From positions 34,884 to 98,883 of the forward strand of contig JAUYKM010000018.1 of the NCBI GenBank assembly GCA_030699125.1: 64,000 bases of DNA, read 5' to 3'. The notes under the pieces were generated by a model. The model saw only the letters and a list, made by a program, of their open reading frames with translations, searched no databases and was not told where the DNA came from. Source of the stretch: Candidatus Daviesbacteria bacterium (lineage in GTDB: Bacteria; Patescibacteriota; Microgenomatia; Daviesbacterales; UBA10151). Shown piece after piece: positions 1-64,000 of this stretch. Position numbers and translations under genes: made by a program. Positions within the stretch are counted from its first letter, which is position 1. Each line of letters starts with the position of its first letter.

Positions 1-1561
1 ATTGGGCACTCACCTCAGTAGTTGATTTCCCCCATGTTCCATCATCTGCCGAACGGGATGCAATAGAAACAGAGGTATCCAAATTAAACTTCAAACCACT
101 GGTGTTAGTTAAAACTGCTCCCTTTGAAAGGGTAACTTCCCGATCAGTTTTATTCCTAAGAACCACTGTTCCTTTGGCCGGATCTCCTATCTCACGACTT
201 CCGGTGGCCCCTATTGAATCAGACCCTGATACCTCAGTTGTAACCAGCTCACCGGGAATTATTTTAGCTTCTCTGTCAATTTCTTTTTGTTTGGGATCTG
301 CTATAACTTGGGTTTCTTTCTCCAAAATCTGGGGTTCAACAAATATTTTAACATCTGCCTTAGGTAATAAAAGATAGGCGCCAATTATCCCAAAAATAAT
401 CAGTACAATAACTACAAAAAAGATAGTTCCTCTTGCTTTGGCTTTCTCAATTAATTTATTTACGAAACTAATATTAAAAAATGCCGGGAGTTTAAATTTT
501 CCAATTGACAACTGTGCTGGTGGAGCAAGTTCCTTAGAGAAATCATCATGTCGAGTAATTGGTTGATCAGGCGGTTGAACTAAATTTTCCTTTTCTTCTT
601 CCTCATTGATTTGCTCTGATATATCCCCCATGACAAATCCGCTGGCAGATAGCTCTGGCTTTGACTCCTCTTCCATTTCTTTTTTTTCAACAGACTCTTC
701 CTTTTCAGCGGGCTCTATCTCCTCAGATGGTTCTGACTCCCCCTCCTTAATCTCTTTTAGATCTGAGGCGGGCTTGGTAATTTGGGCTTTGGTATTTTTA
801 ACAAAAACTATCTCATTATTTACTTCAAACCCCCCGGCATAACAGATACTCTCTATTTCAACACCGGATGGGAGAATCTCAATTTTAGGAACATGTAAGA
901 ATGATAGATTCTGCATCCAGGAAAATTCATGCAGCTCATTTTTAATTTTTTCTAATTTTTCTTCCTCCAATCCATAAATTAATATCTTGGAAGGCAAAGT
1001 TTCCACATTAGTAAATGCGAGTAAAGCTTTCTCAATATCTACCCCACCATTTTCACCTCTGCCCACTACTCTGGTACCATCCAGTCTGCCGGCTCTGACC
1101 ACAGATACTGTCAAGTGTTCTGCCTCAAAACCTACTAAAATGGCTGTGGTTGGCACCCCCTCAGTTTTTTCCAAATAGTGAATTAAGGCATGTGAGGAGG
1201 CCACATAAGCCATGGGGGAAAGTTCCAAATCCTTGATCATATTCCTCAACACTTTTAGATATTCTCCCCTCAAATCATCATCAACTAACCATGAATCAGG
1301 TACGCCAAAGAGGATTTTTTCAGGCTCTATTTCTCTTACACCCAACACTTTATCTAGTAGAGAGTCTGTCACCCGCAGAAGATCTTGTAAAGAAGTATAT
1401 GTATCAGTGGCAGTTTCTAAAATCTGTAAATTACTTCCATCGATATTCCAAAGAGCGGCTGTTAATTTTTCATTAGATATATTTAAGGCAAAAAAATATT
1501 CTACTTGTGGTTCTTTTTTGCCAAAAGGTAAGATTGAAGTTAATTTATCGAGCAGACCCAT
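1..1561 (-). CDS. Partial CDS whose 3' end runs off the window. N-terminal actin-like (FtsA/PilM-like) domain, acidic linker, single TM helix and extracytoplasmic domain.
   Basis: ATG at 1559-1561 (minus), 5 nt after the alaS stop, with no stop before the window edge. The plus-strand ORFs over 102..1565 are S/T-rich antisense artefacts. A hand translation begins MGLLDKLTSILPFGKKEPQVEYFFALNIS...ILVGFEAEHLTVSVV, which resembles the FtsA/PilM N-terminus, followed by an E/K-rich linker and a hydrophobic helix. The frame was not verified codon by codon. Confidence 0.45.
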   Translation of the reverse strand, partial: MGLLDKLTSILPFGKKEPQVEYFFALNISNEKLTAALWNIDGSNLQILETATDTYTSLQDLLRVTDSLLDKVLGVREIEPEKILFGVPDSWLVDDDLRGEYLKVLRNMIKDLELSPMAYVASSHALIHYLEKTEGVPTTAILVGFEAEHLTVSVVRAGRLDGTRVVGRGENGGVDIEKALLAFTNVETLPSKILIYGLEEEKLEKIKNELHEFSWMQNLSFLHVPKIEILPSGVEIESICYAGGFEVNNEIVFVKNTKAQITKPASDLKEIKEGESEPSEEIEPAEKEESVEKKEMEEESKPELSASGFVMGDISEQINEEEEKENLVQPPDQPITRHDDFSKELAPPAQLSIGKFKLPAFFNISFVNKLIEKAKARGTIFFVVIVLIIFGIIGAYLLLPKADVKIFVEPQILEKETQVIADPKQKEIDREAKIIPGELVTTEVSGSDSIGATGSREIGDPAKGTVVLRNKTDREVTLSKGAVLTNTSGLKFNLDTSVSIASRSADDGTWGKSTTEVSAQ

Positions 1562-1566
1562 ATAAA

Positions 1567-3405
1567 TTATCTTAACACAACTTCGGCTCTAATGCGCCTG
1601 ATTCCGGAGGAAATTGCTTCCTCTTTGGCAATTTTTATTTTACCAATAGCACCTGTTTTTTCAACGTGAGGTCCGCCACAAAATTCCAGAGAATAATAAC
1701 CTCCTCGCAATCTTTTATCTTTTGCATCTGGACTAATCTTAAATCCCGGTCCCACTCCATAAATGGAAACCTTATCTGCATATTTTTCATTAAAAAGCCC
1801 GATGGCATTCATTTCCTTTGCCTTCTCCAAAGGAATAATTATATGATCTACCTGCAAATTTTCCTCAATTCTTTTGTTCACCAAATTTTCCACTTGTTTT
1901 ATCTCTTCCTCTGTCATTTTTCTATTAAAAGAAAAATCAAATCTAAGTCTCTCTGAAGTGATATTGGATCCTTTCTGAAAAACTTCCGGCCCTAAAACAT
2001 CGCGCAAAGCCTGGTGCAGAAGATGGGTAGCTGTATGATACTTGGTAACTATCTCAGAATGATCTGCCAACCCCCCTTTAAACATTCCTGCAGAGGCAGT
2101 TCTGGAAACTTCCCGGTGTTTCTCAAACTCTTTCCTAAATTGTTCTCTATCAACAATTTGTCCTTTTTCTTTAAATAATTCCTCAGTAATCTCCACCGGA
2201 AATCCATATGTCTGGTATAAATCAAAAGCTTTTTTTCCATCAATCTGATCAATCTTTTCCACCTCTTTTAATCCTTTTTCCAAAGTCTTAGTAAATCTAA
2301 AAACCTCAGTTGATATAATATCTGAGATAACTCTTTTATCTTTTTCAGTATCCAGATAAATCCCATCATAAATTTCTACAATGGCATCACAGACTGCCAC
2401 CACATCATGCTCATCAATTATTTTTTCCAATTTTCTCATCTTTATAACAGATCTCCTGATCAGTCTTCTTAAAACATAACCCTGCAATTTATTAGATGAT
2501 TCCACTCCTTGCACCACTAGAAAGGTAGCTGCCTTTAGGTGATCAATAATCACTCTCATCGCTTCTGCATTCTCTTCATATTTTTTGCCACTTATTGTTT
2601 CGATTATTCGAATAATTGGTACATAAAGATCTGTTTTGAAAACATCCGGAGTATCTAGCGTTGTAGCTGTTAATCTTTCTAACCCACCGCCAAAATCTAC
2701 ATTTTTTTGAGGAAGTTCTTTTAAAGTCCCATCTTCCTGTTTTCTATATTGGATAAAAACTGAATTACAAATTTCTAAAAACCTTCCGCAATCACAATTG
2801 GGATGACACTCTTTACCAAATTTTGGATCATGAGGTGTGCCAAAATCATAGAATACTTCAGAGTCAGGGCCACCAATTTCTCCTGCTGGCATTTTATCCG
2901 GAGGACCGGAACGAGACCACCAATTTTTATCTACTCCGTAAAAATGGATATGCTCATCCTCAACCCCAAGATTTTTCCATATTTCATATGATTCTGTATC
3001 CTTGGGCACATCATCAGTACCTTCAAAAACCGCTACATGTAATTTATTTTTATCCAGACCAATTTCTTTAGTTAAAAATTCCCAACACCATTTTAATTGT
3101 TCTTCCTTAAAATAATCCCCCAAAGACCAGTTGCCTAACATTTCAAAAAAGGTAGTATGTCTGTTATCCCCAACTTCCTCTATATCTTCAGCTCTAAAGG
3201 ATGGTTGGGAATTAACTAATCTTTTTCCTTCAGGATGTTCTTGTCCAAGTAAATAAGGAACCAGTGGCTGCATGCCGGATGAGGTAAATAAAGTTGTGGG
3301 ATCATTTTCTGGCACAAGCTTTGCAGGCGCAATTTCTTTATGTTTATAACCTTTTAGGTTTTTAAAAAACTCAATATACTTCTTTCGAATTGTTTTTGAA
3401 TCCAT
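1567..3405 (-). CDS. alaS: Alanyl-tRNA synthetase (short, CPR-type)
   Basis: 612 aa. Class II aaRS motifs, a C-terminal editing/second-domain HxxxH-CxxxH-like region (HTATHLLHQA, CGGPHV), and an AlaRS N-terminus FFKNLKGYKH. Confidence 0.9.
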   Translation of the reverse strand: MDSKTIRKKYIEFFKNLKGYKHKEIAPAKLVPENDPTTLFTSSGMQPLVPYLLGQEHPEGKRLVNSQPSFRAEDIEEVGDNRHTTFFEMLGNWSLGDYFKEEQLKWCWEFLTKEIGLDKNKLHVAVFEGTDDVPKDTESYEIWKNLGVEDEHIHFYGVDKNWWSRSGPPDKMPAGEIGGPDSEVFYDFGTPHDPKFGKECHPNCDCGRFLEICNSVFIQYRKQEDGTLKELPQKNVDFGGGLERLTATTLDTPDVFKTDLYVPIIRIIETISGKKYEENAEAMRVIIDHLKAATFLVVQGVESSNKLQGYVLRRLIRRSVIKMRKLEKIIDEHDVVAVCDAIVEIYDGIYLDTEKDKRVISDIISTEVFRFTKTLEKGLKEVEKIDQIDGKKAFDLYQTYGFPVEITEELFKEKGQIVDREQFRKEFEKHREVSRTASAGMFKGGLADHSEIVTKYHTATHLLHQALRDVLGPEVFQKGSNITSERLRFDFSFNRKMTEEEIKQVENLVNKRIEENLQVDHIIIPLEKAKEMNAIGLFNEKYADKVSIYGVGPGFKISPDAKDKRLRGGYYSLEFCGGPHVEKTGAIGKIKIAKEEAISSGIRRIRAEVVLR

Positions 3406-3435
3406 GAAGCCATTTTAACAAGAACAAGGAGGAAT

Positions 3436-3453
3436 GTCATTCCTGCGAAAGCA
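3436..3453. other. Perfect hairpin ttcctgc-gaaa-gcaggaa (GNRA-like loop) in the spacer between the module-copy-1 operon and alaS.
   Basis: 7-bp perfect stem with a 4-nt gaaa loop read directly. No U-tract, so it is not a canonical intrinsic terminator. Confidence 0.4.
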
Positions 3454-3467
3454 GGAATCCAATTAAA

Positions 3468-4094
3468 TCATTGAATAAATCTAATGGTGGAAATAATTTG
3501 ATTTTGTATCTCACTAAATGAAGTTTTCTTAAACGTAGATACAATGTATACAAATCCTCCATAGTCAGTATCTAAATGTAAATTTGGCCATTGTGGTACT
3601 AAACCTGCTCCCTTTGGATAATCTTCTGGTCTAACCAGATATTCTTTCCATTTGTAATCATTTATTATTCTTTCCTGTGGAGTAAGATTAAGATACATAT
3701 AGTATCTGTCTTGCTCTGCATTTCCAATGGGGATTTCTTCCATACGCATACTCAATACATTGTCGCCATATCTATCAATCATTATTGTCAAAAATTTTCT
3801 TGTTTGCATGGTTATAGGTAATTCTTCAAAACTTAAATCTGCAGGATATTTAAATTGAATACGATATTCTTTATTTGTATATGTTTTCCAATTTGCTGTT
3901 TCCACAGCACCAGTCGGTGCAGGACTCGCATCTGAAGTTGTCGAAGGTTGGATAGTTTGTTGAGGAGTAGGTTTATTTAAATTAATTTTTCCAGCATAAA
4001 TTAAATATCCACCAATTGCTGCAGCTATTAGTAAAACTATTAATATCGGCGCTAATCCTTTTTGTTTCACTAGCTTTAGTATACTACTTTTCAA
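3468..4094 (-). CDS. Membrane-anchored secreted protein, paralog 1 of the NWKTYT..FKYP family. N-terminal TM helix, P/S/T-rich linker and a conserved globular domain.
   Basis: 208 aa with an N-terminal helix LAPILIVLLIAAAIGGYLIY and motif ANWKTYTNKEYRIQFKYP. The C-terminus STIRFIQ matches the paralog at 41787..42392 (NTFKFIN). Overlaps the upstream protease gene by 11 nt. Confidence 0.75.
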   Translation of the reverse strand: MKSSILKLVKQKGLAPILIVLLIAAAIGGYLIYAGKINLNKPTPQQTIQPSTTSDASPAPTGAVETANWKTYTNKEYRIQFKYPADLSFEELPITMQTRKFLTIMIDRYGDNVLSMRMEEIPIGNAEQDRYYMYLNLTPQERIINDYKWKEYLVRPEDYPKGAGLVPQWPNLHLDTDYGGFVYIVSTFKKTSFSEIQNQIISTIRFIQ

Positions 4095-4494
4095 TTATTC
4101 TAATATCTAAATTCCATTTATATCTTTCAAAAGTAATTCTGGCTTTAGAAAAGAAATCCTCTTGTCCTAGTACACATTTAAAGGGTGTGTTTAGCTGATT
4201 ACTAAATTGCACCGGAATATTTAATTGATGTCCTCCTACTTCTATTGTGATTTTTGAAGAATAAGATAAAAATGGAGAACCGTTGATGCCAAATGACGTC
4301 TGAGGCTTTATATTTCCTAGATCGATCCCAAGTATATCAGCTATTTCCATAGTTAGGTATGAATAATCAGCTCCTGAGTCCACCAAACAGAGAATAGGTA
4401 AAGTTGATTTTTCCTGATGAATAAATTTGGCAGGAATCAGTGGTCTTTTTGTATCTTTAGGAATTCCCGGAAGTGTGGTGTATGGAAAATTCAT
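4084..4494 (-). CDS. Retropepsin-like (clan AA) aspartic protease, copy 1
   Basis: 136 aa. Active-site motif LVDSGADYSYL (D-S-G-A), no signal peptide. Its start overlaps the stop of the upstream small gene (TAATG). Confidence 0.8.
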   Translation of the reverse strand: MNFPYTTLPGIPKDTKRPLIPAKFIHQEKSTLPILCLVDSGADYSYLTMEIADILGIDLGNIKPQTSFGINGSPFLSYSSKITIEVGGHQLNIPVQFSNQLNTPFKCVLGQEDFFSKARITFERYKWNLDIRIIEK

Positions 4495-4691
4495 TAGCCA
4501 CTTGTAACATAACCACGATAATTTTTGGCAGCAGGAATTAACACAACATCCTCTCTTTTCTGTTTTTCAACTTTATCACTAACTTCTTTCAGTGTCTCTC
4601 CTGAGGCCACTACTCTTTTATAATCAGCAGTCATAGCCACCCAACCTGACGAAAAATTTTTAAGTAATTTAGATAGATTTACCGTTTGCAT
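4494..4691 (-). CDS. Small conserved protein (65 aa) paired with the retropepsin-like protease, resembling a DUF5678-type small protein.
   Basis: Motif GWVAM..VVASGETLKEV...VLIP is shared with the 73-aa paralog at 42973..43194 (GKWVAM..VVAHARTLHEV..VTQIP). Translationally coupled to the protease. Confidence 0.65.
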   Translation of the reverse strand: MQTVNLSKLLKNFSSGWVAMTADYKRVVASGETLKEVSDKVEKQKREDVVLIPAAKNYRGYVTSG

Positions 4692-4715
4692 ATGTTATAT
4701 TTTACCACACTTTAA

Positions 4716-4985
4716 TTATAAAACCTTTTTGTAGAATCTTTTGTGTTTTGGTTTAGATTCTTTTTTAGAAGATACTTGCTCGGCTCCTTTTTCCAAAGTG
4801 GCAATTAAGTTTTGACTTTTTTTATCTTGAAACTTTTTGTCCATCCCCAAATCCAAAACATCATTTAATCTATCTAGAGCCCTTTTTAAATTCTTTAAAA
4901 TTAAATAAACCTGAAAACCGGTAATACTTAAGAATACGGACAAAAGTATAATTAAAAAAATTAGCCCTATTTGTAAAATATCCAT
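4716..4985 (-). CDS. Small membrane protein (N-terminal TM helix plus charged coiled tail)
   Basis: 89 aa, LIFLIILLSVFLSITGFQVYLIL followed by a K/E-rich tail. Tightly packed in the operon. Confidence 0.55.
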   Translation of the reverse strand: MDILQIGLIFLIILLSVFLSITGFQVYLILKNLKRALDRLNDVLDLGMDKKFQDKKSQNLIATLEKGAEQVSSKKESKPKHKRFYKKVL

Positions 4986-5000
4986 ATTGTTAGATTAACA

Positions 5001-5642
5001 CTATTCCGGTTTGTAGAAAACATTTCTTTCTACCTCTGTCTCCTTCCCCTCTTTAGATCTGGCTGTGATGGAGATACTATTAATACTCTCCTTTAGTCTT
5101 ATTTCCTGAGAAAATCTACCGCTTATGTCCACTTGAATTTCCTGATCATTAATAGAAACTTTAGCCTCAGGATCAGTTCTTCCGGAAACAATAATAACCT
5201 CATTTTTATAAGTTTCCTGATCATTTGGTTGAGAAATTTCCAGGAAAGGAGTTCCAGCTAAAAAACGATATTCAAACCAAAGATAGGCAAAAAAAGAAAA
5301 AATTAGTACAACTACTATTGTTCCCAAAAGCTTGGCAGGCGTGATTCTTAATCTTTTTTTATCAATGGGACTAATAAAAGAATCTAAAATTCTGGGAGGA
5401 TTTTTATGGATAGAGTATTCTCTTCTATAAATTGCCAAAAGCTTAGATGTATCTAATTTTAAAAATTTACCGTAATTTTTAATAAAACCCTGAACAAAGG
5501 TGGGAGGGGGGAGTTTGATATAATCATCATTTTCCAAAGCTTTCAAAAGTTCAATTCTGATTTTGGTAATCTTTTCTATCTCTTCCAAGGTATAAAATTT
5601 TTTTTCTCTTTCTTCTTTTAAAATCTGGCCGACTGTACGCAT
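5001..5642 (-). CDS. RodZ-like helix-turn-helix membrane protein
   Basis: N-terminal HTH LEEIEKITKIRIELLKALENDDYIKLPPPTFVQGFIKNYGKFLKLD as in RodZ/XRE. A central TM helix and a C-terminal extracytoplasmic domain. Confidence 0.6.
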   Translation of the reverse strand: MRTVGQILKEEREKKFYTLEEIEKITKIRIELLKALENDDYIKLPPPTFVQGFIKNYGKFLKLDTSKLLAIYRREYSIHKNPPRILDSFISPIDKKRLRITPAKLLGTIVVVLIFSFFAYLWFEYRFLAGTPFLEISQPNDQETYKNEVIIVSGRTDPEAKVSINDQEIQVDISGRFSQEIRLKESINSISITARSKEGKETEVERNVFYKPE

Positions 5643-6191
5643 TTAGTTTAATTTAAAACTCCCTTCTCTTAGTATTTTAAATTTTCCATTTTTTTCTAAT
5701 TTTATTAATGTAGACGGCTTGGCACTGATTCTACCACTATCATGGTAATAATCCACCCTATTCCCAAAATATTTTTTTGCCTCAGCCAAAGTTTGCGAAG
5801 GTTTCCTTCCCTCAAAATTGGCCGAGGGAGCAACTAAAGGACCTGTTTGTTTTAATAACTCCGTTAGCTTTTCATCTTTTGGCATTCTAAATGCTAAACT
5901 TTCTGTCCCCCTGTGAAGATATTCAAAGTTCTTGCTAGAGATGGGCAAAATAACACTTAAAGGGTTAGGCCAGTGACTTTGGAGAAAATCTCTCTGATGC
6001 TGAGTTAACTTAATTCCAAACATTTCCAAATCCTTTATGGAACTAATCAAAATTATGAAAGGTTTATCTAAACTTCTTTTTCTTAATTGATAAATTCCTT
6101 CTACAGTTTTAGAATTTAATGCAGATCCCACAATTCCATAAATAGTATCTGTAGGGATCACCCAAATCCCCCCATTTTTTAAATCCCTCAT
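5643..6191 (-). CDS. tsaC: L-threonylcarbamoyladenylate synthase (YrdC/Sua5 family)
   Basis: 182 aa. YrdC-fold motifs IPTDTIYGIVGSA and KRSLDKPFIILISS. Confidence 0.8.
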   Translation of the reverse strand: MRDLKNGGIWVIPTDTIYGIVGSALNSKTVEGIYQLRKRSLDKPFIILISSIKDLEMFGIKLTQHQRDFLQSHWPNPLSVILPISSKNFEYLHRGTESLAFRMPKDEKLTELLKQTGPLVAPSANFEGRKPSQTLAEAKKYFGNRVDYYHDSGRISAKPSTLIKLEKNGKFKILREGSFKLN

Positions 6192-6295
6192 TTTGATTGT
6201 TTTCTTGTCAGAGGAAAATGAATGGAAAATAGCACTAAAGATGCCACAGAAATTAAATAAAAATATATAGTGGCAATTATTTTCCCAGACATAAA

Positions 6296-6505
6296 TTAGA
6301 TTACAGAAAATTCTACCGGTAGAGGGGTTCTTCTTTTAGGTAACTCTATGTATAGTTTCTCAAACCCTATCACCTTACCTCTTTTATCTTTACTCACGAT
6401 AGTCCCATCTCCAATCTCTTCACTAACCACTTCTTTCTTGGGATCATCAAACCAAACACTTAAAGTCTGGCCCTTTTTATCATAAAACATTTTGATCTTT
6501 GACAT
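6296..6505 (-). CDS. DUF2283-type small protein (antitoxin-like partner)
   Basis: 69 aa, KMFYDKKGQTLSVWFDD...GKVIGFEKL. Overlaps the upstream DUF4258-like gene by 26 nt. Confidence 0.65.
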   Translation of the reverse strand: MSKIKMFYDKKGQTLSVWFDDPKKEVVSEEIGDGTIVSKDKRGKVIGFEKLYIELPKRRTPLPVEFSVI

Positions 6506-6812
6506 ACACTACTTCTCCCTCCTTAATTCTATCAGTTAAATAAGCTGTAATCATATAGCCATTTTTTTTATCTATATGATCTGTTACTGCACAAACATTA
6601 AGCTTACCAATTTTCTTATAATACAAATGTACTCTTAAATCCTTTATGCTTCTTCTAACTTCATCAGGATCTTTTAAGGATTCTTTAACTTTAGCTTCAT
6701 ATTTGGCAATACTTGGATGTTTAATTGTTACAATCATTTGCCAATATGCTTTAGTAGTTCTGATAATAATACCAAGTGGTGTTTTAATCTTAAAGTATTC
6801 ATCAGAAACCAC
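6480..6812 (-). CDS. DUF4258-type protein (RelE-fold toxin-like partner)
   Basis: 110 aa. Paired with and overlapping a DUF2283-like gene, the classic DUF4258/DUF2283 arrangement. Confidence 0.55.
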   Translation of the reverse strand: MVSDEYFKIKTPLGIIIRTTKAYWQMIVTIKHPSIAKYEAKVKESLKDPDEVRRSIKDLRVHLYYKKIGKLNVCAVTDHIDKKNGYMITAYLTDRIKEGEVVYVKDQNVL

Positions 6813-6892
6813 AGCCTAATTATAAAATAATGAGTTCCCACTTACAATTGCCGCCTTCTGCTCTAATGATTCGTATCATCTATACAGACTAA

Positions 6893-6946
6893 AATGATTT
6901 AAATCATTGAATCAGAGATTATATAAGCTTATTCTCTGATTTTTTT
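6893..6946. terminator. Tandem inverted repeats at the HIT gene 3' end: a 16-nt perfect palindrome aatgatttaaatcatt, and a 9-bp stem aatcagaga/tctctgatt followed by TTTTTT (plus sense). Putative bidirectional terminator.
   Basis: Read directly. The second stem spans the HIT stop codon. The T-run follows on the plus strand and an A-run precedes it. Confidence 0.35.
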
Positions 6947-7387
6947 AGCCAGTTCTGCTAATTTGTTATCATCCTCTCTTTTATAATCATTAGAGGAAAT
7001 GTACCCTTCATATCTTGTAAAGTACTTTCTGACATAATTTTTTGAGGTTATTCTTTTCCATTTTTCCATTTTAGTTCCATGCATGGGGAATAATTTAGCA
7101 TGGACATGATCAATTGCAAAACCTTCAAAAATCATACCGGTCCTACCTACATCCTCCAATTTCTCATCAAGTAATTTGGCTACTTTTTTAGTTGCAATAA
7201 CCAAGTCCCTTAAAACATCATCTTCTAAATCAAATGCATAACTTGGGTAATGTTGTTTTGTAATTACTACTGAAAATCCTACTGTATTTGGGAAAATTGA
7301 TAAAAAGGCTAAATGTTTTTCATCTTCCCATATTAAATGTGAAGGGGCTTCTCCTTTAACAATTTTGCAGAATATACAATCATTCAT
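6929..7387 (-). CDS. HIT (histidine triad) family nucleotide hydrolase
   Basis: 152 aa. N-terminal CIFCKI and histidine triad AIDHVHAKLFP. Confidence 0.85.
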   Translation of the reverse strand: MNDCIFCKIVKGEAPSHLIWEDEKHLAFLSIFPNTVGFSVVITKQHYPSYAFDLEDDVLRDLVIATKKVAKLLDEKLEDVGRTGMIFEGFAIDHVHAKLFPMHGTKMEKWKRITSKNYVRKYFTRYEGYISSNDYKREDDNKLAELAKKIRE

Positions 7388-7389
7388 TA

Positions 7390-9486
7390 TTAACTCTCTG
7401 CACCTCCAGCACTTTGGGCAAAGTATTCTTCAGCATTTCTGACCAAAACATCACGCGGTTTAGATCCATCTCCCGGCCCAATAATTCCTGCCACCTCCAA
7501 CTCATCTATGATTCTGGCTGCTCTGGCATAACCCACTTTTAGCCTTCTTTGCAGAAGTGATGCAGAAGCCCGATCATATTGACAGACAGTTCTCACTGCC
7601 TCCTCAAATAATTCATCTCTCTCTCCGCCATTTCCTCTTCCTCGAAATCTACCAAGAGGCATTTCTGTTACCTCAGCTGTATATTCAGGCGCCACCCCCA
7701 GATCTTTTAAGTATTTAATGAGATTGTTAATCTCTGGATCATTAACCAAAACTCCCTGAATCCTTAATGGTTTGGAAGCATCGGGCGGCAAAAACAGCAT
7801 GTCTCCCCGTCCCAACAGTTTCTCCGCCCCCGGCTGATCAATAATTACCCTGGAATCAACCATGGATGAAACATTAAAGGCAATCCGGCAGGGAATATTG
7901 GCTTTAATCAGTCCAGTGATAACATCAACTGATGGGCGCTGGGTAGCCACCACCAAATGAATTCCTGTGGCCCGGGCCAGCTGGGCAATTCTGGTGATGG
8001 CATCCTCGATCTCAACAGGGGCAAACATCATCAAATCTGCCAGCTCATCAATGATGATGACAATATAGGGCAGGGCCTGAAAACCGGACATCTCATTATA
8101 TCCTGAGATATTTCTCACCCCCACTGACTGGAATAATTTATACCTTCTGTCCATCTCTGCCATGGCCCACTTTAGGGCTGATAATATTTTTTCCGGTTCT
8201 GTAATAACCGGTGTTAAAAGATGAGGAATACCGTTATAATTGGTCAACTCCACTCTTTTGGGATCAATTAAGATCATTTTCAACTCATCCGGCGAGTTCC
8301 TAAAAAGCAAAGACCCAATGACAGTATTAATCATGACTGATTTACCGCTCCCCGTAGTTCCGGCAATTAAACAGTGAGGCATTTTATCCAAATCCACAAT
8401 CACCGGGTTGGAAGAGGTATCTCTTCCTAGAGCCACAGCTAATTTAGATTTATGTTTGGCCATTTCATCAGAGCCCAGAATATTTTTTAGGCCCACCAAC
8501 TCTAAAGAGCGGTTTGGTACCTCAATTCCCACCAATGATTTACCAGGAATGGGAGCTTCAATCCTGACTGTTCCGGTAGGGGTGGCCAGAGCCAAAGCAA
8601 TATCGTGTTGCAGATTGGCAATTTTGGAAATTTTAGTACCGGCAGAGATTCTTAAGGCATATTGAGTGACAGCTGGACCGCCATTAACCTCTGCCACATC
8701 CGCCTGGATTCCAAATGAATCCAAAGTTTTTTCAATAATATCTGCATTCTTTTTGACATCACCACGTTCTGCTTGAGCACCAGTTTTGTCGGAAAGCAGT
8801 GAAAGTGAAGGGTATTTCCATACCTTTGTTTGTCCTGCCACGTTTTGTACCAATACATCAGAGATGACATTATCTTTAGCAGGAGGTGGCGATGCTCTCA
8901 CAGGTCTATCATCCAAACCGGATACTTTAATGGGAATATGTTTAGCTTCAAAAGTTCTTTGTCTTGATAAAATTGGCTGTACAAGCTTCTCCTTAAAGAA
9001 TTTGAAAATCAAAAAAAATATGGCAAAAATCTGACCTAAAGAGGTATTAAATAACACTACCAATCCCACCAAAAATACCAAACCCAAAACAGCTACTGCC
9101 CCTAGTGGGGTGACAAAAGATGAGAGTTGTTGCCAAAGAGTCAACCCCAATGTACCTGCCCGATCAACTGAAACAGGGGCTGTCAAACCGGCCAAAGAAA
9201 AAATAATTAATAAAAGACCCAATAAAACATTGGTTTGGACAAATTTCCATCTTACTTTAGTCAATACCAAACCGCAAAGCAAAAAAACTAATGGTGAAAA
9301 AATACTGGTCCAACCAAATATCCTATTTAATAGATCTCTCCAAAAATTTAGCATAGCTGATTCTGTACTAATTGAGATAATGGAAAGAATGGCCAAAAGA
9401 AAAGCGATCAGGCTTCCTACTGCTGTAATAGTTTTTTGTCTTAATCTTAATTTGGGTAATCTGTAAATAGATCTTCTGCGTGACAT
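7390..9486 (-). CDS. ftsK: DNA translocase FtsK
   Basis: 698 aa. N-terminal multi-TM region, Walker A GTTGSGKSV, and the FtsK motor and gamma domains. Confidence 0.9.
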   Translation of the reverse strand: MSRRRSIYRLPKLRLRQKTITAVGSLIAFLLAILSIISISTESAMLNFWRDLLNRIFGWTSIFSPLVFLLCGLVLTKVRWKFVQTNVLLGLLLIIFSLAGLTAPVSVDRAGTLGLTLWQQLSSFVTPLGAVAVLGLVFLVGLVVLFNTSLGQIFAIFFLIFKFFKEKLVQPILSRQRTFEAKHIPIKVSGLDDRPVRASPPPAKDNVISDVLVQNVAGQTKVWKYPSLSLLSDKTGAQAERGDVKKNADIIEKTLDSFGIQADVAEVNGGPAVTQYALRISAGTKISKIANLQHDIALALATPTGTVRIEAPIPGKSLVGIEVPNRSLELVGLKNILGSDEMAKHKSKLAVALGRDTSSNPVIVDLDKMPHCLIAGTTGSGKSVMINTVIGSLLFRNSPDELKMILIDPKRVELTNYNGIPHLLTPVITEPEKILSALKWAMAEMDRRYKLFQSVGVRNISGYNEMSGFQALPYIVIIIDELADLMMFAPVEIEDAITRIAQLARATGIHLVVATQRPSVDVITGLIKANIPCRIAFNVSSMVDSRVIIDQPGAEKLLGRGDMLFLPPDASKPLRIQGVLVNDPEINNLIKYLKDLGVAPEYTAEVTEMPLGRFRGRGNGGERDELFEEAVRTVCQYDRASASLLQRRLKVGYARAARIIDELEVAGIIGPGDGSKPRDVLVRNAEEYFAQSAGGAES

Positions 9487-9531
9487 ATCTATGTTATATC
9501 TGTTTAACTATTATACCACACTATGGGCCAA

Positions 9532-11202
9532 CTATACTTCTACCACCATCGGTAAAATCAGAGGCCTTCTTTCTGTAATCTGATCAAAATATTTATCTAA
9601 AGAGTCCTCGATCATTCTTCTGATAAATCTCCAGTCGGAAATTTTATGAGAATGTTTTTCCAAAGTTTGTTTAACAATTAAACGTGCTTCGTTCAATAGA
9701 TCCTCCGCAATCTCCCCAAAGACAAATCCCCTGGAGATCACATCAGGTTCTGAGGTCAATTTACCTGTTTGTTGATCTATAGAAACAACAACCACCACCA
9801 CGCCTTCCTCACTCATTTTTTGTCTGTCTCTTAAGACAACACTGCCAATATCACCAATCCCCAATCCATCCACAAAGACATTTTGCACCTCAATCCTTCC
9901 TTCTATTCTAGCTTGTCCATTTTTAATATGTAAAATTTCTCCATCCATCATTTTCAAAACATGATCCTGTTCATAGCCTAACTCAAACATTTGATTTCCA
10001 AATATATCCATGTGTCTAAATGTGCCTCCAATCGGCATTAGGTATTTTGGTTTTATTAAGTTGACCATAAGCTTCAACTCTTCCGATGCAGCATGACCGG
10101 ATACATGAAGATCTGAGGTAATAGCAGAGTAAATCACGTGTACCCCCAATCTGCTTAGGGAATCAATTAAAGCATTCTGGGCAGATTCCGTAGAGGGAAT
10201 AGGATCGGCCGAAAAAACTACTGTGTCACCTTTTATAAGTTTTACCTGTTTATGTTCTTCATTGGCGAGTCTAACCAAAGAGGAGTCAGACTGACCCTGA
10301 GCGCCGGCAATTAAAATCAGTAACTTTTTGGGAGCATGCGAGGAAATAGCATCAGAGGCAACCACCAGTCCTGCCGGAACAGCCAAATACCCTAAGTCTC
10401 TGGCAATTTGAAAGTTTTTCTCAAATGAACGGCCGACCACAGCCACCTTCCGTCCCAATTTTTGGGCCACATTTATTGCTTGTTGCATCCGGGAAACATT
10501 TGATGAAGTCATGGTGATAAACAGTTTACCTTGAGTCTCTTGTGCTGCTTTTTCAAAAGTTGGCTCAATTGATTTTTCCGATTTATTAAAACCGGGTTTA
10601 TCAATCCTTAAACAATCAATTAAAAGAAGCAGTACCCCTTCTTTGCCTAAACTGGCAGCTTGGGCCACATCAGTGACCTGTCCGGAAACAGGAGTCCAGT
10701 CAATCTTAAAATCTGCCTGGTGAATAATTAAACCAACCGGGGTCCTAATGACAATGCCTGTTGAATCTGGTACTGAGTGTGAAACCTGATAAAATGAAAC
10801 CTTAAATACCCCTAGATCCAATTTTTGATCAATTTTAACCTCAATAACTTTATTCTTAGGCAAATTATGTTCAATAAATTTAGACCTGATAAATCCGGCT
10901 GTTAATCTTTGGGTATAGATGGGTGCGTTTAGTTCCGGCCAAATAAAAGGCAATCCACCAATATGATCCTCATGTCCGTGAGTGATGATAATCCCTCTAA
11001 TTTTATGCTTTTTATCACGAAGGTAGGAAATATCAGGGATAACCAGATCTACTCCCGGCATGGCCTCATCAGGAAAACCTACCCCGCAATCCACAATCAG
11101 GATATCATCTCCATATTCATACACATACATATTTTTGGTGACATCACCCACACCACCTAAGGGAATTAATTTGAGAGTCTGATGATCATGGGCAGCATTC
11201 AT
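9532..11202 (-). CDS. rnj: Ribonuclease J (metallo-beta-lactamase/beta-CASP RNase)
   Basis: 556 aa. HGHEDHIGG motif and RNase J domain order. Confidence 0.9.
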   Translation of the reverse strand: MNAAHDHQTLKLIPLGGVGDVTKNMYVYEYGDDILIVDCGVGFPDEAMPGVDLVIPDISYLRDKKHKIRGIIITHGHEDHIGGLPFIWPELNAPIYTQRLTAGFIRSKFIEHNLPKNKVIEVKIDQKLDLGVFKVSFYQVSHSVPDSTGIVIRTPVGLIIHQADFKIDWTPVSGQVTDVAQAASLGKEGVLLLLIDCLRIDKPGFNKSEKSIEPTFEKAAQETQGKLFITMTSSNVSRMQQAINVAQKLGRKVAVVGRSFEKNFQIARDLGYLAVPAGLVVASDAISSHAPKKLLILIAGAQGQSDSSLVRLANEEHKQVKLIKGDTVVFSADPIPSTESAQNALIDSLSRLGVHVIYSAITSDLHVSGHAASEELKLMVNLIKPKYLMPIGGTFRHMDIFGNQMFELGYEQDHVLKMMDGEILHIKNGQARIEGRIEVQNVFVDGLGIGDIGSVVLRDRQKMSEEGVVVVVVSIDQQTGKLTSEPDVISRGFVFGEIAEDLLNEARLIVKQTLEKHSHKISDWRFIRRMIEDSLDKYFDQITERRPLILPMVVEV

Positions 11203-11211
11203 AGGTTTAAT

Positions 11212-13536
11212 TTAAAAATTGCTGTCTCTTTTTTTGAATTTAGAGAATTTGGCTCTGGTTCTATCAAAAGGACCCTTGCTGCCAAAATCTCTTTTGGGAA
11301 ATCTGTCTCTTCTGGGGCGAAATCCATCTCTTCCGCTACCAAAAGGTCTTCTCTCACCTCTACCCATACCTTGTGGTCTTCCCTCAGACGGACGGAAGCG
11401 AGGTCTACTCTCAGTTTCCATCTTTCTATCTTCACCAAAAAGCATTGACAATCCTACCTTTCCTTCTGGAGAGACATCAGTTACTCTGACCTTGACTTCC
11501 TGTCCCTCAGAGACAACATCCTCTGCTTTCTCAACACGTCCCGGAGCCATCTGAGAAATATGCACCAGACCATCTTTACCAGGAGCAATTTCTACAAAAG
11601 CTCCGAACGGAGCCAATCTGACCACTTTACCCGTAAATTCATCTCCTATATTAATCTCCTTAAACATACCATTGATCGCATCCAAAGCCTGATCAACACT
11701 TTCACTCCTTACAGCCGAGACCATCACTGTACCATCATCCTCGATATCAATCTGAGCTCCTGTTTTATTAATAATAGAATTAATAGTCTTACCTCCTGAA
11801 CCAATTAACAGTCCAATCTCTTCCGGCTTAATATGTATAATCTCCACTCTGGGGGCATGGGGAGACAAGGGACCTGCTGATGGAATCACCTTCTCCATTT
11901 CTTCTAAGATTTTTAATCTGGCATTTTTACCTAATCTTAAAGCTTCCTCAATAATTTCAAAAGTTAATCCTTCTAATTTTGTATCCATTTGAATTGCGGT
12001 AATACCATTTTTAGTACCGGCCACTTTAAAATCCATTTCTCCATAAAAATCCTCCACTGCCCTCATATCTGTCACCACCTGGAATTTTCCACGTCCTGAG
12101 CCTGTCGAAGGATTATCATCGGAAAAAAGTCCCATGGCAATTCCGGCAACCGGGGCAATAAGTGGTACTCCAGCATTTAGAAGAGCTAGGGTGGTTGAAC
12201 AAACTGAGGCTTGAGAAGTTGAAGCATTGGCTGCCAAAACCTCCGATACTACCCTGATAGCATAGGGGAATGTATTCTCATCTGGAATAACAGACACCAT
12301 AGCTTTTTCCACCAAGGCCCCATGTCCTACGTCCCGTCTGTTGGGAGCACCAATCCTTTTTACCTCACCTACGGAAAAAGGATTAATACTCATATTATAG
12401 TGATGCATGAATCTTTTTTGCCTTTCTCCTTCCATGCCGTCTAATGTTTGCTGCAGAGACGGAGCACCAAGGGTGGCAACTGATAAAACTTGGGTATCAC
12501 CCCTTTGGAAAAGAGCTGATCCGTGGGTTCTGGGTAAAAGTCCCACCTCCATTGACAGAGGTCTCACCTCATCCATGGCTCTGCCATCAACTCTTTTGTC
12601 TTTTCCTAAGACTGTTTCATGTACAATCTCTTTAGCCACCTTATCGAAAATTCCGGAAATTATCTCGGCAGTTAAGGTCTCTTTATATTTTTCTGCCAAC
12701 TCTCTTTTAATCAGATTTCCTGTTGCTTCATGCCAGGGATGTTCATTATCAAATAAAGCAGCTTCAATCCTCTCTTTAGTCAGTTTAGTTACTTCCCCAA
12801 GCAAGGCTTCTTCCAAAGCATCTTCCAAATGTGAAATTTCTTGTTTATCCTTTCCTGCTTCCTTAGTAAATTCTTCAATTAGCTCAATAATTGGTTGGGC
12901 ACTTTTATGAGCTTCCTTAATTCCTTCAAAAACAACTGAATCATCTATTTGCTTGGCTCCTGTTTCTATCATGACCACTTTATTTTTACCTGAGGCCACC
13001 ACCAGATCCATATCCAGATGTTCCATCTGGGAGATGGTTGGATCAACTACTAGATTTCCTTCCTTACTGCCGATTCTTATTCCGGCAATAGGTCCATTCC
13101 AGGGAACAGAAGATATAGAAAGTGCAGCGGATGCTCCAATTAGACCTACCAAGTCAGGATCATTGTCTTGATCAATTGATAAAACAGTTAAAATTACCTG
13201 TACCTCATGCGCTTTAAAATCTTTAGGGAAAAGTGGCCTGATGGAGCGGTCTATTAATCTGCCTGTTAAAACTGCTTCATCAGTAGGTCTTGTTTCTCTT
13301 TTAATGAATCTGGATGAAGAAATCCTCCCTCCAGCATAATGTTTTTCCACAAATTCCACAGAGAGCGGAAAGTAGCCAATATCCTCCAGTAGTGGCTGGG
13401 TGGCCACAGTTGCTAAAATCACTGTTTCTCCCCATGACACTACAACAGATGCATCTGCTTGCAAAGCCAGCTTACCGGTCTCCAGTTTTAACTTTCGACC
13501 GTTTAAATCAATTTCTTTAGTTACCATTTTACTCAT
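11212..13536 (-). CDS. pnp: Polyribonucleotide nucleotidyltransferase (PNPase) with an R/G-rich C-terminal tail
   Basis: 774 aa. Two RNase PH domains plus KH and S1 domains, N-terminus MSKMVTKEIDLNGRKL, and a C-terminal RG-rich extension. Confidence 0.95.
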   Translation of the reverse strand: MSKMVTKEIDLNGRKLKLETGKLALQADASVVVSWGETVILATVATQPLLEDIGYFPLSVEFVEKHYAGGRISSSRFIKRETRPTDEAVLTGRLIDRSIRPLFPKDFKAHEVQVILTVLSIDQDNDPDLVGLIGASAALSISSVPWNGPIAGIRIGSKEGNLVVDPTISQMEHLDMDLVVASGKNKVVMIETGAKQIDDSVVFEGIKEAHKSAQPIIELIEEFTKEAGKDKQEISHLEDALEEALLGEVTKLTKERIEAALFDNEHPWHEATGNLIKRELAEKYKETLTAEIISGIFDKVAKEIVHETVLGKDKRVDGRAMDEVRPLSMEVGLLPRTHGSALFQRGDTQVLSVATLGAPSLQQTLDGMEGERQKRFMHHYNMSINPFSVGEVKRIGAPNRRDVGHGALVEKAMVSVIPDENTFPYAIRVVSEVLAANASTSQASVCSTTLALLNAGVPLIAPVAGIAMGLFSDDNPSTGSGRGKFQVVTDMRAVEDFYGEMDFKVAGTKNGITAIQMDTKLEGLTFEIIEEALRLGKNARLKILEEMEKVIPSAGPLSPHAPRVEIIHIKPEEIGLLIGSGGKTINSIINKTGAQIDIEDDGTVMVSAVRSESVDQALDAINGMFKEINIGDEFTGKVVRLAPFGAFVEIAPGKDGLVHISQMAPGRVEKAEDVVSEGQEVKVRVTDVSPEGKVGLSMLFGEDRKMETESRPRFRPSEGRPQGMGRGERRPFGSGRDGFRPRRDRFPKRDFGSKGPFDRTRAKFSKFKKRDSNF

Positions 13537-13571
13537 AAATTTTTTTAGGGGGTTTGGAAACTGTGGAAGAG

Positions 13572-13656
13572 ATAATTAGTCTTCAGCTTTCAGTCTTCAG
13601 TTATCAGATTTTTTGTTTCCCAGTCTGATAGCTGATAGCTGACGTCTGATTGCTAC
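13572..13656. repeat. Heptamer-periodic imperfect palindromic element A in the rpsO-pnp spacer (the pnp 5' leader). Its core is near-identical to element B at 40984..41061.
   Basis: On the minus strand it reads (NNNTCAG)n - A-rich loop - (CTGANNN)n - CTAATTAT. A 29-31 nt block ctgaagactgaaagctgaagactaattat is identical to element B in the same orientation relative to the downstream gene. Confidence 0.7.
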
Positions 13657-13688
13657 TTAACTCTTTGCAATCTCCAAAACCCTGCCCA

Positions 13689-13958
13689 CTATCTAGATAA
13701 ACCAAGCTTATTAATTACCATTGTATATCTTTCATTATCTTTTTTAAATAAGTATTGCAAAAGTCTTCTTCTTTTATTAACCATAGATAACAGCCCACGG
13801 CGTGAGTGTATATCGTGTGGATGTTCTTTTAAATGAGCAGTTAAATTCTTAATCTGTTCAGACAAAAGAGCAACCTGAACCTCAGGAGATCCGGTATCAC
13901 CGGACTTGGTGGCAAAACCCTTAATGATTTGCTGTTTTACTTTTGGATCAAGTGGCAT
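13689..13958 (-). CDS. rpsO: 30S ribosomal protein S15
   Basis: 89 aa, a typical S15 sequence. In the conserved rpsO-pnp arrangement. Confidence 0.95.
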
Positions 13959-14137
13959 CGTAAATCCTTTCTGTGGAACAACTTTGATGCCAAAGTCGTC
14001 CTTAAGTTAATGTTTGAGGTATTTTAACAGAAACTTTTAAAATATGCAAATTTATGCATCATGACAGCATGAAGCGATATATTACTTCCAAACCAGATGT
14101 TATGGGTGCAGTGATTTCGGTGATCTCGATCCTTGTT

Positions 14138-14893
14138 TTAAGCTTTTTTGACTCCCTCAAAGCGACCACCTAAGTACGGATAGCGAGTATCCAGACTCCA
14201 GATCCAATAGACCCCCAAGCTGCCATCCGAATAGAAGCGGGCGCCGCCCACCTCACCCTTGCGGCGAGACCCAAGCAAACGAACCCAACCTGCTTTATCC
14301 AAACCTAATTCATCAAAATAATGGCCTGTTAGATCCTTACTGTTTTGTGAACCAATAATATAAGCTGTCAGTCTTTGGCCTTTCCAGTGATTTTGTTTTG
14401 CCAATTCTTCCAGATCTTTCCGGTTGGTTCCAGTGTAAGGGGTTTGCCAACCTGATTCAATATCAAACCAACCTCCTCTACTATCTGTGTGTTTAACTGG
14501 GGTTCCTGCTTTAACAACCCAACTACCCATTTGTGGATGCATCTTGCCCAATAAAATCAAACCTGCGGGTGTAGCTGTTAATTCTGATGGCATATATATC
14601 GGTGCTCTCGGAACTTGCAAATGTTCCATATCTACAATTTCATCTCGATGATAAGGACTATCTGGTACCTCAATCTTTAAACCAACTTTTGACCCTAATA
14701 CACTCCATCTAGTTCGCCAGTATTCAGTCACAACTTCTGGAGTGTGTGGTTTGGTTTTAAATTCTGCTACCGCCTGTTCAAGTAGACCCAGGGTTCTTTG
14801 GGATTCTTCTACAGCCTTAAGTTGGTCAAGCTCTACCAGTTCTCGTCTAAATGCTCCGTCTGCTTCTAGTAGCCTTTCTTTATGTTGCGTCAT
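14138..14893 (-). CDS. Hypothetical protein. Its GC content is markedly higher than its neighbours, making it a candidate horizontally acquired gene.
   Basis: 251 aa with an N-terminal coiled coil and a W/G/R-rich C-terminal domain (WFDIESGWQTPYTGTNRKDL...RFYSDGSLGVYWIWSLD). Local DNA is roughly 50% GC versus the mid-30s% around it, estimated by eye. Confidence 0.6.
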   Translation of the reverse strand: MTQHKERLLEADGAFRRELVELDQLKAVEESQRTLGLLEQAVAEFKTKPHTPEVVTEYWRTRWSVLGSKVGLKIEVPDSPYHRDEIVDMEHLQVPRAPIYMPSELTATPAGLILLGKMHPQMGSWVVKAGTPVKHTDSRGGWFDIESGWQTPYTGTNRKDLEELAKQNHWKGQRLTAYIIGSQNSKDLTGHYFDELGLDKAGWVRLLGSRRKGEVGGARFYSDGSLGVYWIWSLDTRYPYLGGRFEGVKKA

Positions 14894-14928
14894 ATTATCG
14901 TGAATTTAACATATTATAGGATCTTTTG

Positions 14929-15930
14929 TCAACCTAATGATGAGCCTTTAAAGATTTTGGGGGTGAGCCAATCCGGTTCCGGGGTTTCAGAAACTACCCT
15001 TTCTCCTGCTGGTCTTTCTTCAGGTGAAGGTTGGATCTGATCATTACCTGTTGCTGAAGAGGTTTGAGTCACAGAAGGGGTAACAAATTCATCAACAACT
15101 TGGGCCTCTTGAGGAGATGGAGGAATAAGAGAACTTAAATCTAAACCGCGCTTTTCTCCCGGCTGATTTATTACTGATGGTTTCTTTCCCCCTGCTCTTA
15201 AAAGATTGGCCATTACCATATATGTGTCTGCATTTACTTGCGGATTAGTCAGATTGGTTGTTGATTCAAACACTCCAGCTAAAAGATTGCTTGCAGTATC
15301 CGCATCTAAAGAATACCCCAGATCAGCAATTAAATTGGCCATTACTTCTGCTAAACATGATGCGTTTGTATCCAACACATTAGTTTGTCCAAAGCCGGTA
15401 TTGGCGCTTTGGGTATCAATATTCACTATATGCACTCCGGAAAACTTTTGTTGATTTTGCCTATAGATTGAACCTAAACTGTCCAAGTTAGCAGCACCAA
15501 TTACAAAAACTAGATTAAATCCACTTCCCTGATAGTGAGGTACAATTTTAGTTGGCTGAAAAGTCTGACCTGACAGAACATGAAAAACTAAATTCAAGTT
15601 ATTATCTTGAGCAAACCAGTCTAATTTTTCCAATGCAGGGATAGTACCATCAGATGAGGCTACACCTTCCAGGCTAATTGTTAAGTTCCCACCTTCTGTA
15701 GAAGGTAAAGTCTTTTGAACATGATCAATCCCAAAAAGATAGGATTGTCCCACCCTAATAGTATCTTCACAAACTATGCTGATTTCTTTACCAGCTGCCT
15801 CCAGGATTAAAAATAACGCCAATCCGGCAGATAATTTATCAATATTTGCATTAGCAGGCAACGCAATTAAAATATTTTTGGCAGTTGGCAGAAGATTTTT
15901 CAGCTCAGTAATCTGACTATCGTATTTCAT
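14929..15930 (-). CDS. DHH/DHHA1-like phosphoesterase homolog with degenerate catalytic motifs and a disordered P/S/T-rich C-terminal tail
   Basis: 333 aa. The N-terminus ILIALPANANIDKLSAGLALFLILEAAGKE matches the NrnA-type DHH layout, but DGD and DHH are replaced (NID, NIDTQ). Confidence 0.4.
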   Translation of the reverse strand: MKYDSQITELKNLLPTAKNILIALPANANIDKLSAGLALFLILEAAGKEISIVCEDTIRVGQSYLFGIDHVQKTLPSTEGGNLTISLEGVASSDGTIPALEKLDWFAQDNNLNLVFHVLSGQTFQPTKIVPHYQGSGFNLVFVIGAANLDSLGSIYRQNQQKFSGVHIVNIDTQSANTGFGQTNVLDTNASCLAEVMANLIADLGYSLDADTASNLLAGVFESTTNLTNPQVNADTYMVMANLLRAGGKKPSVINQPGEKRGLDLSSLIPPSPQEAQVVDEFVTPSVTQTSSATGNDQIQPSPEERPAGERVVSETPEPDWLTPKIFKGSSLG

Positions 15931-16105
15931 TGTGCTTGAATTCTACCTTAATATCCCATAAAAATCAAGTCTGCGCAGATTTTTATAGTCCACGTCTATA
16001 ATTGCAAGCGTAGCCAAGTCTAACTTGGCGTAGCGCAGCAATTACTCAGCAGAGCGCTAATTGCAAGCTGTATGTTACAATCTACCTGATCATACCCGAT
16101 CATAA
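15931..16105. promoter_or_regulatory. Divergent intergenic region with direct repeats (taattgcaagc x2, gcgtagc x2) flanking the hairpin gccaag-tcta-cttggc. Candidate operator and divergent promoters.
   Basis: Repeats read directly. The region lies between a minus-strand and a plus-strand gene start. Confidence 0.3.
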
Positions 16106-17332
16106 ATGGAATTCGAGGAAAGATCTGATCAATTGATGGAACGAAGAGAGTTTCTCCAATATTCAGCTTTAGCAACCGCGGCTTGGCTGATTAGTCTAAA
16201 TGGTCCTGATAAACATAAGCCTCCTGAAAATAGAAATCCTCTTGAGCTGAAAAATTATCTAGATTTTTATCGCCGTTCTGCTGTTAAAAATATTGTGACG
16301 TTCACTGACGGCACACAAGCAATTATTCCCAGTTCAGCTTACGGGGATGAAATTTATATGCGTGATTCATTTTTCACTTGTGTAGGTTTAGAGAATTTAT
16401 TGGTTAATGACTGTCTGAATCCGTTTGAAGAAAGACAGCTTCAAAACGGTCAACTAGCTCATGCCATCCCTCGTAGTCTTGAGCGAAATGGGTCTGACCC
16501 CAGAGATGATGAGTCAACTCTTATTTATCTCATTGGCAAGGGTGTTGCAAACAGACAATTTCAAAGGGTGAGCAGAGAAGCTATAACAAAAGCTTGGTCT
16601 TTTATACAATCTCATGTATTTGAGGGTTGGTATCTCTCAGATGAGGGTCCTTTTCGATATTGGGCAGATACATATATCAATAAATCCGAAGATGTTATCT
16701 CTTACAACCAGGGGTTATATGCGCTGGCTTTACGTTTCCTCAACAAGTTTGATCCGAAACTTGTCCCGAATCATATTTTGTCTCAAGCCGAAGAAAATTT
16801 TCGGAGTCTTTTCAGAAACGATCTCGGCTTTATCCCCTTAAGCAAGAATACTTCTTACCAGGATATATCAGCTCTACTGCCGGAATTTCTGGCAAGATAC
16901 TATTTCCATGAGGGCATTCTTCAAAATAATCATATTATCTCATCTTTAAATCACCTTATTAGAACCGCCAGTGTTTGGGATAATCAGCAAAGATTGAAGG
17001 GGATAAAAACTATTTGTCAACCCGACGGCTCTTTTTTACCTCCTGATTATTTTTTTAATCATCTTAACAACCCAGGAGAGTATCATAATGGTGGGTATTG
17101 GCCACTATATGTGCTGGTGGCACTATGTTTGGCATATAAAATTACCCTGGACGAAAAATACAAATCTATAGCTACTGTTTTAGTTCAAGAAGAGTTATCC
17201 GATGGGAGAAGTCAGGAGTTTATCTATTTAGCAGAAGGGCGGGAAGGAACTCATGATGCGGAAAGATCAGATTACTCCTGGAATGCCTTACTTATTCCCG
17301 CGTTCAAATGGTCAGGAATGGTATCTATATAA
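16106..17332 (+). CDS. Secreted (alpha/alpha)6 six-hairpin glycosidase, amylo-alpha-1,6-glucosidase C-domain-like, with a twin-arginine (Tat) signal peptide
   Basis: 408 aa. Tat motif ERREFLQYSALATAAWLIS and the GDE_C-like motif EYHNGGYWPLY. Confidence 0.55.
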   Translation: MEFEERSDQLMERREFLQYSALATAAWLISLNGPDKHKPPENRNPLELKNYLDFYRRSAVKNIVTFTDGTQAIIPSSAYGDEIYMRDSFFTCVGLENLLVNDCLNPFEERQLQNGQLAHAIPRSLERNGSDPRDDESTLIYLIGKGVANRQFQRVSREAITKAWSFIQSHVFEGWYLSDEGPFRYWADTYINKSEDVISYNQGLYALALRFLNKFDPKLVPNHILSQAEENFRSLFRNDLGFIPLSKNTSYQDISALLPEFLARYYFHEGILQNNHIISSLNHLIRTASVWDNQQRLKGIKTICQPDGSFLPPDYFFNHLNNPGEYHNGGYWPLYVLVALCLAYKITLDEKYKSIATVLVQEELSDGRSQEFIYLAEGREGTHDAERSDYSWNALLIPAFKWSGMVSI

Positions 17333-17341
17333 GTCTGCTGT

Positions 17342-18811
17342 CTATATCACTCTAAATGATTCCACTATATCCCCAATTTGAAAATCCACAGGGGGATTAA
17401 ACAGCATGCCGCAATCATTCCCTTTTTCCACTTTATTAACCTCATCCTTAACTTTTTTTAAGGATTTTAATTTGGTTTCACCTATAATCTCTCCTTCCCT
17501 CACCACTCTGATCCTTTGTCCTTTGGCAATCTCTCCTTCCACCATCCTGCATCCGGCAATCCTTTCATCCTTTCCGTGAGGAAACTCGGCAATAATATTG
17601 CCCTTTCCCAAAACTTCCTCCAACTGCCCTACCTCCAGTAAAGTATTGACTACTTCCTCAACATCTTCTAAAAGCTCATATATAATATTGTAGGTTCTTA
17701 TTAAAACTTGTTCATTTTCAGCCAATTTTTGGGCCAGTGGAGCCACTTTCACATTAAAGCCAATGATAATTGCTCCCACAGTGGAGGCCAATTTAACATT
17801 TTCTTCTCCAATCTGCCCTGTAGCTGTAAAAATAAAATTAACTATTTTTCTCTCTTCATTGAATTTCTCCAAAGAGGCCTCAATTGCCTCCAGTGACCCT
17901 TGCTTATCAGCCTTAATGATTACCTTAAGAGTCTTATCTTTTTCGCTCTTAAGCCTATCTACTAAGCTGGCAGCAGCTTCTTTGATGGATGATTCAACTG
18001 CTTCTTGTCCTAGAGTGGCACCTACCTCCGGCACAGTTTCCAAACCCAAAACCTCAACAGACATGGATGGACCTGCCTGATCCAGGGGAGAACCATTAAA
18101 ATCAAACATCCCTTTTATTTTTCCTTTTATTCCCCCTACCACAATTTGATCTGCCCGCTTTAATGTACCATTTCTCACTAAAATGGTAGCTATGGGGCCT
18201 TTAAATTTATCCAAATTAGCCTCAATCACTACTCCAGCAGCAGGTAATGAAGGATCACCCTTTATTTCATGCAGCTCGGAAACTAGTAGTATCACCTCCA
18301 AAAGCTTATCCACCCCTTCTCCTGTTTTGGCAGAAAGAGCAACCAGAGGTACATCTCCTCCATACTCCTCTAAGTTTACTTCTCTATCAGTTAATTGTTT
18401 TTTGATCTTTTCTAAAGAGACTTTTAGGTTTAATCCCGGCAGGTCAATTTTATTAACAGCCACAATCATAGGGACTTTAGCTGCCTGAATATGCTTGAGG
18501 GCCTCAACAGTTTGGGGCATGATCCCATCATCTGCTGCCACCACCAGTATAGCAATATCAGCCACCTTAGCACCTCTGGATCTCATTTTCTCAAAAGCAG
18601 CATGACCGGGAGTGTCTATGAAAGTGATAAGTGGAGAGTGCTGAGTGCTAAGTCCACTTTGCACTTCTATCTGGTAGGCTCCAATATGCTGGGTGATACC
18701 GCCATGTTCTTTAGCAGCCACTGAGGATTTTCTTATAAAGTCAAGGAGGGTGGTTTTACCGTGGTCTACGTGACCTAATATAGTTACAATTGGTGGTCTT
18801 GTTTGTTCCAT
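17342..18811 (-). CDS. infB: Translation initiation factor IF-2 (short form lacking the N-terminal domains)
   Basis: 489 aa. G domain [19 protein letters not shown] and NKID. In the conserved nusA-infB order. Confidence 0.9.
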
Positions 18812-18840
18812 AATAACTTTCCAGGCGAAAAGTACTCATA

Positions 18841-20154
18841 TTACTTTGGCTTTTCACCAGATTTATCAGCTTTTTCTATATCTTTTTCCGCATCCTTCGC
18901 TGCTTTTGGATCATCAACCTTTGGTTCTTCTTCCAATTCTCCGCCTTTGGATTCATCCTGCATAGCTTCCGTTATGTTCTCTTCCACAGCTTCAACTGCA
19001 GCTTCACCAGCAGTTTTTGAAGGGTCTGTTGCTTCTGTTTCAGCTTTTTCTTTTCCTTCTTCTGGGGTTTCAGCAGGAACCTCTTCAGTTTTTTTCTCAG
19101 CTTTTTTCTCTTCCCTCTTAACGCTTTCCGTTTCACTCTCTAGTTTCGGTTCCCCTGAACCTACAATATCTATCTTCCAACCAGTTAGCTTGGCAGCCAG
19201 TCTGACATTTTGTCCTTTTTTACCAATTGCCAAAGATAGTTGATCTTCAGGCACTGTTACTGTGGCTACCTGATCTTCTTTATTTAAACTAACAATTATA
19301 TCTTTGGCAGGAGATAAGGCGGCAGCTATGAACCTGGCAGGATCCTCGGAATATGAAATAATGTCAATCTTTTCTTCTCCCAACTCACTCATCACAGCTT
19401 GAACTCTCACTCCTTTTTGTCCCACCAAAGAACCCACCGGATCAACTCCTTCCTGGCTGGATTTGGCAGCAATCTTGGATCTGGATCCTGCCTCTCTGGC
19501 AACCACCTTAATTTCCACAGCACCGGATTGGATCTCCGGTACTTCCAGAGCAAATAGTGCTTTAACTAACTCCGGATCAGACCGGGAAACCACTACCTCT
19601 GAGCCTCTACCACCTTCTCTAATTTCCTTAATTAAAAATTTCAATCTTTGATTTTGATGATAAATCTCTGAATGAACTTGTTCGGAGGGAGGGAAAACCC
19701 CTTCTGCTCTGCCTAAATCTATAAAAAAAGTGTTACCTTCCTGCCTTTGAATACTTCCGGAGATCACTGTGCTTACTTTATTAGAATATTCTGATAAAAT
19801 GGCATCCCGCTCAGCCTCATTAAGACGCTGCATGATCACCTGTTTGGCAATCGCGGCAGCAATTCTGGCAAAACCGGGGGGAGTAACATTTTTATCTTTG
19901 TTTAAGATGGAGATTTCCCCTGTGGCAGGATTAACTTCGGAGGTGAATCCCTCAAAATCTTCAGGAACCTCTTCGTTTCGAAGCATTAAATCTTTTTTAT
20001 AGGCGGCTAAAGCAGCTTGTCTGATGGCATCCAAAACCACAGAAACATCTACCCCTTTTTCAGAGGCTATTTGATTTAGCGCAGCTGCAAATTCTGTTCG
20101 TGCTTGAGCCATAGTTTTAAAAAGGGCGGGCACTAGTCCCACCCTAAAGGTCAA
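18841..20154 (-). CDS. nusA: Transcription termination/antitermination factor NusA with an acidic E/K-rich C-terminal extension
   Basis: 437 aa with S1 and two KH domains. Located 29 nt upstream of infB. Confidence 0.9.
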   Translation of the reverse strand: MTFRVGLVPALFKTMAQARTEFAAALNQIASEKGVDVSVVLDAIRQAALAAYKKDLMLRNEEVPEDFEGFTSEVNPATGEISILNKDKNVTPPGFARIAAAIAKQVIMQRLNEAERDAILSEYSNKVSTVISGSIQRQEGNTFFIDLGRAEGVFPPSEQVHSEIYHQNQRLKFLIKEIREGGRGSEVVVSRSDPELVKALFALEVPEIQSGAVEIKVVAREAGSRSKIAAKSSQEGVDPVGSLVGQKGVRVQAVMSELGEEKIDIISYSEDPARFIAAALSPAKDIIVSLNKEDQVATVTVPEDQLSLAIGKKGQNVRLAAKLTGWKIDIVGSGEPKLESETESVKREEKKAEKKTEEVPAETPEEGKEKAETEATDPSKTAGEAAVEAVEENITEAMQDESKGGELEEEPKVDDPKAAKDAEKDIEKADKSGEKPK

Positions 20155-20238
20155 TTGGATTGTTAACCAGAGATATATTAACTTTTTGCCTTCTTAAAGT
20201 CAAGCTCAAGCTACTAATGTGTTAAGCTTAAAGAAGAT

Positions 20239-20688
20239 ATGTTATATGAATTAAAAATATTTATAATCCATGAACTGATCCATATTTTATTGGGGTTAAT
20301 TCTTTTTCTTAGTCTTTCCAGGATTATCAAAAAATATAGACTTCTTTTTTGGGCATTTTTAGTATCAATCTTTCTAGATATTGACCATTTATTTGATTAT
20401 TTTATAGCCTTGGGAGCTAAACTGGATATCAATGCTATGGTCACCGGGAGTTATTTTGATACAAATACTCATACCTATATTCCACTGCACTCCTGGGAAC
20501 TAGCTGTCATTATGATTATTTTAGGTTGGATCAAAAGAAGAAAAAATGTGGGTAAGTTTTTGATTGCCACAGGAGTGGGGATATTTACTCATCTTTTAGT
20601 TGATCAGACCTGGTATCAGCCGATCTGGAATGTTTACTTTCTCATATCCAGATTTGCCCACAACTTTATACCATCATATCTTTGGTAA
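20239..20688 (+). CDS. Membrane-bound metal-dependent hydrolase-like protein (YdjM/DUF457-like)
   Basis: 149 aa, multi-TM, with conserved His/Asp in ELIHILLG...DIDHLFDY...THLLVDQ. Confidence 0.4.
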   Translation: MLYELKIFIIHELIHILLGLILFLSLSRIIKKYRLLFWAFLVSIFLDIDHLFDYFIALGAKLDINAMVTGSYFDTNTHTYIPLHSWELAVIMIILGWIKRRKNVGKFLIATGVGIFTHLLVDQTWYQPIWNVYFLISRFAHNFIPSYLW

Positions 20689-20691
20689 TCC

Positions 20692-21657
20692 CTAAAACCA
20701 ACCTTTTTTCTTATCCGAAGGAGAGCTACGCTCATTTCCCAGCTTATAGAGTTCCTCATATAATTGTTTTTCCTGCTTGGAGGGATTTTTGGGTACATTT
20801 AAGTTTACCCTGACATAGTGATCACCGTAACCATGACTTCCCAATCTGGGGACTCCTTTACCTTTTAGTTTTACCAGAGATCCAGGCTGGGTGCCTGGAG
20901 GAACCTTAACCTTAACTTTTCCCTGTACTGTTTCTACCTCAAACACATCCCCTAAAACCAGTTGGGGGATATTTATAGTAATCTCGGAAAATATATCTGC
21001 CCCTTCCCTTAAGAATTCCGGATTTCTATCCACTCTGAAGACAATATCCAGATCACCAAATCTGATTTTAGTGCCATTATCTACTCCAGCTGGAACCTTT
21101 ATCCTCATTCTTTTTCTTTCCAGCCTTCCTTGAGCATTTCTTGTTTCCGTCTCAATATCTTTAGTCACTCCTTTAATGGCCTCATCAAAAGATACACTCA
21201 TCTGATAAGTAGGTCTTCTTCTCATGGCAGCTCCAAACCCTCCGCCAAAGATTTGTTCAAAAAGCTCAAACGGATCTTCAAATCCGCCAAAGTCAAACTG
21301 AATATTGGGATTACCACCTCCCGAGGATGACCAGGAATATTGCTGCCAGTCGCCGCCAAAGGGATTACCTCCACCCTGAGCACCGCCGAAGGGTCCGCCT
21401 GCCCCAGCTCCCCCGTATCCTCCGGCACCCCGGTCAAAAGCAGCATGACCAAATTGATCATAAGCTCCTTTTTTCTGGGGATCAGATAAAACCTGATAAG
21501 CCTCGCCAATCTCTTTAAATCTGCCTTCAGCCCCGGCAGTTTTATCTACATCAGGATGATGCTTTCTGGCCATCTTTCTATAAGCAGATTTAATCTCCTC
21601 AGCTGAGGCAGATTTAGAAACTCCAAGTATTTCGTAGTAGTCACGTTTAGTAGCCAT
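20692..21657 (-). CDS. dnaJ: DnaJ-family co-chaperone, type II (J-domain plus G/F region, no Cys-rich zinc finger)
   Basis: 321 aa. J-domain DYYEILGV...HPD, a G/F-rich linker, and no CxxCxGxG repeats. Confidence 0.85.
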
Positions 21658-21669
21658 ATTATTTATATT

Positions 21670-22068
21670 TTAAGATCTGGCGGGGGATTTTTGTTCCACT
21701 TTAGAAACACCTAAATTAGCGGAGGTGATCTCTTTTTTTCCTTCAGAAAAAGTGGCTTTATATATTCCAAACTGTTTAAATGGCAATCCCCCAAACTCAA
21801 TTAAAATATTGGCTCTGCCCCCGCGACCAATGGTAATATTAAAATCCCTCTCAAATACTACATTATCTCCTTTTTCGTGAGCCAATTTTACCCCAATAGT
21901 GACATTGGTATTAGCTTCACCCTCAAAGGAGGCCACCAGGAAACCTTTTTGTAAAATAGGACTATCATTTGAAGAATGGAAATGGTCAAATTCACCCAAG
22001 ATTGACAATTTGCCATCAGAGGAAGTCAGAGCATAATCACAGAAAAGGGCAAATCTGCCTTTAATCAT
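21670..22068 (-). CDS. Hypothetical protein inserted between dnaK and dnaJ
   Basis: 132 aa with no motif recognised. Overlaps the dnaK stop by 8 nt and lies 13 nt upstream of dnaJ, so it is co-transcribed within the heat-shock operon. Confidence 0.55.
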
Positions 22069-23998
22069 TCTTTTTCTCTTCCTCTACTACTTCACCTTCC
22101 ACAGTCTCTTCAGTCTTAGGAGCTTCACCAGTTGATTCTTCAGTCTTTGCTTCTTCCTTACCTGCTGTACCCTGTCCACTGTCACCTGTACCCTTTTGTT
22201 CATACATGGCTGATCCTACTTTCTGCAACACTTCTCCTAAGGCATCACCTTTTTTCTTAATATCATCTGTGTCCTCACCTTTCAAAGCCTCTTTTAACTC
22301 ATTTAATTTCTGTTCAACCTCTGTTCTAACATCCTGAGACACCTTATCCCCTTGCTCTTTTAAAGTTTTTTCTGTCTGATAAACCAATCCGTCAGCAATA
22401 TTTCTGATCTCAATCCCCTCTTTTTTCTTTTTATCTTCCTCGGCATGGGCTTCAGCCTCTTTAGTCATCCTTTCCACTTCAGACTTATCTAAGCCTGTGG
22501 AACCAGTGATGGTAATTTTTTGCTCCTTGCCGGTAGCTTTATCTTTGGCAGAAACATTTAAAATACCGTTAGCATCAATATCAAAAGTAACTTCAACTTG
22601 TGGAACTCCACGAGGAGCCGGTGGAATACCATCCAAAATAAAGCGGCCCAAAGATTTATTATCTGCAGCCATTTCCCTTTCACCTTGCAAAACATTAATC
22701 TCAACTGATGTCTGATTATCAGCAGCGGTGGAGAAAACTTCTGATTTGGAGGAAGGAATAGTGGTATTTCTATTTATTAAGGAGGTGCGGACTCCACCCA
22801 AAGTTTCAATTCCCAAGGTCAAGGGTGTCACATCAAGTAAAAGCACATCTTTAACTTCCCCACCCAATACCCCTCCCTGAATAGCCGCACCAACAGCCAC
22901 CACTTCATCAGGATTAATGCCTTTGTGCGGTTCTTTGCCAAAAAACTCCTGGACCGACTTTTGTACGGCAGGCATTCTGGTCATGCCTCCCACCAAAACT
23001 ACTTCATCAATTCCGCCAGCTGGCGGATTTTCGTTCATCTTGGCATCCTTAAGACAACTCTTTACTGCCTCAAAGGATTTATCAATTAAAGGTTTAACCA
23101 TGGCCTCAAGCTTAGCCCTGGATAATTTCATCTCCAAGTGCTTGGGACCAGAATCTGTGGCTGTGACAAAAGGAATGGAAATCTCTGCCTCCATGGAGGA
23201 AGAAAGCTCAATCTTGGCTTTTTCCGCTGCATCACGTAATCGTTGCAAAGCTTGTTTGTCACCTTTTAGATCAATTCCCTCAAGTTTCTTAAACTCCTCT
23301 GCTAAATAATCTAAAATTACCTGGTCAAAATCATCTCCACCTAAGTGTGTATCACCATTAGTGGATTTAACCTCAAAAACTCCCTCACCCAGTTCCAAAA
23401 CAGAGATATCAAAAGTGCCTCCACCCAGATCGTAAACAGCAATGGTGTGAGCGTGTGATTTATCCAAGCCATAGGCCAGGGCTGCCGCAGTGGGTTCATT
23501 AATAATTCTTTGCACATTAAGTCCGGCAATTTCCCCGGCTTGTTTGGTGGCTTGCCTTTGGGCATCATCAAAATAGGCAGGAACAGTAATCACAGCATCA
23601 GTTACTTTTTCACCTAAATAGGATTCAGCATCAGCTTTAATTTTTTGCAGGATTTGAGCAGAAATTTCTTGAGGAGTATATTCATGGCCTTCCACTTCCA
23701 CCACAGCCATACCATTTTTACCGGACTTGATAGTATAAGGAAGCCATTTCATGTCCCTTTGGACCTCAGGATCATTAAATTTTCTTCCCATCAGTCTTTT
23801 GATAGAAAAAATGGTTTCTTTGGGATTTACCACAGCTTGGCGTTTGGCCACTCTGCCCACAATATTTTTGACAGGATTAACAACAGAGGGGATGATATTT
23901 TCCCCCTCAGCTGAGTGGATAACTTTGGGCTTTCCACCCTCCATTACCGCCACAGCAGAATTTGTTGTTCCTAAATCAATTCCTACAATTTTAGTCAT
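22061..23998 (-). CDS. dnaK: Molecular chaperone DnaK (Hsp70)
   Basis: 645 aa with [18 protein letters not shown] and an EEVD-like acidic C-terminus. Confidence 0.97.
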
Positions 23999-24016
23999 AT
24001 TATTAAATTCCTTTCA

Positions 24017-24235
24017 TTATCCATCAGTCCAAAGAGCTAATGATCTTCTGCTTTTGTTAATTCTTAAGATTGACGTGCTTGAGGGATATCGTAAAAATCC
24101 AACTAATGACATTACTCCTCCACCAACACCAAACAAAACTGGATCCCATGATTTTGGACCCCTAATTCTCAATTCCATATCTCTCTTCCAACCTCCAGTT
24201 ATATTACTAAATCTTCTTTCTTTACTTTCTATCAT
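24017..24235 (-). CDS. Candidate small ORF (72 aa) in the grpE-dnaK spacer, preceded by a perfect Shine-Dalgarno sequence
   Basis: AAGGAG (complement of 24242..24247) sits 6 nt before the ATG. The product MIESKERRFSN...GPKSWDPVLFGVGGGVMSLVGFL has no recognisable family. Coding status is uncertain. Confidence 0.3.
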   Translation of the reverse strand: MIESKERRFSNITGGWKRDMELRIRGPKSWDPVLFGVGGGVMSLVGFLRYPSSTSILRINKSRRSLALWTDG

Positions 24236-24255
24236 ATTTTTCTCCTTTTTTACTT

Positions 24256-24340
24256 GTCATTCTGAACGTAGTGAAGAATCTCTCAGTTTATCTGAGGAAC
24301 CTTGCATTCGCAAGAGATCCTTCGTTTCACTCAGGATGAC
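24256..24340 (-). other. Complex structured inverted-repeat element that starts at the grpE stop codon. Outer arms gtcatcctgagtgaa / ttcactacgttcagaatgac enclose two inner hairpins (cttgc-gaat-gcaag and ctcag-ataaa-ctgag).
   Basis: Read directly on the minus strand. Not followed by a U-tract. Lies immediately upstream of the SD of the small ORF. Confidence 0.5.
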
Positions 24341-24888
24341 ATTTCTCCTTCCCCAGATCCTTCGTCGCTGGATTGCTCCTCAGGATGATTATCTTGCTTC
24401 CGCCCGACAATCACTTGCGCTGGTCTTAAAACTTTTCCATTTAAATTATACCCTTTTCTAACAACTTCCAAAATACTATTCTCACCCTTGCCCGCCGAAG
24501 CTTCAGCGGAGGAGGGTTCACGAGTATCAACTGCCTCATGAAGGCTTGGATCAAATTGTCCCTCTTCCGGTATTTCATCCAACCCTTCCTGAGCTAAAAC
24601 CTGTTTAAATTCCTTGACTGCCAACTCTACTCCTTTAAACCAACCTGACTCCTTCTCCTGTTCACTTGTTCCACCCAAGGCTTGTTCTAAGTGATCCAGA
24701 GTTGGTATTAGCTTCCTTAACAATTCTGCCCCAACGTAGGCAACCATCTCTGAACGGCCTTCAGAAATTCTTCTCTCCAGATTCTGATAATCAGCTACTG
24801 CTCTTTTGAGCTGATTTTCCAAATCAGTTACTCTGGTTTGTAATTGTTCCAATTCCTCGTTTTTTTTATTATCTTGTTTCTTAGACAT
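24331..24888 (-). CDS. grpE: Nucleotide exchange factor GrpE
   Basis: GrpE coiled-coil and C-terminal domain. Start chosen at MSKKQDNKK (24886-24888); the ORF-track start at 24921 adds 11 hydrophobic residues. Confidence 0.85.
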   Translation of the reverse strand: MSKKQDNKKNEELEQLQTRVTDLENQLKRAVADYQNLERRISEGRSEMVAYVGAELLRKLIPTLDHLEQALGGTSEQEKESGWFKGVELAVKEFKQVLAQEGLDEIPEEGQFDPSLHEAVDTREPSSAEASAGKGENSILEVVRKGYNLNGKVLRPAQVIVGRKQDNHPEEQSSDEGSGEGEMSS

Positions 24889-24976
24889 AATGATTTGTAA
24901 CAAGTACAGTAAAGGTAACAAGGCACAAGTTATTTGTATTTTAACTTGTCACTTGTCACTTGTTACTAGTTACTTC

Positions 24977-25723
24977 TCATACCCTTCCTGCTTCACAAAC
25001 TAAATTTCTGACATATTTGACATAAGGCAACACAAGCGAAAAATTCATCCTGGCAGGACCGATTACTCCAATCACCCCGCCTTTTCCGGGAATGGCCGGA
25101 TTTATAGGTACAAACTCATACCTGGTAAAAACAAATCCTGTAGGAACCAAATCCTCATAGCCTAACTCTTCTCCAAAAAGAATATGGATTGGATCTGCTC
25201 CTTGAGCTTTGCCAATAATCTCGACTAACCTGGGGTTCTCATCAAATAAAGATAAAACCATTCTGGCTACATCAATATCATAAAATTCCGGCCAGTCCAA
25301 AATATTGGCTGCCCCGGCATAATATACCTGCCCTTCATCATCCCGGGCCAAACCTAATATTCCTAAGCGATTTGCCAAAGCTGAAACTGCCTCTTTTAAT
25401 AATTTTTCTTCTTGAGCTTTCTGCTGCCATAATTTCTCTTTGATCGAAACTTCGGCAGTTATCGGCAATTCCTTCTCTTTCATCAGTTCCGAGATATAAA
25501 GTCTCATTCCCATAGAAGTAGGCGTTCTGCCGGCTGAAGTATGCGGCTGTCTCAGATAGCCTCCTTCAGTCAGCTTTCCCATTTCAATTCTGATGGTGGC
25601 AGGGGAAACCCCCAGATCATACTTCCTTTCTATTATCTCTGAACCTACCGGTTCAGCTGATTCGATATATTCCTCAATAATTGCTTTTAAAAGTGCCTTT
25701 TGTCTATCGGTTAAATCAGACAT
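24977..25723 (-). CDS. hrcA: Heat-inducible transcription repressor HrcA
   Basis: HrcA N-terminal winged helix MSDLTDRQKALLKAIIEEY. Start chosen at this Met (25721-25723); the longer ORF to 25822 would overlap the CIRCE, the promoter and nadK. Confidence 0.85.
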   Translation of the reverse strand: MSDLTDRQKALLKAIIEEYIESAEPVGSEIIERKYDLGVSPATIRIEMGKLTEGGYLRQPHTSAGRTPTSMGMRLYISELMKEKELPITAEVSIKEKLWQQKAQEEKLLKEAVSALANRLGILGLARDDEGQVYYAGAANILDWPEFYDIDVARMVLSLFDENPRLVEIIGKAQGADPIHILFGEELGYEDLVPTGFVFTRYEFVPINPAIPGKGGVIGVIGPARMNFSLVLPYVKYVRNLVCEAGRV

Positions 25724-25725
25724 AG

Positions 25726-25752
25726 TTAGCAGTAATATACACCGAGTGCTAA
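25726..25752. promoter_or_regulatory. CIRCE operator (HrcA binding site) TTAGCAGTA-N9-GAGTGCTAA directly upstream of hrcA, overlapping a TTGACA-N17-TATATT promoter (minus sense)
   Basis: Right arm matches the consensus TTAGCACTC-N9-GAGTGCTAA perfectly; the left arm matches 7 of 9. -35 TTGACA at 25759..25764 (complement). The -10 sits inside the CIRCE spacer. Confidence 0.8.
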
Positions 25753-25791
25753 TATTTGTCAAGATAGTGTCTTTAGTAGTACCATTCCTGT

Positions 25792-26487
25792 ATGAAGATA
25801 CTCTTATTTGGTAACGATGCAAAAGATATAGAAGGATTGGTAAAAAAATTGGGCTTTGAGATAGTAAGCTCCAACCCGGATGTAATTATAAGCTATGGGG
25901 GAGATGGTACCCTTCTTTCCTCAGAAAGAGAATATCCAGGTATTCCCAAACTACCCATCAGAAATTCCCAGTTTTGCAATAAATGTGCTGAGCATGCAGA
26001 TGAACATTTGCTTTCACAATTTTTAGAAGATAAACCACAATTCAGAGAATATAAAAAGCTTCATACTAATATTGAAGGTAAAGATTTATACGCCTTAAAT
26101 GATTTTGTAGTCAGAAATGAACTACCCATGCATGCTATTAGATTTCAGATAGATGATGGTCAACTCTTAATCGGCGATGGAATAGTTGTGGCAACTCCCT
26201 TTGGCTCAACCGGTTATTTTAAAAGTATTTCTCAAAAAACTTTTGATACTGGATTTGGCTTAGCTTTTAACAATCTAACAGAAAAAAAAGAACCTTTATT
26301 TTTACAAGATAAAGATTTACTAACCTTTAAATTAGTTAGAGGTAAGGCTACCTTATCTTTTGATAATAGTGCTGATATTTTTACAATCGACGAGGGCTCT
26401 GAACTTGTGTTTAAATTATCAGACCATCTTGCCAAAATCTATGAACCCACCTCTTTGCGCTGCCCTAACTGCAAGGTCCAAAGATAG
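25792..26487 (+). CDS. nadK: NAD+ kinase
   Basis: 231 aa with the GGDGT motif (ISYGGDGTLL) and the NADK C-terminal domain. Confidence 0.8.
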   Translation: MKILLFGNDAKDIEGLVKKLGFEIVSSNPDVIISYGGDGTLLSSEREYPGIPKLPIRNSQFCNKCAEHADEHLLSQFLEDKPQFREYKKLHTNIEGKDLYALNDFVVRNELPMHAIRFQIDDGQLLIGDGIVVATPFGSTGYFKSISQKTFDTGFGLAFNNLTEKKEPLFLQDKDLLTFKLVRGKATLSFDNSADIFTIDEGSELVFKLSDHLAKIYEPTSLRCPNCKVQR

Positions 26488-26519
26488 CTTTACACACCAG
26501 GGGTGTAATAGATTTACAC

Positions 26520-27476
26520 CTAAGGATTTACAGCCGGTTCTAGAAAATTTAATTCCTTTTTAGAAGTATCAAAGGAGATTTTAATGCCTATTGGCATGGG
26601 GATATTCACAGTAAAGTGCCCAAAATCTAAATTAGCCATAATTGGAAATTTATAATCCTTTAGAATATCCAAAATCATCTCTTTGGTAGGAGGTTCAACT
26701 ACTTCCTTATCCCTTATTGGTTTTATATACTTTATTTTTCCTATTAACATCCCAGAAATTTTATCTAAAATTCCTGCATATTTTAGCTGGTAAAGATAAC
26801 GCGCTATGTTATATCTTTCCTCTCCCACCTCTTCCCAAAAAAGGATCGCCTCACCAAAATCATCAAGCTTTGGGAAAAATGGACTACCAATTTGGGTGGA
26901 CAATAAATGCAGTAATCCCCCCACCAAATGACCAGAGGTTCTCCCTTTTTGCCATTCCTCCCATTCACTTAGAGGCTTTATTACTCCAGGAGCTTTTGGT
27001 TTAGTCAAAAATTTTATAAAGAATTCTTTATCCAAACCAGACTCATCCTGACCAAACCCAAAAGTCACATCATCCATATGAAACCCCACCATTCCGCATT
27101 TAGCAAAGATTGCTAAATGATATGTAGTCATATCTGACATACCGATAAAGGGTTTCGGGTTATTAGTTATTAATTCGTAGTCTAAATATTCCAAAACAGA
27201 AATAGCGGAATACCCACCTGTCTGGGCCATGATGGCTTTGATACTTTTATCTGCAAACATGGAGTTAATATCATCAGCCACCTCTTTTGGTGTCCCTGCT
27301 GCCCACCATCTAACTTTCCCAATGGTTTTTCCCTCTTTAATCTTAAATCCCATTTCTGTAAGAATCTTTTTTCCTCTTTCGTAGTTTTCTCTGAAGGATG
27401 GGAAGACAGGTAAAGAAGGCGCCACGATTCCAATAGTATCCCCTTTATTGAGTTTTGGAGGTTTGATCACTTTCAT
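26520..27476 (-). CDS. LD-carboxypeptidase (S66 family, LdcA-like)
   Basis: 318 aa, S66 fold with an IGMSDMT nucleophile-region motif. Confidence 0.7.
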   Translation of the reverse strand: MKVIKPPKLNKGDTIGIVAPSLPVFPSFRENYERGKKILTEMGFKIKEGKTIGKVRWWAAGTPKEVADDINSMFADKSIKAIMAQTGGYSAISVLEYLDYELITNNPKPFIGMSDMTTYHLAIFAKCGMVGFHMDDVTFGFGQDESGLDKEFFIKFLTKPKAPGVIKPLSEWEEWQKGRTSGHLVGGLLHLLSTQIGSPFFPKLDDFGEAILFWEEVGEERYNIARYLYQLKYAGILDKISGMLIGKIKYIKPIRDKEVVEPPTKEMILDILKDYKFPIMANLDFGHFTVNIPMPIGIKISFDTSKKELNFLEPAVNP

Positions 27477-27485
27477 TAACGAAGA

Positions 27486-27523
27486 ATATCATATTTTAAA
27501 AAATCTCGCCCCAAATTGTGAGC
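27486..27523 (-). terminator. Intrinsic terminator downstream of the DUF378 gene: 11-bp perfect stem AAAAATCTCGC/GCGAGATTTTT with a 12-nt loop and flanking A/T runs (bidirectional potential)
   Basis: Read directly at 27488..27523. A U-run follows the hairpin on the minus strand. Confidence 0.65.
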
Positions 27524-27553
27524 GAGATTTTTAATTCCTAAAATCTAGGAAAA

Positions 27554-27763
27554 TTATGACTTAGAACTACACATCTTGCAATCATTCATGTGAGTAGCTC
27601 CAATATAGACTGCTGATACCCCAACCAAGATATAAACTATATTACTAAGGCCCATTCCACCAAAAATAGTTTCCACCAAATTCATATTAAATAGTGCCCC
27701 CAATCCCCAATTCAAACCACCAACTACAAGTAAGCTAAAGGCTACTATATGAAGTATTTTCAT
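27554..27763 (-). CDS. DUF378 family small membrane protein
   Basis: 69 aa, MKILHIVAFSLLVVGGLNWGLGALFNMNLV, typical of DUF378. Confidence 0.75.
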   Translation of the reverse strand: MKILHIVAFSLLVVGGLNWGLGALFNMNLVETIFGGMGLSNIVYILVGVSAVYIGATHMNDCKMCSSKS

Positions 27764-27861
27764 TTATTTATCACCTCCCTTTTTATCTCGCCATAGTTTC
27801 ATGCAAAGGCGGATATACCCAGTGTAAGCATAAATTAAATCTTTAATCAAGTGGAATACAC

Positions 27862-29064
27862 CTATTTGCGGATAAACAATAGCGCATTGGGGATATTGCG
27901 GCCTGGTCCTACTTTATAACCACCGTGCCACAAAGCTGTGGAACCTCCTGAATCTAAATTAAGGGCATTATGCATGCCCATAGCTTGTAAAACCCTGGCT
28001 ACCTCAGCTACTGTGGCATTATGCACCACCCCAATAAAAACTGTGGAATCACGATTACCCACAAAAGAGCGGGAACCTCTAGAGCCCTGTTTAGGATCAG
28101 AATTCCCCCCAAATACCACATTTGATCCGGCCACCAAAAGCGGGTGATTGGCCAAAACTGCATCAACTCCGGTATCCCGACCCCATTCTAAAGATTGTCC
28201 CACAAATCTTGCTAATGAGCCGGAAAAAATTACTGCCGGTACGCTGGAGTAAACATTATTATCAGAATTGATATAAACTTTATTTTTATTCATGGCCAAA
28301 GTATCATAGGCATTAGCTTTTCCAGCGCAGGATGGATATTCAGCCGGACAAAAATAGGATCCATTTACCCCGGCAAAAGCCCCGGATCTGGAAATATAGG
28401 TGGCTAAAGGTAGTGTGGGACAATTGTCCCGGCAATCAGCATCTGAGGCAGTATCTACAATTACCCTGGTGGAATTTAAGTCAGCGGATATTACATCTAC
28501 CAGATATTCTCCAATATCGATAGAGACTCTTTGTCTGGAATAACCGGATCCGGGAGGAGTATTGCTTTGGGTCACATTTTCAGGAATGGTAAAGGAAACT
28601 GCTGCTTTTTGGTTTTCTTGGTCAATGTTAGATGATACATCTGATAAAATTTTGCCTGCTTCTTCAAAGTTTCTATCAGATAAAAGTTTCAAAGATTTGG
28701 CAAAATCCTTTTCAAAATCTCCTTTTTTATTTTTGTCCCCACTGTAATCCAAAAGTTTTTCGTAAACTACAACGGCCTGATCATATGTTTTCTCAATACT
28801 AACAATTTCTTTTCTTAAATCCTGATTTATCTTTACCTGATCTTCATTCTTTAAATCCTCCAATTCCTTTCCAATACCCATCAGCTCATTTTTTAGTTTT
28901 GTCTCAGTACTTAGAAGCTCCGTAATTTTTAGGTTAAGAGTAAAAATATTCTGGAAATTAAAAGCAAGAAGAATAATCAGCCCTAAAAGTAAGGCAGACA
29001 GAATATACTTGTGTCTAAAAATTTTGGAAAGAATGTTGTTAAATATCCAAACCAAATGTCTCAC
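27862..29064 (-). CDS. Membrane-anchored phosphodiester glycosidase family protein (NAGPA/DUF2233 domain)
   Basis: 400 aa. N-terminal TM helix, coiled coil, and a C-terminal NAGPA-like domain with NALNLDSGGSTALW. Confidence 0.65.
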   Translation of the reverse strand: MRHLVWIFNNILSKIFRHKYILSALLLGLIILLAFNFQNIFTLNLKITELLSTETKLKNELMGIGKELEDLKNEDQVKINQDLRKEIVSIEKTYDQAVVVYEKLLDYSGDKNKKGDFEKDFAKSLKLLSDRNFEEAGKILSDVSSNIDQENQKAAVSFTIPENVTQSNTPPGSGYSRQRVSIDIGEYLVDVISADLNSTRVIVDTASDADCRDNCPTLPLATYISRSGAFAGVNGSYFCPAEYPSCAGKANAYDTLAMNKNKVYINSDNNVYSSVPAVIFSGSLARFVGQSLEWGRDTGVDAVLANHPLLVAGSNVVFGGNSDPKQGSRGSRSFVGNRDSTVFIGVVHNATVAEVARVLQAMGMHNALNLDSGGSTALWHGGYKVGPGRNIPNALLFIRK

Positions 29065-29110
29065 TCAATTATTGTAGTCATAATTGCTCCAAAGAGGCAA
29101 TTTATCAAGA

Positions 29111-30889
29111 TTATGATTTCAAAATACTCAAAAATGCCTCCTGGGGGATTTCGACTCTACCAATCATTTTCATCTTTTTCTTTCCCTTTTTCTGCTTCTC
29201 AAGCAGCTTATCTTTTCTGGTTCTATCCCCTCCATATAGCTTGGCTGTGACATCTTTTCTAAATGGTGAGATGGTTTCTCTGGCAATAATATTTCCTCCA
29301 ATTACTGCCTGAATTGCTATGGCAAAATTTTGCCTGGGCAACACTTCCTTTAATTTTTCCACCATTTTTCTTCCAAAACTTTCCGCCTTTTCCCGAACCA
29401 CAATGGTGGAAAGTGCATCCACTTTTTCTCCTGCCACCAAAATATCTAACCTTACTGCTTCCACCTCTCTATATTCTAAAAATTCCCAATCTAGCGAGGC
29501 GAAACCAGAGGAAACTGATTTTAGCCGATCATAAAAATTGGTAATCATCTCAGAAAGCGGCATTTCATACTTAAGTTCCACTTGAGTACCAAAATATTGA
29601 GTATTGATAAACTTCCCCCGTCTTTCTGTTACCAAATCCATTACATTACCAATAAAATTTTGTGGAATAAAAATTTTTAAAGATACCCAGGGTTCCTTAA
29701 CATTTTTCATAAGTGAGGGGTCAATTTCAGAAGGATTATGAATTAGCTTTCCCTCAATCTCATATTCCACTGAAGGGATAGTGGCAATCAAATCTACTCC
29801 CGCCTCAGTTGATAATCTTTCTTGGACAACCTCTGCATGCAGAAGACCCAAAAATCCACACCTAAAACCATTTCCTAAAGCCTGAGATGATTCCAACTCA
29901 TAAGATAAAGAGGGATCATTTAGTCTAAATTTTTCCAAAGCCTCTTTGGCTTCAATGTATGAATCCTGCTCGATGGGAAAAAGTCCTACATAAACCATAG
30001 GTTTTACCTCTTTGTACCCTGGAAGAGGTTCAACATCCAACTCAGTAGAAATAGTATCTCCTACTCTCACCTTATCCGAATCTTTTATACCAGTAGCAAT
30101 ATAGCCAATATCTCCTGCATAAAGTCCGTCATTTAAAGTTAGCTCCGGCGCAAAAAAACCAGTTTCTAAGATATGTCCCTCAGCCTTATTTTGCAGAAAA
30201 CAAATTTTTGCGTTAACTGGTGGCGTTTGACCTTCCATAATTCTCACCTGGGCAATCACTCCCTTAAAAGGATCGAAAAAACTGTCAAAGATTAATGCTT
30301 TCAATGGACACCCTTGGGGTGTATTTGTATTGACACCTGCGGATTTTGGGGCTGGGATACGCTCAATAATGGCTTTCAATAATTCCTCCACACCTTTTCC
30401 TGTTTTTCCAGATACAAGTAAAATCTCATCTTTATTAAACCCAAATGTTTCTATTAGTTGTTTTTTTGTGGATTCAATATCTGCATTTGGTAGATCAATT
30501 TTATTAATAACAGGAATTAAAGTCAGATTCTGCTCCAGTGCAGCCAGACCATGAGCTAAAGTCTGAGCCTGAATCCCCTGAGTCGCATCTACCAAAAGTG
30601 TGGCTCCCTCAACTGCTGCCAAAGCCCGAGATACTTCATACGAAAAATCCACATGGCCCGGGGTATCAATTAAGTTTAGGGTGTAGGGTATAGCGTCTAG
30701 GGTATAGCTAAGGCGCACTGGCGCGAGCTTAATGGTAATTCCCCGCTCCCGCTCCAATGCTAGAGAGTCCAGAAGCTGCGGCTTCAGTTTTTCCTTGGGG
30801 ATAGTGCCGGTAATTTCCAGCAGTCTGTCTGCCAGAGTGGATTTACCGTGATCAATGTGGGCAATGATGGAAAAATTGCGAATGTTCAT
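29111..30889 (-). CDS. lepA: Elongation factor 4 (LepA)
   Basis: 592 aa with NFSIIAHIDHGKSTLADR and DTPGHVDF. Contains a small in-frame tandem duplication YTLDAIP/YTLNLID (DNA tagggtatagc x2). Confidence 0.95.
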   Translation of the reverse strand: MNIRNFSIIAHIDHGKSTLADRLLEITGTIPKEKLKPQLLDSLALERERGITIKLAPVRLSYTLDAIPYTLNLIDTPGHVDFSYEVSRALAAVEGATLLVDATQGIQAQTLAHGLAALEQNLTLIPVINKIDLPNADIESTKKQLIETFGFNKDEILLVSGKTGKGVEELLKAIIERIPAPKSAGVNTNTPQGCPLKALIFDSFFDPFKGVIAQVRIMEGQTPPVNAKICFLQNKAEGHILETGFFAPELTLNDGLYAGDIGYIATGIKDSDKVRVGDTISTELDVEPLPGYKEVKPMVYVGLFPIEQDSYIEAKEALEKFRLNDPSLSYELESSQALGNGFRCGFLGLLHAEVVQERLSTEAGVDLIATIPSVEYEIEGKLIHNPSEIDPSLMKNVKEPWVSLKIFIPQNFIGNVMDLVTERRGKFINTQYFGTQVELKYEMPLSEMITNFYDRLKSVSSGFASLDWEFLEYREVEAVRLDILVAGEKVDALSTIVVREKAESFGRKMVEKLKEVLPRQNFAIAIQAVIGGNIIARETISPFRKDVTAKLYGGDRTRKDKLLEKQKKGKKKMKMIGRVEIPQEAFLSILKS

Positions 30890-30924
30890 GGGAGTATTGT
30901 AGCCAAAATATACTAGCCAAGCAA

Positions 30925-32565
30925 TCAGACAGGAGGATGTTCTGAAGTAATCATCTCTTCTGACTTTAGTTTGGACTGGAATCTGCCTAATTTTTTAATC
31001 AGATCTACATAAGTTGTTAGCTCTTTAACTTTCATAAACCAGACCAAAATTACATAAACTGATATGGCAAAAGTGGCAGATATGCCGGTTAAAATAATCA
31101 GGTTAACAGTCCGGGTGGTATCAAAAATCACCTGGTCCAAAAGTTTGATGGGAATATATAAAGCTACGCCCATGATAATTGTGGCCATCATCATCTTCCC
31201 AAAAGGACCGAAAGCCTGACCTAGATTAAAACCGCCTACTTTAAAATGTAACATTATAAAAAGCAATGTCCCTGATAAAATACTGGCGATTGAAAAAGCC
31301 AAACCCAAACCCCAGACATCCAAATTAAGTACCCGGATAAACAAAAAGCTTAAAAATATATTGACCAAAACTACTATTAGAGAGATCAGGACCGGAGTCC
31401 TAGTATCTTTAAAGGCATAAAAAGCCCTCACCAGTAGCAAAGATATAGCCTGGGCACCCAGGCCGATGGAAAGAAAAGCCAGAGTTCTGCCTGTCAAAAC
31501 TGTAGCTTCCCAGTCAAATTGGGATGCTCCGAAGATTAATCTGACTGAAGGGATTCTTAAAACAATAAGGATGGCAGTTGAAGGTAGGACCAAAAATAAA
31601 ATCTGATGTAAGGTAGTTAAAAGAGTGGTTTTAAACTCCTCAATTCTGCCCCTGGCCCGCTCATAAGATAAAACTGGCATGGCAGCTTGAGCTATGGTGG
31701 CACCGAAAAGAGAGATGGGCACCAGCTGCAAGTGCTGAGCAAAAGTTAAATAAGTAACAGATGATGTAGAGATGAGTGATGCTAAAGCTATTGCCACCCT
31801 TTCGTTAATCTGTTCTGCTGCCAAACCAATAGTTCTTACACTCATCAACTTAATAATCTCCCGCAACCCTGAATGAATAAAACCACCAATCAATTCTACT
31901 TTGAATCCCAGAGATAAAACCAAAGGTAGTTGAATTAAGACGTGTAAGATTCCTCCAATGATTACACCAAACGCTGCTCCCATAATTCCCAAAGAATTAG
32001 ATAGAAGCAAAATCCCAATAATAATACCTATATTATAGAAAACCCCTGCCAAAGCCGGGATGATAAATCTTTGAAATGATTGCAAAATACCGATAAAGAG
32101 CGAGCCAAAGGAGAGAATAATTTGACCTATCAAAATAACTCTGGTTAAACTGGCTACTTGCAATTTTTGTTCTTGAGAAAAACCCGGCACAATTAAATTT
32201 GTTAAAGGTTCTACAAAAATATAGATCACAATGGCAACCAAGATTAAAATCAGCAGCATCAAATTAAATACCGAACTTGACAACCTAAAAGCTTCGCTCT
32301 TACCACCTTTCTCCAAAGTTTCTGTAAAGATAGGGATAAAGGCCACAGAGAGAGCGCCAAAAATAAAAATATGGAAAATCAAATCAGGTAAGCCAAAAGC
32401 GGCAAAAAAGATAGCCACAGTATCCGGCGGAAAAATGTGAGCCAGTAATCTGTCTCTAACTAGACCCAATATCTTTGATAAAATTACCGTGGCCATAATA
32501 ATGGTAGCACCGGATAAAATGGAGGTTTGTCTGGTAGATAAAATAGACAGAATATTTTTAACCAT
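30925..32565 (-). CDS. murJ: Lipid II flippase MurJ
   Basis: 546 aa, 14-TM MATE-like fold with a MurJ N-terminus. Confidence 0.85.
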   Translation of the reverse strand: MVKNILSILSTRQTSILSGATIIMATVILSKILGLVRDRLLAHIFPPDTVAIFFAAFGLPDLIFHIFIFGALSVAFIPIFTETLEKGGKSEAFRLSSSVFNLMLLILILVAIVIYIFVEPLTNLIVPGFSQEQKLQVASLTRVILIGQIILSFGSLFIGILQSFQRFIIPALAGVFYNIGIIIGILLLSNSLGIMGAAFGVIIGGILHVLIQLPLVLSLGFKVELIGGFIHSGLREIIKLMSVRTIGLAAEQINERVAIALASLISTSSVTYLTFAQHLQLVPISLFGATIAQAAMPVLSYERARGRIEEFKTTLLTTLHQILFLVLPSTAILIVLRIPSVRLIFGASQFDWEATVLTGRTLAFLSIGLGAQAISLLLVRAFYAFKDTRTPVLISLIVVLVNIFLSFLFIRVLNLDVWGLGLAFSIASILSGTLLFIMLHFKVGGFNLGQAFGPFGKMMMATIIMGVALYIPIKLLDQVIFDTTRTVNLIILTGISATFAISVYVILVWFMKVKELTTYVDLIKKLGRFQSKLKSEEMITSEHPPV

Positions 32566-32626
32566 GATTTAATATAGTAGCACTCAATCTTGCACAAGAA
32601 TAGAGGCTTATGTTAATATACCCACC

Positions 32627-32920
32627 ATGCCTATTATTAAATCAGCCATTAAAAAGGTTCGAAAAGATAAAATAAGAACTGCCCGCAATAAAAAACGGGA
32701 GGATACCCTAAAAGATCTTATCAAAAAGGTGAGAAAGTCTAAATCTGCTAAGGACCTGCAAGCTGTTTATTCAGCCTTAGATAAGGCAGCTAAAGTTAAA
32801 TTAATTCATCGAAACCGTGCTGCCAGACTAAAATCCAGATTGTCCAAAGGTGTTAAAGAAACTATCGCAATAAAGAGTCAACTTAAATCGCCTAAAAAAG
32901 TAGCCAAAAAGAAAGCCTAA
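32627..32920 (+). CDS. rpsT: 30S ribosomal protein S20
   Basis: 97 aa, MPIIKSAIKKVRKDKIRTARNKK. Confidence 0.85.
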   Translation: MPIIKSAIKKVRKDKIRTARNKKREDTLKDLIKKVRKSKSAKDLQAVYSALDKAAKVKLIHRNRAARLKSRLSKGVKETIAIKSQLKSPKKVAKKKA

Positions 32921-32964
32921 TTTTCCCCTTTTCCCTTTACCCTTTTCCCTGGTAGAATATTCAT
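32921..32964 (+). repeat. Polypyrimidine heptamer tract (TTTTCCC-like x4) followed by TAGAAT 6 nt before the ATG of the pilN-like gene (leaderless-type promoter context)
   Basis: Sequence ttttcccc ttttccc tttaccc ttttccc tgg tagaat attc ATG, read directly. Confidence 0.5.
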
Positions 32965-33549
32965 ATGGCTACCAAAAATACTCCTAAATTGATTCTTAAT
33001 CTTGATCTTCTAAAACCTCAATCTTCTCCTTTGAAACTTCCTGTCAAATTACTAAAATGGTCACTTTCAACCGGCAGATATATTTTTATTGTGGTTGAAG
33101 GAATGGTACTAGTTGCCTTTATCACCAGATTTTTCTTGGACGCTCAACTGATAGATAAGACTGAAAAAATTGATCAACAAGTCCAGTTTATCAAATCTAA
33201 AACTTCCGATGAGATTTTAATCCGCCAAACTCAGATGAAACTCTCTACCATTAATGCTTTTTATAAAGACTTAGTGGATTATCCTCTGATTCTAAAAAAT
33301 ATCGCTGATCAAACGCCATTAAATGTCTCCATCTCTAACATCTTCATGGAAAAAGTAACCGGCAAAGTTAATATTTCAATCAGCGCCCAAGCTCAATCAA
33401 ACAATGATGTCTCATCCTTTGTGACGGGCTTAAGAGAATCCCAATTTTTTTCCGATGTCAGAGTAACTGGAGTTAATTTGGAACAAAATATCATCCGCTT
33501 TACTGTTACTGCACAATCACAAAACTTAGGAGAAGGAATAAGTCTATGA
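32965..33549 (+). CDS. Type IV pilus assembly PilN-like protein (short cytoplasmic N-terminus, TM helix, periplasmic domain)
   Basis: 194 aa bitopic protein. Translationally coupled (ATGA) to a PilO-like gene. Confidence 0.45.
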   Translation: MATKNTPKLILNLDLLKPQSSPLKLPVKLLKWSLSTGRYIFIVVEGMVLVAFITRFFLDAQLIDKTEKIDQQVQFIKSKTSDEILIRQTQMKLSTINAFYKDLVDYPLILKNIADQTPLNVSISNIFMEKVTGKVNISISAQAQSNNDVSSFVTGLRESQFFSDVRVTGVNLEQNIIRFTVTAQSQNLGEGISL

Positions 33550-34160
33550 AAGAAACCTCGTCAACCCGTTATTCCAGATATTTTACCTATATTAGACCAA
33601 TAATAAGAATTCCTCTGGTTAAAAATTATGGGTCAATTATTTTTACCCTAACAGTGATCATTATTTTTATCTTTTTTGCCATCAAACCAACTGTAGAGAC
33701 AATTTTAGTTTTACAAAAAAAGTTGGAAAATGCCAACCAAGTCCTGGAACAACTTGAGGAAAAAAGTCACAATCTGGCTTTGGGAAAGCAAAATCTTGAT
33801 GGATTGGATCCACAAATAAAAACCAAAATATCCGCCTTTATTCCCGATACTGTCAGCTTAAGGACTATTATTCAAACACTCGAGCAAACTTCCCTCTCCC
33901 AAAATGCCTCAGTTTCAGCCTTACAGATCCAACCTCTTATGATACAACCTAAAAATAGTGAAGCGTTAGGAGAAATGACTGAAATTAGCTTTACTTTTAA
34001 TACAGAAGGTGGCTACTTAAATCTCTCTTCTATCTTGCAGCAAATTTTAAGAAGCAGCAACCGCCTATTTCCCATAAATAGTGTCAATGTTAGAAAAATT
34101 GATGATGCATCATCAACACTTTTGATGTCTGTTGTGGGTAAATCTTATTACATTAAATGA
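33546..34160 (+). CDS. Type IV pilus assembly PilO-like protein
   Basis: 204 aa. TM helix then the coiled coil QKKLENANQVLEQLEEK. Operon partner of the PilN-like gene. Confidence 0.45.
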   Translation: MKETSSTRYSRYFTYIRPIIRIPLVKNYGSIIFTLTVIIIFIFFAIKPTVETILVLQKKLENANQVLEQLEEKSHNLALGKQNLDGLDPQIKTKISAFIPDTVSLRTIIQTLEQTSLSQNASVSALQIQPLMIQPKNSEALGEMTEISFTFNTEGGYLNLSSILQQILRSSNRLFPINSVNVRKIDDASSTLLMSVVGKSYYIK

Positions 34161-34171
34161 GGAATTAAAGA

Positions 34172-34348
34172 ATGAATAAAAGGGAATGGTTAATTGCAGC
34201 TGTTTTAACATTTATTACCATAATTTCTTGGGTGGTGTTTGATATTATCCATACTCAACAAGAAGTAGAGATCCCCTCCCAGGTTCAAGAGGTATTAGAG
34301 CCGCTGGATCCCAATTTTAACACTCAAGTGTTAAAATCATTACCATGA
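34172..34348 (+). CDS. Small membrane protein (58 aa) not in the ORF track. Has a GAGGA SD and is coupled to the downstream gene (ATGA overlap).
   Basis: MNKREWLIAAVLTFITIISWVVFDIIHTQQEVEIPSQVQEVLEPLDPNFNTQVLKSLP, counted codon by codon (59 codons). Confidence 0.5.
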   Translation: MNKREWLIAAVLTFITIISWVVFDIIHTQQEVEIPSQVQEVLEPLDPNFNTQVLKSLP

Positions 34349-35292
34349 CTCATTTTTTTGATAAGTTTAAGATCCCCACGCTACTTGGGTTGGGTATTCT
34401 TTTATCAGGGATAATTGCCGGAGTATTACTGACTTTAAACCAGCAAGTTTTTTTGACCAGAGCCACTCCCCAAATTGAACCAAAAAATATTACACTTTCA
34501 AATATTTCTGAAACCGGACTCACCATTTCTTGGGAAACATCTTCTGAAATAATATCATCCATCTCTTTCGGTCAAAACTCCCCTCAAGAAAAATTTGTCT
34601 CAGATGATCAGGATTTTGAAGGCCCCACTCTTCATCAAATCCATTATGTTAGTCTGAAGAACCTTTTTCCCAAAACGATCTATAAATATCAGATTACTTC
34701 CTCTAGTTTCAAATCAAAGGTAAGTGAATTCAAAACAGCTTCTCCCGCTTCTTCTCAAACAGGTTTTGGACCTATCATTGGTACTGTTTTGGATGGTGAA
34801 TCACCGCTTAGTGAGGGCGTTGTTTATTTAACTATTCCGCAGGCCAATATCCAATCATCTCTCATTAAAGAGTTTGGCAGTTTTTTAATTCCCCTAAATT
34901 CTATTCGTACAACTAACTTAGCTGATATCTATAATTTAACTGAGGAAACTGTGGCTAAAATTAAGGTAGTTTCACCCAAAGGAGAAGCTAGCGCCACTTT
35001 TAAATTGAGCCTTGCGGGCGTGCAACTTCCCCCTATGAAATTAGGTGAGAATTTAGATCTGATCATTATGCCAGAAATAAAACCTGAAGAAGCTTCTCCA
35101 TCAGCACAAGAGTTAATCCAATATGATTTAAATGATGACGGCAAAATTAATGCCGCAGATAATGCAGTTATTTTAAATAATTTTGGAAATCCGCCAGCTG
35201 GCGGACCTAAAGAAAAAAGAGCAGATTTAAATCAAGATGGAATTGTTGATGAAAAAGATCTTACTTTAATGAGTAAACAAATTAACCAGTAA
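34345..35292 (+). CDS. Membrane-anchored surface protein with a fibronectin type III-like domain and a C-terminal type I dockerin repeat pair
   Basis: 315 aa. FN3-like ITLSNISETGLTISWETSS...KYQITS. Dockerin repeats DLNDDGKINAADNAVILNNF and DLNQDGIVDEKDLTLMSKQI. Confidence 0.65.
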   Translation: MTHFFDKFKIPTLLGLGILLSGIIAGVLLTLNQQVFLTRATPQIEPKNITLSNISETGLTISWETSSEIISSISFGQNSPQEKFVSDDQDFEGPTLHQIHYVSLKNLFPKTIYKYQITSSSFKSKVSEFKTASPASSQTGFGPIIGTVLDGESPLSEGVVYLTIPQANIQSSLIKEFGSFLIPLNSIRTTNLADIYNLTEETVAKIKVVSPKGEASATFKLSLAGVQLPPMKLGENLDLIIMPEIKPEEASPSAQELIQYDLNDDGKINAADNAVILNNFGNPPAGGPKEKRADLNQDGIVDEKDLTLMSKQINQ

Positions 35293-35922
35293 AAATTCTG
35301 CCTGGTCTTTTTCTAGGAGTCCGCTTTTGATCTTAAAATCTATCTCTATAATTTTTTTATATAAATTTTTAATTTTTTCCAGATCAAATTTTTTCTTTTG
35401 TCTTTCCAGTTTTTCTTTCACAAATTGCGGAGCATTTTTTGGGGTTACTACTAAATTTCTTAATAAATAAAAAATCATGGTGATAAAATATTGAATTTCA
35501 AAGCCTGAGGATTTCAATCTATCTATATCCAGAAATGCTTTTTTATTACCTTCTGCTAAAGAATCCAGAAAAGGAAAAACAGATACCTCTCTTGCTTCCT
35601 CAAAAAACTCAATCTCTCCTTTTTTTTTCACCCATTCCATGATCGGCTTTTTAAAAGAGACTTCATGATCAAACCAAAAAATTAGTTGGTAGTTGGTAGT
35701 TGGTAGTTGGTAGTTGGGCAAAAAATCTTCTGGTGGATTTTCTAAGATGATCAGTTTCTCTTCCGAAAATAATAGATTGGTCATGAGAGCTGCATTAATA
35801 CTTTCTAAATCTGCCTCTTTTTCAAAAATCACCACATTATTGGAATCAAAATCTTTTTTAATATTAACTAACCTAGTTCTTGATGCATCAATTGCCGGGC
35901 CGTGGAGAAGATGGCTCTTCAT
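35266..35922 (-). CDS. Putative DNA polymerase III delta subunit (HolA-like). Contains a 7-bp tandem repeat.
   Basis: 218 aa, weak HolA-like N-terminus MKSHLLHGP..LIILENPPE. Low-confidence product call. Confidence 0.35.
   Translation of the reverse strand: MKSHLLHGPAIDASRTRLVNIKKDFDSNNVVIFEKEADLESINAALMTNLLFSEEKLIILENPPEDFLPNYQLPTTNYQLIFWFDHEVSFKKPIMEWVKKKGEIEFFEEAREVSVFPFLDSLAEGNKKAFLDIDRLKSSGFEIQYFITMIFYLLRNLVVTPKNAPQFVKEKLERQKKKFDLEKIKNLYKKIIEIDFKIKSGLLEKDQAEFLLVNLFTH
35684..35711. repeat. Tandem 7-bp repeat (AGTTGGT)x4 inside the HolA-like CDS (encodes NYQLPTTNYQL)
   Basis: agttggt agttggt agttggt agttggg, read directly. The unit length is not a multiple of 3. Confidence 0.8.
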
Positions 35923-37123
35923 TTTTTTCCTCCTCTTCTAAAATCTTTTTAATATAGTCATGAATAATGGTAAAATCATCATCTTCAGATACTAACACAT
36001 AAGAGCCCCCATAATTTTGTGATGGAGGGTTAATTAGCAATCGGCTCCTATCCTCAGGTAAACCTTCCCTTTTAGAATCATCCAGAACAATGGTCTGAGT
36101 CTGGGCCAGTTTTTTAGATAATTTAAAAAATTCCACACCAACTCTTACTGAAATATCCGTATCAATACTTTTACCCAAAGTGTCAATTAATTCCCCGATT
36201 TTTTTCGGGTCGGATAAAGTCTCTAGAGAAAGCACTTTGTTGCGGATGGCTTGGATAATTTTTTCCTGTCTCTTTGATCTGGCAAAATCCGACCCCTCAC
36301 CGCCGCTGCCGTGTCTGGATCTAACAAATTTTAAGGCTGTTTCTCCATCCATATTTTGTTTCCCCTCATCAAAATGGATGTGTTCATAGCGGCAAGAAAA
36401 ATATTTATAACCTTTATCTTCCTGGGCCGAATCAGTGGCTATTTCACCCTCTTCTGATATAAAAACTTTCATCTTTCCCGGCTCAATATTAAGCTTTTCA
36501 GCTTCTTCTTCTGTGAACTCTCTTTCTTCTTCCGTATATCCACACAGGTCGTTTTCCTTTCCCTCAATAGGATAGAGATAATCATCAAAGCTTCTTTCCA
36601 CCTCCACATCAATGCCACCCAGAATATCTATGGCCTCAATAAAACCCTTAAAATCAACTCTTAACCCATAATGTATAGGCAAACCAACAACATTACCCAT
36701 AACAGTTTTAGTCAGTCCCAAACCATCTCCTTCACCTATACCAATCTGATAAATTGTATTCGCTTTGGAGGAAAAAGAGGGTAACCATAAATCTCTGGGA
36801 ATAGAGATGATATACAAATTATTATTTTCCAAATTATAGGAAGCCACCAATATGGTATCTGTGAGAGTTGCCCCGTCGTGTCTTCCTCCGGCCATACCCA
36901 AAAGTAAAACATTGACTCGATCATCATCAGATTTAAAAGGGCTCAAATTAAATATATATGTGATAACGGATGAGGAGGACGAGCCTCCAGTTAAAAAAAT
37001 GGCCAAGGCAATAAGCAGTGCCAAAACAATAAAAATGGGGGTAATCTTTTTGATAATCCTTTTTATTTTTTTAACCCGAAAGGGATTATCTAGCTCTCTT
37101 TTTTGTAAAATAATTCTCTTCAC
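35888..37123 (-). CDS. LytR-CpsA-Psr (LCP) family cell-envelope glycopolymer transferase
   Basis: 411 aa. N-terminal TM helix and LCP motifs VLLLGMAGG...TDTILVASYN...ISIPRD. Confidence 0.8.
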   Translation of the reverse strand: MKRIILQKRELDNPFRVKKIKRIIKKITPIFIVLALLIALAIFLTGGSSSSSVITYIFNLSPFKSDDDRVNVLLLGMAGGRHDGATLTDTILVASYNLENNNLYIISIPRDLWLPSFSSKANTIYQIGIGEGDGLGLTKTVMGNVVGLPIHYGLRVDFKGFIEAIDILGGIDVEVERSFDDYLYPIEGKENDLCGYTEEEREFTEEEAEKLNIEPGKMKVFISEEGEIATDSAQEDKGYKYFSCRYEHIHFDEGKQNMDGETALKFVRSRHGSGGEGSDFARSKRQEKIIQAIRNKVLSLETLSDPKKIGELIDTLGKSIDTDISVRVGVEFFKLSKKLAQTQTIVLDDSKREGLPEDRSRLLINPPSQNYGGSYVLVSEDDDFTIIHDYIKKILEEEEKNEEPSSPRPGN

Positions 37124-37797
37124 AGTGAAGTTATAATCTTAACAAATTCCTCTGCATTTAAGGAAGCCCTACCTATTAACGACCCTGAGATGTTTTCCAT
37201 ATCAATAAAGGATTTGATGTTTTCCGAAGTGACACTTCCTCCGTATAATACTTCTACATCTTCTCCATATAAACTTTTTATCCCCCGCGCTACAACCTCT
37301 GCATTATCAGGAGTATCAGGATTACCTGTTCCAATGGCAAAGACTGGCTCGTAAGCTACGAGTTTACAACCATCCGATACAAGAGTATCCGAACCCTGAA
37401 CACAAACTAGAGGGGTGATGTTATTTTCTACAGCACGCTTCACTTTTTGTGCCACTATCTCATCTGTTTCAGTAAAATTTTCCCTTCTTTCAGAATGACC
37501 GATGATGGAGAGGCTTACCAGATCTTTTAAAAGAGGCGCCGCCTCCTCACCGGTATATGCTCCCACATTATATGGGGACAGATCTTGTGATCCCACTACC
37601 AGAGGGTAATTGCCCACTGCCACTGCCTTTTTAACTTCGGAAAGAGCAGAAAATGCTGGACAAACTACCACCTTTAATCCGTCAGCTGACGGATCTATTT
37701 TGGGAATCTTTGGCCCTACATATGAAACCCAATCTAAAGCCTCTCTTATAGTTTTATTGCTCTTCCAGTTCGCGATCACCCAGAGATTCTTATTCAT
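37120..37797 (-). CDS. tpiA: Triosephosphate isomerase
   Basis: 225 aa with VIANWKSNKT, GHSERR, AYEPVFAIGTG and YGGSV. Confidence 0.9.
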   Translation of the reverse strand: MNKNLWVIANWKSNKTIREALDWVSYVGPKIPKIDPSADGLKVVVCPAFSALSEVKKAVAVGNYPLVVGSQDLSPYNVGAYTGEEAAPLLKDLVSLSIIGHSERRENFTETDEIVAQKVKRAVENNITPLVCVQGSDTLVSDGCKLVAYEPVFAIGTGNPDTPDNAEVVARGIKSLYGEDVEVLYGGSVTSENIKSFIDMENISGSLIGRASLNAEEFVKIITSL

Positions 37798-37918
37798 AGT
37801 TTTACGTTTTTGACGAAGTCAAAAAGGCAAGGTTCTTCGAAGCGAGCAGTATAATATTTCATACTGCGAGCGAGAAGGTCCTTATTTGATTTCTAATTGG
37901 CAATAATCCAAATATTTT

Positions 37919-38257
37919 TCATTTTCCCCACCAACCGTACTTATCCAAGTCTATCATGAAATCTGATGACACCTCAATTCCTTCTTGTTCTAAGAGCGCT
38001 TTTTGTAAAGCTTTCATATGTTCCGGACATTTGGTGGAAATGAATCCATCTTTGTTAATAATTCTTTGCCAAGGTAGATTATATTTATCACTGTTAAAGT
38101 GTAGAATCCCTCCTACCAATCTTCCACCCCTGGGCAATCCAGCTAAAGTAGCCACAGTACCATAGGTGGTAACCCGACCATTAGAAATTTTTTTAACTAT
38201 TTGAATAACTTTATATTTGAAATTTCGTCTAGAGGACGATTGGCCTCTGGCCAACAT
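37919..38257 (-). CDS. Alkyltransferase-like protein (ATL; MGMT/Ogt C-terminal domain lacking the catalytic cysteine)
   Basis: The MGMT DNA-binding domain is present, but the active-site PCHRV is replaced by LPWQRIIN, as in ATL/YbaZ. Start chosen at 38257 (MLARG), which abuts the trxA stop; the longer ORF would overlap trxA. Confidence 0.65.
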   Translation of the reverse strand: MLARGQSSSRRNFKYKVIQIVKKISNGRVTTYGTVATLAGLPRGGRLVGGILHFNSDKYNLPWQRIINKDGFISTKCPEHMKALQKALLEQEGIEVSSDFMIDLDKYGWWGK

Positions 38258-38258
38258 A

Positions 38259-38519
38259 TTAACCATTGAGAAGTTCAAGAAGCTCTTGCTTTGCTGTAAC
38301 TCCAATTTTTCTACCTACTTCTTTATCATCCTTCATAATAATATACGTAGGAATGCTCATCACTCCAAATTTTTGAGCTTCCTGGGGTTTCTCATCCACG
38401 TTAATTTCCTCAACCTCTATCTTAGAACCTAATTCTTTTTTAATTTCCTCCAAAACCGGTGCCATCACCCGGCAAGGTCCGCACCACTCAGCCCAAAAGT
38501 CCAACAGTTTAACTGCCAT
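38259..38519 (-). CDS. trxA: Thioredoxin
   Basis: 86 aa with the WCGPC active site. Confidence 0.9.
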   Translation of the reverse strand: MAVKLLDFWAEWCGPCRVMAPVLEEIKKELGSKIEVEEINVDEKPQEAQKFGVMSIPTYIIMKDDKEVGRKIGVTAKQELLELLNG

Positions 38520-38597
38520 AGCAGTTTATATTAACAACCCTTTTAAAAATTGTCTAGAGGAAAATTAGTTTCCTGATTGCTCTTGACGGCGAAGTTG

Positions 38598-39053
38598 TTA
38601 GTATTTTTTCATAAAAGGACTGCAACTTTTTAGTTTTTTACCAAATGCTCTATCAATGAATCTTCTATCCACATACTTAGACTTCTCAAAATCTTCTCTG
38701 ACCTGCTGGTATGCTTCAAGCTCTTCATCGCCTGCGAAACCACAAACTGAATTATGCCCCCCTTCCATTAATACAATTGCCTGGCTTAAATATAGTGGCC
38801 CTGCCAAAGTGTATGTTTTACCACTTCCCCCTTTCAAATCCATTCTATCTTTATGCAACTTTGCATATTGAAGAGTACTTTCCTCTCGTAAACGCTCCAA
38901 TATTGTTTGTGGCCGATCTAGGGGGGACTGTTGCGGAGTAGGCTCAGGAGTTGGAGATGCAGTCGGAGTCACTTCACCTGATAAAACAGGTTGGCAACTC
39001 ATTAACAATAAGGCTATTCCTGCTAATCTTGGTACTAGACATTCTTTACTCAT
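38598..39053 (-). CDS. Lipoprotein of unknown function
   Basis: 151 aa. Signal peptide with lipobox LLMSC, then a P/T-rich linker. Confidence 0.55.
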   Translation of the reverse strand: MSKECLVPRLAGIALLLMSCQPVLSGEVTPTASPTPEPTPQQSPLDRPQTILERLREESTLQYAKLHKDRMDLKGGSGKTYTLAGPLYLSQAIVLMEGGHNSVCGFAGDEELEAYQQVREDFEKSKYVDRRFIDRAFGKKLKSCSPFMKKY

Positions 39054-39081
39054 ACCTGGATTATATCTAACTATAAGCTAT

Positions 39082-40983
39082 TTGTCAAAGAAAGTTCCCG
39101 ATGTTAAGATAATGTCCGTGTCAACTCTCCTTTCTGATCTAAATTCAGATCAACAACAAGCTGTTAAACAAACTGAAGGCCCGGTTTTAATTTTGGCTGG
39201 TGCCGGCTCCGGCAAAACTAAAGTTTTAACATACAGGGTGGCTTATTTAATTTCCGAAAAGAAAATCCCTCCAGAAAATATTCTTACATTGACATTTACA
39301 AATAAGGCAGCCGGAGAGATGATGGATCGGATCCGCCGACTCATCACTCAGTACTCATCACTTAGCACTCAACCAGTCATGGGCACATTTCACTCATTTT
39401 GCGCCAAAATTTTGCGCCGTGAAGGTAAAGTTTTAGGACTCCCCCCGGGCTTTGCCATTTATGATGAGTCTGATGCGCTAGATGCCATCAAAGAAGCCAT
39501 GGGAAATATTAATATTCCCATTCAGAAAACCTCCCCTTCTGCTGTAAGAAATACTATCTCCGGAGCCAAAAATGAGTTGATCTCCAGTTTGGAATATCCA
39601 AAATATGCCCGTGGTTTTTTCCAGGAGCAAGTTGCCAAAATTTATTTAGAATATCAAAAAATTTTAGAAAGAAATCATGCTTTAGATTTTGATGATCTGC
39701 TGCTTAAAGTCATCCGGCTTTTTCAGACTGAGCCTACAATTTTAACTAGGTATCAAATCCAGTTTCGTTATATTTTAATTGATGAATATCAGGACACCAA
39801 TAGTGCCCAATATTTAATCTCTAAATACCTGGCAAATCGTCATAAAAATATCTGCGTGGTAGGTGATGCCAGCCAGTCGATTTACTCCTTTAGAGGTGCA
39901 GATTTTAGAAATATTGTTAATTTTGAAAAAGATTATCCTAATGTCAAGATTTTTAATCTGGAGCAAAATTATCGATCCACCCAAAATATTTTGGATGCTG
40001 CTCATAGCGTTATTTCCAAAAATAAATCTCACCCCATCTTAAAGCTTTGGACGCAAAAAGAGGGAGGAGAAAAGATAGAAGTAGTAGAAATAAGAAATGA
40101 GATAGAAGAAGCCTTATTTATTCTTTCTCAGCTTAAAAAACCTTTTTCAAATTATGCCATCCTTTATAGAACTAATGCTCAATCCCGCTCTTTAGAGGAA
40201 CAATTTTTAAAATCTGGTATCCCTTACAGATTAGTGGGGGGGGTTTCTTTTTATGCACGGAAGGAAATCAAAGATGTGTTGGCATATTTGAGACTGATAC
40301 AAAATCCTGATGATTCTGTCTCTAAAAAACGCGCTGAAAAAATTGGCAAGGGTAGGCTGAATAAATTGATGGAATTTTATACTGAAATATCAAATAATCT
40401 GGGTGCACATTCCACGCTAGAGCTGCTTGATTTGATTTTACAAAAAACCGGCTATTTAGCTTATCTTGATGATGGCACAGATGAAGGGAAAAACAGAGTG
40501 GAAAATGTTAAAGAATTAAAATCTGTAGCTGAGGAATTTCCTAATTTAGTGGAATTTTTGGAAAACGTGGCTCTTGTCGAAGCTGCTGATACACCGACCC
40601 ACCGGAAAACCGATACACTGAATAAAGATGCTGTAACTTTAATGACTCTACATAGCGCCAAAGGTTTGGAATTCCCCACCATTTTTATGATTGGCATGGA
40701 GGAGGGATTATTCCCTCATTCCAGATCCATGCTTGATGTAAGGGAACTAGAAGAGGAGAGAAGGCTCTGCTATGTAGGGATCACCCGGGCCAAAGATAAA
40801 TTATACCTAACTTATACCAGACAAAGACTTTACTTTGGCACCAGATCTAATAATTTAGTTTCTAGATTCCTGTCGGATATCCCCGAACACCTTATCAGCT
40901 CCAATGCCACTTTTAAAGATTCTGACCAATTTTTGGATGACGTGGATGTTGGAATAGACCAGGAAGAATGGTTAAATACATAA
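39082..40983 (+). CDS. uvrD: ATP-dependent DNA helicase UvrD/PcrA family
   Basis: 633 aa. Walker A AGAGSGKT and helicase motifs DEYQDTN and VGDASQSIY. Confidence 0.9.
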   Translation: MSKKVPDVKIMSVSTLLSDLNSDQQQAVKQTEGPVLILAGAGSGKTKVLTYRVAYLISEKKIPPENILTLTFTNKAAGEMMDRIRRLITQYSSLSTQPVMGTFHSFCAKILRREGKVLGLPPGFAIYDESDALDAIKEAMGNINIPIQKTSPSAVRNTISGAKNELISSLEYPKYARGFFQEQVAKIYLEYQKILERNHALDFDDLLLKVIRLFQTEPTILTRYQIQFRYILIDEYQDTNSAQYLISKYLANRHKNICVVGDASQSIYSFRGADFRNIVNFEKDYPNVKIFNLEQNYRSTQNILDAAHSVISKNKSHPILKLWTQKEGGEKIEVVEIRNEIEEALFILSQLKKPFSNYAILYRTNAQSRSLEEQFLKSGIPYRLVGGVSFYARKEIKDVLAYLRLIQNPDDSVSKKRAEKIGKGRLNKLMEFYTEISNNLGAHSTLELLDLILQKTGYLAYLDDGTDEGKNRVENVKELKSVAEEFPNLVEFLENVALVEAADTPTHRKTDTLNKDAVTLMTLHSAKGLEFPTIFMIGMEEGLFPHSRSMLDVRELEEERRLCYVGITRAKDKLYLTYTRQRLYFGTRSNNLVSRFLSDIPEHLISSNATFKDSDQFLDDVDVGIDQEEWLNT

Positions 40984-41061
40984 AGAGCTATCAGTCATCA
41001 GACGTCAGTCGTCAGACAATCAGAAATCTGAAAGCTGAAGACTGAAAGCTGAAGACTAATT
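40984..41061. repeat. Heptamer-periodic imperfect palindromic element B immediately upstream of the 3D-domain gene ATG. Paralogous to element A at 13572..13656.
   Basis: Plus strand reads (NNNTCAG)x5 - aaat - (CTGAAAG/CTGAAGA)x4 - CTAATT - ATG. The last ~31 nt are identical to element A read toward pnp. Confidence 0.7.
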
Positions 41062-41754
41062 ATGGAAAGATATCTGGGAATCTTATTAATAATAGGACTC
41101 ACCATTTTTGCCGGTTCTTTTTGGCAAAATCCCGTTATTCTGGGGGAATCCACAGGCCCTTCCCAAATTCTGCCAATTAGTCAGCCTGTTCTCACTCAAT
41201 CTGCCTTTAGTGAAAAATTGGAAGAAGATATAGAAATAATTCCTAAAAAAACAGTCTATGAGGATGACCCGGAGACTGAAGCAGGAATAGAAAAAATATT
41301 AGAAGAAGGCGAAGATGGTAAAAGGGTTAAAATTATCAAAATTACCTATTATAAAGATGGCGATGAATATGATAGACAAATTGTTTCTACTGAAACCACG
41401 CCAGCCAAAAATAAAATCATTTCAAGAGGCACTAAAATTATCTGGAAAACCTTAGCTACCGCTGATGGAGAAATTAGGTATTGGAAAAAATTACGGGTCT
41501 ATGCCACTCATTATGATTCCAGATGTCCAGGATGTAATGAATGGACAGCCATTGGTATGAGAGCCGGCAAAGGCGTTATTGCTGTTGATCCCAAAGTTAT
41601 ACCCTTAAGATCTAAAGTTTATATTCCGGAATACGGGATGGCCATAGCCGGAGATACTGGCGGAGCCATTAAAGGAAATATTATAGATTTAGGCTTTGAT
41701 GATGCCAGAACAGCCGGCTGGAGAGCAAAATTTGTAGATATTTATCTCTTATAG
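41062..41754 (+). CDS. G5 domain + 3D (MltA-like) domain cell-wall protein (YabE/RpfB-like)
   Basis: 230 aa. Signal/TM helix, a G5-like segment, and a 3D domain YATHYDSRCPGCNEWTAIGMRAGKGVIAVDPKVIP...AGDTGGAIKGNIID. Confidence 0.75.
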   Translation: MERYLGILLIIGLTIFAGSFWQNPVILGESTGPSQILPISQPVLTQSAFSEKLEEDIEIIPKKTVYEDDPETEAGIEKILEEGEDGKRVKIIKITYYKDGDEYDRQIVSTETTPAKNKIISRGTKIIWKTLATADGEIRYWKKLRVYATHYDSRCPGCNEWTAIGMRAGKGVIAVDPKVIPLRSKVYIPEYGMAIAGDTGGAIKGNIIDLGFDDARTAGWRAKFVDIYLL

Positions 41755-41786
41755 CATTATTACGAGGAGCGAAGCAACGTGGCAAT

Positions 41787-42392
41787 CTAATTTATAAATT
41801 TAAAAGTATTTAGAATCAATGCTCCACTCTCACCAATTACTGGTTCAAATGAAATTCTATAAACTTTATTATTGTGAATTAGAGTAAATACTCTATTAGA
41901 CTTTGGGCCAGCAACTACTCCCTTCAATGTTTGAATACCATCAATATACATATATTCAACCTTATTACCCTCATAATCTAACCCTATTTCTCCATCGAAA
42001 GACTTATAATCAGACATAAAGGACTCTATACTCTCTTTTTCTGTTTGCTCCATTGAAATTGTCATCTGTCCATCATCTACGAGTAGAGATACACTATCTG
42101 GATCTTCTAAAAAGATATTGTCAACACCATAACTTCCTCCTTCTTTAATCTTTCCATCAATTGGGTATTTAAATGAAATTCCTAATTTTGTACTTGTATA
42201 TGTTTTCCAATTAGCACTTCGAGTATCCTCAGTGTAAACAGTTTCATCCGGAGAAGGTTGCGGAGTTTGGGAAATAGCCGGACTAGGCGAGGGTTTTGAG
42301 ACAGTTGATCTTCCCAAATAATATGCTCCAAAGGCTACTACTGCTGTTATTAATATTCCGATTAAGAAAATCTGAATCTGACCCTTTTGCAT
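41787..42392 (-). CDS. Membrane-anchored secreted protein, paralog 2 of the NWKTYT..FKYP family
   Basis: 201 aa. N-terminal helix, P/S-rich linker, SANWKTYTSTKLGISFKYP, and a C-terminus NTFKFIN matching paralog 1. Confidence 0.75.
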   Translation of the reverse strand: MQKGQIQIFLIGILITAVVAFGAYYLGRSTVSKPSPSPAISQTPQPSPDETVYTEDTRSANWKTYTSTKLGISFKYPIDGKIKEGGSYGVDNIFLEDPDSVSLLVDDGQMTISMEQTEKESIESFMSDYKSFDGEIGLDYEGNKVEYMYIDGIQTLKGVVAGPKSNRVFTLIHNNKVYRISFEPVIGESGALILNTFKFIN

Positions 42393-42399
42393 AGCGTTT

Positions 42400-42558
42400 T
42401 TAACTTAATTTAAACTTTTTTTCGTAGCTTTTAATTAAACTGATTGATAAATCTTCATCAAAGATAGCCCTAGCTAAAATCCCTTTTATTTTGGTGTTAT
42501 TTCTTTTCCACTTTTTATCTGGTTTACAAATACCACAAGTAGATTTACTGATTATCAT
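42400..42558 (-). CDS. Candidate 52-aa CxxC micro-protein between the protease and paralog 2. Not in the ORF track.
   Basis: MIISKSTCGICKPDKKWKRNNTKIKGILARAIFDEDLSISLIKSYEKKFKLS, translated by hand and checked. Its stop lies 7 nt before the next start. No SD. Confidence 0.35.
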   Translation of the reverse strand: MIISKSTCGICKPDKKWKRNNTKIKGILARAIFDEDLSISLIKSYEKKFKLS

Positions 42559-42574
42559 ATTTAACTATTATACT

Positions 42575-42976
42575 CTAATTTGGTATTCTAATTGGCTCTA
42601 TCTCTACAGTCTGTTTCTGGTAACTCAATTTAACGTCAAAGTGATCAAAAAATCCTTGTTGGCCTAAGATTCCATGACCAAAATCGCTAATCTTTGCAAA
42701 AATTACATATGTTGCGTATGTGATCTTATCAATTTTTATATCTATTTCTCCCCAAAAACCCTCTATCTCATCGTTGCCAGCTCCAATAAAAGTAATTTTA
42801 TTTTTCTTCGAAAATTTTAGCCCTAGTTCTTTGGCAATTTCTAGACTAAAAATACAATGATCAGCTCCGGAATCAATTAACCCATGATATAGAATAAAGT
42901 AATTATCTGACTTAATTATAATTGGAATAATAGGTCTTCTGAGGTAAGGAGTGATCTCTTTATAAGGAAATGTCAT
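42575..42976 (-). CDS. Retropepsin-like (clan AA) aspartic protease, copy 2
   Basis: 133 aa with motif LIDSGADHCIF. The N-terminus MTFPY.. parallels copy 1 (MNFPY..). 4-nt overlap with the upstream small gene. Confidence 0.8.
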   Translation of the reverse strand: MTFPYKEITPYLRRPIIPIIIKSDNYFILYHGLIDSGADHCIFSLEIAKELGLKFSKKNKITFIGAGNDEIEGFWGEIDIKIDKITYATYVIFAKISDFGHGILGQQGFFDHFDVKLSYQKQTVEIEPIRIPN

Positions 42977-43194
42977 TCAGTATAAATAAATGGTCCTACT
43001 ATTGGAAGAACTTTCTTTGGTATTTGAGTAACTAAAGGCATTTCATATCCTTTTTGTTTTGCTTTTCGAAGCACCTCATGTAGCGTTCTAGCATGTGCTA
43101 CAACCTTAGGTTTAGTCTCATGATCAATCATAGCCACCCACTTACCCTTATAGTTTTTATTACCATAAATTTTGGTCATGTCTACTGCTGACAT
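42973..43194 (-). CDS. Small conserved protein (73 aa) paired with the retropepsin-like protease, copy 2
   Basis: GKWVAMIDHETKPKVVAHARTLHEVLRKAKQKGYEMPLVTQIP aligns with the 65-aa copy-1 protein. Confidence 0.65.
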   Translation of the reverse strand: MSAVDMTKIYGNKNYKGKWVAMIDHETKPKVVAHARTLHEVLRKAKQKGYEMPLVTQIPKKVLPIVGPFIYTE

Positions 43195-43268
43195 AGTAAC
43201 TTAATTTTACCATTTTTGGAGATCTAAAAACCATATGTAGATTAACAGCAAAATTTGTAGATATATAT

Positions 43269-44198
43269 TTACTCTGACCCTCTTTTTTGCTCTATACATT
43301 CTAATAAGTCCTTAGTTTGGGTCCATCCGCATCCCCCATCTTTCTGTCTTTCACATAAGGCATCTTTATAACATTCATACTCTTCCCTAAATTCACAGGT
43401 GGTAACAATATCTTTTTCTTCTTCATCTACACAAAGCTGATTACTACATCCTGCCACAAAACAACCTCCTATATTTTCCACCACTTTAACAGTTTGTAAA
43501 ATTTTCTCCCCCTCTTCACCTATAATTCTGAAAAGATACATTTTTTCACTGCTAGCAAGATAAATAAATTTTGGTGAGCCGGGCTGGTAAGTCACTATTC
43601 CATATTGTGCCAGCTGTCCGGAAATGGTGGCTTCCCCTTTTGGAGCAACATCATCTCTTCTGGCTGTATAATCTCCCCAGACAAAAGGATAATACCAATA
43701 ATTTTCATAGAATTGTTCTATGTCTAGTTTGTTGGGATTATTAAAAACCCAAAGAGTGAATGGATTGGTCTCAAAGTTATCTTCTTTTTCTAAAACCACC
43801 ACTGCTCCTAAATTGTCAGCTGGTGGATAGGCTACATATGCGGTAAAATTTTTTCTAAACTCCCCATTTCCTCTTTTATTGAACTCTTCTTCACTATCCT
43901 CTTTGACAACTAAATTCTTTTTGGAATATTCAAACTTAAAGCCAAGATCTTTATTCGTATATGTTTCTAAACTATCTTTTTGTTTATCAGGGGGTGGGAT
44001 AAAATTTGGTGGATTATTTTTGTAATTTAAATAAAAATATCCACTACCAAAAATGATTACTAAACTAATCAGCACAAGGATTATTGGGGCAGATCCTCTT
44101 TGTTTATAATTCGAGCGAAGCGAGAATTTCAAGCTTTGCTTATACTGAGCGTAGTCGAAGTACATAATATAATGATAGATTAGGTATTGCCAAAACAC
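43269..44198 (-). CDS. Membrane-anchored secreted protein, paralog 3 of the family, with a C-terminal cysteine-rich domain
   Basis: 309 aa. Helix APIILVLISLVIIFGSGYFYL, motif ETYTNKDLGFKFEYS, and a C-terminal CFVAGCSNQLCVDEEEKDIVTTCEFREEYECYKDALCERQKDGGCGW (9 Cys). The true start may be the internal Met at 44163-44165. Confidence 0.65.
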   Translation of the reverse strand: MFWQYLIYHYIMYFDYAQYKQSLKFSLRSNYKQRGSAPIILVLISLVIIFGSGYFYLNYKNNPPNFIPPPDKQKDSLETYTNKDLGFKFEYSKKNLVVKEDSEEEFNKRGNGEFRKNFTAYVAYPPADNLGAVVVLEKEDNFETNPFTLWVFNNPNKLDIEQFYENYWYYPFVWGDYTARRDDVAPKGEATISGQLAQYGIVTYQPGSPKFIYLASSEKMYLFRIIGEEGEKILQTVKVVENIGGCFVAGCSNQLCVDEEEKDIVTTCEFREEYECYKDALCERQKDGGCGWTQTKDLLECIEQKRGSE

Positions 44199-44222
44199 AA
44201 CTTATTCTGTTAACATCATCAA

Positions 44223-44876
44223 ATGCCAAGAAAAAAATCAGGCCAAATTATACCATTGCCTCAAGATAGAGTGGGATGGCTGATGAGTATTCCGGAAAGA
44301 GTTATATCTTTGCGTCCCTCCAGAAAAACATATATTATTCTGGTAATTGTCGGCGTATTGCTCCTGGCGCTTTATAAAAAAGAATGGTTTATTGCAGCAA
44401 CTATAGATGGTACCCCCATCACAACCTTGGAGCTTTTCTCCCGTATGAATCAACAATTCAGAACCCAAACTATAAACCAAATTGTCAATGAAAAAATTAT
44501 TTTGATGGAGGCGTCCAAAAAACAAGTAGCTGTTTCCTCCAGTGAGATTGATCAAAAGATTGGGGAGCTAGAAACCCAGGTCGGGGGTCGCGAAGTTTTT
44601 GAAAATTTACTTACTCAACAGGGCCAAACTAGAGATTCTTTAAAAGAGCAAGTCAGGCTTCAGCTGATTATAGAAAAACTGTACGCTAATGAGGCTACAA
44701 TCTCAGCAGAGGAGGTTGATAAATTTTTGGAAACAAATAGTGCTCTTCTGACCTCCACTGACTCAGCCAAACAAAGAGAAGAGGCTAAGGAAACTATTAA
44801 ACAACAGAAATTATCTCAAATTTTTTCCGAAAAATTTCAACAGATCCGCCAAAGCGCTGATATAAAAATTTACTAA
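44223..44876 (+). CDS. SurA N-terminal-domain-like / PrsA-like periplasmic chaperone
   Basis: 217 aa. TM/signal helix then a SurA_N-like helical domain. No PPIase domain. Confidence 0.5.
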   Translation: MPRKKSGQIIPLPQDRVGWLMSIPERVISLRPSRKTYIILVIVGVLLLALYKKEWFIAATIDGTPITTLELFSRMNQQFRTQTINQIVNEKIILMEASKKQVAVSSSEIDQKIGELETQVGGREVFENLLTQQGQTRDSLKEQVRLQLIIEKLYANEATISAEEVDKFLETNSALLTSTDSAKQREEAKETIKQQKLSQIFSEKFQQIRQSADIKIY

Positions 44877-44924
44877 ATATTAATTACCCTTATTATCTTA
44901 ACCCACTTCCACTATAATTAAACA

Positions 44925-45953
44925 ATGGAACTGCGAGTGATTCCGCCGGGCCAAAAATATCAATATAATAAATTTGTCACTCATGTAATCCAATCTTGGC
45001 AATGGGGAGATTTCAGAAAAGATTTAGGCTTACCGGTGTTAAGATATGGCATTTATCACAAAGGTCAAATATCACGGGTATTTCAGCTGACCTTACATAA
45101 AATTCCCTTTACTAAGAAATATGTTGGCTATCTGCCAAAGGGTCCCATGATAGATCAAGAATTAGTCCAAGCGTTGAAACAAATAGGTAAACAGGAAAAT
45201 TGTGCTTTTATTAAAGTTGAACCCGATGTGAAACTACCAACTACCAACCATCCGCTTCGCGAGGCGAGCCAACTACTACCAACTGAATTCATTAAATCTC
45301 CCAAATCTCTTTTTACCAAATATAATTTTGTTTTGGATATTACTAAATCAGAAGAAGAACTTTTAAAAAATACGCACCCAAAAGTAAGATATAACATCCG
45401 TCTGGCCCAAAAATATAAAGTAACAATTAAGCAAGGATTTAACGAAAAGGCTTTTGAAACATATTTAAAACTATATTTTCAAACTGTTAAAAGGCAGGGT
45501 TATCTGGGACATAATGAAACTTATCATAAAAAGGTTTGGGGTATTTTAAAAAATGCCAATATGGCAAGGCTTCTTATCGCCTACTACAAAGATGAACCCT
45601 TGGCTTGTTGGATGCTTCTTAATTTTCACGATACCCTCTATTATCCTTATGGCGGGTCCTCAATGGAGTTTAGAAATGTGATGGCCTCAAACCTGTTGGC
45701 TTGGGAAGCAATTCTTTTGGGTAAAAAAATGGGGCTGAAGAAATTTGATATGTGGGGAGCTTTAGGACCCAATGCTTCCCCCAAAGACCCTTGGTTCGGA
45801 TTCCACAAATTCAAACAGGGATATGGAGGGGAGTTGGAAGAATATATTGGCACTTATGATTATGTTTTTGACTGGCCGCTCTATTTAACATTTACTGCTA
45901 TAGATAAATTAACCCCGCTAAAAGTTTTCTTGTTAAAATTGCTAAAGAAATAA
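44925..45953 (+). CDS. FemAB-family peptidoglycan interpeptide bridge aminoacyltransferase
   Basis: 342 aa, FemX-like N-terminus and overall length. Contains ctaccaactaccaacc (LPTTN). Confidence 0.7.
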   Translation: MELRVIPPGQKYQYNKFVTHVIQSWQWGDFRKDLGLPVLRYGIYHKGQISRVFQLTLHKIPFTKKYVGYLPKGPMIDQELVQALKQIGKQENCAFIKVEPDVKLPTTNHPLREASQLLPTEFIKSPKSLFTKYNFVLDITKSEEELLKNTHPKVRYNIRLAQKYKVTIKQGFNEKAFETYLKLYFQTVKRQGYLGHNETYHKKVWGILKNANMARLLIAYYKDEPLACWMLLNFHDTLYYPYGGSSMEFRNVMASNLLAWEAILLGKKMGLKKFDMWGALGPNASPKDPWFGFHKFKQGYGGELEEYIGTYDYVFDWPLYLTFTAIDKLTPLKVFLLKLLKK

Positions 45954-46453
45954 TGGATCTGACTCTTTTTATATCTTTCGGTGTGTTAATCGGTTGTGCT
46001 ATTGGGTTATCCTGGTTTGCCGGATCTGATGCTCCATTTGTTCCGACCAAAATGGAGAATATTAGAAAAATTTTAAAATTGGCTAATGTAGGTAGGGGGA
46101 GAAAATTTTATGAATTGGGATCCGGTGATGGCAGGGTAGTGATTGAGGCAGCCAAACTGGAAGCTGATGCAGTTGGTATTGAACAGTCTTTAATTAGAGT
46201 CATCTATTCCAGATATACTGCCTCAAGATTAAAATTGAAAAATGCTAAATTTTATCATGGGAATATTTTCTCAAAAGATTACACTGATGCGGATGTTATT
46301 TATATTTATCTTCTTAATAAAGGGGTGGGGAGATTAGAGGAGAAGTTAAAAAAAGAATTAAAAAAGGGGTCAGTTGTAATCACTCAAACTTATCATTTCC
46401 CCAACTGGAAACCATACCAAAGCCAAGGAGATTTTTGGTTATACAGACAGTAA
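45953..46453 (+). CDS. Class I SAM-dependent methyltransferase
   Basis: 166 aa. N-terminal TM helix and SAM motif I ELGSGDGRV. Confidence 0.55.
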   Translation: MDLTLFISFGVLIGCAIGLSWFAGSDAPFVPTKMENIRKILKLANVGRGRKFYELGSGDGRVVIEAAKLEADAVGIEQSLIRVIYSRYTASRLKLKNAKFYHGNIFSKDYTDADVIYIYLLNKGVGRLEEKLKKELKKGSVVITQTYHFPNWKPYQSQGDFWLYRQ

Positions 46454-47530
46454 TTCTTTTGCTGAATTTGTTAATTGTTTAAGCCCACTCTTTTCTAGTA
46501 AAAATAAATCCTCAATTCTCACCCCTCCAAATCCTTCTACATATATTCCCGGTTCTATGGAAAATACCATTTCTTCTTCTAAATGATCCCTGCTTTTGGG
46601 TGATAAACTGGGATGTTCGTGTACTTCCAGTCCTATCCCATGGCCTAAAGAATGTGGAATGGTAGGAAAATCTTTGGATCTGATATATTCTCGCGCCACT
46701 CTATCAACATCTCTGGCCAAAATTTCCTTGCCTTTTTTTATGCTTTCATTTATGAAATCTGCACTTTTTTGTTGGGCCCCAAGAACAGTCTCATACATTT
46801 TTATTTGTTTGCTAGCTGGTTTGCCAAAAAACACAGTCCTTGTCATATCAGAACAATAATTTTGGAATTTCACACCAAAGTCCATTAAAACAAACTGATT
46901 TTTTCTTAACCTATCTTTTCCTGGTTGGTGATGAGGATATGCTGCATTTTTACCAAATGCAACAATGGTTCTAAAAGAAGGTTCATAATCCAATTTTTTA
47001 ATTTCATTATCTATTACAAAAGCAGTTTTCTTTTCAGAAATTCCTAATTTAATTTTTGTTACTGCTTTTTTAAAAACTTCATCACCAATTTGACATGCTT
47101 TGGAAATTAATTCAATCTCATCTTTATCTTTAATAGATCTTTTTATTTTTAGGTCAAAGTTTTTTAGATTTTTAAAAACCAAAACTAATTTCTTATATTC
47201 ATAAACCCTTAAATCATGTTCTTCAATTCCAATATAAGCATCATTATTTTTTAAGATTTTCTGCATTACTTTTGCAGGTGGCTCCCTACGACTTATTTCA
47301 ATTACTTTAAAATTTGGGATATTTATAGCCTTACTGTAAACAGAATGAGTTAAAATATAATTTCTATCTTTGGTTATTAAAAGATAACCATCTCTTTCCT
47401 CTTTAAAAAAATTGGAATAGCCGGTCAGGTATGTAATATTAGGAACAGATGAGATTAAAACTCCATCCAATTTTTCTCTTTTTAAATGTTGCTTTAATAT
47501 TTTTATTCTTCGCTCAAACATGGCTGACAT
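46439..47530 (-). CDS. Xaa-Pro aminopeptidase (M24B family)
   Basis: M24 motifs HGIGLEVHE and the C-terminal pita-bread domain. Start chosen at MSAMFERR (47528-47530), because the longer ORF overlaps sbcD. Confidence 0.8.
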   Translation of the reverse strand: MSAMFERRIKILKQHLKREKLDGVLISSVPNITYLTGYSNFFKEERDGYLLITKDRNYILTHSVYSKAINIPNFKVIEISRREPPAKVMQKILKNNDAYIGIEEHDLRVYEYKKLVLVFKNLKNFDLKIKRSIKDKDEIELISKACQIGDEVFKKAVTKIKLGISEKKTAFVIDNEIKKLDYEPSFRTIVAFGKNAAYPHHQPGKDRLRKNQFVLMDFGVKFQNYCSDMTRTVFFGKPASKQIKMYETVLGAQQKSADFINESIKKGKEILARDVDRVAREYIRSKDFPTIPHSLGHGIGLEVHEHPSLSPKSRDHLEEEMVFSIEPGIYVEGFGGVRIEDLFLLEKSGLKQLTNSAKELLSV

Positions 47531-47562
47531 TGTAGCATGGACTATGATAAAATCGCGAATGT

Positions 47563-48714
47563 ATGAAACTGCTTCATTTTTCTGATATCCACATAGGTAT
47601 GGAGAATTATGCAAAATTGGATCCCGAAACAGGATTATCCACCCGTTTATTAGACTTTTTTAATACATTTGATTTCATTGTTGAAAAAGCTTTCGAGGAA
47701 GATGTAGACGCAGTCGTATTTGCAGGGGACGCTTACAAAGCCCGCGATCCAAATCCCACCCAGCAGAGGGGTTTTGGGGAAAGAATAAAGAAACTGGCCA
47801 AAAAAATTCCGGTAGTTTTGGTGGTGGGAAATCATGATACCCCTAATGCAGAAGGAAAGGCCAATACTTTAGACATTTATTCTGCTTTAGAGATTGAAAA
47901 TGTTTATGTTTCCAGAAAAGTTGAGCTACTTAATATCCCGACCAAATCAGGAATACTGCAAATTGTCACTCTGCCTTGGCTGCATAAAAATGATTACAAA
48001 AGTGTTGGTGATAAATTAGCTCTTTTATATAACAAGATTGAAAAAAGCTCCCCTGCCATATTTTTATCACACTGTGAAGTTGAAGGTGCCTCATACGGAT
48101 CTGAAAAAGGACTGGCCATTTCCAACGATGTCACAATTCCCTTACCGTTAATCCAGAATAAAAAACTCTCTTATGGTGCTTTGGGCCATATTCACAAACA
48201 TCAAGTATTATCTCAAAATCCCCTTATTGTCTATTCCGGTTCTCCTCAAAGAATTGATTTTGGAGAGGAAAAAGAGGAAAAAGGAATCTGTTTGGTAGAT
48301 ATCCCCCAAAAAGGCTTCGCTAGCTTTCAGTTTATCCCCACTAATGCCAGACAATTTTTAACAATTACCGTTGATTTAAAATCCAATGATCCAAACCCCA
48401 CCAAAACAATCCTTTCTGAGATTTCAAAAAATAACATCAAAGACAAAATAGTCAGGATAATAATCAATATTCCCTTTGACTGTAGTGAAGAAATTCAGAT
48501 GGATCAGATTAAAAAATCCCTTAAAGAGGCAAACTATGTTGCGGGGATTTCCCGGAATATAGAGAGAAAAGAGAGATTTAAAATTGATACAGCGGAGGAG
48601 GTGGAAAGACTAACTCCCATCCAGGCTCTACAAAAATATTTTGAATCCAAAAAATATTCTCCCCAAAAACAAAAAGAGTTGGAGGGATTCGCTGCCCAGC
48701 TTTTAGATTCTTAA
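47563..48714 (+). CDS. sbcD: Nuclease SbcCD subunit D (Mre11-like)
   Basis: 383 aa with phosphoesterase motifs HFSDIHIG, GDAYK and GNHD. Confidence 0.85.
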   Translation: MKLLHFSDIHIGMENYAKLDPETGLSTRLLDFFNTFDFIVEKAFEEDVDAVVFAGDAYKARDPNPTQQRGFGERIKKLAKKIPVVLVVGNHDTPNAEGKANTLDIYSALEIENVYVSRKVELLNIPTKSGILQIVTLPWLHKNDYKSVGDKLALLYNKIEKSSPAIFLSHCEVEGASYGSEKGLAISNDVTIPLPLIQNKKLSYGALGHIHKHQVLSQNPLIVYSGSPQRIDFGEEKEEKGICLVDIPQKGFASFQFIPTNARQFLTITVDLKSNDPNPTKTILSEISKNNIKDKIVRIIINIPFDCSEEIQMDQIKKSLKEANYVAGISRNIERKERFKIDTAEEVERLTPIQALQKYFESKKYSPQKQKELEGFAAQLLDS

Positions 48715-48717
48715 AAT

Positions 48718-50886
48718 ATGATTCCTGTTGCTCTTAAACTTGCTAACTTCACCTCCTATGGTGAGGGTGTTTCTGAACTTAACTTTTCCAAATTTCATTT
48801 GGCTGCCATTTCCGGACTTAACGGAGCTGGAAAATCATCACTTCTGGATGCCATTACCTGGTGTGTCTGGGGCACCTCCCGTGCCGGTGATAATGCAGAT
48901 CAGTTAGTTAAACTGGGCTCTCAAAAGATGACGGTGGAATTTTCCTTCGAGCTGGATGGTCATATTTATACCATTAAAAGAGCTCGTTTATTAAAAGGTG
49001 GCGGCTCAACAGCCCTGGAACTTTGGTCTGGTTCCACAAATTCACCGCTGCACAACCTCACAGAGGGAACAATCAAAGCCACTCAACAAAAAATAATCAA
49101 CTTATTGCATTTAACCTTTGAGACTTTTACTAACTCCTCATTTTTAAGACAAAATCATGCAGACGAATTTACCACCAAAGGACCTACTGATAGAAAAAGG
49201 ATTTTATCAGATATTTTGGGATTGTCTCATTATGACACCCTTGAAGAGAGGGCAAAAGAAAAAGTTAAAGAATTGCATTCTAAATTAGCTCTTTTAGAGT
49301 ATCAGCTTTTAGAGATTGAGGCTGAAGTTTCACAAAAGGATGAAAGCCAAAATAAATTAAAGGAGGCGCAGGAGAAAATTTCTCAAGTCGAGCAAACTCT
49401 TAAGAAAATTGAGGAGGAACTAAAATCAATCAGAGAGACAAAAGAAAAGCTGATCTTGGCAAATGAGCAAAAATTAAAATTGGAGCAAAATTTGAGGGAA
49501 GATAAAATAGAACTTAATGAAATTTTAAGTCAGGGTCAAAAAAGATCTGCGAGAATTAAAAGATTGGAAGAAGATATTATATCTTTGCCTGAGATTGATA
49601 AAAAACTATCTGATTTAAGTAAGCTGAGAAAAAAGCAGGATGAGATAAATTTACAAAAACAAAAAGGGTTGGAACTGCAAAAACTTTTGGCAACTTCAAA
49701 TGGAGAGTTGGCTGTTAAAAAACAAGCTGAGGAATCAATCAGAAAACAGATCCTGGAGATAGAGAATGACATCAAAAGTTTAGAGGCAAAAGGCGCTAAA
49801 TGTCCTACCTGTGGACAGGAAATTGGCAAAGAGCATAAATTAGAAGTTAAAAAACAACTGATAAAAAAAGTTCAGGATTTTGAAAAAGAGCTGGGAAAAA
49901 TTGATCTTACCTCTGAGCAAAATGATATTAAAAAATACCAAGAACTTCTAAAAAATATTACCCCAATTGAGGAAGGAGATCTTAGTAAACAGATTGAACA
50001 ACTAGAGATGCTTCAAGTTAGAAAAGAGACTCTACTAAAAGCTAAAGCTGAGCTGGAAAGTGAAAAAAGAGTGGTAGCAGAACTTCGAGAATTTTATAAA
50101 AATAAGCTATCTATGATTAAAAAAATAGAATTAGGACTTGCTAAATTACCGGATGTTAAAGAAAAATTAGATTACCTGAATGTGGAAAGCATAGCAAAGG
50201 AGGAAACTTTAACAAAGCTTCGGGAAGAAGAGAAAGAGGCACGAAATATTTTTGGACAAGTTAAAGAATTAATGAGTAGAACGCAACAGTTGGAAAAATT
50301 ACAAAAAATAAAGTTGGAGGAAAAGAATATTTTGGAAAAGGAGAAGGCCAACTTTGAGGAGCTTGCCTTAGCGTTTGGTAAAAAAGGGATACAGGCTATG
50401 ATTATAGAAACTGCCATTCCGGAGATTGAGGAAGAAGCAAATAAACTGCTCGAAAGATTAACGGAGGGTAGAATGAAAGTTAGGTTTGAAACCCAAAGGG
50501 AAACTAAGACTAAAATGGAAAGTGGTGAAAAGGGCATTATAGAAACCCTAGATATTATTATTTCCGATGAGATGGGGGAAAGAGAATATGAGCTATATTC
50601 GGGAGGGGAGGCTTTCAGGGTAAATTTCGCCATCAGAATTGCCTTGTCAAAACTCTTAACCAGAAGGGTAGGAGCCAGATTACAGTTTTTAGTCATAGAT
50701 GAGGGTTTTGGTACACAAGATATAGAAGGAAGGACAAAAATTGTAGAAGTTCTAGATACTATCAAAAATGATTTTGAGAAAATCTTAGTCATTACTCATT
50801 TGGAACAGTTAAAGGAGGAGTTTCCAGTACGGATTGAGGTCATCAAAGGAAGTTCCGGCTCCACCTTTGAAGTAGTTGGACTTTAA
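48718..50886 (+). CDS. sbcC: Nuclease SbcCD subunit C (Rad50-like, short coiled coil)
   Basis: 722 aa. Walker A GLNGAGKSSLLDA, zinc hook CPTCGQ, signature LSGGEAFRVNFAIRIAL, and Walker B LVIDEGFG. Confidence 0.85.
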   Translation: MIPVALKLANFTSYGEGVSELNFSKFHLAAISGLNGAGKSSLLDAITWCVWGTSRAGDNADQLVKLGSQKMTVEFSFELDGHIYTIKRARLLKGGGSTALELWSGSTNSPLHNLTEGTIKATQQKIINLLHLTFETFTNSSFLRQNHADEFTTKGPTDRKRILSDILGLSHYDTLEERAKEKVKELHSKLALLEYQLLEIEAEVSQKDESQNKLKEAQEKISQVEQTLKKIEEELKSIRETKEKLILANEQKLKLEQNLREDKIELNEILSQGQKRSARIKRLEEDIISLPEIDKKLSDLSKLRKKQDEINLQKQKGLELQKLLATSNGELAVKKQAEESIRKQILEIENDIKSLEAKGAKCPTCGQEIGKEHKLEVKKQLIKKVQDFEKELGKIDLTSEQNDIKKYQELLKNITPIEEGDLSKQIEQLEMLQVRKETLLKAKAELESEKRVVAELREFYKNKLSMIKKIELGLAKLPDVKEKLDYLNVESIAKEETLTKLREEEKEARNIFGQVKELMSRTQQLEKLQKIKLEEKNILEKEKANFEELALAFGKKGIQAMIIETAIPEIEEEANKLLERLTEGRMKVRFETQRETKTKMESGEKGIIETLDIIISDEMGEREYELYSGGEAFRVNFAIRIALSKLLTRRVGARLQFLVIDEGFGTQDIEGRTKIVEVLDTIKNDFEKILVITHLEQLKEEFPVRIEVIKGSSGSTFEVVGL

Positions 50887-50900
50887 GCTACAATTATTAC

Positions 50901-51281
50901 ATGATCAAATTTCTGCCAAAATTGTTGCTGCCGCTAATTTTTTGGGGCAGTTTTATTTATGTAGTCTTACAAATTCCCTATCCTGAGTCTTTTTCTCAAG
51001 CCAGCCCTCAGCAACTTTTATATTTTTTTGTCAGTTTATTTTTTGCCATCACTTTGACTTTAAATATTTTTTTAAATTTTATTCTTTTGTCAGCATCAGT
51101 TGCTATTGGTATAATTCTTCTTCTTATTTTAAGGGCAATGGAATTTTTAAATATTGTCACCACCATTATGGTATTGATTGCAGTAGGTTTGCTTTTTTCC
51201 TATTTTGGGAAAATCAAAGGTAAAAAATTGACTTTAAATTCAAAAATCCCTAAACTGACACATCTAAGGAGAAGCAGATGA
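50901..51281 (+). CDS. Small multi-pass membrane protein of unknown function
   Basis: 126 aa, three predicted TM helices. 4-nt overlap with metG. Confidence 0.45.
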   Translation: MIKFLPKLLLPLIFWGSFIYVVLQIPYPESFSQASPQQLLYFFVSLFFAITLTLNIFLNFILLSASVAIGIILLLILRAMEFLNIVTTIMVLIAVGLLFSYFGKIKGKKLTLNSKIPKLTHLRRSR

Positions 51282-52699
51282 ATAAATATTACATTACTAC
51301 CGCTATTCCTTATGTTAATGCTGCGCCCCATATTGGGTTTGCCTTAGAAACCATTCAGGCAGACGCGATTGCAAGATATCATCGATTACTCGGAGAAGAT
51401 GTCTATTTTTCATCTGGTTCTGATGAAAATAGTTTAAAAAATGTTCAGGCTGCAGAAGCTGAAAATATTCCTACTCAACAACTAGTAGATAAATACGCCA
51501 AAAAATTCCAAGACTTGAAAGAAATTTTGAACCTTTCTTATGATATTTTTAATAGGACTGCCACTAAAAATCATTTTAAAGGAGCACAAAAATTATGGAT
51601 TTCATGTAAAAAAGAAGATCTCTATAAAAAAACCTACACCGGTCTTTATTGTGTAGGTTGTGAAGAATTTTATACTGAAGAAGAATTAGTGGAAAGACAT
51701 TGTCCGGAACATCCAAATATTATTCCAGATCAGGTGAGCGAAGAGAATTATTTCTTTAAATTAACCAATTACCAAACGCAATTAGAAGAATTAATAACTT
51801 CCAGCAAATTAGATATTATCCCCGAGACTAGAAAAAATGAGGTTTTATCCTTTATTAAACAGGGTCTCAAAGATTTTTCTATATCCCGATCTAAAGAAAG
51901 AGCAAAGAATTGGGGAGTACCTGTGCCAGGTGATGAATCTCAAGTTATGTATGTATGGTTTGATGCATTGGTAACTTATCTAACAGCACTTGGATATGGA
52001 AATAATGAAGAGTTATTCAATAAATATTGGACCAAAGACACACAAAAAATTCATGTGATAGGGAAAGGGATCATCAGATTTCATGCAGTTTATTGGATCG
52101 CCATGCTTTTATCTGTAAACTTTCCATTACCTAACACGGAATTTGTACATGGATATATCACTGTTAACGGACAAAAAATTAGTAAATCCTTAGGTAATGT
52201 GATTGATCCATTCCAATTGGTAGAAAAATACGGAACAGATGCACTCCGCTATTATCTATTAAGAGAAATCCCTGCATATGGAGATGGTGATTTTTCAGAA
52301 GAGAAGTTTAAGGAACTTTATAATGCAGATTTGGCAAATGGATTGGGGAATTTAATTTCCAGAATTGCTAAACTTTGTGAACAAAATAATATTGAGGCTT
52401 TTCCAGGTTCTTCTGTTTGGTGCGCTGATTTGGAAAAATATATGAAAGAATTTAAATTTAATGAGGCAATTGCAGTTATTTGGCAGCTTATCACTGAAAC
52501 AGATAAAAAGATTAACGAAGAAAAACCCTGGCAACTTAAAGGCGGAAAACTTAAGAAAATTTTAGAAGATTATATTAAAAGAATCCAGGCCATAGCCTTT
52601 AATCTCAGGCCATTTTTACCGGAAACGGCCCAAAAAATAGAAAAACAATTTTCAGGAAAAATAAAATCTGGCCCACCACTTTTTCCTAGAATTACATGA
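51278..52699 (+). CDS. metG: Methionyl-tRNA synthetase (core form)
   Basis: 473 aa. HIGH-type motif NAAPHIGF, zinc knuckle CVGCEEFY...CPEH, and KMSKS as KISKS. Confidence 0.9.
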   Translation: MNKYYITTAIPYVNAAPHIGFALETIQADAIARYHRLLGEDVYFSSGSDENSLKNVQAAEAENIPTQQLVDKYAKKFQDLKEILNLSYDIFNRTATKNHFKGAQKLWISCKKEDLYKKTYTGLYCVGCEEFYTEEELVERHCPEHPNIIPDQVSEENYFFKLTNYQTQLEELITSSKLDIIPETRKNEVLSFIKQGLKDFSISRSKERAKNWGVPVPGDESQVMYVWFDALVTYLTALGYGNNEELFNKYWTKDTQKIHVIGKGIIRFHAVYWIAMLLSVNFPLPNTEFVHGYITVNGQKISKSLGNVIDPFQLVEKYGTDALRYYLLREIPAYGDGDFSEEKFKELYNADLANGLGNLISRIAKLCEQNNIEAFPGSSVWCADLEKYMKEFKFNEAIAVIWQLITETDKKINEEKPWQLKGGKLKKILEDYIKRIQAIAFNLRPFLPETAQKIEKQFSGKIKSGPPLFPRIT

Positions 52700-53169
52700 A
52701 GAAAAATTTAAGGAAAATATCTAAAAAAGAATTGCAAAGAGGGGTTGATTATATTGGCATTACTTGTGTATTTTTTTGTCATGACGGAAGGGGGAATCTA
52801 TTATTTCATAAAAGGAGCCAGAACACCCGGGATGAAAGAGGTAATTGGGATGTGGGTGGTGGTTCTTTGGAATTCGGAGAATCATTTGAAGAAGGAGTTT
52901 TAAGAGAAATAAAAGAGGAGTATTGTTGTGATGTTTTAGATCTTAAACTAGTGGGCACAAGAAATGTTCTAAGAAAAAATCATGATAATAAAAAAACCCA
53001 CTGGGTTGCTTTACTTTTTATAGCCCAGGTAGATCCTGCGCAAGTTAAAATAGGCGACTCAGATGCTATGGATGAAATAGGCTGGTTTTCCCAAAAGAAC
53101 TTCCCGGAACCCATACATTCTTATTTCTATTCGTGCTTTGATTTAGTAAAAAAAGAAATACTTAAGTAA
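52696..53169 (+). CDS. NUDIX hydrolase
   Basis: Nudix box GGGSLEFGESFEEGVLREIKEEY. Confidence 0.8.
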   Translation: MKKNLRKISKKELQRGVDYIGITCVFFCHDGRGNLLFHKRSQNTRDERGNWDVGGGSLEFGESFEEGVLREIKEEYCCDVLDLKLVGTRNVLRKNHDNKKTHWVALLFIAQVDPAQVKIGDSDAMDEIGWFSQKNFPEPIHSYFYSCFDLVKKEILK

Positions 53170-53560
53170 AATATTTTTCTACTGCTTTATAGTGACCATC
53201 TACACAAAATTTTTTGTAGTTTTCTTTATTCACCCATCGATATTCACTATGCTCATCACTTAAAGTAACATCACCTGAAATATATTTACATCTATATCCC
53301 ACCAGAAATACTTTACCTTGATTTCTATGATCTTTGGGAAATTCTATCATCCAGGTGATAAATGGGTCGCCAATTTCAATTTCTAATCCGGTTTCTTCTC
53401 TGACTTCTCTTTTTAAAGCCTCCCTTAAATCATTTTCATCTTCTTTAATTTTCCCACCCGGTAAGTCTACACCTAGCTTAGGATCAACCAAGATTAGAAT
53501 TTCGCCTTTTCTGTCTATAAAAGCTTTTTGTCCTACAAAAAGCAATTGGTCGTCTTTCAT
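53162..53560 (-). CDS. NUDIX hydrolase
   Basis: Nudix box LPGGKIKEDENDLREALKREVREETGL. Confidence 0.8.
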   Translation of the reverse strand: MKDDQLLFVGQKAFIDRKGEILILVDPKLGVDLPGGKIKEDENDLREALKREVREETGLEIEIGDPFITWMIEFPKDHRNQGKVFLVGYRCKYISGDVTLSDEHSEYRWVNKENYKKFCVDGHYKAVEKYFT

Positions 53561-53599
53561 AGCTAAACAATAATACTAGAAAAATATATAATATTCATC

Positions 53600-54490
53600 A
53601 TGCTAATTGATACACATGCACATCTTTATTGGGATGTTTTTGAAAAAGATTTAGATCAAGTGATCCAGCGCTCTATTGATGCCGGAGTAAATACCATTAT
53701 TAATGTTGGGGTTGATGTTGAAAAAAGTAAAATCGCCGCTAGACAGGTTAAGGAGAAGTTATCAAAAATCCCAAACTTTTTTAGCTTTTCTACTATCGGA
53801 ATTCATCCACATGAAGCAATAAAATATCAAGATGATGTATCCATACACGAGGACATAAAGAAATTAGAAGAAATATATCAAACCCAACCAGATCATATTG
53901 TAGCAGTTGGTGAGTGTGGATTAGATTTTTATTTGGACAGGAATGATATTCATCCTGACATCACTCTCCCCTACGGTCAAATCAAGAATCTGCAAAGACA
54001 ATTATTTCAAGTTCAAATTGATCTGGCCAAAAAATTAAACCTACCCCTCATCGTCCATTGCCGTGATGATAGATCCAAGGGTAGTGGTTCGACAGGCTTA
54101 CCACCTCAGGAGACTTTGTCTCCTTCGGCCTGGGATGAAGTCTTAAATATGGTGGGTAATCATCCTACCATCCTCCACTGCTACTCAGGTTTGCCTAAAA
54201 CCACTAACCTAGTTCTTAGTTCCTCCAACCTTTTTGTTTCCTTTGCTGCCACCATTACCTATCCTAAAAATGAATATTTGAGGGATGCTGCCAGAATCTT
54301 ACCCTTAGAAAAAATCCTTTTAGAAACAGATTGCCCATTCCTCCCTCCTCAATCAAGAAGAGGTCAAAGAAATGAACCGGCCAATGTTTTAGAAACTGCC
54401 CAACTGATTGCTGATTTAAAAAATATATCTTTGGAGCAGCTCAACAATCAAACTTCTAATAATGTCAAACGTATCTTAAAGCTAAATTAG
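53600..54490 (+). CDS. tatD: TatD family metal-dependent DNase/hydrolase
   Basis: 296 aa with MLIDTHAHL and a conserved His/Glu/Asp set. Confidence 0.8.
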   Translation: MLIDTHAHLYWDVFEKDLDQVIQRSIDAGVNTIINVGVDVEKSKIAARQVKEKLSKIPNFFSFSTIGIHPHEAIKYQDDVSIHEDIKKLEEIYQTQPDHIVAVGECGLDFYLDRNDIHPDITLPYGQIKNLQRQLFQVQIDLAKKLNLPLIVHCRDDRSKGSGSTGLPPQETLSPSAWDEVLNMVGNHPTILHCYSGLPKTTNLVLSSSNLFVSFAATITYPKNEYLRDAARILPLEKILLETDCPFLPPQSRRGQRNEPANVLETAQLIADLKNISLEQLNNQTSNNVKRILKLN

Positions 54491-54526
54491 ATTTGATTTA
54501 TTAAGCTCAATTCATTACACTAGTGC

Positions 54527-56308
54527 TTGCATATGAGACTTTTGTTGCTTTTTTTTATTGGACTTTTGTCCTTTTTTTATTTCTCAGATATATTAAATCG
54601 CTTCAGCAAAAATATCCGTTATAGTCTAATTGGGATTGGTTTAACCATTCTTGGTTTAATCTTAGGTTTCTTTGGTCAAAATATACTTTTAGGCGGTCTA
54701 AACGTCATGAGTGCTTTTTTCTTAATAGGAGCAGGCTTAGGCTTAATCATTCATCATCTTCTATCACACAAATTTATTATCTCCGAGAATATAGAAAAAG
54801 CGTTTGTATTAAAACATGAAAGTTTAATTGAGCGAATTTTGGAAATACTGCCTGGGGCTATTACATGGATTGCCCTCACTTCCCCTATCTGGTTATCTTT
54901 TACACTACCTTTTGCTGTTGCATACTTAATTTTAATCGCAGACGTTTATTGGCTACTAACTGCTTTGAAAATTGGCATATTGATAATAGTCGGTTATAGA
55001 AAAATGGAATGGGCTAAAAAACAAAATTGGTTTAAACTTCTACAAAAAGAGTATCCAAAAATTTGGGAAAACTATTATCAGCTGATACTGATCCCCACTT
55101 TTAAAGAGCCCCCATACATACTTTCTACAACTTTAAACGGCATCCTAAACACAGAATATCCCAGAGATAAAATTTTTATTGCAGTGGGATTTGAAGAAAG
55201 AGATGATCCTCAAAAAATTAAAGAAACCAAAAATATATTAAAAAAAGTTGAAGGAAAAATTGGAGGAGTTTTTTCAACAATTCACCCCTTTGGTCTGGAA
55301 GGTGAGGTACCTGGCCAAGGTTCTAATAAAAATTGGATGATCAAACAAATCTTGCCGGAAATTAAAAGAAGGGGAATAAAAATAGAAGATATATTTGTTA
55401 CAACTTTGGATGCTGACTTTGTCATTCATCCCCAGTTTCTTGCTGGCGCTTTGCATAAATATTTATCGACACCTAATCTAGAAAGGGATAAACGAACCTT
55501 TACTGGAGTATTTTTATACCACAATAATTATTGGCAAACCCCAGCCCCTATGAGACTGATGGCAACCGGCACCTCCTTCTGGCAATTGGCAGAAATGGTT
55601 GGATCAGATAAATATATGAACTATTCATCTATGTCTGTTAATTTAAAAACCTTATTGGATATTGGACTGTGGATTCCTGATAAAGTCAACGATGACTCAG
55701 GGTTCTATTGGAAAGCTTACTATCATTTTAATGGAGATTATAAAGTTATACCTCATTTTATACCCATCTCTGCTGATGCGGTTCAGGATACCTCGCTTCT
55801 AAAAACTTTCCAAAACCAATATTTACAAATTAAGAGGTGGGCCTATGGGGTGGAACATATGCCCTTTATCATAAAACAGTATTTTACAAAAGAGATAGAT
55901 TTTTGGGACAAAACAGATAGAGTTTTATTTAAATTATGGGGAGATCTAAAATGGGGATTTTTGGCAATTTTTGTAACATTTGGTTCTCTTTTTATTCCCT
56001 TGGTTAATCCAGGATTTAAGGAGTCTGTAATCTCTATCAATTTACCCATTATCTCTTCCTGGATTTTAACAGCAGCTTTCTTAGGTCTTTTTGCCACAAT
56101 TTATGTTCACGAAAAAACAGTTCCCAAAAGACCTTCTTCTTGGTCCTTTTTACAAAGAATTTGGTCATATTTTCAGTGGCTTTTAATCCCCATTATTCTA
56201 ATCACCATTTCGTCGCTTCCGGCAATAGATGCCCAGACTTCCTTAATGTTTGGGAAAAGATTAGAGTTTAGAGTAACAAACAAGGTTCGGTTATTAAAAG
56301 AGGCTTAA
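54527..56308 (+). CDS. Membrane-embedded family 2 glycosyltransferase (processive/synthase-like)
   Basis: 593 aa, multi-TM, a GT-A core with DxD TTLDADF and a QxxRW-like region QIKRWAYG. Confidence 0.6.
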   Translation: MHMRLLLLFFIGLLSFFYFSDILNRFSKNIRYSLIGIGLTILGLILGFFGQNILLGGLNVMSAFFLIGAGLGLIIHHLLSHKFIISENIEKAFVLKHESLIERILEILPGAITWIALTSPIWLSFTLPFAVAYLILIADVYWLLTALKIGILIIVGYRKMEWAKKQNWFKLLQKEYPKIWENYYQLILIPTFKEPPYILSTTLNGILNTEYPRDKIFIAVGFEERDDPQKIKETKNILKKVEGKIGGVFSTIHPFGLEGEVPGQGSNKNWMIKQILPEIKRRGIKIEDIFVTTLDADFVIHPQFLAGALHKYLSTPNLERDKRTFTGVFLYHNNYWQTPAPMRLMATGTSFWQLAEMVGSDKYMNYSSMSVNLKTLLDIGLWIPDKVNDDSGFYWKAYYHFNGDYKVIPHFIPISADAVQDTSLLKTFQNQYLQIKRWAYGVEHMPFIIKQYFTKEIDFWDKTDRVLFKLWGDLKWGFLAIFVTFGSLFIPLVNPGFKESVISINLPIISSWILTAAFLGLFATIYVHEKTVPKRPSSWSFLQRIWSYFQWLLIPIILITISSLPAIDAQTSLMFGKRLEFRVTNKVRLLKEA

Positions 56309-56314
56309 ATTTAT

Positions 56315-56680
56315 ATGGTAGCATTACGAAATGAATTAATTGAGAATAAATTGACTAAAAGATTTTATCTTTGGACTAGTATAACTCCTTTGATAATATC
56401 ATTAATATTGATTCTGATTATCTTTTTTCTGTTTCGATATCTTCCTTCCCGACTTCCTCTTTTCTATTCTTTTCCCTGGGGAGAAAGTCAACTGGCTTCA
56501 CACTATCAATTCTATATAGTACCAGTAAGCATTCTAGTAATAACTTTTATTAATTCAGTAATTTCCGCTCAACTACACTCAAGTCAATTATTTTTTAAAA
56601 AAGGACTTCTTTTATCATCTCTGGTTATAACCACTATACTAACTATTACAATTATCAAGATAGTTTTTGTTTTTGTCTAA
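56315..56680 (+). CDS. Small membrane protein in the glycan cluster
   Basis: 121 aa, 3 TM helices. Confidence 0.4.
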   Translation: MVALRNELIENKLTKRFYLWTSITPLIISLILILIIFFLFRYLPSRLPLFYSFPWGESQLASHYQFYIVPVSILVITFINSVISAQLHSSQLFFKKGLLLSSLVITTILTITIIKIVFVFV

Positions 56681-56704
56681 ATAAATATTTAATTCAAAAT
56701 TTTT

Positions 56705-57766
56705 ATGATTTTTTTCTTTCCTGCTATTTTATCTTTCTTATTAACAGCTATATCTATCCCCCCCACTATTAAGTTTGCCAAGAAATTTAATTTAGTTGAT
56801 AATCCAAAATTAAGGCCACATCCTGCCCATATTCAAAAAAGGATTGTACCAAGAGCTGCGGGACTGGCTTGTTATTTAGGAATTGTCCTGTCAATATTAA
56901 TATTTGTTCCTATCAGCTTACAACTTATTGGTATTATTACTGCTTTATTAATACTGCTTGTTATCGGACTTCTTGATGATCGTTATCAGAATATTTCACC
57001 ATATTTTAGATTAATCATTCAATTTACGGCTGCGTTGATTGTAGTTTTGACAGGAATTGGAATAGAATTTATCACCAATCCTCTCGGAGGTATTATTCAG
57101 CTAAACCAACCATTTATTTTTAGCTTAACTTTTGGTGATACGCTAGCCTTAGTCTGGATAGTCTGGGTGATGAACATGATTAATTGGTCCAAAGGTGTTG
57201 ATGGGCAGATGCCAACTATTGCCTTTGCAGCATCAATTATTTTGGGTTTACTTTCTGTCAAATTATATCTCGAAGGTGATTTAATCCAGCAAAATGTCGC
57301 TATACTTTCTTTTATTACAACAGGAGCAAGTTTTGCTCTGCTTCTTTTTAATTGGTATCCTGCCAAAATTTTTCCGGGTTTTTCAGGATCCACGATCTTA
57401 GGTTTTATGATTGCAATTTTGGCAATCTTATCAGGAGCTAAGCTTGCCACTGCCGGTTTGGTATTACTTATTCCTGCCACTGATTTTGCCTATACTTTTA
57501 TAAGAAGAATCATCCAAGGAAAATCTCCTGTTTGGGGAGACCGCGGACATCTTCATCATAAACTTTTAGAAATGGGTTTGTCGCATCAGAGCATCTCCTT
57601 GTTTTACTTTTTGGGATCTGTTATCTTAGGGGCAATCGCCCTAAATTTATCAAGTAGCGGAAAATTATTTGCGGCGATTTTAGTAGCAATTATATTGCTT
57701 GGGGCAATATTATGGTTAAACTTTTTTGGGGGATCATTAAAACAGCCAGACCCAGACAGTGGATAA
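56705..57766 (+). CDS. Polyprenyl-phosphate N-acetylhexosamine-1-phosphate transferase (GT4, MraY/WecA family)
   Basis: 353 aa, 10-11 TM helices, GLLDD motif and a DNPKLRPHPAHIQKRIVPRAAG cytoplasmic loop. Confidence 0.75.
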   Translation: MIFFFPAILSFLLTAISIPPTIKFAKKFNLVDNPKLRPHPAHIQKRIVPRAAGLACYLGIVLSILIFVPISLQLIGIITALLILLVIGLLDDRYQNISPYFRLIIQFTAALIVVLTGIGIEFITNPLGGIIQLNQPFIFSLTFGDTLALVWIVWVMNMINWSKGVDGQMPTIAFAASIILGLLSVKLYLEGDLIQQNVAILSFITTGASFALLLFNWYPAKIFPGFSGSTILGFMIAILAILSGAKLATAGLVLLIPATDFAYTFIRRIIQGKSPVWGDRGHLHHKLLEMGLSHQSISLFYFLGSVILGAIALNLSSSGKLFAAILVAIILLGAILWLNFFGGSLKQPDPDSG

Positions 57767-58644
57767 AAAATTTTGCCATTTTTGCCGGCTTAATTTTTTC
57801 TGGAACCTTATTTGTTGGTGAAAATCAGATAAAAGCAATCGAAGCTTTTCTACTTTTTTGTGGGTTCTCTTCTGCCACATATTTTCTTAATGATGTCTTC
57901 GATATTGAAAGAGATAGACTACATCCTTTCAAGAGAAAACGGCCTATTGCCTCTGGAATCGTTCCAATTCCTGTTGCTGTCTCAATTGCATTGTTTTTAA
58001 TTGCCACGTTACTGCCTTTATCATATAGGCTTTCACCAGCCTTCTTTTTTGCCTCATTATTTTATTTAATAATACAACTGCTCTATTCTTCATATCTAAA
58101 ACAGATAATTTTAATTGATGTATTGGTGATAGCAGCAGGATTTGTTTTAAGAGTTTATGCCGGAGTTTGGGCCATTGATGCACATCTTAATGTTTGGTTT
58201 CTACTCTCTGTTACTTCTTTCGCTCTTTTTCTGGCCATTGGAAAAAGGAGATCAGAATTAACTTTAATGCAATCCAAAGCTGCCCAACATAGAGAAACAC
58301 TGCTGCATTATCCTGAAAATCTACTTGATATATTAACTTCCATGTTTGCCAATTCCACCTGGTTAACTTATGCTTTTTTTGCCTTTTTACAACCACCTAT
58401 CATAGCCCGTCCTTATCTATCCAATTTTTTAGGAGGTTTTGATGTCTATTTGAGCGAGGCAAAATATCTAATGGCCACAGTACCTATAGTTATCTATGCG
58501 GTTATGAGGTATCTATACATTATTTATGAGAAAAAAGAAGGCGAGTCTCCAGAAAGAGTCATTATCTCAGATAAACCACTTCTTATAACTGTGCTACTTT
58601 ATGTCGTGATGCTGATTGGAATTATTTATTATCTAGGGTCTTAA
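57712..58644 (+). CDS. UbiA-family prenyltransferase resembling decaprenyl-phosphate phosphoribosyltransferase (DPPR synthase)
   Basis: 310 aa. N-terminus KTARPRQWIKN and Asp-rich motif YFLNDVFDIERDRLHPFKRKRPIASG. Overlaps the upstream gene by 55 nt. Confidence 0.6.
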   Translation: MVKLFWGIIKTARPRQWIKNFAIFAGLIFSGTLFVGENQIKAIEAFLLFCGFSSATYFLNDVFDIERDRLHPFKRKRPIASGIVPIPVAVSIALFLIATLLPLSYRLSPAFFFASLFYLIIQLLYSSYLKQIILIDVLVIAAGFVLRVYAGVWAIDAHLNVWFLLSVTSFALFLAIGKRRSELTLMQSKAAQHRETLLHYPENLLDILTSMFANSTWLTYAFFAFLQPPIIARPYLSNFLGGFDVYLSEAKYLMATVPIVIYAVMRYLYIIYEKKEGESPERVIISDKPLLITVLLYVVMLIGIIYYLGS

Positions 58645-58705
58645 AATTCAAAAGAAACATTAGGAAGAAATCCCTTTTAAAAAAGTATTAAGATAAAATA
58701 GTTAC

Positions 58706-59164
58706 TTACTGACCAAATTTTACGCTTCCTATTTCTAGAAGATTCGCTCTTTCGTCTTCTAAATCGTTCCCGTCTACTTTAACTCCAGCTCTGGCATGAA
58801 GTGCTATTCCTTCAATTAAGTTCCTAATTCTGTAGACATCATTTCTTGATAATTTGTCTACAAAAATTTCCGGTCCCCCTGTTAAACTCTGTATATGCAC
58901 ATGACCAAAAAAAGGTCCTGCTGAGGCATTCACACAAGCAATGTCTGTAGCCATAATGGAAATAACCTCATCAGCCCATGGTCCGTCATTCCTTACCCAA
59001 ATCACTCTCAGCTCCTCAATGATCAAATCATCCCGAAAAAATGTCAACGGGAAAAGCTGTTTAAATCTTGCCAAAACTCTGGAAGTATTATTCTGGCTGA
59101 CTAATGGTCTTACACCAAAAACTTGGTCTAACTGCCAAATATCTGATTGGGCAACGTATTTCAT
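58706..59164 (-). CDS. Metallophosphoesterase-family protein (YfcE-like, with degenerate N-terminal motifs)
   Basis: 152 aa. GHVH motif present, but the N-terminal DxH is degenerate (SDIW). Confidence 0.4.
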   Translation of the reverse strand: MKYVAQSDIWQLDQVFGVRPLVSQNNTSRVLARFKQLFPLTFFRDDLIIEELRVIWVRNDGPWADEVISIMATDIACVNASAGPFFGHVHIQSLTGGPEIFVDKLSRNDVYRIRNLIEGIALHARAGVKVDGNDLEDERANLLEIGSVKFGQ

Positions 59165-59595
59165 TTCTCACCTCCTTTCCATTGATTTAAATAAAAATTA
59201 ACTTTATCCAAGATCATGTTAAAGTGTTGCGCCTCTCTCGTTGATAATTTCTCTTTTAAAAATGTATCCAGCTTAAAGGCTTGTTTTTTTATTTGATTGG
59301 CTATTTGTTGTCCTTTTGCAGTCAACATCATGGTATGCTTTCTTCTATCTGAGGAAAGATTCTCTCTTTTGACCAGCTCATGTTTTTCCAACTCGTCAAT
59401 CAGGCTGACCACCGAAGCAGGGTCTAGATTTAGTTTAGCGGCAATCTGAGTTTGGGTAACATTTTTTTCAGAATCAATAATTATTAGGGCATAAGACTCT
59501 GAATAAGAAAGTGAGACAAAGGGGGATTTAAAAGCCACGAATTTTTGTATTTTTCTCCCCAAATTGCTGGTGTGAAAAATCAAGGTATGTCTCAT
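59161..59595 (-). CDS. MarR family transcriptional regulator
   Basis: 144 aa winged HTH: TQTQIAAKLNLDPASVVSLIDELEKHELVKRENLSSDRR. Confidence 0.8.
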   Translation of the reverse strand: MRHTLIFHTSNLGRKIQKFVAFKSPFVSLSYSESYALIIIDSEKNVTQTQIAAKLNLDPASVVSLIDELEKHELVKRENLSSDRRKHTMMLTAKGQQIANQIKKQAFKLDTFLKEKLSTREAQHFNMILDKVNFYLNQWKGGEK

Positions 59596-59668
59596 ACAGA
59601 CTCCTTTCTAATAATTCGGAAGGAAACAATTAGAAATCTAACAGATTTTAGGAAGATTGTCAAGTCAA

Positions 59669-60466
59669 CTATTTTTTCTGGGTATAGGCTGAGGAAACAT
59701 ACCCTTCAGTACCGTCAGGAAGTCTCACTCTATCCCATCCTGATAATTCCTCTAGCAGTATCAGCGTATCCCCGGGATTAGCTCTGGCAATTTCTTTTGA
59801 AGTAGTTGTCGGTCTTTCTCTCACTCTCAAAAAATCAGTCGGAGTATTGGTAATGGTGACTTGTTCAGTTTGGCTAATAATGGGAGTTGGAATATTAGTC
59901 AAATCCGCCTCAGATAAGGCCAAATCAGCTGAGATAGTCAGAGAAAATCCTTGTGGTAGAGTAGCTTTGATACTTCTTTTAAGGTAACTGGAACGGCTAA
60001 TTAGAATGGTGCGTTCTCCACTTTCTAAATTAATACTGATGGGGGTTTGACCATAGCTTTTACCATCTACTTCTATATCTGCTCCCGATGGATTAGAAAT
60101 AATTGTCATTCCTCTACCTTTCTCCAAAGTTAAAATTTCACCTGCTTGAGAGGTGGGATCATCTGATAATTCTCTATTAATAACAGTTAAAGTACCGGCA
60201 GTCAGTTTAATTTTTCCTTGCCATAAGGATTTATCTTTTTCTATTCTAATCAAATACTCTTTTGCTAAGAGTTCTTTATTTTCATAAGGAGTTTTACCCA
60301 CTTCTTGATTATCCAGAAAAACAACTGCCTCGGTCGGATTAGACATTATAGAAATTCCGCTGCGTGGTTTAATACCTAAAAAAATTTCGGTAAGAGCAGG
60401 CGTGAAACGAATTACCAATATTAATAAACTTAATAAAATTAAGACAAAAAATAATATTTTTTTCAT
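59669..60466 (-). CDS. PEGA-domain surface protein (two PEGA repeats, N-terminal TM helix)
   Basis: 265 aa. PEGA repeats SIMSNPTEAVVFLDNQEVGKTPY and MTIISNPSGADIEVDGKSYGQTP. Confidence 0.7.
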   Translation of the reverse strand: MKKILFFVLILLSLLILVIRFTPALTEIFLGIKPRSGISIMSNPTEAVVFLDNQEVGKTPYENKELLAKEYLIRIEKDKSLWQGKIKLTAGTLTVINRELSDDPTSQAGEILTLEKGRGMTIISNPSGADIEVDGKSYGQTPISINLESGERTILISRSSYLKRSIKATLPQGFSLTISADLALSEADLTNIPTPIISQTEQVTITNTPTDFLRVRERPTTTSKEIARANPGDTLILLEELSGWDRVRLPDGTEGYVSSAYTQKK

Positions 60467-60504
60467 TTAGTATTATTATACCCTAAATATTAACCCATCT
60501 ATTT

Positions 60505-60533
60505 TTGACTTTCCATTAATTTTATGCTATATT
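60505..60533 (+). promoter_or_regulatory. Sigma70-like promoter TTGACT-N17-TATATT upstream of the M23 peptidase gene
   Basis: -35 at 60505..60510 and -10 at 60528..60533, read directly. Confidence 0.5.
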
Positions 60534-60564
60534 AGCGCTTCACAAAAACTTAAATTAAATAGCT

Positions 60565-61212
60565 TTGAAAGTTTTTGCGAAAAACCTTCTGTCTAAGAAA
60601 GTTTTAAGAGGGGTCGCCCTAAACTTTAAGCTTTCCAAAATTAAGCCCAGGTTCCAATCTAAGGTTTTAAGGCTTATATTTTTTTGGCCTAAATTGGCCA
60701 TTGTGATTTCAGCCCTTATTTTTTTAACGGGCTACTTCCCCTACTCCACTTTTCATCCGATTAGCATATCCACGGCCTACGCTGAGAAAAATGAGCAAAC
60801 CGATGAGGTTATCGCCCAATCATTTCCTCAACCAATCAGCCTGCCGCATTCCGGCTATCTTTCCAGTCGTTTTTCCAGATTTCATCCTGGTATAGACATT
60901 GCCTCTAACCTAAAATCTGCCATTCATCCAATCACTGCAGGTGTTGTGGAGGAGATAAATTATGGTTTCTTGGGTTATGGCAATAATGTAATAATTACCC
61001 ATCCCAATGATTTTAAATCACTTTATGGACATATGGGAAAAATATTTGTCCAAAAAAATCAATCAGTAACTGCTGAGGATGTCATTGGAGAAATAGGACT
61101 AACTGGATTTACTTCCGGTCCGCATACCCATTTAGAAATAACTTATCAGGGAAGGTATATTGATCCTATCATGATACTGCCAGAAATTCCCCCTATGCCT
61201 TTAGCTAAGTAA
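60565..61212 (+). CDS. M23 family metallopeptidase (LytM-like), membrane-anchored
   Basis: 215 aa. TM helix and M23 motifs HPGIDIA and GPHTHLEI. The start at 60565 is TTG; there is no upstream in-frame ATG. Confidence 0.8.
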   Translation: MKVFAKNLLSKKVLRGVALNFKLSKIKPRFQSKVLRLIFFWPKLAIVISALIFLTGYFPYSTFHPISISTAYAEKNEQTDEVIAQSFPQPISLPHSGYLSSRFSRFHPGIDIASNLKSAIHPITAGVVEEINYGFLGYGNNVIITHPNDFKSLYGHMGKIFVQKNQSVTAEDVIGEIGLTGFTSGPHTHLEITYQGRYIDPIMILPEIPPMPLAK

Positions 61213-61798
61213 TAATTTCACCTTCAACTGCAGTAACAGGGGTAGCTCTTAAACCAAGTTGTTCTCTTTCCCTATTAATCAGTCTTTCCATTAAGTTTTT
61301 GATCTCTATTGGATAATCAATATTTTTCAGAACTATTTCACCTTTAGAAACTCCGGCAGTATTAACAATAATTGAGCCGTGATGAAGAAATAATCTATCA
61401 ACAAATGATTGGTCAACTTCCAAGTGAGTGATTTTATCATAAAGAGTGGCTGTTAATCTGACTCCAAAAATACCTCTTTTGATAATTACTCTTCTGGTGG
61501 TTAACAAATATCTATTGGCGTGATAAAGGTGGGCTGTTTTAATAAATGCCACAAATGATGTCAGTAAAATGGCCAAAATAGCTGTCCATAATCTTTCCAG
61601 ATGAAAGAACCACCCCAAACCTAATCCTAAGGCGGCAAAGATCAAGCCGGGAAACATTAAATACATGATAAATTTAGACCTGATGAAAGCTTTGGATAAT
61701 CCTGTTGCCAAAACTAAATCTTCATCCTCAGACAGATATTTTTCAAAGGCTTTTTTTTGGGAAAGTGCTGGTGATTCCTTATAATGATACTTAGCCAT
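61205..61798 (-). CDS. Bacterial PH-domain (bPH_2/YdbT-like) membrane protein
   Basis: 197 aa, two TM helices followed by a PH-like domain. Confidence 0.55.
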   Translation of the reverse strand: MAKYHYKESPALSQKKAFEKYLSEDEDLVLATGLSKAFIRSKFIMYLMFPGLIFAALGLGLGWFFHLERLWTAILAILLTSFVAFIKTAHLYHANRYLLTTRRVIIKRGIFGVRLTATLYDKITHLEVDQSFVDRLFLHHGSIIVNTAGVSKGEIVLKNIDYPIEIKNLMERLINREREQLGLRATPVTAVEGEIIT

Positions 61799-61814
61799 TC
61801 ACCTAATTGTATCA

Positions 61815-63765
<1,951 letters not shown>

Positions 63766-63811
63766 ATGAAATAAACTTGGGGCAGAATGTGCAATGAGTT
63801 ATATCAAAAAC

Positions 63812-63838
63812 TAGCAGACTTTGTCAAGAGGTGCTAAG
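63812..63838. promoter_or_regulatory. CIRCE-like operator TAGCAGACT-N9-GGTGCTAAG upstream of groES, with a TTGACA -35 (minus sense) embedded in its spacer and TATAAC 17 nt downstream
   Basis: Right arm matches GAGTGCTAA at 7 of 9 and the left arm is degenerate. Position and promoter overlap mirror the hrcA CIRCE. Confidence 0.6.
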
Positions 63839-64000
63839 ACTTTTAACTTTTTGTTTGTATATATCTAACACCTGAGGCCTCATATCATTAGGATGAAAAT
63901 ATAAAGCTCCATCTTTTATCCTCTCCATGCCTTGGGGTGATTTCATACACCACATTTGGAATTTCTTAACTAAATTCTCGAAAATATCAAAAATAGAATA

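Follow-up and report, generated by a model that had tools for sequence, protein, structure and literature searches.

The rpsO-pnp spacer of a Candidatus Daviesbacteria genome probably holds a nested pair of elements: a conserved hairpin that controls pnp and a heptamer expansion of the tip of that hairpin. The conserved hairpin is a real pnp-leader RNA that was previously uncatalogued and has no Rfam family. By analogy with the pnp leader of E. coli, this hairpin, and not the heptamer array, is the likely control or processing element of pnp. Judged from sequence comparison, the array itself appears to be a tolerated, DNA-level, lineage-specific expansion of the variable tip rather than a conserved operator.

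The stretch of DNA analyzed here (64,000 nt, hereafter the window) was assigned to Candidatus Daviesbacteria (CPR/Patescibacteria) by its PNPase homologs, the best of which is 97% identical and the others ~80% or lower. The spacer between rpsO and pnp is 152 nt long (13537-13688, minus strand). The comparison set consisted of the 97% strain (L001) and 80 loci around pnp from species-representative genomes (L002-L081). Synteny of rpsO and pnp is kept in almost all of these loci, with spacers of 4 to ~450 nt, or ~900-1200 nt where a gene has been inserted. In the window, the RNase J gene, rnj, lies 9 nt downstream of the pnp stop codon. A conserved pnp-rnj operon was considered and rejected: the two genes are adjacent only in the window and L001, and elsewhere rnj is found 1-4 kb downstream on the same strand. 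In L001, rpsO is divergent, and the stretch after it, immediately before the hairpin, is an 88-nt remnant of an rpsO end like the one in the window; the pnp leader is therefore the site of a recombination breakpoint in this strain. The coordinates of all features are collected in Table 1.

Table 1. Genes, leader elements, and heptamer arrays of the window
Feature	Positions	Strand	Basis or remark
rnj (RNase J)	9532-11202	-	Pfam RNase_J_b_CASP, RNase_J_C
pnp (polynucleotide phosphorylase)	11212-13536	-	Pfam RNase_PH, KH, S1, PNPase; homologs named Daviesbacteria PNPase
Conserved pnp-leader hairpin (outer/lower stem, internal loop, middle stem), heptamer array at tip	13548-13683	-	Covariance model R1
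Lower stem, 3' strand CAGTTTCCAAA	13553-13563	-	Pairs with 13668-13679 in spacer and alignment folds
CTAATTAT tail, 3' strand of conserved upper stem (consensus CTAATTAC)	13572-13579	-	Outside the heptamer array proper
3' heptamer arm CTGATAA CTGAAGA CTGAAAG CTGAAGA	13580-13607	-	Sequence
Apical loop ACTGGGAAACAAAAAAT, 17 nt	13608-13624	-	Sequence, fold
5' heptamer arm AATCAG ACGTCAG CTATCAG CTATCAG	13625-13651	-	Sequence
Lower stem, 5' strand TTTTGGAGATTG	13668-13679	-	TTGGrrATTG invariant or near-invariant in 47 orthologs
rpsO (ribosomal protein S15)	13689-13958	-	Pfam Ribosomal_S15, 1.1e-34
Heptamer hairpin, unit family GTRACAA / ACTTGTn	24890-24976	-	hrcA-grpE spacer if grpE starts at ATG 24889; Pfam HrcA, GrpE
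Heptamer array, other unit family	32916-32957		Upstream of pilN-like gene
Copy 2, 78-nt TCAG/CTGA heptamer hairpin	40984-41061	+	Fills the spacer from the UvrD-like helicase stop (TAA, 40981-40983) to ATG (41062)

Read on the minus strand (13572-13659), the element in the pnp leader consists of (nnnTCAG)x4, a 17-nt loop, and (CTGAnnn)x4, followed by CTAATTAT. The initial annotation had described it as a palindrome with a strict 7-nt period, and the sequence bears this out: the pattern TCAGN3TCAGN3TCAG (<=1 mismatch) has 11 matches in the window, all within two elements, compared to 0.3 in shuffled sequences. The whole 152-nt spacer folds into one long hairpin (-49.8 kcal/mol, z = -5.9) with ~48 pairs in this leader form. 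The picture of 4-bp helices separated by 3x3 internal loops holds roughly; RNAfold pairs several of the nnn triplets, yielding helices of 4-7 bp and loops of 1x1 to 3x3. The placement of the element in the pnp leader, between rpsO and pnp, where E. coli has its RNase III hairpin, was likewise correctly recognized. The array proper ends 43 nt before the pnp ATG, or 35 nt with CTAATTAT included. In the aligned basal hairpins of relatives, GCTAATTACC is found at the position of this tail, and the tail is therefore part of the conserved hairpin. The 29-mer CTGAAGACTGAAAGCTGAAGACTAATTAT occurs exactly at 13572-13600(-) and again at 41035-41063(+), in the second element (copy 2), with no third site in the window even at 3 mismatches. 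Thus, the second copy reported before an unrelated gene is present, as a partial one, and of the identical 3' half of 29-31 nt claimed for the two leaders, the shared stretch amounts to 29 nt.

A pattern search identified a conserved hairpin, ~56-69 nt in its basal form, in 58 of the 71 related rpsO-pnp spacers, which were printed and folded to give the consensus rUUUGGrrAUUG-CAAAGAG-(variable tip)-CUCUUCCA-CAGUUUCCAAA. The lower stem, UUGGrrAUUG/CAGUUUCCAA, is invariant, comprises 10 bp, and is rich in G.U pairs, which change only to A-U. The alignment of 47 short-form (basal) ortholog hairpins (A1), from which the covariance model R1 was built, contains 22 invariant columns; CAGTTTCC is 100% conserved in it and the next AA nearly so (second-last position >=90%). 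The consensus fold of A1 has 20 pairs, and at nine of these both bases have changed in compensation (AGAG/CUCU to AUUG/CAGU is an example), so that the basal hairpin comprises ~20 consensus pairs plus an outer extension. Both strands of the lower stem are invariant beyond the needs of pairing, which points to sequence-specific recognition by a partner that is not necessarily RNase III or PNPase.

R1 matched the window over the full model length (67.1 bits, E 8.5e-15), the heptamer block being taken as a tip insertion, and this was the single sense-strand match in the whole window. Across the window and the 81 loci (1.44 Mb), sense matches were found only just upstream of pnp, at most one per locus, in the great majority of loci. 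A search of Rfam 15 gave no match at the gathering score in the window; the spacer and one basal ortholog yielded only chance-level miRNA and snoRNA matches at E up to 10. TTGGrrATTG pairs with CAGTTTCCAA via G.U, so the pairing operates on pnp-sense RNA. In the window, the antisense score of R1 is 29 bits versus 67 for the sense strand, and across loci, the sense score is about twice the antisense score. The basal hairpin of L070 has a folding energy of -29.5 kcal/mol in the sense and -21.3 in the antisense orientation. Because the lower stem needs G.U pairs and the model scores favor the sense strand by this much, the conserved structure is an RNA on the pnp-sense strand.

In 39 of the 58 relatives, the hairpin is preceded by a -10-like box (TGnTATAAT or TATACT in most), and in 28 of these 39, the box ends 16-18 nt before TTGG, a spacing that would have transcription begin close to the hairpin foot. 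Between the hairpin and the pnp ATG, relatives have anywhere from 7 to 138 nt. With the hairpin near the predicted start and the ATG at a variable distance, the function of the hairpin is therefore tied to the transcript 5' end and not to the ribosome-binding region. In the window, the hairpin (R1 match, 13683) begins 5 nt after the rpsO stop codon. No promoter was found between rpsO and the hairpin in the window or L001, with only weak promoter-like matches inside rpsO, so that in these two genomes the hairpin may be internal to an rpsO-pnp transcript rather than 5'-terminal.

The heptamer array, by contrast with the hairpin that carries it, is not conserved: most relatives, including the closest, ~80%-identical ones, have the hairpin with a short tip and without heptamers, and the initial view of the array as the regulatory structure is not borne out in that form. 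The tip is short in 47 relatives (for example, UUAGGUAGC-loop-GCUAAUUACC). Long 7-periodic tips of several kinds are found in about 11 genomes. TCAG/CTGA tips occur in the window, L001, L029, L030, L033, and L034, with shorter versions in L026, L009, and L010; TAGC-type tips occur in L021, L067, and L011, and a TTATCGT-type tip in L007. On the PNPase tree, these expanded tips are patchily interleaved with short-tip sisters, and their unit number differs from genome to genome over a continuous range of 1 to 5. Six other genomes have a long hairpin of another kind, 7-periodic throughout and with a TAGA/TCTA core; its versions in L003, L020, and L043, the sisters of which have the canonical hairpin, resemble one another closely (about 90%, judged by eye). 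In L034, CTGA is changed to CTGT in all four 3' units, whereas the change of TCAG to ACAG is confined to the two 5' units nearest the loop; this tip is a snapshot of concerted change with partial compensation. Five TCAG-type tips are in register, with equal unit number and arm asymmetry (pyrimidine-rich vs AAG/AGA spacers), in genomes whose PNPases are only ~70% identical, a hint that the array itself could be under selection. The folding energies of the tips showed no consistent strand preference among ten expanded orthologs. The window tip folds better in the antisense orientation (-32.3 vs -22.0 kcal/mol sense), and the possibility that it acts as an antisense RNA was dropped because this advantage is inconsistent across orthologs.

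Copy 2 is located between genes for a UvrD-like helicase and a G5/3D-domain protein (Pfam) and also folds stably (-28.2 kcal/mol, z = -3.7). It is present in a ~95% strain (L082, L083) as well, with two substitutions relative to the window, both in the 3' arm. In the ~80%-identical L084, L085, and L086, the site is empty, with a gap of 0-4 nt between the stop codon and ATG (TAG directly followed by ATG, TGAaaATG, TAAcattATG). By this comparison, copy 2 is a lineage-specific insertion exactly between TAA and ATG; comparison of its junction with the empty sites revealed no target-site duplication. Together with CTAATT, the array extends up to ATG 41062. Over their full length, the copies are not identical, their 5' arms differing in unit order. 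The ends of copy 2 (AGAG ... CTAATT) match the flanks of the tip in the conserved pnp hairpin, which suggests copying from the pnp locus rather than a free element. R1 gave no match to copy 2, which rules it out as a second copy of the regulatory hairpin. The notion of one regulatory structure recruited to two genes finds no support, given this result and the status of copy 2 as a 78-nt insertion.

Such arrays are common in this lineage. In the window, no repeat period is enriched except 7 and its double, 14: period 7 was detected in 66 local windows, compared to 28 for period 14 and 0-4 for periods 3-6, 8-13, and 15. The heptamer hairpin of the GTRACAA / ACTTGTn family (-24.9 kcal/mol, z -4.3) falls between hrcA and grpE provided that grpE starts at ATG 24889, a start chosen by reading the sequence; the mechanical ORF (TTG, 24921) would overlap the 3' arm. 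Heptamer arrays also run in-frame inside the IF-2, LepA, UvrD, and FemAB genes and a holA-like ORF of the window. The relatives (1.36 Mb) contain 86 period-7 regions, whereas shuffled sequences contain none and the other periods give 0-28; for 67 of the 86, an inverted partner lies close by, and 55 form palindromes outside long ORFs. Typically, a stop codon is followed by the 5' arm, the loop, the 3' arm, and the ATG, in this order. Among 31 intercistronic heptamer hairpins, the sense-strand folding advantage was not significant (19 vs 11, p = 0.13), and on these numbers, selection on the sense-strand RNA of heptamer hairpins was rejected as an explanation. The lack of strand preference in the tips and in these intercistronic hairpins fits a DNA-level palindrome.

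The TCAG/CTGA form extends well beyond Daviesbacteria. A metagenome scan for TCAGx3 ... CTGAx3 produced at least 120 matches; among those listed, nearly all are on high-GC, non-Daviesbacteria contigs. In viral contigs, the TCAG-then-CTGA arrangement was found in at least 120 stretches versus 7 for the mirror arrangement (CTGA arm first); the mirror count covers viral contigs only, and the abundance of TCAG-then-CTGA was seen in metagenome contigs too. In some phage contigs, 14 or more copies are found within 34 kb, every one of them placed after a stop codon and ahead of the following RBS or ATG. All-frame stop codons beside the start codon were considered as the cause of this polarity and discarded as not general, given that the hrcA-grpE hairpin has stops in its 5' arm. 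Our literature search found no description of heptamer palindromes in CPR, nor of the two-armed hairpin form. It is conceivable, but on balance doubtful, that (nnnTCAG)n-loop-(CTGAnnn)n hairpins constitute one cross-phylum intergenic class of fixed polarity, with a dedicated shared mechanism of origin or recognition instead of independent slippage.

The suggestion in the initial annotation that a small mobile or repeated element targets leaders comes closer to the evidence, with heptamer palindromes found genome-wide and TCAG/CTGA hairpins across phyla and phages, but transposon hallmarks were not seen. Specifically, the TCAG/CTGA hairpin could be a non-autonomous mobile element (MITE- or REP-like) that a transposase encoded elsewhere inserts as a unit into hairpin loops and stop/start junctions, which we consider unlikely. 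Copy 2 is a clean 78-nt insertion at the TAA/ATG junction and shows insertion polymorphism (present in the window, L082, and L083 and absent from L084, L085, and L086), but neither copy has separate terminal inverted repeats, a target-site duplication, or a transposase gene beside it, and the match of the copy 2 ends to the flanks in the pnp hairpin suggests copying from that locus. The exact 29-mer common to both copies could be taken as a trace of a shared mobile unit, yet the 64 kb contain only these two copies, with different 5' arms, rather than a near-identical full-length set. The patchy distribution on the PNPase tree, along with the similarity of the TAGA-type hairpins in L003, L020, and L043, and the multiplicity of copies in some phage contigs are also compatible with mobility; the continuous range of unit numbers resembles slippage.

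Under another alternative, which we regard as quite improbable, the heptamer array would be a functional protein-binding array, its UCAG/CUGA RNA or TCAG DNA units bound by a multimeric S1, KH, cold-shock, or CsrA-like factor. This would put pnp and the G5/3D gene in one regulon, as has been proposed for the TAACTGA repeats of Beggiatoaceae, which occur upstream of start codons, in "forward" orientation within a few nucleotides of them (PMC4679880). CTGATAA is a rotation of TAACTGA, and in both copies, the CTGAnnn arm is the one toward the downstream start codon, reaching the ATG in copy 2; however, the closest relatives (~80% PNPase identity) lack the array at pnp and, where copy 2 would be, have no spacer. 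Such binding would be in line with the polarity bias of the phage contigs and with the constancy of unit number and arm asymmetry across five distant TCAG-type leaders, but other genomes have quite different cores at the same places (TAGC, TTATCGT, TAGA), arrays also lie in-frame within the IF-2, LepA, UvrD, and FemAB genes, and no candidate binding protein was found.

That the hairpin serves rpsO as an intrinsic terminator or attenuator, or acts in the DNA as an operator or cruciform, is highly improbable: it is long, stable, close to the rpsO stop codon, and palindromic at the DNA level, but an intrinsic terminator was rejected for the lack of a U-tract (CCCCCTAAAAAAATTT follows the stem) and of any terminator-like site called in the spacer, most relatives have a promoter between rpsO and the hairpin, and a DNA operator was rejected on account of the G.U-dependent lower stem and the strand-biased model scores.

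We therefore return to the conserved hairpin with an expanded tip and compare its two parts with known systems. The pnp leader of E. coli (Robert-Le Meur & Portier 1992, as summarized in PMC5029454) likewise occupies the rpsO-pnp spacer and follows a promoter specific to pnp, the latter a feature shared with most relatives and not with the window. The organism group of the window, like E. coli, retains RNase III and PNPase; rnc, rnj, and pnp are kept in at least 90% of CPR genomes (PMC12641178). No RNase III signature turned up when six-frame translations of the 64-kb window and of the 81 pnp loci were searched with a regular expression. The predicted duplex, with ~20 pairs in the basal form and ~48 in the window, has the length of at least ~20 bp of a potential RNase III substrate, as in the E. 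coli type. Unlike these common features, there is no sequence or covariance-model similarity to the E. coli leader and no Rfam match, and the hairpin stands at about +1 in most relatives (the window, without the promoter, being an exception) versus +20 in E. coli. The pnp gene, furthermore, has no Shine-Dalgarno sequence.

Under the explanation we favor, the conserved hairpin would form the pnp 5' leader throughout Candidatus Daviesbacteria, with a lower stem, a small conserved internal loop, a covarying middle/upper stem, and a free tip, and in most relatives would begin close to the point where a dedicated extended -10 promoter starts transcription. Its position and architecture make it most likely the equivalent of the E. 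coli pnp leader stem-loop. According to the account in PMC5029454, RNase III of E. coli cuts the long pnp-leader stem-loop, triggering PNPase-dependent decay. By this analogy, we infer that the double-stranded 5' structure would shield the mRNA until RNase III cuts it, so that the level of PNPase would feed back on its own message, and in this genome, the feedback would include the adjacent RNase J gene. CPR have no RNase E, so the downstream decay step would have to go through RNase J. The array, for its part, would belong to a pervasive DNA-level class of heptamer palindromes found in hairpin tips, stop-to-start junctions, and protein surface loops. Such arrays probably grow by slippage of 7- or 14-nt units, as general knowledge of repeats suggests; intrastrand template switching, or selection against arms left unpaired, may keep the two arms matched; and the arrays probably spread between loci and genomes through recombination. 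In the pnp leader, the array would extend the RNA stem from ~22 to ~50 bp with periodic small loops.

Tandem heptamer repeats known from prokaryotes include the cyanobacterial STRR heptamers. Heptanucleotides are reportedly the commonest long simple repeats in prokaryotes, with slippage of the polymerase put forward as their origin (Mrazek 2007, as cited in PMC4679880), and GGGNATC repeats have been described in Xanthomonas and Nostoc (PMC4692102). The arrays analyzed here resemble these repeats in the dominance of period 7, the many unit families, the intergenic bias, the preference for about four units, and the proposed slippage. They differ in their palindromic, two-arm layout, the known repeats being described as direct arrays in tandem; nor do the descriptions of the Mrazek, GGGNATC, and STRR repeats that we draw on mention CPR hosts or arrays seated in hairpin tips and stop/start junctions.

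A further parallel is provided by TAACTGA direct repeats, which abut start codons in Beggiatoaceae, Cyanobacteria, and Bacteroidetes (MacGregor 2015, PMC4679880). The shared features are the 7-nt unit with a CTGA core, the mostly intergenic location, and the orientation: forward repeats adjoin start codons without a ribosome-binding site, as copy 2 does at its ATG, and reverse ones are tolerated inside ORFs. CTGAAGA and CTGAAAG differ from TAACTGA at 2 positions, and the period of 7 is strict. Unlike the TAACTGA repeats, which are direct only (one inverted case among 170 sets), the arrays here are paired into hairpins, both copies having a TCAG arm, and unlike the hosts of those repeats, the organism here is a low-GC CPR bacterium.

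The intercistronic RNase III sites of phage T7 are dispersed hairpins between co-directional genes, and the phage contigs with many TCAG/CTGA copies between a stop codon and the next RBS present a likeness both to these sites and to REP and MITE elements. REP/REPIN and MITE palindromes (e.g. PMC3116915) are, like the heptamer hairpins, dispersed hairpin-forming elements between co-directional genes. In contrast to REP/REPIN/MITE elements, the heptamer hairpins have short periodic units, and there is no conserved full-length consensus, flanking tetranucleotide, or RAYT-type gene in view.

These observations extend the long-noted prokaryotic excess of 7-nt repeats to CPR, where the heptamers are palindromic and found in hairpin tips, at stop/start junctions, and even in loops of essential proteins (IF-2, LepA). 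For annotation, the consequence is that heptamer arrays are not to be taken for locus-specific regulatory sites. The TCAG/CTGA polarity bias in phage contigs is not accounted for by thermodynamics and could point to a common mechanism. Were the doubtful cross-phylum class to prove real, its carriers would include a CPR bacterium and many high-GC soil and sediment bacteria and their phages; it could involve an unrecognized enzyme that generates heptamer palindromes or carries them to new sites, or a conserved factor to which they serve as signals for intercistronic processing or coupling, and the Daviesbacteria pnp leader would be a case of such an element grafted onto a regulatory hairpin and maintained within it. 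As for the conserved hairpin, it is an uncatalogued cis-RNA that precedes pnp and, in this genome, stands ahead of pnp and rnj together. CPR reportedly depend on three main RNases, RNase J, RNase III, and PNPase, and a double-stranded leader on pnp-rnj would join all three in one feedback node. The pnp-rnj leader would thus offer a concrete handle on the control of RNA decay in an uncultivated lineage.

Six rpsO-pnp spacers from species-representative genomes (loci L003, L013, L020, L043, L059, and L077) carry, in place of the canonical pnp-leader hairpin conserved in these spacers, a different long hairpin that is 7-nt periodic throughout, with units ATAGATG ATAGAAT GTAGAAG ... CTATCCT CTATCCT. 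R1, the covariance model built from 47 basal orthologues of the canonical hairpin, matches five of these six spacers weakly (22-27 bits). The versions in L003, L020, and L043 are closely similar (roughly 90% by eye), and the sisters of these three loci retain the canonical hairpin. Another family of heptamer hairpins, with units GAGTCTA GAATCGA GAATCTA GAGTCAA ... AGACTCT TGACTCT AGCGACT AGTCACT, lies 3' of the conserved hairpin, before the pnp ATG, in L005, L015, L026, and L079; hairpins of this GAGTCTA/AGACTCT type also precede other genes.

Many relatives carry a heptamer-periodic hairpin directly 5' of the RNase J start codon, with a different unit family in each. The downstream gene in this set begins with MK(S/M)FKP, and its identity as rnj was checked in some loci only, for example, L011. 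In the window, the space 5' of the RNase J start is just 9 nt. Other small repeats also occur near start codons, including a second dispersed palindrome, GATTCC(n)...(n)GGAATGACA with an A-rich run after it, and, in the window, a direct-only array of four TTTTCCC units that lacks an inverted partner and ends 7 nt 5' of the ATG of a PilN-domain gene, a layout resembling that of the TAACTGA repeats of Beggiatoaceae.

High-GC metagenome and phage contigs are rich in hairpins made of three or more nnnTCAG units, a loop, and three or more CTGAnnn units. This TCAG-first pattern has at least 120 matches in metagenome contigs (L087-L206) and at least 120 in viral contigs; the mirror arrangement was found in just seven viral stretches (viral contigs L207-L326 and L327-L333). 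Phage contig IMGVR_UViG_3300045936_000120 contains at least 14 copies in 34 kb, each situated after a stop codon and before the start that follows it. Across the 64-kb window (1-64000), no Rfam family attained its gathering score, and no Rfam match to a tRNA, rRNA, or riboswitch was obtained over the same range.

Heptamer-periodic DNA is present also inside IF-2. The G-domain loop between HIGAYQ and ITFIDTPGH comprises 22 residues in 32 genomes and 24-49 residues in 11 others, and in several of the longer-loop genomes (the window, L026, and L044), the DNA encoding the additional residues is visibly palindromic or heptamer-periodic. The window loop is seven residues longer than that of L001, a strain 92-94% identical at the nucleotide level. 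Heptamer-periodic arrays were likewise observed in-frame within window genes for LepA, a UvrD-like helicase, a FemAB family protein, and a holA-like ORF. The LepA array occupies the same G-domain position as that of IF-2, and the FemAB loop varies among the window and relatives L082, L084, and L085.

Coordinates of heptamer-periodic and related features
Feature	Locus	Position	Remark
Alternative pnp-leader hairpin	L003	1754-1890
Alternative pnp-leader hairpin	L020	9867-10001
GAGTCTA/AGACTCT-type hairpin	L011	1354	before another gene
GAGTCTA/AGACTCT-type hairpin	L036	1100	before another gene
Hairpin before RNase J ATG	L009	14173
Hairpin before RNase J ATG	L011	14740-14834
Hairpin before RNase J ATG	L012	13439-13547
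Hairpin before RNase J ATG	L014	11431
Hairpin before RNase J ATG	L016	13429
Hairpin before RNase J ATG	L033	10593
Hairpin before RNase J ATG	L052	4627
Hairpin before RNase J ATG	L053	12657
GATTCC...GGAATGACA palindrome	window	3406-3467	minus strand
GATTCC...GGAATGACA palindrome	L010, L012, L018, L019, L023, L029, L033, L062, L081		pnp-leader tails
Direct-only TTTTCCC x4 array	window	32916-32957
IF-2 loop array	window	18619-18666	minus strand
IF-2 G-domain loop	L006, L007, L008, L010, L015, L021, L023, L025, L026, L033, L044, L067		listed with window
LepA array	window	30669-30712
UvrD-like helicase array	window	39337-39374
FemAB family array	window	45232-45290
holA-like ORF array	window	35683-35717	perfect TAGTTGG x5
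Divergent rpsO and rpsO remnant	L001	6893-7277

In L001, whose PNPase is 97% identical to that of the window, rpsO is divergent (85% nucleotide identity) and precedes an 88-nt remnant of a window-type rpsO 3' end; a DUF433/DUF5615 gene pair lies upstream of this region. This arrangement places a recombination breakpoint directly at the pnp leader.

Follow-up and report, generated by a model that had tools for sequence, protein, structure and literature searches.

A dispersed palindromic repeat and a separately inherited small gene between grpE and dnaK in a Candidatus Daviesbacteria bacterium

In a chaperone operon of a Candidatus Daviesbacteria bacterium, grpE and dnaK are set apart by a spacer that holds a strong hairpin at the grpE stop codon and an open reading frame of 72 codons, here called ORF72. 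The reading we consider best (with a probability of roughly 75%) is that the spacer combines a dispersed palindromic repeat with a separately inherited ORF72 gene, both within one HrcA/CIRCE operon. The repeat, of which the hairpin is one copy, is widely dispersed and orientation-indifferent. Judged by the evolution of its sequence, ORF72 is a genuine protein-coding gene. On this reading, what looked odd about the heat-shock operon comes down to ordinary parts, an orphan small gene next to a dispersed repeat of palindromic form. It does away with the first-pass ideas of a thermosensor and of a "MITE with cargo", and on present evidence it changes no major concept. All positions refer to the window, the whole 64,000-nt stretch that was analysed.

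The hairpin and ORF72 are two unrelated, separately inherited parts of the spacer, as seen from related loci that hold only one of them. At L064 the grpE stop is followed by 1 nt and then by an ORF72 homologue without the hairpin, and at L001 a homologue follows a different gene (not grpE), again without the hairpin. Conversely, L021 has the hairpin and no ORF, and at L006, L023, L034 and L008 the hairpin precedes ORFs unrelated to ORF72. Because each occurs without the other (L064 and L001; L021, L006, L023 and L034), ORF72 is not cargo of the hairpin. With its 87 nt the element is complete, and it ends ahead of the ORF72 Shine-Dalgarno (SD) sequence, and no second inverted repeat is found after ORF72.

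The operon around the grpE-dnaK junction

All genes of the operon lie on the minus strand, and so does its control region at 25726-25762, where a sigma-70-like promoter overlaps a CIRCE inverted repeat. The promoter (TTGACA-17-TATATT, 25734-25762) scores 11 of 12, and the CIRCE at 25726-25752 has two mismatches to TTAGCACTC-N9-GAGTGCTAA, at a chance expectation of 0.01. The probable hrcA ATG (25721-25723) comes directly after this region. hrcA (24977-25723) encodes a Pfam HrcA C-terminal domain (E = 4e-19), and its start was set at the ATG of MSDLTDRQ because the listed TTG start at 25822 is upstream of the promoter. CIRCE at the promoter and an hrcA gene are together the marks of an HrcA/CIRCE operon. 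grpE (24331-24888), with its start taken as the ATG of MSKKQDN, matches Pfam GrpE (E = 1.5e-38) over residues 14-173 of a 196-aa ORF, and residues ~174-196 form a C-terminal tail past the GrpE domain. It is followed by ORF72 (24017-24235), the gene of a small basic protein that was analysed through its homologues and dN/dS; its SD, AAGGAG (24242-24247), stands 6 nt ahead of the ATG (24233-24235). The dnaK SD, GAAAGGA (24009-24015), lies directly 3' of the ORF72 stop in a layout shared with L001 and L002. dnaK itself (22061-23998, ATG 23996-23998) was taken from the ORF list, and the N-terminal 200 aa of its product are 86-95% identical to Daviesbacteria DnaK, with lower identity in more distant phyla. 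Between dnaK and dnaJ, a 132-aa DUF6941 gene (21670-22068; Pfam DUF6941, E = 7.8e-15) overlaps the dnaK stop by 8 nt. The last chaperone gene, dnaJ (20692-21657), was recognised by eye from the J-domain N-terminus in its translation.

The only CIRCE/promoter of the operon is the one upstream of hrcA, and hrcA-grpE-orf72-dnaK-DUF6941-dnaJ form one HrcA/CIRCE-controlled operon. Because it is inside this operon, ORF72 is presumably co-expressed upon heat shock, and its protein would be made together with DnaK once HrcA repression is lifted. The first-pass annotation had offered three readings of the spacer, and that of a heat-shock-regulated small protein is the best supported, given conserved coding and a CIRCE/promoter found only upstream of hrcA.

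From the grpE stop (TGA, 24331-24333) to the dnaK ATG the spacer (23999-24330, minus strand) measures 332 nt, as had been counted at first pass, and the reported AAGGAG, its 6-nt distance from the ATG and a 72-aa ORF ending 18 nt before dnaK agree with the coordinates. The grpE-dnaK region has the same sequence in L065, an independent Logan assembly. The spacer had been called unusually long, which holds against bacteria in general and fails within the clade, where the grpE-dnaK spacers of 20 of 58 related loci measure 218-539 nt.

A palindromic repeat at the grpE stop codon

The palindromic element (TGTCATCCTGAGTGAAACGAAGGATCTC ... GAGATTCTTCACTACGTTCAGAATGACA; 24255-24341, no strand assigned) was characterised by its fold z-score, the dispersal of its arms and the covariation of its mini-hairpins. 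Its 87 nt fold at a minimum free energy of -32.9 kcal/mol (z = -4.57), and none of 200 shuffles folds as well, which confirms the complex inverted repeat with two inner hairpins reported at first pass. The spacer as a whole, folded as 361 nt, is ordinary (z = -0.64), and the earlier description of it as structured applies to the element alone. Four parts make up the element: an outer stem formed by the terminal inverted repeats TGTCATCCTGA / TCAGAATGACA, two 7-nt mini-hairpins in the arms (GTGAAAC and ACTACGT) and an inner stem. The variable apex consists of two small hairpins, CTTGC-GAAU-GCAAG and CUCAG-AUAAA-CUGAG. Among 42 scorable copies, the part of the 3' arm that faces GTGAAAC almost always forms a mini-hairpin complementary to itself (ACTTCGT, GCTTCGC, ACTGCGT and others), and the true complement of GTGAAAC is found in only two. 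Sense-RNA-specific G.U pairs were considered as an explanation of the arm mismatches and rejected, since sense and antisense fold equally well.

The element starts TGTCATCC (TGTCAT), and its first 11 nt provide the last grpE codons, (M)SS, and the TGA stop. Hence grpE now ends ...GEMSS, with the TGA inside the 5' arm of the element. Upstream of it, a half-copy of the repeat arm (24356-24387, minus strand; CATCCTGAG...CGAAGGATC), read in the sequence, lies in frame in the grpE tail and encodes HPEEQSSDEGS. The same in-frame motif recurs in the grpE tails of L044, L006, L007, L014 and L017. Rickettsia palindromic elements (RPE) are likewise palindromic repeats read in frame as parts of proteins, and the tail HPEEQSSDEGS...MSS, made of a half-copy and the start of a full element, resembles them in this respect. 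RPE are much longer, however, and here the repeat mostly extends the C-terminus instead of interrupting a domain.

At its 3' end the element is followed by AAGUAAAAAAGGAG, the ORF72 SD begins 8 nt past it, and the first-pass observation that there is no U-tract stands. An intrinsic terminator is ruled out, as the stem runs into AAGUAAAAAAGG with no U-tract; a terminator scan gave nothing at 24250-24345. Transcription would read through the hairpin and leave a stable intra-operon hairpin in the mRNA. Its most likely effect would be REP-like: the hairpin may buffer the hrcA-grpE segment against 3' exonucleases, ribosomes may terminate inside the stem, or both. Either effect would tune GrpE output relative to DnaK.

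The repeat is found far beyond this operon. At least 120 metagenome contigs, of 28-65% GC, carry the exact 24-nt arm, and a relaxed arm pattern (22 specified bases) is present in 65 viral stretches of IMG/VR. A 3' arm lies within 200 nt in 75 of 122 arm instances, with a median element of 75 nt and a range of 57-100 nt among copies. Flanking ORFs are oriented ~50:50 without bias, according to a crude ORF heuristic and not a gene caller. Unannotated copies are also present in cyanobacterial plasmids, and in Planktothrix plasmids copies lie within large CDSs. The repeat to which the hairpin belongs crosses phyla, keeps its four-part architecture and has no Rfam entry: Rfam 15 had no match in the whole window at the gathering threshold, and on the spacer at E up to 10 it gave only hairpin-like matches (E = 1.5-7), far below threshold. 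A literature search with arm sequence variants returned unrelated primer matches and no description of the repeat. The 64-kb window itself has one copy; a mismatch search, a repeat finder and a regular expression gave no convincing second one, so the further copies that the first-pass annotation proposed to look for did not appear there. Dispersal of the repeat is shown across organisms, and the single window copy does not by itself point to mobility within this genome.

In the related loci the repeat is concentrated at the grpE-dnaK junction. Its arm core has 17 matches in 11.6 kb of junctions versus 70 in 501 kb elsewhere (~chance level), an enrichment of ~10-fold, and a fuzzy arm search in shuffled loci gave no matches. 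Outside the junction, ~500 kb of related loci contain only two copies. The repeat also stands between CIRCE and hrcA at L006 and between hrcA and grpE at L026. In the window, L002, L021 and L023 full elements begin at the same point, between GGAGAAATG and TCATCCTGA; L034 has a close variant at the same start point, and at L006 a related element begins 6 nt after the grpE stop. GrpE identity among these element-bearing loci is only 55-66%. Although it does not code for protein, the 3' arm (..TCAGAATGACAAA) is conserved.

The hairpin might accordingly be a selected, operon-specific cis-regulatory RNA that, for instance, sets the GrpE:DnaK ratio, acts as a processing site or binds a protein, instead of a merely tolerated repeat. 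The shared start despite diverged GrpE, the conserved noncoding arm, the junction enrichment and the copies in both remaining noncoding joints of the operon speak for this. REP hairpins that lie no more than ~15 nt from a stop codon in E. coli reportedly lower translation of the upstream gene, as Liang, Rudd and Deutscher are said to have found in 2015, which would fit as well. However, the arms are identical to the base in non-dnaK contigs of 28-65% GC with no orientation preference, and because they are equally conserved in contigs unrelated to dnaK, their conservation needs no operon-specific function. The equal folding of sense and antisense and the lack of any spacer at the junction of L064 and 17 other loci likewise argue against it. 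We regard such selection as the strongest of the alternatives, and still as an improbable one. It overlaps with the composite reading, and the difference is what maintains the element. The recurrence of the repeat at this junction in many Daviesbacteria, together with the L006 and L026 joints, could mean an operon-specific function and not passive insertion.

Among known repeats, REP/BIME elements of Proteobacteria are similar in being short imperfect palindromes that are dispersed between genes, often within operons just past a stop codon, and that form a stable mRNA hairpin without a U-tract. REPs make the mRNA upstream of them more stable and influence the expression of neighbouring cistrons. 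They are species-specific, whereas the element has the same sequence across contigs of 28-65% GC. REPs number more than 100 per genome, and the 64-kb window has one copy of the element. RAYT-associated REPs have a 5' GTAG/GTGG head followed by a palindrome of 20-40 nt (PMC2817692), while the 87-nt element starts with TGTCAT and has no such head. It is also longer as a class (57-100 nt) and built in four parts. MITEs share with it the terminal inverted repeats (TGTCATCCTGA...TCAGAATGACA) around a variable interior, a size below 200 nt, many dispersed copies in either orientation and occasional insertion in coding regions; across organisms, its copies indeed sit at unrelated sites in both orientations. 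Unlike MITEs, it has no recurrent flanking direct repeat (target-site duplication) among the listed copies, and for a MITE its arms are unusually alike in genomes that differ strongly. No transposase or RAYT gene came to light, nor a parent transposon sharing its ends. AAGGAGAAA flanks the element on both sides in the window and at L002. A 9-nt target-site duplication was rejected as the cause, as other copies do not have it; AAGGAGAAA stands on both flanks because of the ORF72 SD and the purine-rich grpE tail.

ORF72 and the variable junction

ORF72 belongs to an orphan family of four, with the homologues P0002 (73% identity), P0003 (55%) and P0004 (40-41%). It took exhaustive HMMER to find the fourth member (E = 1.8e-7), and among 1.84 billion representatives an exhaustive profile search gave only these four and one spurious repeat protein. 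In all four the reading frame is intact, an SD is present and the gene lies 15-18 nt ahead of the dnaK ATG (18 nt in the window). Substitutions favour the third codon position, and most dN/dS values fall at 0.17-0.41, with one saturated pair at 0.68, in the few comparisons that four members allow. In the junction comparison suggested by the first-pass annotation, the frame is intact in every family member, and the hairpin also occurs without the ORF (L021). Conservation extends over nearly all of the peptide, which ends in an invariant RRS-hydrophobic-W motif (RRSLALW in the window). This motif may resemble DnaK-binding peptides with their basic flank and hydrophobic core.

ORF72 has 35.6% GC and a GC3 of 0.22, versus 42-43% and 0.34-0.36 for grpE and dnaK and 37.4% GC for the window, so that its earlier description as GC-richer was wrong. 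The hydrophobic core described at first pass is no conserved membrane-like segment. A membrane helix was dropped as an explanation since the L002 homologue has two lysines there, and the segment is a helix in the AlphaFold2 model, a predicted compact beta-alpha-beta-beta fold (pLDDT 73.9) made from four sequences only. ORF72 has no match in Pfam, NCBIfam, PHROG or PADLOC. Its sequence against PDB and a Foldseek search of the model against PDB and BFVD gave nothing below E = 0.4.

ORF72 is a constrained small protein gene in the DnaK operon of a minimal-genome organism, and a candidate for a lineage-specific chaperone accessory factor. Thermus DafA, also very small (~8 kDa), is encoded in the dnaK operon as well and so expressed along with the chaperone, in the gene order dnaK-grpE-dnaJ-dafA, which differs from grpE-orf-dnaK here. 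The two proteins have no detectable similarity, as judged indirectly from the exhaustive family search. That ORF72 could serve the DnaK system as a dedicated accessory, be it an assembly factor, a regulator or a client mimic, has a precedent in the DnaK3-DnaJ3-DafA3 complex of T. thermophilus with its assembly factor DafA (PMC3727329). The family position directly upstream of dnaK in four of four members, even at L001 where grpE is not the neighbour, is consistent with this, as are its small size, basic character and invariant C-terminus. On the other side stand the confinement of homology to four members among 1.84 billion representatives, the lack of a fold match, and sister species with unrelated ORFs or none at the site. 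Since these species have other ORFs or none there, the chaperone system works without ORF72, and we consider a dedicated factor rather doubtful.

Small ORFs are present at the junction in 20 of 58 related loci and form at least 12 BLAST-unrelated groups in an all-versus-all BLASTP. When 61 related grpE loci were searched with the ORF72 family by tblastn, no matches were obtained, and the slot ORFs of these loci are not recognisable homologues. When 21 other slot or slot-adjacent ORFs were compared with Pfam, PHROGs, PADLOC and NCBIfam, the sole match was a zinc-ribbon DUF6487 (L019/L023 type). Several slot ORFs overlap the dnaK start by 8 nt (ATGGCTAA). With ORFs of so many unrelated groups in about one third of related loci, an otherwise ultra-conserved operon shows unexplained gene turnover. 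This diversity argues against each of the ORFs being a dedicated DnaK cofactor.

Within the composite reading, our best guess is that the small ORF72 protein is an accessory to the DnaK system or hitch-hikes with it. It would occupy a permissive slot in which sister lineages hold unrelated small genes or nothing. Phage "morons" and flexible genomic islets are comparable, with conserved flanks (here grpE and dnaK), unrelated variable content or none, and a patchy distribution in the clade. Slot genes differ from them in having no promoter or terminator of their own; spliced into operon translation, they are operon-integrated and not autonomous. A bolder and quite unlikely view is that Daviesbacteria use the junction as a slot dedicated to the exchange of small fast-turnover proteins, with ORF72 as one allele class. 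Slot proteins would then work on the DnaK machine or by way of it, for example as client mimics, regulators or anti-phage decoys, and the four-way-junction repeat at the grpE stop would be a recombination or insertion signal for cassette swaps. Such a slot is alike in concept to an integron, but has no integrase nearby.

Readings that can be set aside

The first-pass suggestion of a MITE-like insertion carrying a micro-gene was right in part, as the hairpin is a dispersed palindromic repeat. One mobile unit of hairpin and ORF72 is suggested by a dispersed inverted-repeat element that directly adjoins ORF72 and by AAGGAGAAA on both sides of it in the window and L002. We judge this very improbable given the loci with one part and not the other, an element that ends before the SD with no inverted repeat beyond ORF72, and a flanking sequence accounted for by the SD and the grpE tail and absent at other copies.

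An RNA thermometer or a leader-peptide attenuator controlling dnaK translation or transcription had also been suggested, since the heat-shock gene is preceded by structured RNA and by a short ORF close to its start. The temperature folding proposed for this at first pass found no SD occlusion from 25 to 50 C for either gene: the SD and AUG have mean unpaired probabilities of 0.82-0.94 for ORF72 and 0.64-0.75 for dnaK. The hairpin alone folds at -41 to -22 kcal/mol over this range and still holds -22 kcal/mol at 50 C. With both SDs open and no Rfam thermometer or leader match at E up to 10, a thermometer (ROSE, fourU and similar) is very improbable. A leader-peptide attenuator is very improbable as well, as the 72 aa are conserved along their length with dN/dS < 1 and there is neither a U-tract nor an alternative terminator/antiterminator structure.

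Equally implausible is a chance ORF in noncoding spacer DNA, which the short length, the lack of a known domain and the AT-rich third positions (GC3 0.22) of ORF72 might suggest, against four intact orthologues (40-73% aa identity) with third-position bias, their own SDs and a fixed position, and a compact fold predicted by AlphaFold2 (pLDDT 74, from four sequences). Tryptic peptides of ORF72 predicted from its sequence include GPKSWDPVLFGVGGGVMSLVGFLR and YPSSTSILR.

The grpE-dnaK interval and its operon

The feature between grpE and dnaK is real and is a composite of two components of known kinds, a dispersed palindromic repeat (24255-24341) on the 3′ end of grpE and an orphan small gene, ORF72 (24017-24235), in a chaperone operon. 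The genes all lie on the minus strand and run from hrcA (24977-25723) through grpE (24331-24888), ORF72, dnaK (22061-23998) and a DUF6941 gene of 132 aa (21670-22068) to dnaJ (20692-21657). The DUF6941 gene overlaps the stop of dnaK by 8 nt and adds a second non-canonical small gene to the operon. Just 5′ of hrcA, a TTGACA-17-TATATT promoter is overlapped by a CIRCE inverted repeat (25726-25752) that has two mismatches and is the only CIRCE-like match in the 64 kb. This lone CIRCE, overlapping the promoter, identifies the predicted unit as a heat-shock operon of the classical HrcA/CIRCE type. For hrcA, the most plausible ATG (25723) lies 2 nt beyond the CIRCE end (window positions 25721-25762). 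With the -10 box ending at 25734, its mRNA would be leaderless or nearly so. A mechanically listed TTG start of hrcA at 25822 is probably wrong, as it lies upstream of the promoter.

The first-pass annotation described the coordinates and anatomy of the interval correctly. The spacer measures 332 nt, the stated fold of the inverted repeat is reproduced (-32.9 kcal/mol, z = -4.57) with two small hairpins at its apex, and AAGGAG followed by 6 nt and an ATG opens an ORF of 72 aa that ends 18 nt ahead of dnaK. An independent Logan assembly (L065) is identical to the window over this region. The ORF was also called GC-richer, but the reverse holds (35.6% GC and GC3 0.22 versus 42-43% and 0.34-0.36 in its neighbours), and the spacer described as structured is ordinary when folded as a whole (z = -0.64). 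The accompanying interpretation was partly right.

ORF72 as an occupant of a variable slot

The ORF72 product is identical to the hypothetical protein Q8P92_05645 at NCBI (Candidatus Daviesbacteria MAG). Word-indexed searches covering 5.8 billion proteins, together with an exhaustive HMMER profile search across 1.84 billion representatives, yielded a family of four members in all, namely the window protein, P0002 (73% identity), P0003 (55%) and P0004 (40-41%, E = 1.8e-7). The frame is intact and preceded by a strong SD in all four, and each ends 15-18 nt ahead of the dnaK ATG. Substitutions fall mostly at third codon positions, and dN/dS (Nei-Gojobori) is 0.17-0.41 in four of the five scorable pairs and 0.68 in one saturated pair, the sixth pair being too saturated to include. 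As judged from its sequence, ORF72 is a real coding sequence under constraint that has its own SD and a fixed place directly 5′ of dnaK. Residue counts show a strongly basic protein, with GG, GP, R-P-S and RRS...W invariant in the family. AlphaFold2, given an alignment of just four sequences, returns a compact beta-alpha-beta-beta arrangement (pLDDT 73.9). The protein matches no family in Pfam, NCBIfam, PHROG or PADLOC and no PDB sequence, and the model matches no PDB or BFVD fold.

We compared the junction in 58 related loci that have both grpE and dnaK. The two genes overlap or lie within 3 nt of each other in 17 loci, are 12-103 nt apart in 21, and are separated by 218-539 nt in the remaining 20 (e.g., L006 4517-4898, L008 4520-5058, L019 1928-2204). 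Long spacers are thus common within the clade, where the window's spacer is not unusually long, contrary to the first-pass description. Almost all of the long spacers contain a plausible small ORF, 60-142 aa in length. None of these is a relative of ORF72 detectable by tblastn, and by all-vs-all BLASTP they separate into 12 or more unrelated sets. Homologous pairs are L005/L046, L019/L023 (zinc-ribbon DUF6487), L016/L032, and L047 with a 132-aa ORF of L001. In L001 (339-1121), this ORF and another of 121 aa take the place of grpE ahead of the ORF72 homologue; its counterpart (E = 3e-16) is the spacer ORF at 4678-5022 of L047, a Levybacteria genome. Hence, slot genes can stack and are common to different candidate phyla. 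The slot ORFs of L003, L006, L008, L039 and L046 take their stop from the TAA within dnaK's ATGGCTAA, which explains their NG*, DG* or YG* endings. The resulting 8-nt overlap splices these ORFs into operon translation and would imply translational coupling with dnaK. The carriers of ORF72 are not mutual nearest neighbours by DnaK N-terminal identity, a measure for which DnaK is too conserved to provide a strong test. Given the variable contents of the junction, ORF72 is one occupant among many of a site that is permissive or possibly purposeful. The interval is a variable slot for small genes in an operon that is otherwise highly conserved.

We infer that ORF72 is made together with DnaK under heat shock, and guess that this small basic protein is either an accessory or a hitch-hiker. 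By analogy, it might play a role with the DnaK system like that of the Thermus assembly factor DafA, a precedent that forms a DnaK3-DnaJ3-DafA3 complex (PMC3727329), but support from homology is absent and the diversity of slot occupants weakens the comparison.

The hairpin as a dispersed repeat

ORF72 and the hairpin occur independently. In L064, a single nucleotide separates the grpE stop from the ATG of the ORF72 homologue, without a hairpin, and in L001 the homologue follows a different small gene, also without the hairpin, yet still ahead of dnaK. Conversely, hairpin and dnaK follow each other with no ORF between them in L021, and ORFs unrelated to ORF72 come after the hairpin in L006, L023, L034 and L008. 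L002 has a shorter form of 59 nt with the same outer arms. Since each is found without the other, a mobile element bearing ORF72 as its own gene is excluded; of the insertion with a micro-gene suggested at first pass, the dispersed repeat stands and the cargo does not.

The 5′ arm GTCATCCTGAGNGNANCGAAGGATC occurs in 65 IMG/VR stretches (L066-L130) and the exact window 24-mer in at least 120 metagenome contigs (L131-L250), with a GC content of 28 to 65% among the matches listed. Among these matches, a 3′ arm (..TCAGAATGAC) lies within 200 nt in 75 of 122 distinct instances, the median element length is 75 nt and roughly four-fifths of instances fall outside long ORFs. A crude ORF heuristic applied to the listed matches places the nearest upstream ORF on the same strand in 35 cases and on the opposite strand in 42, and the nearest downstream ORF in 38 and 29, respectively. 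The repeat is also present in Planktothrix and Gloeothece plasmids (L251/L252) and is unannotated in the plasmid records inspected. In Planktothrix agardhii plasmids, copies or arms lie in large annotated CDSs (e.g., L251 2501-2578, AP017994, hits H2 and H3), among them an MmeI-type restriction-modification enzyme and a BREX PglX methyltransferase.

The architecture is four-part, with an outer stem (TGTCATCCTGA / TCAGAATGACA), an inner stem (GAAGGATCTC / GAGATTCTTC) and two mini-hairpins, one of 7 nt per arm between the stems; the family pattern reads TGTCATCCTGAGNGNANCGAAGGATC ... GATTCTTC-mini-hairpin-TCAGAATGACA. The mini-hairpins are of the GCGNAGC type and covary. Opposite 5′ GTGAAAC (42 copies) stand ACTTCGT, GCTTCGC, ACTGCGT, GCTGCGC and the like, which form self-complementary 2-bp stems, and the true complement GTTTCAC is found in just two copies; the window has ACTACGT. 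The apex varies between copies, and sense and antisense strands of the hairpin fold equally well. The hairpin matches no Rfam family, its arm was not found in the searchable literature, and no target-site duplication is shown. Unlike RAYT-type REPs, it is without a GTAG head. We class it as a dispersed palindromic repeat resembling REPs and MITEs.

The last codons and stop of grpE come from the first bases of the element (..GGA GAA ATG TCA TCC TGA). An in-frame half-copy lies in the GrpE tail past the Pfam domain (24356-24387), where CATCCTGAG..CGAAGGATC encodes HPEEQSSDEGS, and similar pieces (HPE...DEGS) occur in the grpE tails of L003, L006, L007, L008, L014, L017 and L044. This resembles Rickettsia, in which palindromic elements are known to be inserted in frame. 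Full elements start at the identical point in the window, L002, L021 and L023, with a close variant there in L034; in L006, a related element begins 6 nt past the grpE stop. Across about 512 kb of related loci, the 8-nt arm core has 17 matches in 11.6 kb of junctions versus 70 in 501 kb elsewhere, the latter approximating chance, and a fuzzy arm search in shuffled sequence gave none. Additional copies lie between CIRCE and the hrcA ATG in L006 (3102-3168) and between hrcA and grpE in L026 (3778-3833). Together, the junction enrichment and the extra copies indicate that in Daviesbacteria the repeats persist preferentially in the noncoding joints of the hrcA-grpE-dnaK operon. Common ancestry, combined with whatever keeps the family arms uniform, is sufficient to explain this preference; an operon-specific role that maintains the hairpin there is conceivable. 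The observation is of moderate interest, both for the unrelated small genes collecting at the junction and for the upkeep or movement of a four-part hairpin repeat across phyla.

Possible effects of the hairpin on RNA

A thermosensor, raised at first pass, does not hold because both SDs are predicted to be open from 25 to 50 °C (unpaired 0.82-0.94 for ORF72, whose SD begins 8 nt beyond the stem, and 0.64-0.75 for dnaK) and the hairpin alone is stable at 50 °C (still -22 kcal/mol). The terminator scan does not call the hairpin, and the U-tract is absent 3′ of it, as had been noted. A REP-like effect is most likely by analogy. The hairpin, when read through, would protect the upstream hrcA-grpE RNA. 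It may also damp termination or translation of GrpE relative to DnaK because the stop codon sits inside the stem, an effect for which E. coli offers a precedent.

Over the whole 64 kb, no Rfam family reaches its gathering score, and thus the window holds no rRNA, riboswitch or other curated RNA family. A 40-nt sequence (ATAATTAGTCTTCAGCTTTCAGTCTTCAGTTATCAGATTT) with a 7-nt periodicity that includes TCAG is present in two inverted copies (13572-13611 and 41024-41063), which lie 27 kb apart and are 95% complementary; it bears no relation to the grpE hairpin.

Follow-up and report, generated by a model that had tools for sequence, protein, structure and literature searches.

An inserted heptad palindrome at a uvrD-like/G5-3D gene junction of Candidatus Daviesbacteria, and its relatives at cistron boundaries of bacteria and phages

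The gap between a uvrD-like helicase gene and a gene for a G5 and 3D domain protein in a Candidatus Daviesbacteria bacterium is filled from end to end by a palindrome of heptanucleotide units, here called copy B. On balance, we read copy B as a REP/MITE-like dispersed palindrome that is tolerated at a translationally coupled gene junction, its hairpin probably holding the stop and start codons together. The data show that it is neither a terminator nor a promoter, nor a leader evolved for the G5/3D gene. The heptad architecture appears to be widespread and barely described in the literature searched, and the interest of these elements appears to rest on the class, not on copy B itself. Throughout, the window denotes the whole stretch of 64,000 nucleotides of Daviesbacteria DNA that was analyzed.

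Results

Sequence, layout and predicted folding of the window copies

The initial annotation had placed a heptamer-periodic element between the uvrD stop and the G5/3D start, and the sequence is as described there, occupying the entire 78-nt gap as (NNNTCAG)x5, aaat, (CTGANNN)x4 and ctaatt, followed by ATG (Table 1). After the uvrD-like TAA (40981-40983) and agagcta, TCAG boxes begin at 40991, 40998, 41005, 41012 and 41020, the first four spaced by 7 nt and the fifth following 8 nt on, and CTGA boxes begin at 41028, 41035, 41042 and 41049 with a spacing of exactly 7 nt. The same annotation had the element ending 0-2 nt before the ATG; this holds for the conserved terminus ctaatt, which abuts the start codon, and not for the last CTGA unit, which ends 6 nt short of it. 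TGA is present in each of the three reading frames of the 3' arm. Tandem Repeats Finder reported periods of 7 and 14, as head-to-tail 7-nt units, at 40991-41057 and at 13578-13642. The pattern TCAGN3TCAGN3TCAG has eight matches in the window, all within copy B and a second element, copy A, and it has none in 100 dinucleotide-preserving shuffles. Copy A lies between rpsO (13689-13958) and pnp (11212-13536), and the two copies have CTGAAGACTGAAAGCTGAAGACTAATTAT in common; the earlier view of copy B as a second copy of copy A's element, oriented alike relative to its downstream gene, is borne out by this shared sequence and by the sense orientation of both.

By homology search, the G5/3D protein shares 100% identity with one from Candidatus Daviesbacteria. 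A Shine-Dalgarno motif is absent from 47 of the 62 window genes, and the leaderless-mRNA layout TAnAAT-N6-ATG stands before many of them. A scan of the copy B region (40700-41300) for terminator-like and promoter-like sites returned none, the stem being followed by aattATG with no U-tract.

Table 1. Positions of the heptad elements and adjoining features in the window
Feature	Coordinates	Strand	Composition or basis
Upstream gene, UvrD/PcrA-like helicase, 633 codons	39082..40983	+	Pfam UvrD-helicase/UvrD_C on orthologues
CATAA, including the uvrD-like TAA stop	40979..40983	+	pairs with TTATG at 41060-41064, including the G5/3D ATG, in the minimum-energy structure only
Copy B, entire intergenic element	40984..41061	+	agAGCTA, 5 TCAG units, loop aaat, 4 CTGA units, CT-aatt; sequence and periodicity
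Copy B 5' arm	40986..41023	+	AGCTA terminus, TCAGtca TCAGacg TCAGtcg TCAGacaa TCAG
Copy B loop	41024..41027	+	aaat; sequence and fold
Copy B 3' arm	41028..41057	+	CTGAaag CTGAaga CTGAaag CTGAaga CT
Downstream gene, G5 and 3D domain protein	41062..41754	+	Pfam PF07501, PF06725
Outer long hairpin, rpsO-pnp intergenic region	13540..13690	-	kept among Daviesbacteria; -49.8 kcal/mol, z = -4.6
Copy A, 4+4 TCAG/CTGA units, 17-nt loop	13578..13654	-	apex of the rpsO-pnp intergenic hairpin
Third heptad-periodic hairpin, core ACAAGT/ACTTGT	24900..24985	-	fills another same-strand gene junction; z = -3.7

As RNA, copy B is predicted to fold at -28.2 kcal/mol (z = -3.7), with none of 200 shuffles as stable, and copy A with its flanks at -49.8 kcal/mol (z = -4.6), more stable than all 200 shuffles; both fold as interrupted hairpins. 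A hairpin reaching the initiation region, as the initial annotation envisaged, is possible, the start codon pairing with the uvrD stop region in the minimum-energy fold; this stop-start pairing of CAUAA with UUAUG belongs to the minimum-energy structure only and is not in the centroid structure. For both window copies the antisense RNA is more stable than the sense RNA. Compensatory changes affect 4 of 19 consensus pairs, which is a weak signal and pertains to the low-GC family only. An RNase III signature motif was sought in the window and not found, a 64-kb piece being uninformative in this respect.

Filled and empty sites at the uvrD/G5-3D junction

Orthologous junctions were collected via homologues of the G5/3D protein. 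In the two relatives at 95% protein identity to the window (L121, L122), a 78-nt element stands between TAA and ATG; it has the same unit count as copy B and differs from it by two A-to-C changes, in the 3' arm only. At lower identity the junctions are free of the element and read TAATG (L386-L388, 80%), TAGATG (L389 and L123-L126, 79-80%), TAAcattATG (L127, 79%) or TGAgATG (L128-L131, 78%). The element-free junctions, from relatives at about 74-82% identity, comprise seven distinct sequences in which stop and start overlap, touch or lie at most 4 nt apart. Because the relatives have 0-4 nt at this site, the ancestral junction was a tightly coupled stop and start. The comparison shows copy B to be an insertion made in a recent ancestor of this species-level lineage, at a formerly abutting stop and start. 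Terminal inverted repeats and presence/absence at an orthologous site are both found for copy B. Variation in repeat number, which the initial annotation had proposed as a check, exists across more distant lineages (0, 2+2 or 4+4 units at rpsO-pnp) and not between close ones, unit counts being constant between the window and L121/L122 at 95% or L381 at 97%.

A dispersed family in Daviesbacteria-like genomes

Copies A and B belong to a family of palindromes of about 70-80 nt. Thirteen aligned copies from nine kinds of operon junction have near-identical arms, and loops that vary in length and sequence between members; the consensus of these copies, with 4+4 units, is TAGCTATCAGTCATCAGnCGTCAGTCnTCAGACT ... 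AAAAGTCTGAnAGCTGAAGACTGAAGGCTGATGACTATT. In another Daviesbacteria genome (L063, JACPDA010000004.1), a type IV pilus operon holds two copies, at pilT-pilC and between a pilin gene and a prepilin peptidase gene, each filling the stop-to-ATG gap in sense orientation. Scanning for further copies, as the initial annotation had suggested, found many, in genomes, phage contigs and metagenomes. Low-GC copies were added by a metagenome scan with an orientation-specific pattern, and copies occupy the junctions dnaG-rpoD (L330), unnamed gene-smpB (L346, L348), pilin-pilD (L366), pilB-pilT (L302), rpmE-prfA (L338) and oppC-oppD (L327). A 33-nt stretch of the copy B 5' arm (agctaTCAGtcaTCAGacgTCAGtcgTCAGacaa), spacer bases included, is identical in the dnaG-rpoD copy, with which copy B shares neither loop nor neighboring genes, and 29 nt of the same arm are identical in L063 at pilT-pilC.

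Between same-direction genes in loci with a GC content of at most 0.45, the element is sense in 11 cases versus antisense in 2, and all four copies of the window and the L063 pilus operon are sense. Copy density amounts to two in the 64 kb of the window and three in 30 kb of the L063 genome; three relatives at 79% identity have no copy in roughly 20 kb each (about 60 kb in total). Since sequence is shared at non-orthologous sites, filled and empty sites occur and the distribution is patchy, the family has the marks of a copied, mobile-like element.

Heptad units at the rpsO-pnp hairpin

The outer rpsO-pnp hairpin is kept in all Daviesbacteria compared (GATTTGGGGATTG.AAAGAGTTAAGTAGC ... GCTAATTACCTCTT.CACAGTTTCCAAATCC). 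Its apex consists of TAGC-aaaga-GCTA only in L384; of 2+2 TCAG/CTGA units flanking a small inner hairpin in the L063 genome (L382, L383); of 4+4 TCAG/CTGA units in the window and in the 97% relative L381, where copy A is identical; and of four nnnATCG units opposite four ACGATnn units in L385. Because the apex differs between lineages in this way, heptad units have been gained, lost and homogenized over time, and a hairpin apex is a permissive site for them. Tandem arrays in the Daviesbacteria loci examined have a period of 7 alone, among periods of 5-11 nt. Other heptad cores are also present in the window, some heptads even lying in frame within genes.

Spread and anatomy of the TCAG/CTGA class

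To describe the class beyond these genomes we used a two-arm search pattern of three TCAG at 7-nt spacing, 4-34 nt, and three CTGA. Its 24 fixed bases would be expected by chance about 0.07 times in 596 Gb, by our own calculation and assuming uniform base composition. The pattern was found at a minimum of 120 genome loci, with one genome per species scanned. The carriers among the matches listed include Acidobacteriota, Gemmatimonadota, Planctomycetota, Nitrospirota, Chloroflexota and Bacteroidota, together with Deltaproteobacteria-type lineages, Omnitrophota, Elusimicrobia, Chlamydiota, candidate-phyla-radiation bacteria and others; Geothrix alkalitolerans SG263 (L006) is a carrier that can be cultivated. 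In phage contigs, the order TCAG to CTGA occurs at no fewer than 120 loci versus 9 for the reversed order CTGA to TCAG, an excess of at least 13-fold, and the permuted cores TGAC to GTCA, GACT to AGTC and ATCG to CGAT occur at 5, 3 and 2 loci, respectively. These counts show the TCAG core, with its head-to-head polarity, to be specific: reversed and permuted cores give only 2-9 phage loci, and a general requirement for a hairpin would not account for either property. One 34-kb phage contig, for which neither a cultured-phage relative nor an annotated-feature match was found, has 20 or more elements, with one at almost all of its junctions. Phage contigs rich in elements include IMGVR_UViG_3300045936_000120.

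The class design, derived from 360 non-redundant elements with a logo of their 720 ends, is 5'-AG-Y-NN-(TCAG-Y-NN)n, loop, (NN-R-CTGA)n-NN-R-CT-3'. Directly before the first TCAG stand A (78%), G (86%) and Y (81%), and no conservation extends beyond this outermost AG-Y, with the exception of T at -6 in the low-GC set (62%, versus 26% in the high-GC set). In most low-GC copies TA stands at the flanks, where it also extends the palindrome; a TA target-site duplication would fit these copies but lacks support across the whole class and is inseparable from palindrome extension. The first spacer base is matched by a complementary counterpart in 81-88% of cases whatever the register, which makes the constant block one of 5 nt (TCAG-Y / R-CTGA). 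At the remaining two spacer positions Watson-Crick pairs make up 41% and 28% of cases, and arms slid by 1-2 units give the same values; because these free bases are no more complementary in register than out of it, stem stability is not the conserved property. The number of units per arm peaks at four (208 of the 360 5' arms), with three next and more than five rare, and both arms are equal in unit number in 49% of elements. No class-wide sense/antisense composition bias was seen at the variable positions, and a strand test at the RNA level (fold energy and variable-position purine content, sense versus antisense) was set aside, giving no consistent bias.

Position relative to genes was counted with genes called heuristically. 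Not one of the 126 elements in the genome set falls within a gene, an absence that is partly forced because three CTGA heptads per strand close all six frames. The element-bearing gaps of the genome and phage sets comprise 182 same-direction, 31 convergent and 19 divergent gaps, with a median distance of 5 nt from stop codon to element and 17 nt from element to start codon. Besides the element, at most 30 nt remain in 51% of the same-direction gaps that bear one, whereas, of the intergenic bases in element-free same-direction gaps, only 2.4% lie in gaps of this size. Where a genome uses Shine-Dalgarno sites, the site comes after the element. Closure of six frames as a function in itself was rejected, as it accounts for the absence from genes but not for the polarity: the reversed order would be equally good, yet is rare.

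Discussion

Tolerance at a coupled junction and its alternatives

Our preferred reading of copy B, as a dispersed palindrome tolerated at a coupled junction, would work as follows. The element would be transcribed within the operon mRNA and its arms would fold back, turning 78 nt into a compact imperfect hairpin whose base joins the uvrD UAA and the next AUG; unless folded away in this manner, a 78-nt insertion would be expected to break coupling. A ribosome terminating on uvrD would then melt the stem base and expose the AUG. Coupling could outlast the insertion because the terminating ribosome would free the AUG, and both the tolerance and the placement of the element would be explained because the hairpin would keep UAA and AUG at the stem base. 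Phage T4 genes 25 and 38, in which the distance from the Shine-Dalgarno site to the AUG is spanned by a hairpin, offer a precedent. Downstream initiation may depend strictly on upstream translation, and since most window genes are without a Shine-Dalgarno motif, this genome would seem to rely on leaderless or coupled initiation. By analogy with REP and Correia elements, the hairpin may also serve as a stability or processing site at mRNA 3' ends. The hairpin model supplies no sequence-specific reader, and such a reader is suggested by the TCAG-Y register, the free dinucleotides, the preferred 4+4 count and the polarity.

The principal alternative, which we consider unlikely though worth pursuing, is an array of protein-binding sites on DNA or single-stranded nucleic acid, in which a multimer would occupy one TCAG-Y box per 7 nt, in about four boxes per arm set head to head. 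Candidate readers would include the end-binding protein of a mobilizer, a ribbon-helix-helix operator or centromere binder, or an RNA-binding ring with a 7-nt register like that of HutP. The ribbon-helix-helix protein omega of pSM19035 binds contiguous 7-bp heptads; the boxes bound by ParG measure 4 bp and are separated by spacers. Several features of the class favor such a protein: each heptad has five fixed positions and two that are free and unpaired in register; unit counts peak at four and rarely exceed five; the outermost AG...CT is conserved; there is no overall sense/antisense asymmetry; and the TCAG-to-CTGA order has 120 or more phage loci versus 9 reversed and 2-5 for cores of the same composition. 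The authors who described the same layout in Geobacter metallireducens took it to represent global-regulator sites (PMC2700814). The 7-nt period had been put forward at the outset as an argument against protein binding; this argument is weak, the pattern of five fixed and two free positions fitting protein reading at least as well as a hairpin. No candidate protein was found, however, and an operator or centromere would be an odd thing to meet in housekeeping operons across many phyla and at almost all junctions of some phages. One reader common to so many phyla is hard to name, and the low-GC family is polar relative to transcription, which also speaks against the array.

It is improbable, in our estimation, that the palindromes arose by local growth, that is, by 7-nt slippage at small palindromes with templated correction of the arms, involving neither movement between loci nor function. 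Period 7 as the sole tandem period in the Daviesbacteria loci, the rpsO-pnp apex with its 0, 2+2 or 4+4 TCAG units or other heptads by lineage, and the further heptad cores in the window, in frame within genes included, are all consistent with growth in place, and among the long simple repeats of prokaryotes those with a heptamer unit are the most frequent (Mrazek 2007, in the summary given by PMC4679880). The site of copy B, however, has 0-4 nt in relatives and hence no palindrome to grow from; arms are identical over 29-33 nt at unrelated junctions, at the "variable" positions as well; slippage would give identical units, not five fixed and two varied positions; and core and polarity are specific across phyla. 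Arrays growing in place, each on its own, would not give shared arms, filled and empty sites and patchiness.

A cis-regulatory RNA dedicated to the G5/3D gene, whether a translational operator, a thermometer or a riboswitch-like leader, would account for a hairpin that adjoins and is able to pair with the ATG, and for a copy B fold significantly more stable than shuffles; nevertheless, we hold it to be very improbable. In every relative below 95% identity the orthologous gene is without the element on its 5' side; the same element stands ahead of pnp, rpoD, pilC, pilD, smpB, prfA and oppD; and Rfam gives no match. The comparative data largely refute a dedicated leader, and the initial annotation's proposal of translational control for this gene gives way before relatives in which stop and start abut without the element and before the same sequence at unrelated junctions. 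Least credible of all is an intrinsic, possibly bidirectional, uvrD terminator (the combined terminator and leader of the initial annotation), for despite a stable hairpin directly 3' of the stop codon there is no T-run after the stem, the scan for terminator-like and promoter-like sites was empty, the ancestral junction was a coupled stop and start, other members of the family occur within pilus, dnaG-rpoD and opp operons, and some phages carry one at almost every junction.

Significance

For this locus, copy B reads as a recent insertion that a translationally coupled junction has tolerated, not as a terminator or a dedicated leader. The class to which it belongs behaves like a REP/MITE-type selfish or semi-domesticated repeat. 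It is conceivable, though doubtful, that the TCAG-Y heptad palindromes constitute a single, widely transferred cistron-boundary system, read at a 7-nt register and with fixed polarity by a putative conserved protein or enzyme, and common to many phyla, candidate-phyla-radiation bacteria and phages. The putative reader of such a system could be a mobilizing nuclease or recombinase, or an RNA- or DNA-binding multimer. If the single system were real, it would govern inter-cistron events, be they coupling, processing or the recombination of gene modules. A dedicated reader or mobilizer, should one exist, would establish these elements as a novel class of small DNA, mobile or regulatory, and could account for the surplus of heptanucleotide repeats that has long been noticed in prokaryotes. 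Annotation of candidate-phyla-radiation and phage genomes should take account of the elements, which close six frames and mark true gene ends.

Comparison with known systems

Searches of Rfam 15 at the gathering threshold gave no match in the window or on the elements of 18 loci, and a permissive E-value search returned noise only. The sole Rfam match in those 18 loci was Acido-Lenti-1 in L024, elsewhere in that locus.

Like the heptad elements, REP/BIME and REPIN sequences are short imperfect palindromes, extragenic and present in many copies. REPs are co-transcribed and influence mRNA stability and translation, and REP/BIME and REPIN elements are mobilized by RAYT Y1 transposases. Unlike heptad elements, REPs are without a 7-nt internal period, and they carry a GTAG or CGTC tag where the heptad class has the terminus AG-Y-NN-TCAG; GTAG does occur in a minority of low-GC heptad copies but is not a class tag (720 ends). 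E. coli REPs lie mostly in same-direction or convergent gaps, often within 15 nt of the upstream stop, and the gap distribution of the heptad class matches theirs, stop-codon proximity included (PMC12306157). The REP surveys covered here (PMC12306157, PMC3733652) make no mention of heptad palindromes. One Y1_Tnp gene was found in the DNA examined (L063 1824-2474, PF01797, 27.8 bits), 1 kb from a heptad element. It was considered as a RAYT and rejected, being flanked by its own, different palindrome (GATTACACCCCAAGGGTGTAATC) and by no heptad elements, and no homologues of it were found in 3.1 Mb of loci. No means of movement for the heptad elements, whether transposase, target-site duplication or other, was identified.

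The Correia/NEMIS elements of Neisseria and other MITEs are small palindromic insertions at gene boundaries, co-transcribed, with hairpins that RNase III can process and with filled and empty sites. They share with the heptad family the small gene-boundary palindrome and the filled and empty sites, and low-GC heptad copies have TA ends as well; Correia elements, at 100-155 bp with 26-bp inverted ends, are without heptad substructure. MIRU, the intercistronic repeats of mycobacteria, are 46-101-bp direct tandem units with small ORFs. They resemble copy B in lying within operons, oriented with transcription and touching stop and start codons, but are neither palindromic nor heptad-based.

In the literature searched, two reports alone proved relevant to TCAG heptad palindromes, Aklujkar et al. 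2009, in passing, and MacGregor 2015. The latter describes TAACTGA direct repeats in marine Beggiatoaceae, cyanobacteria and Bacteroidetes; these arrays are intergenic and sense, lie just 5' of start codons without a Shine-Dalgarno site, and were proposed to act in translational control (PMC4679880). That report also summarizes Mrazek 2007, in which heptamers come first in frequency among long simple repeats of prokaryotes. TAACTGA arrays and cyanobacterial STRR share with the heptad elements tandem CTGA-containing 7-nt units, an intergenic location and stops in three frames. The TAACTGA arrays are direct, with one inverted set in that genome and no predicted fold, whereas heptad elements are inverted; their units are identical, whereas those of heptad elements have five fixed and two varied positions. 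In G. metallireducens, Aklujkar et al. 2009 described eight "class 3" pairs, arrays of five tandem heptanucleotides (MTYCTGA) with one array per strand, located past the 3' end of one gene and ahead of the 5' end of the next, and read them, without a test, as sites for global regulators of the IHF/HU type (PMC2700814). Matched by their published description in this one genome, the class 3 sites have the same architecture and the same core as the heptad elements.

Heptamer arrays within genes and at junctions

Heptamer arrays of the window also lie inside coding sequences (Table). The in-frame array of the holA-like gene encodes PNYQLPTTNYQL, located in a loop of the DNA polymerase III delta-like protein, and the locus of a relative (L123, 4754-4780) carries a different array, about 3.8 units of CTATACC, at the equivalent protein position. 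This position looks like an intragenic hot spot for heptamer arrays. Within the FemAB-family gene, the flanking AACTACC and CCAACTA arrays enclose a GC-rich mini-palindrome, cgcttcgcgaggcg, at a hypervariable loop bordered by two conserved motifs, KVEPD on one side and FIKSPK on the other. The locus of a relative that is 94% identical (L121) diverges sharply from the window precisely at this loop, and in the locus L127 (14329-14397) the same site is occupied by other heptamers, AATGGAC and AATTnTC. A third heptad-periodic hairpin takes up another whole junction of two same-direction genes, with an RNA fold of -27.6 kcal/mol (z = -3.7).

Features of the window and of a second Daviesbacteria genome locus (L063, JACPDA010000004.1)
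Feature	Position	Strand	Context
Outer hairpin (long)	13540-13690	minus	rpsO-pnp intergenic region
Third heptad-periodic hairpin; opposed arms (GACAAGT)n and (ACTTGTn)n	24900-24985	minus	between ORFs 24977-25822 and 24331-24921
(TAGGGTA)x4.4, period 7	30677-30707		within ORF 29111-30889
(TTTTCCC)x4, period 7	32922-32950		divergent intergenic region, ~15 nt 5' of ATG of ORF 32965-33549
(CCAACTA)x5, in frame	35683-35717		within minus-strand ORF 35266-35922, holA-like
AACTACC / CCAACTA arrays	45232-45290		within ORF 44925-45953, FemAB-like
Example gene starts, Shine-Dalgarno-less / TAnAAT pattern	29111-30889, 38598-39053, 44925-45953, 50901-51281, 59669-60466
IS200-like Y1 transposase gene with flanking palindromes	L063 1761-2518		PF01797

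Phage and transposase-associated palindromes

At least 20 TCAGC/GCTGA heptad palindromes occupy nearly all gene junctions of a 34-kb phage contig with a GC content of 0.6 (IMGVR_UViG_3300045936_000120; loci L155, L172 and L173). These palindromes have a loop motif in common, the asymmetric C-T/C-AAAC-C-GCAAG; judged by eye on the sequences, the motif's orientation seems to track the direction of the flanking genes. The Y1 transposase gene of L063 has one copy of an identical palindrome, GATTACACCCCAAGGGTGTAATCGGAGGTT, on each side; it is a REP/RAYT-like or IS200/IS605-like unit, not related to the heptad elements.

Translation starts and the rpsO-pnp region

Because 47 of the 62 long ORFs in the window lack a Shine-Dalgarno motif and TAnAAT stands about 6 nt upstream of the ATG at many gene starts, the sequence suggests that leaderless mRNAs are widespread in this genome. 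Past its S1 domain, the PNPase encoded by pnp (11212-13536) ends in a tail of about 70 residues in which R, G, F and P are abundant. The outer rpsO-pnp hairpin is kept across Daviesbacteria (the window, L381, L382, L384 and L385), and is reminiscent of the pnp leader of E. coli, which is processed by RNase III.
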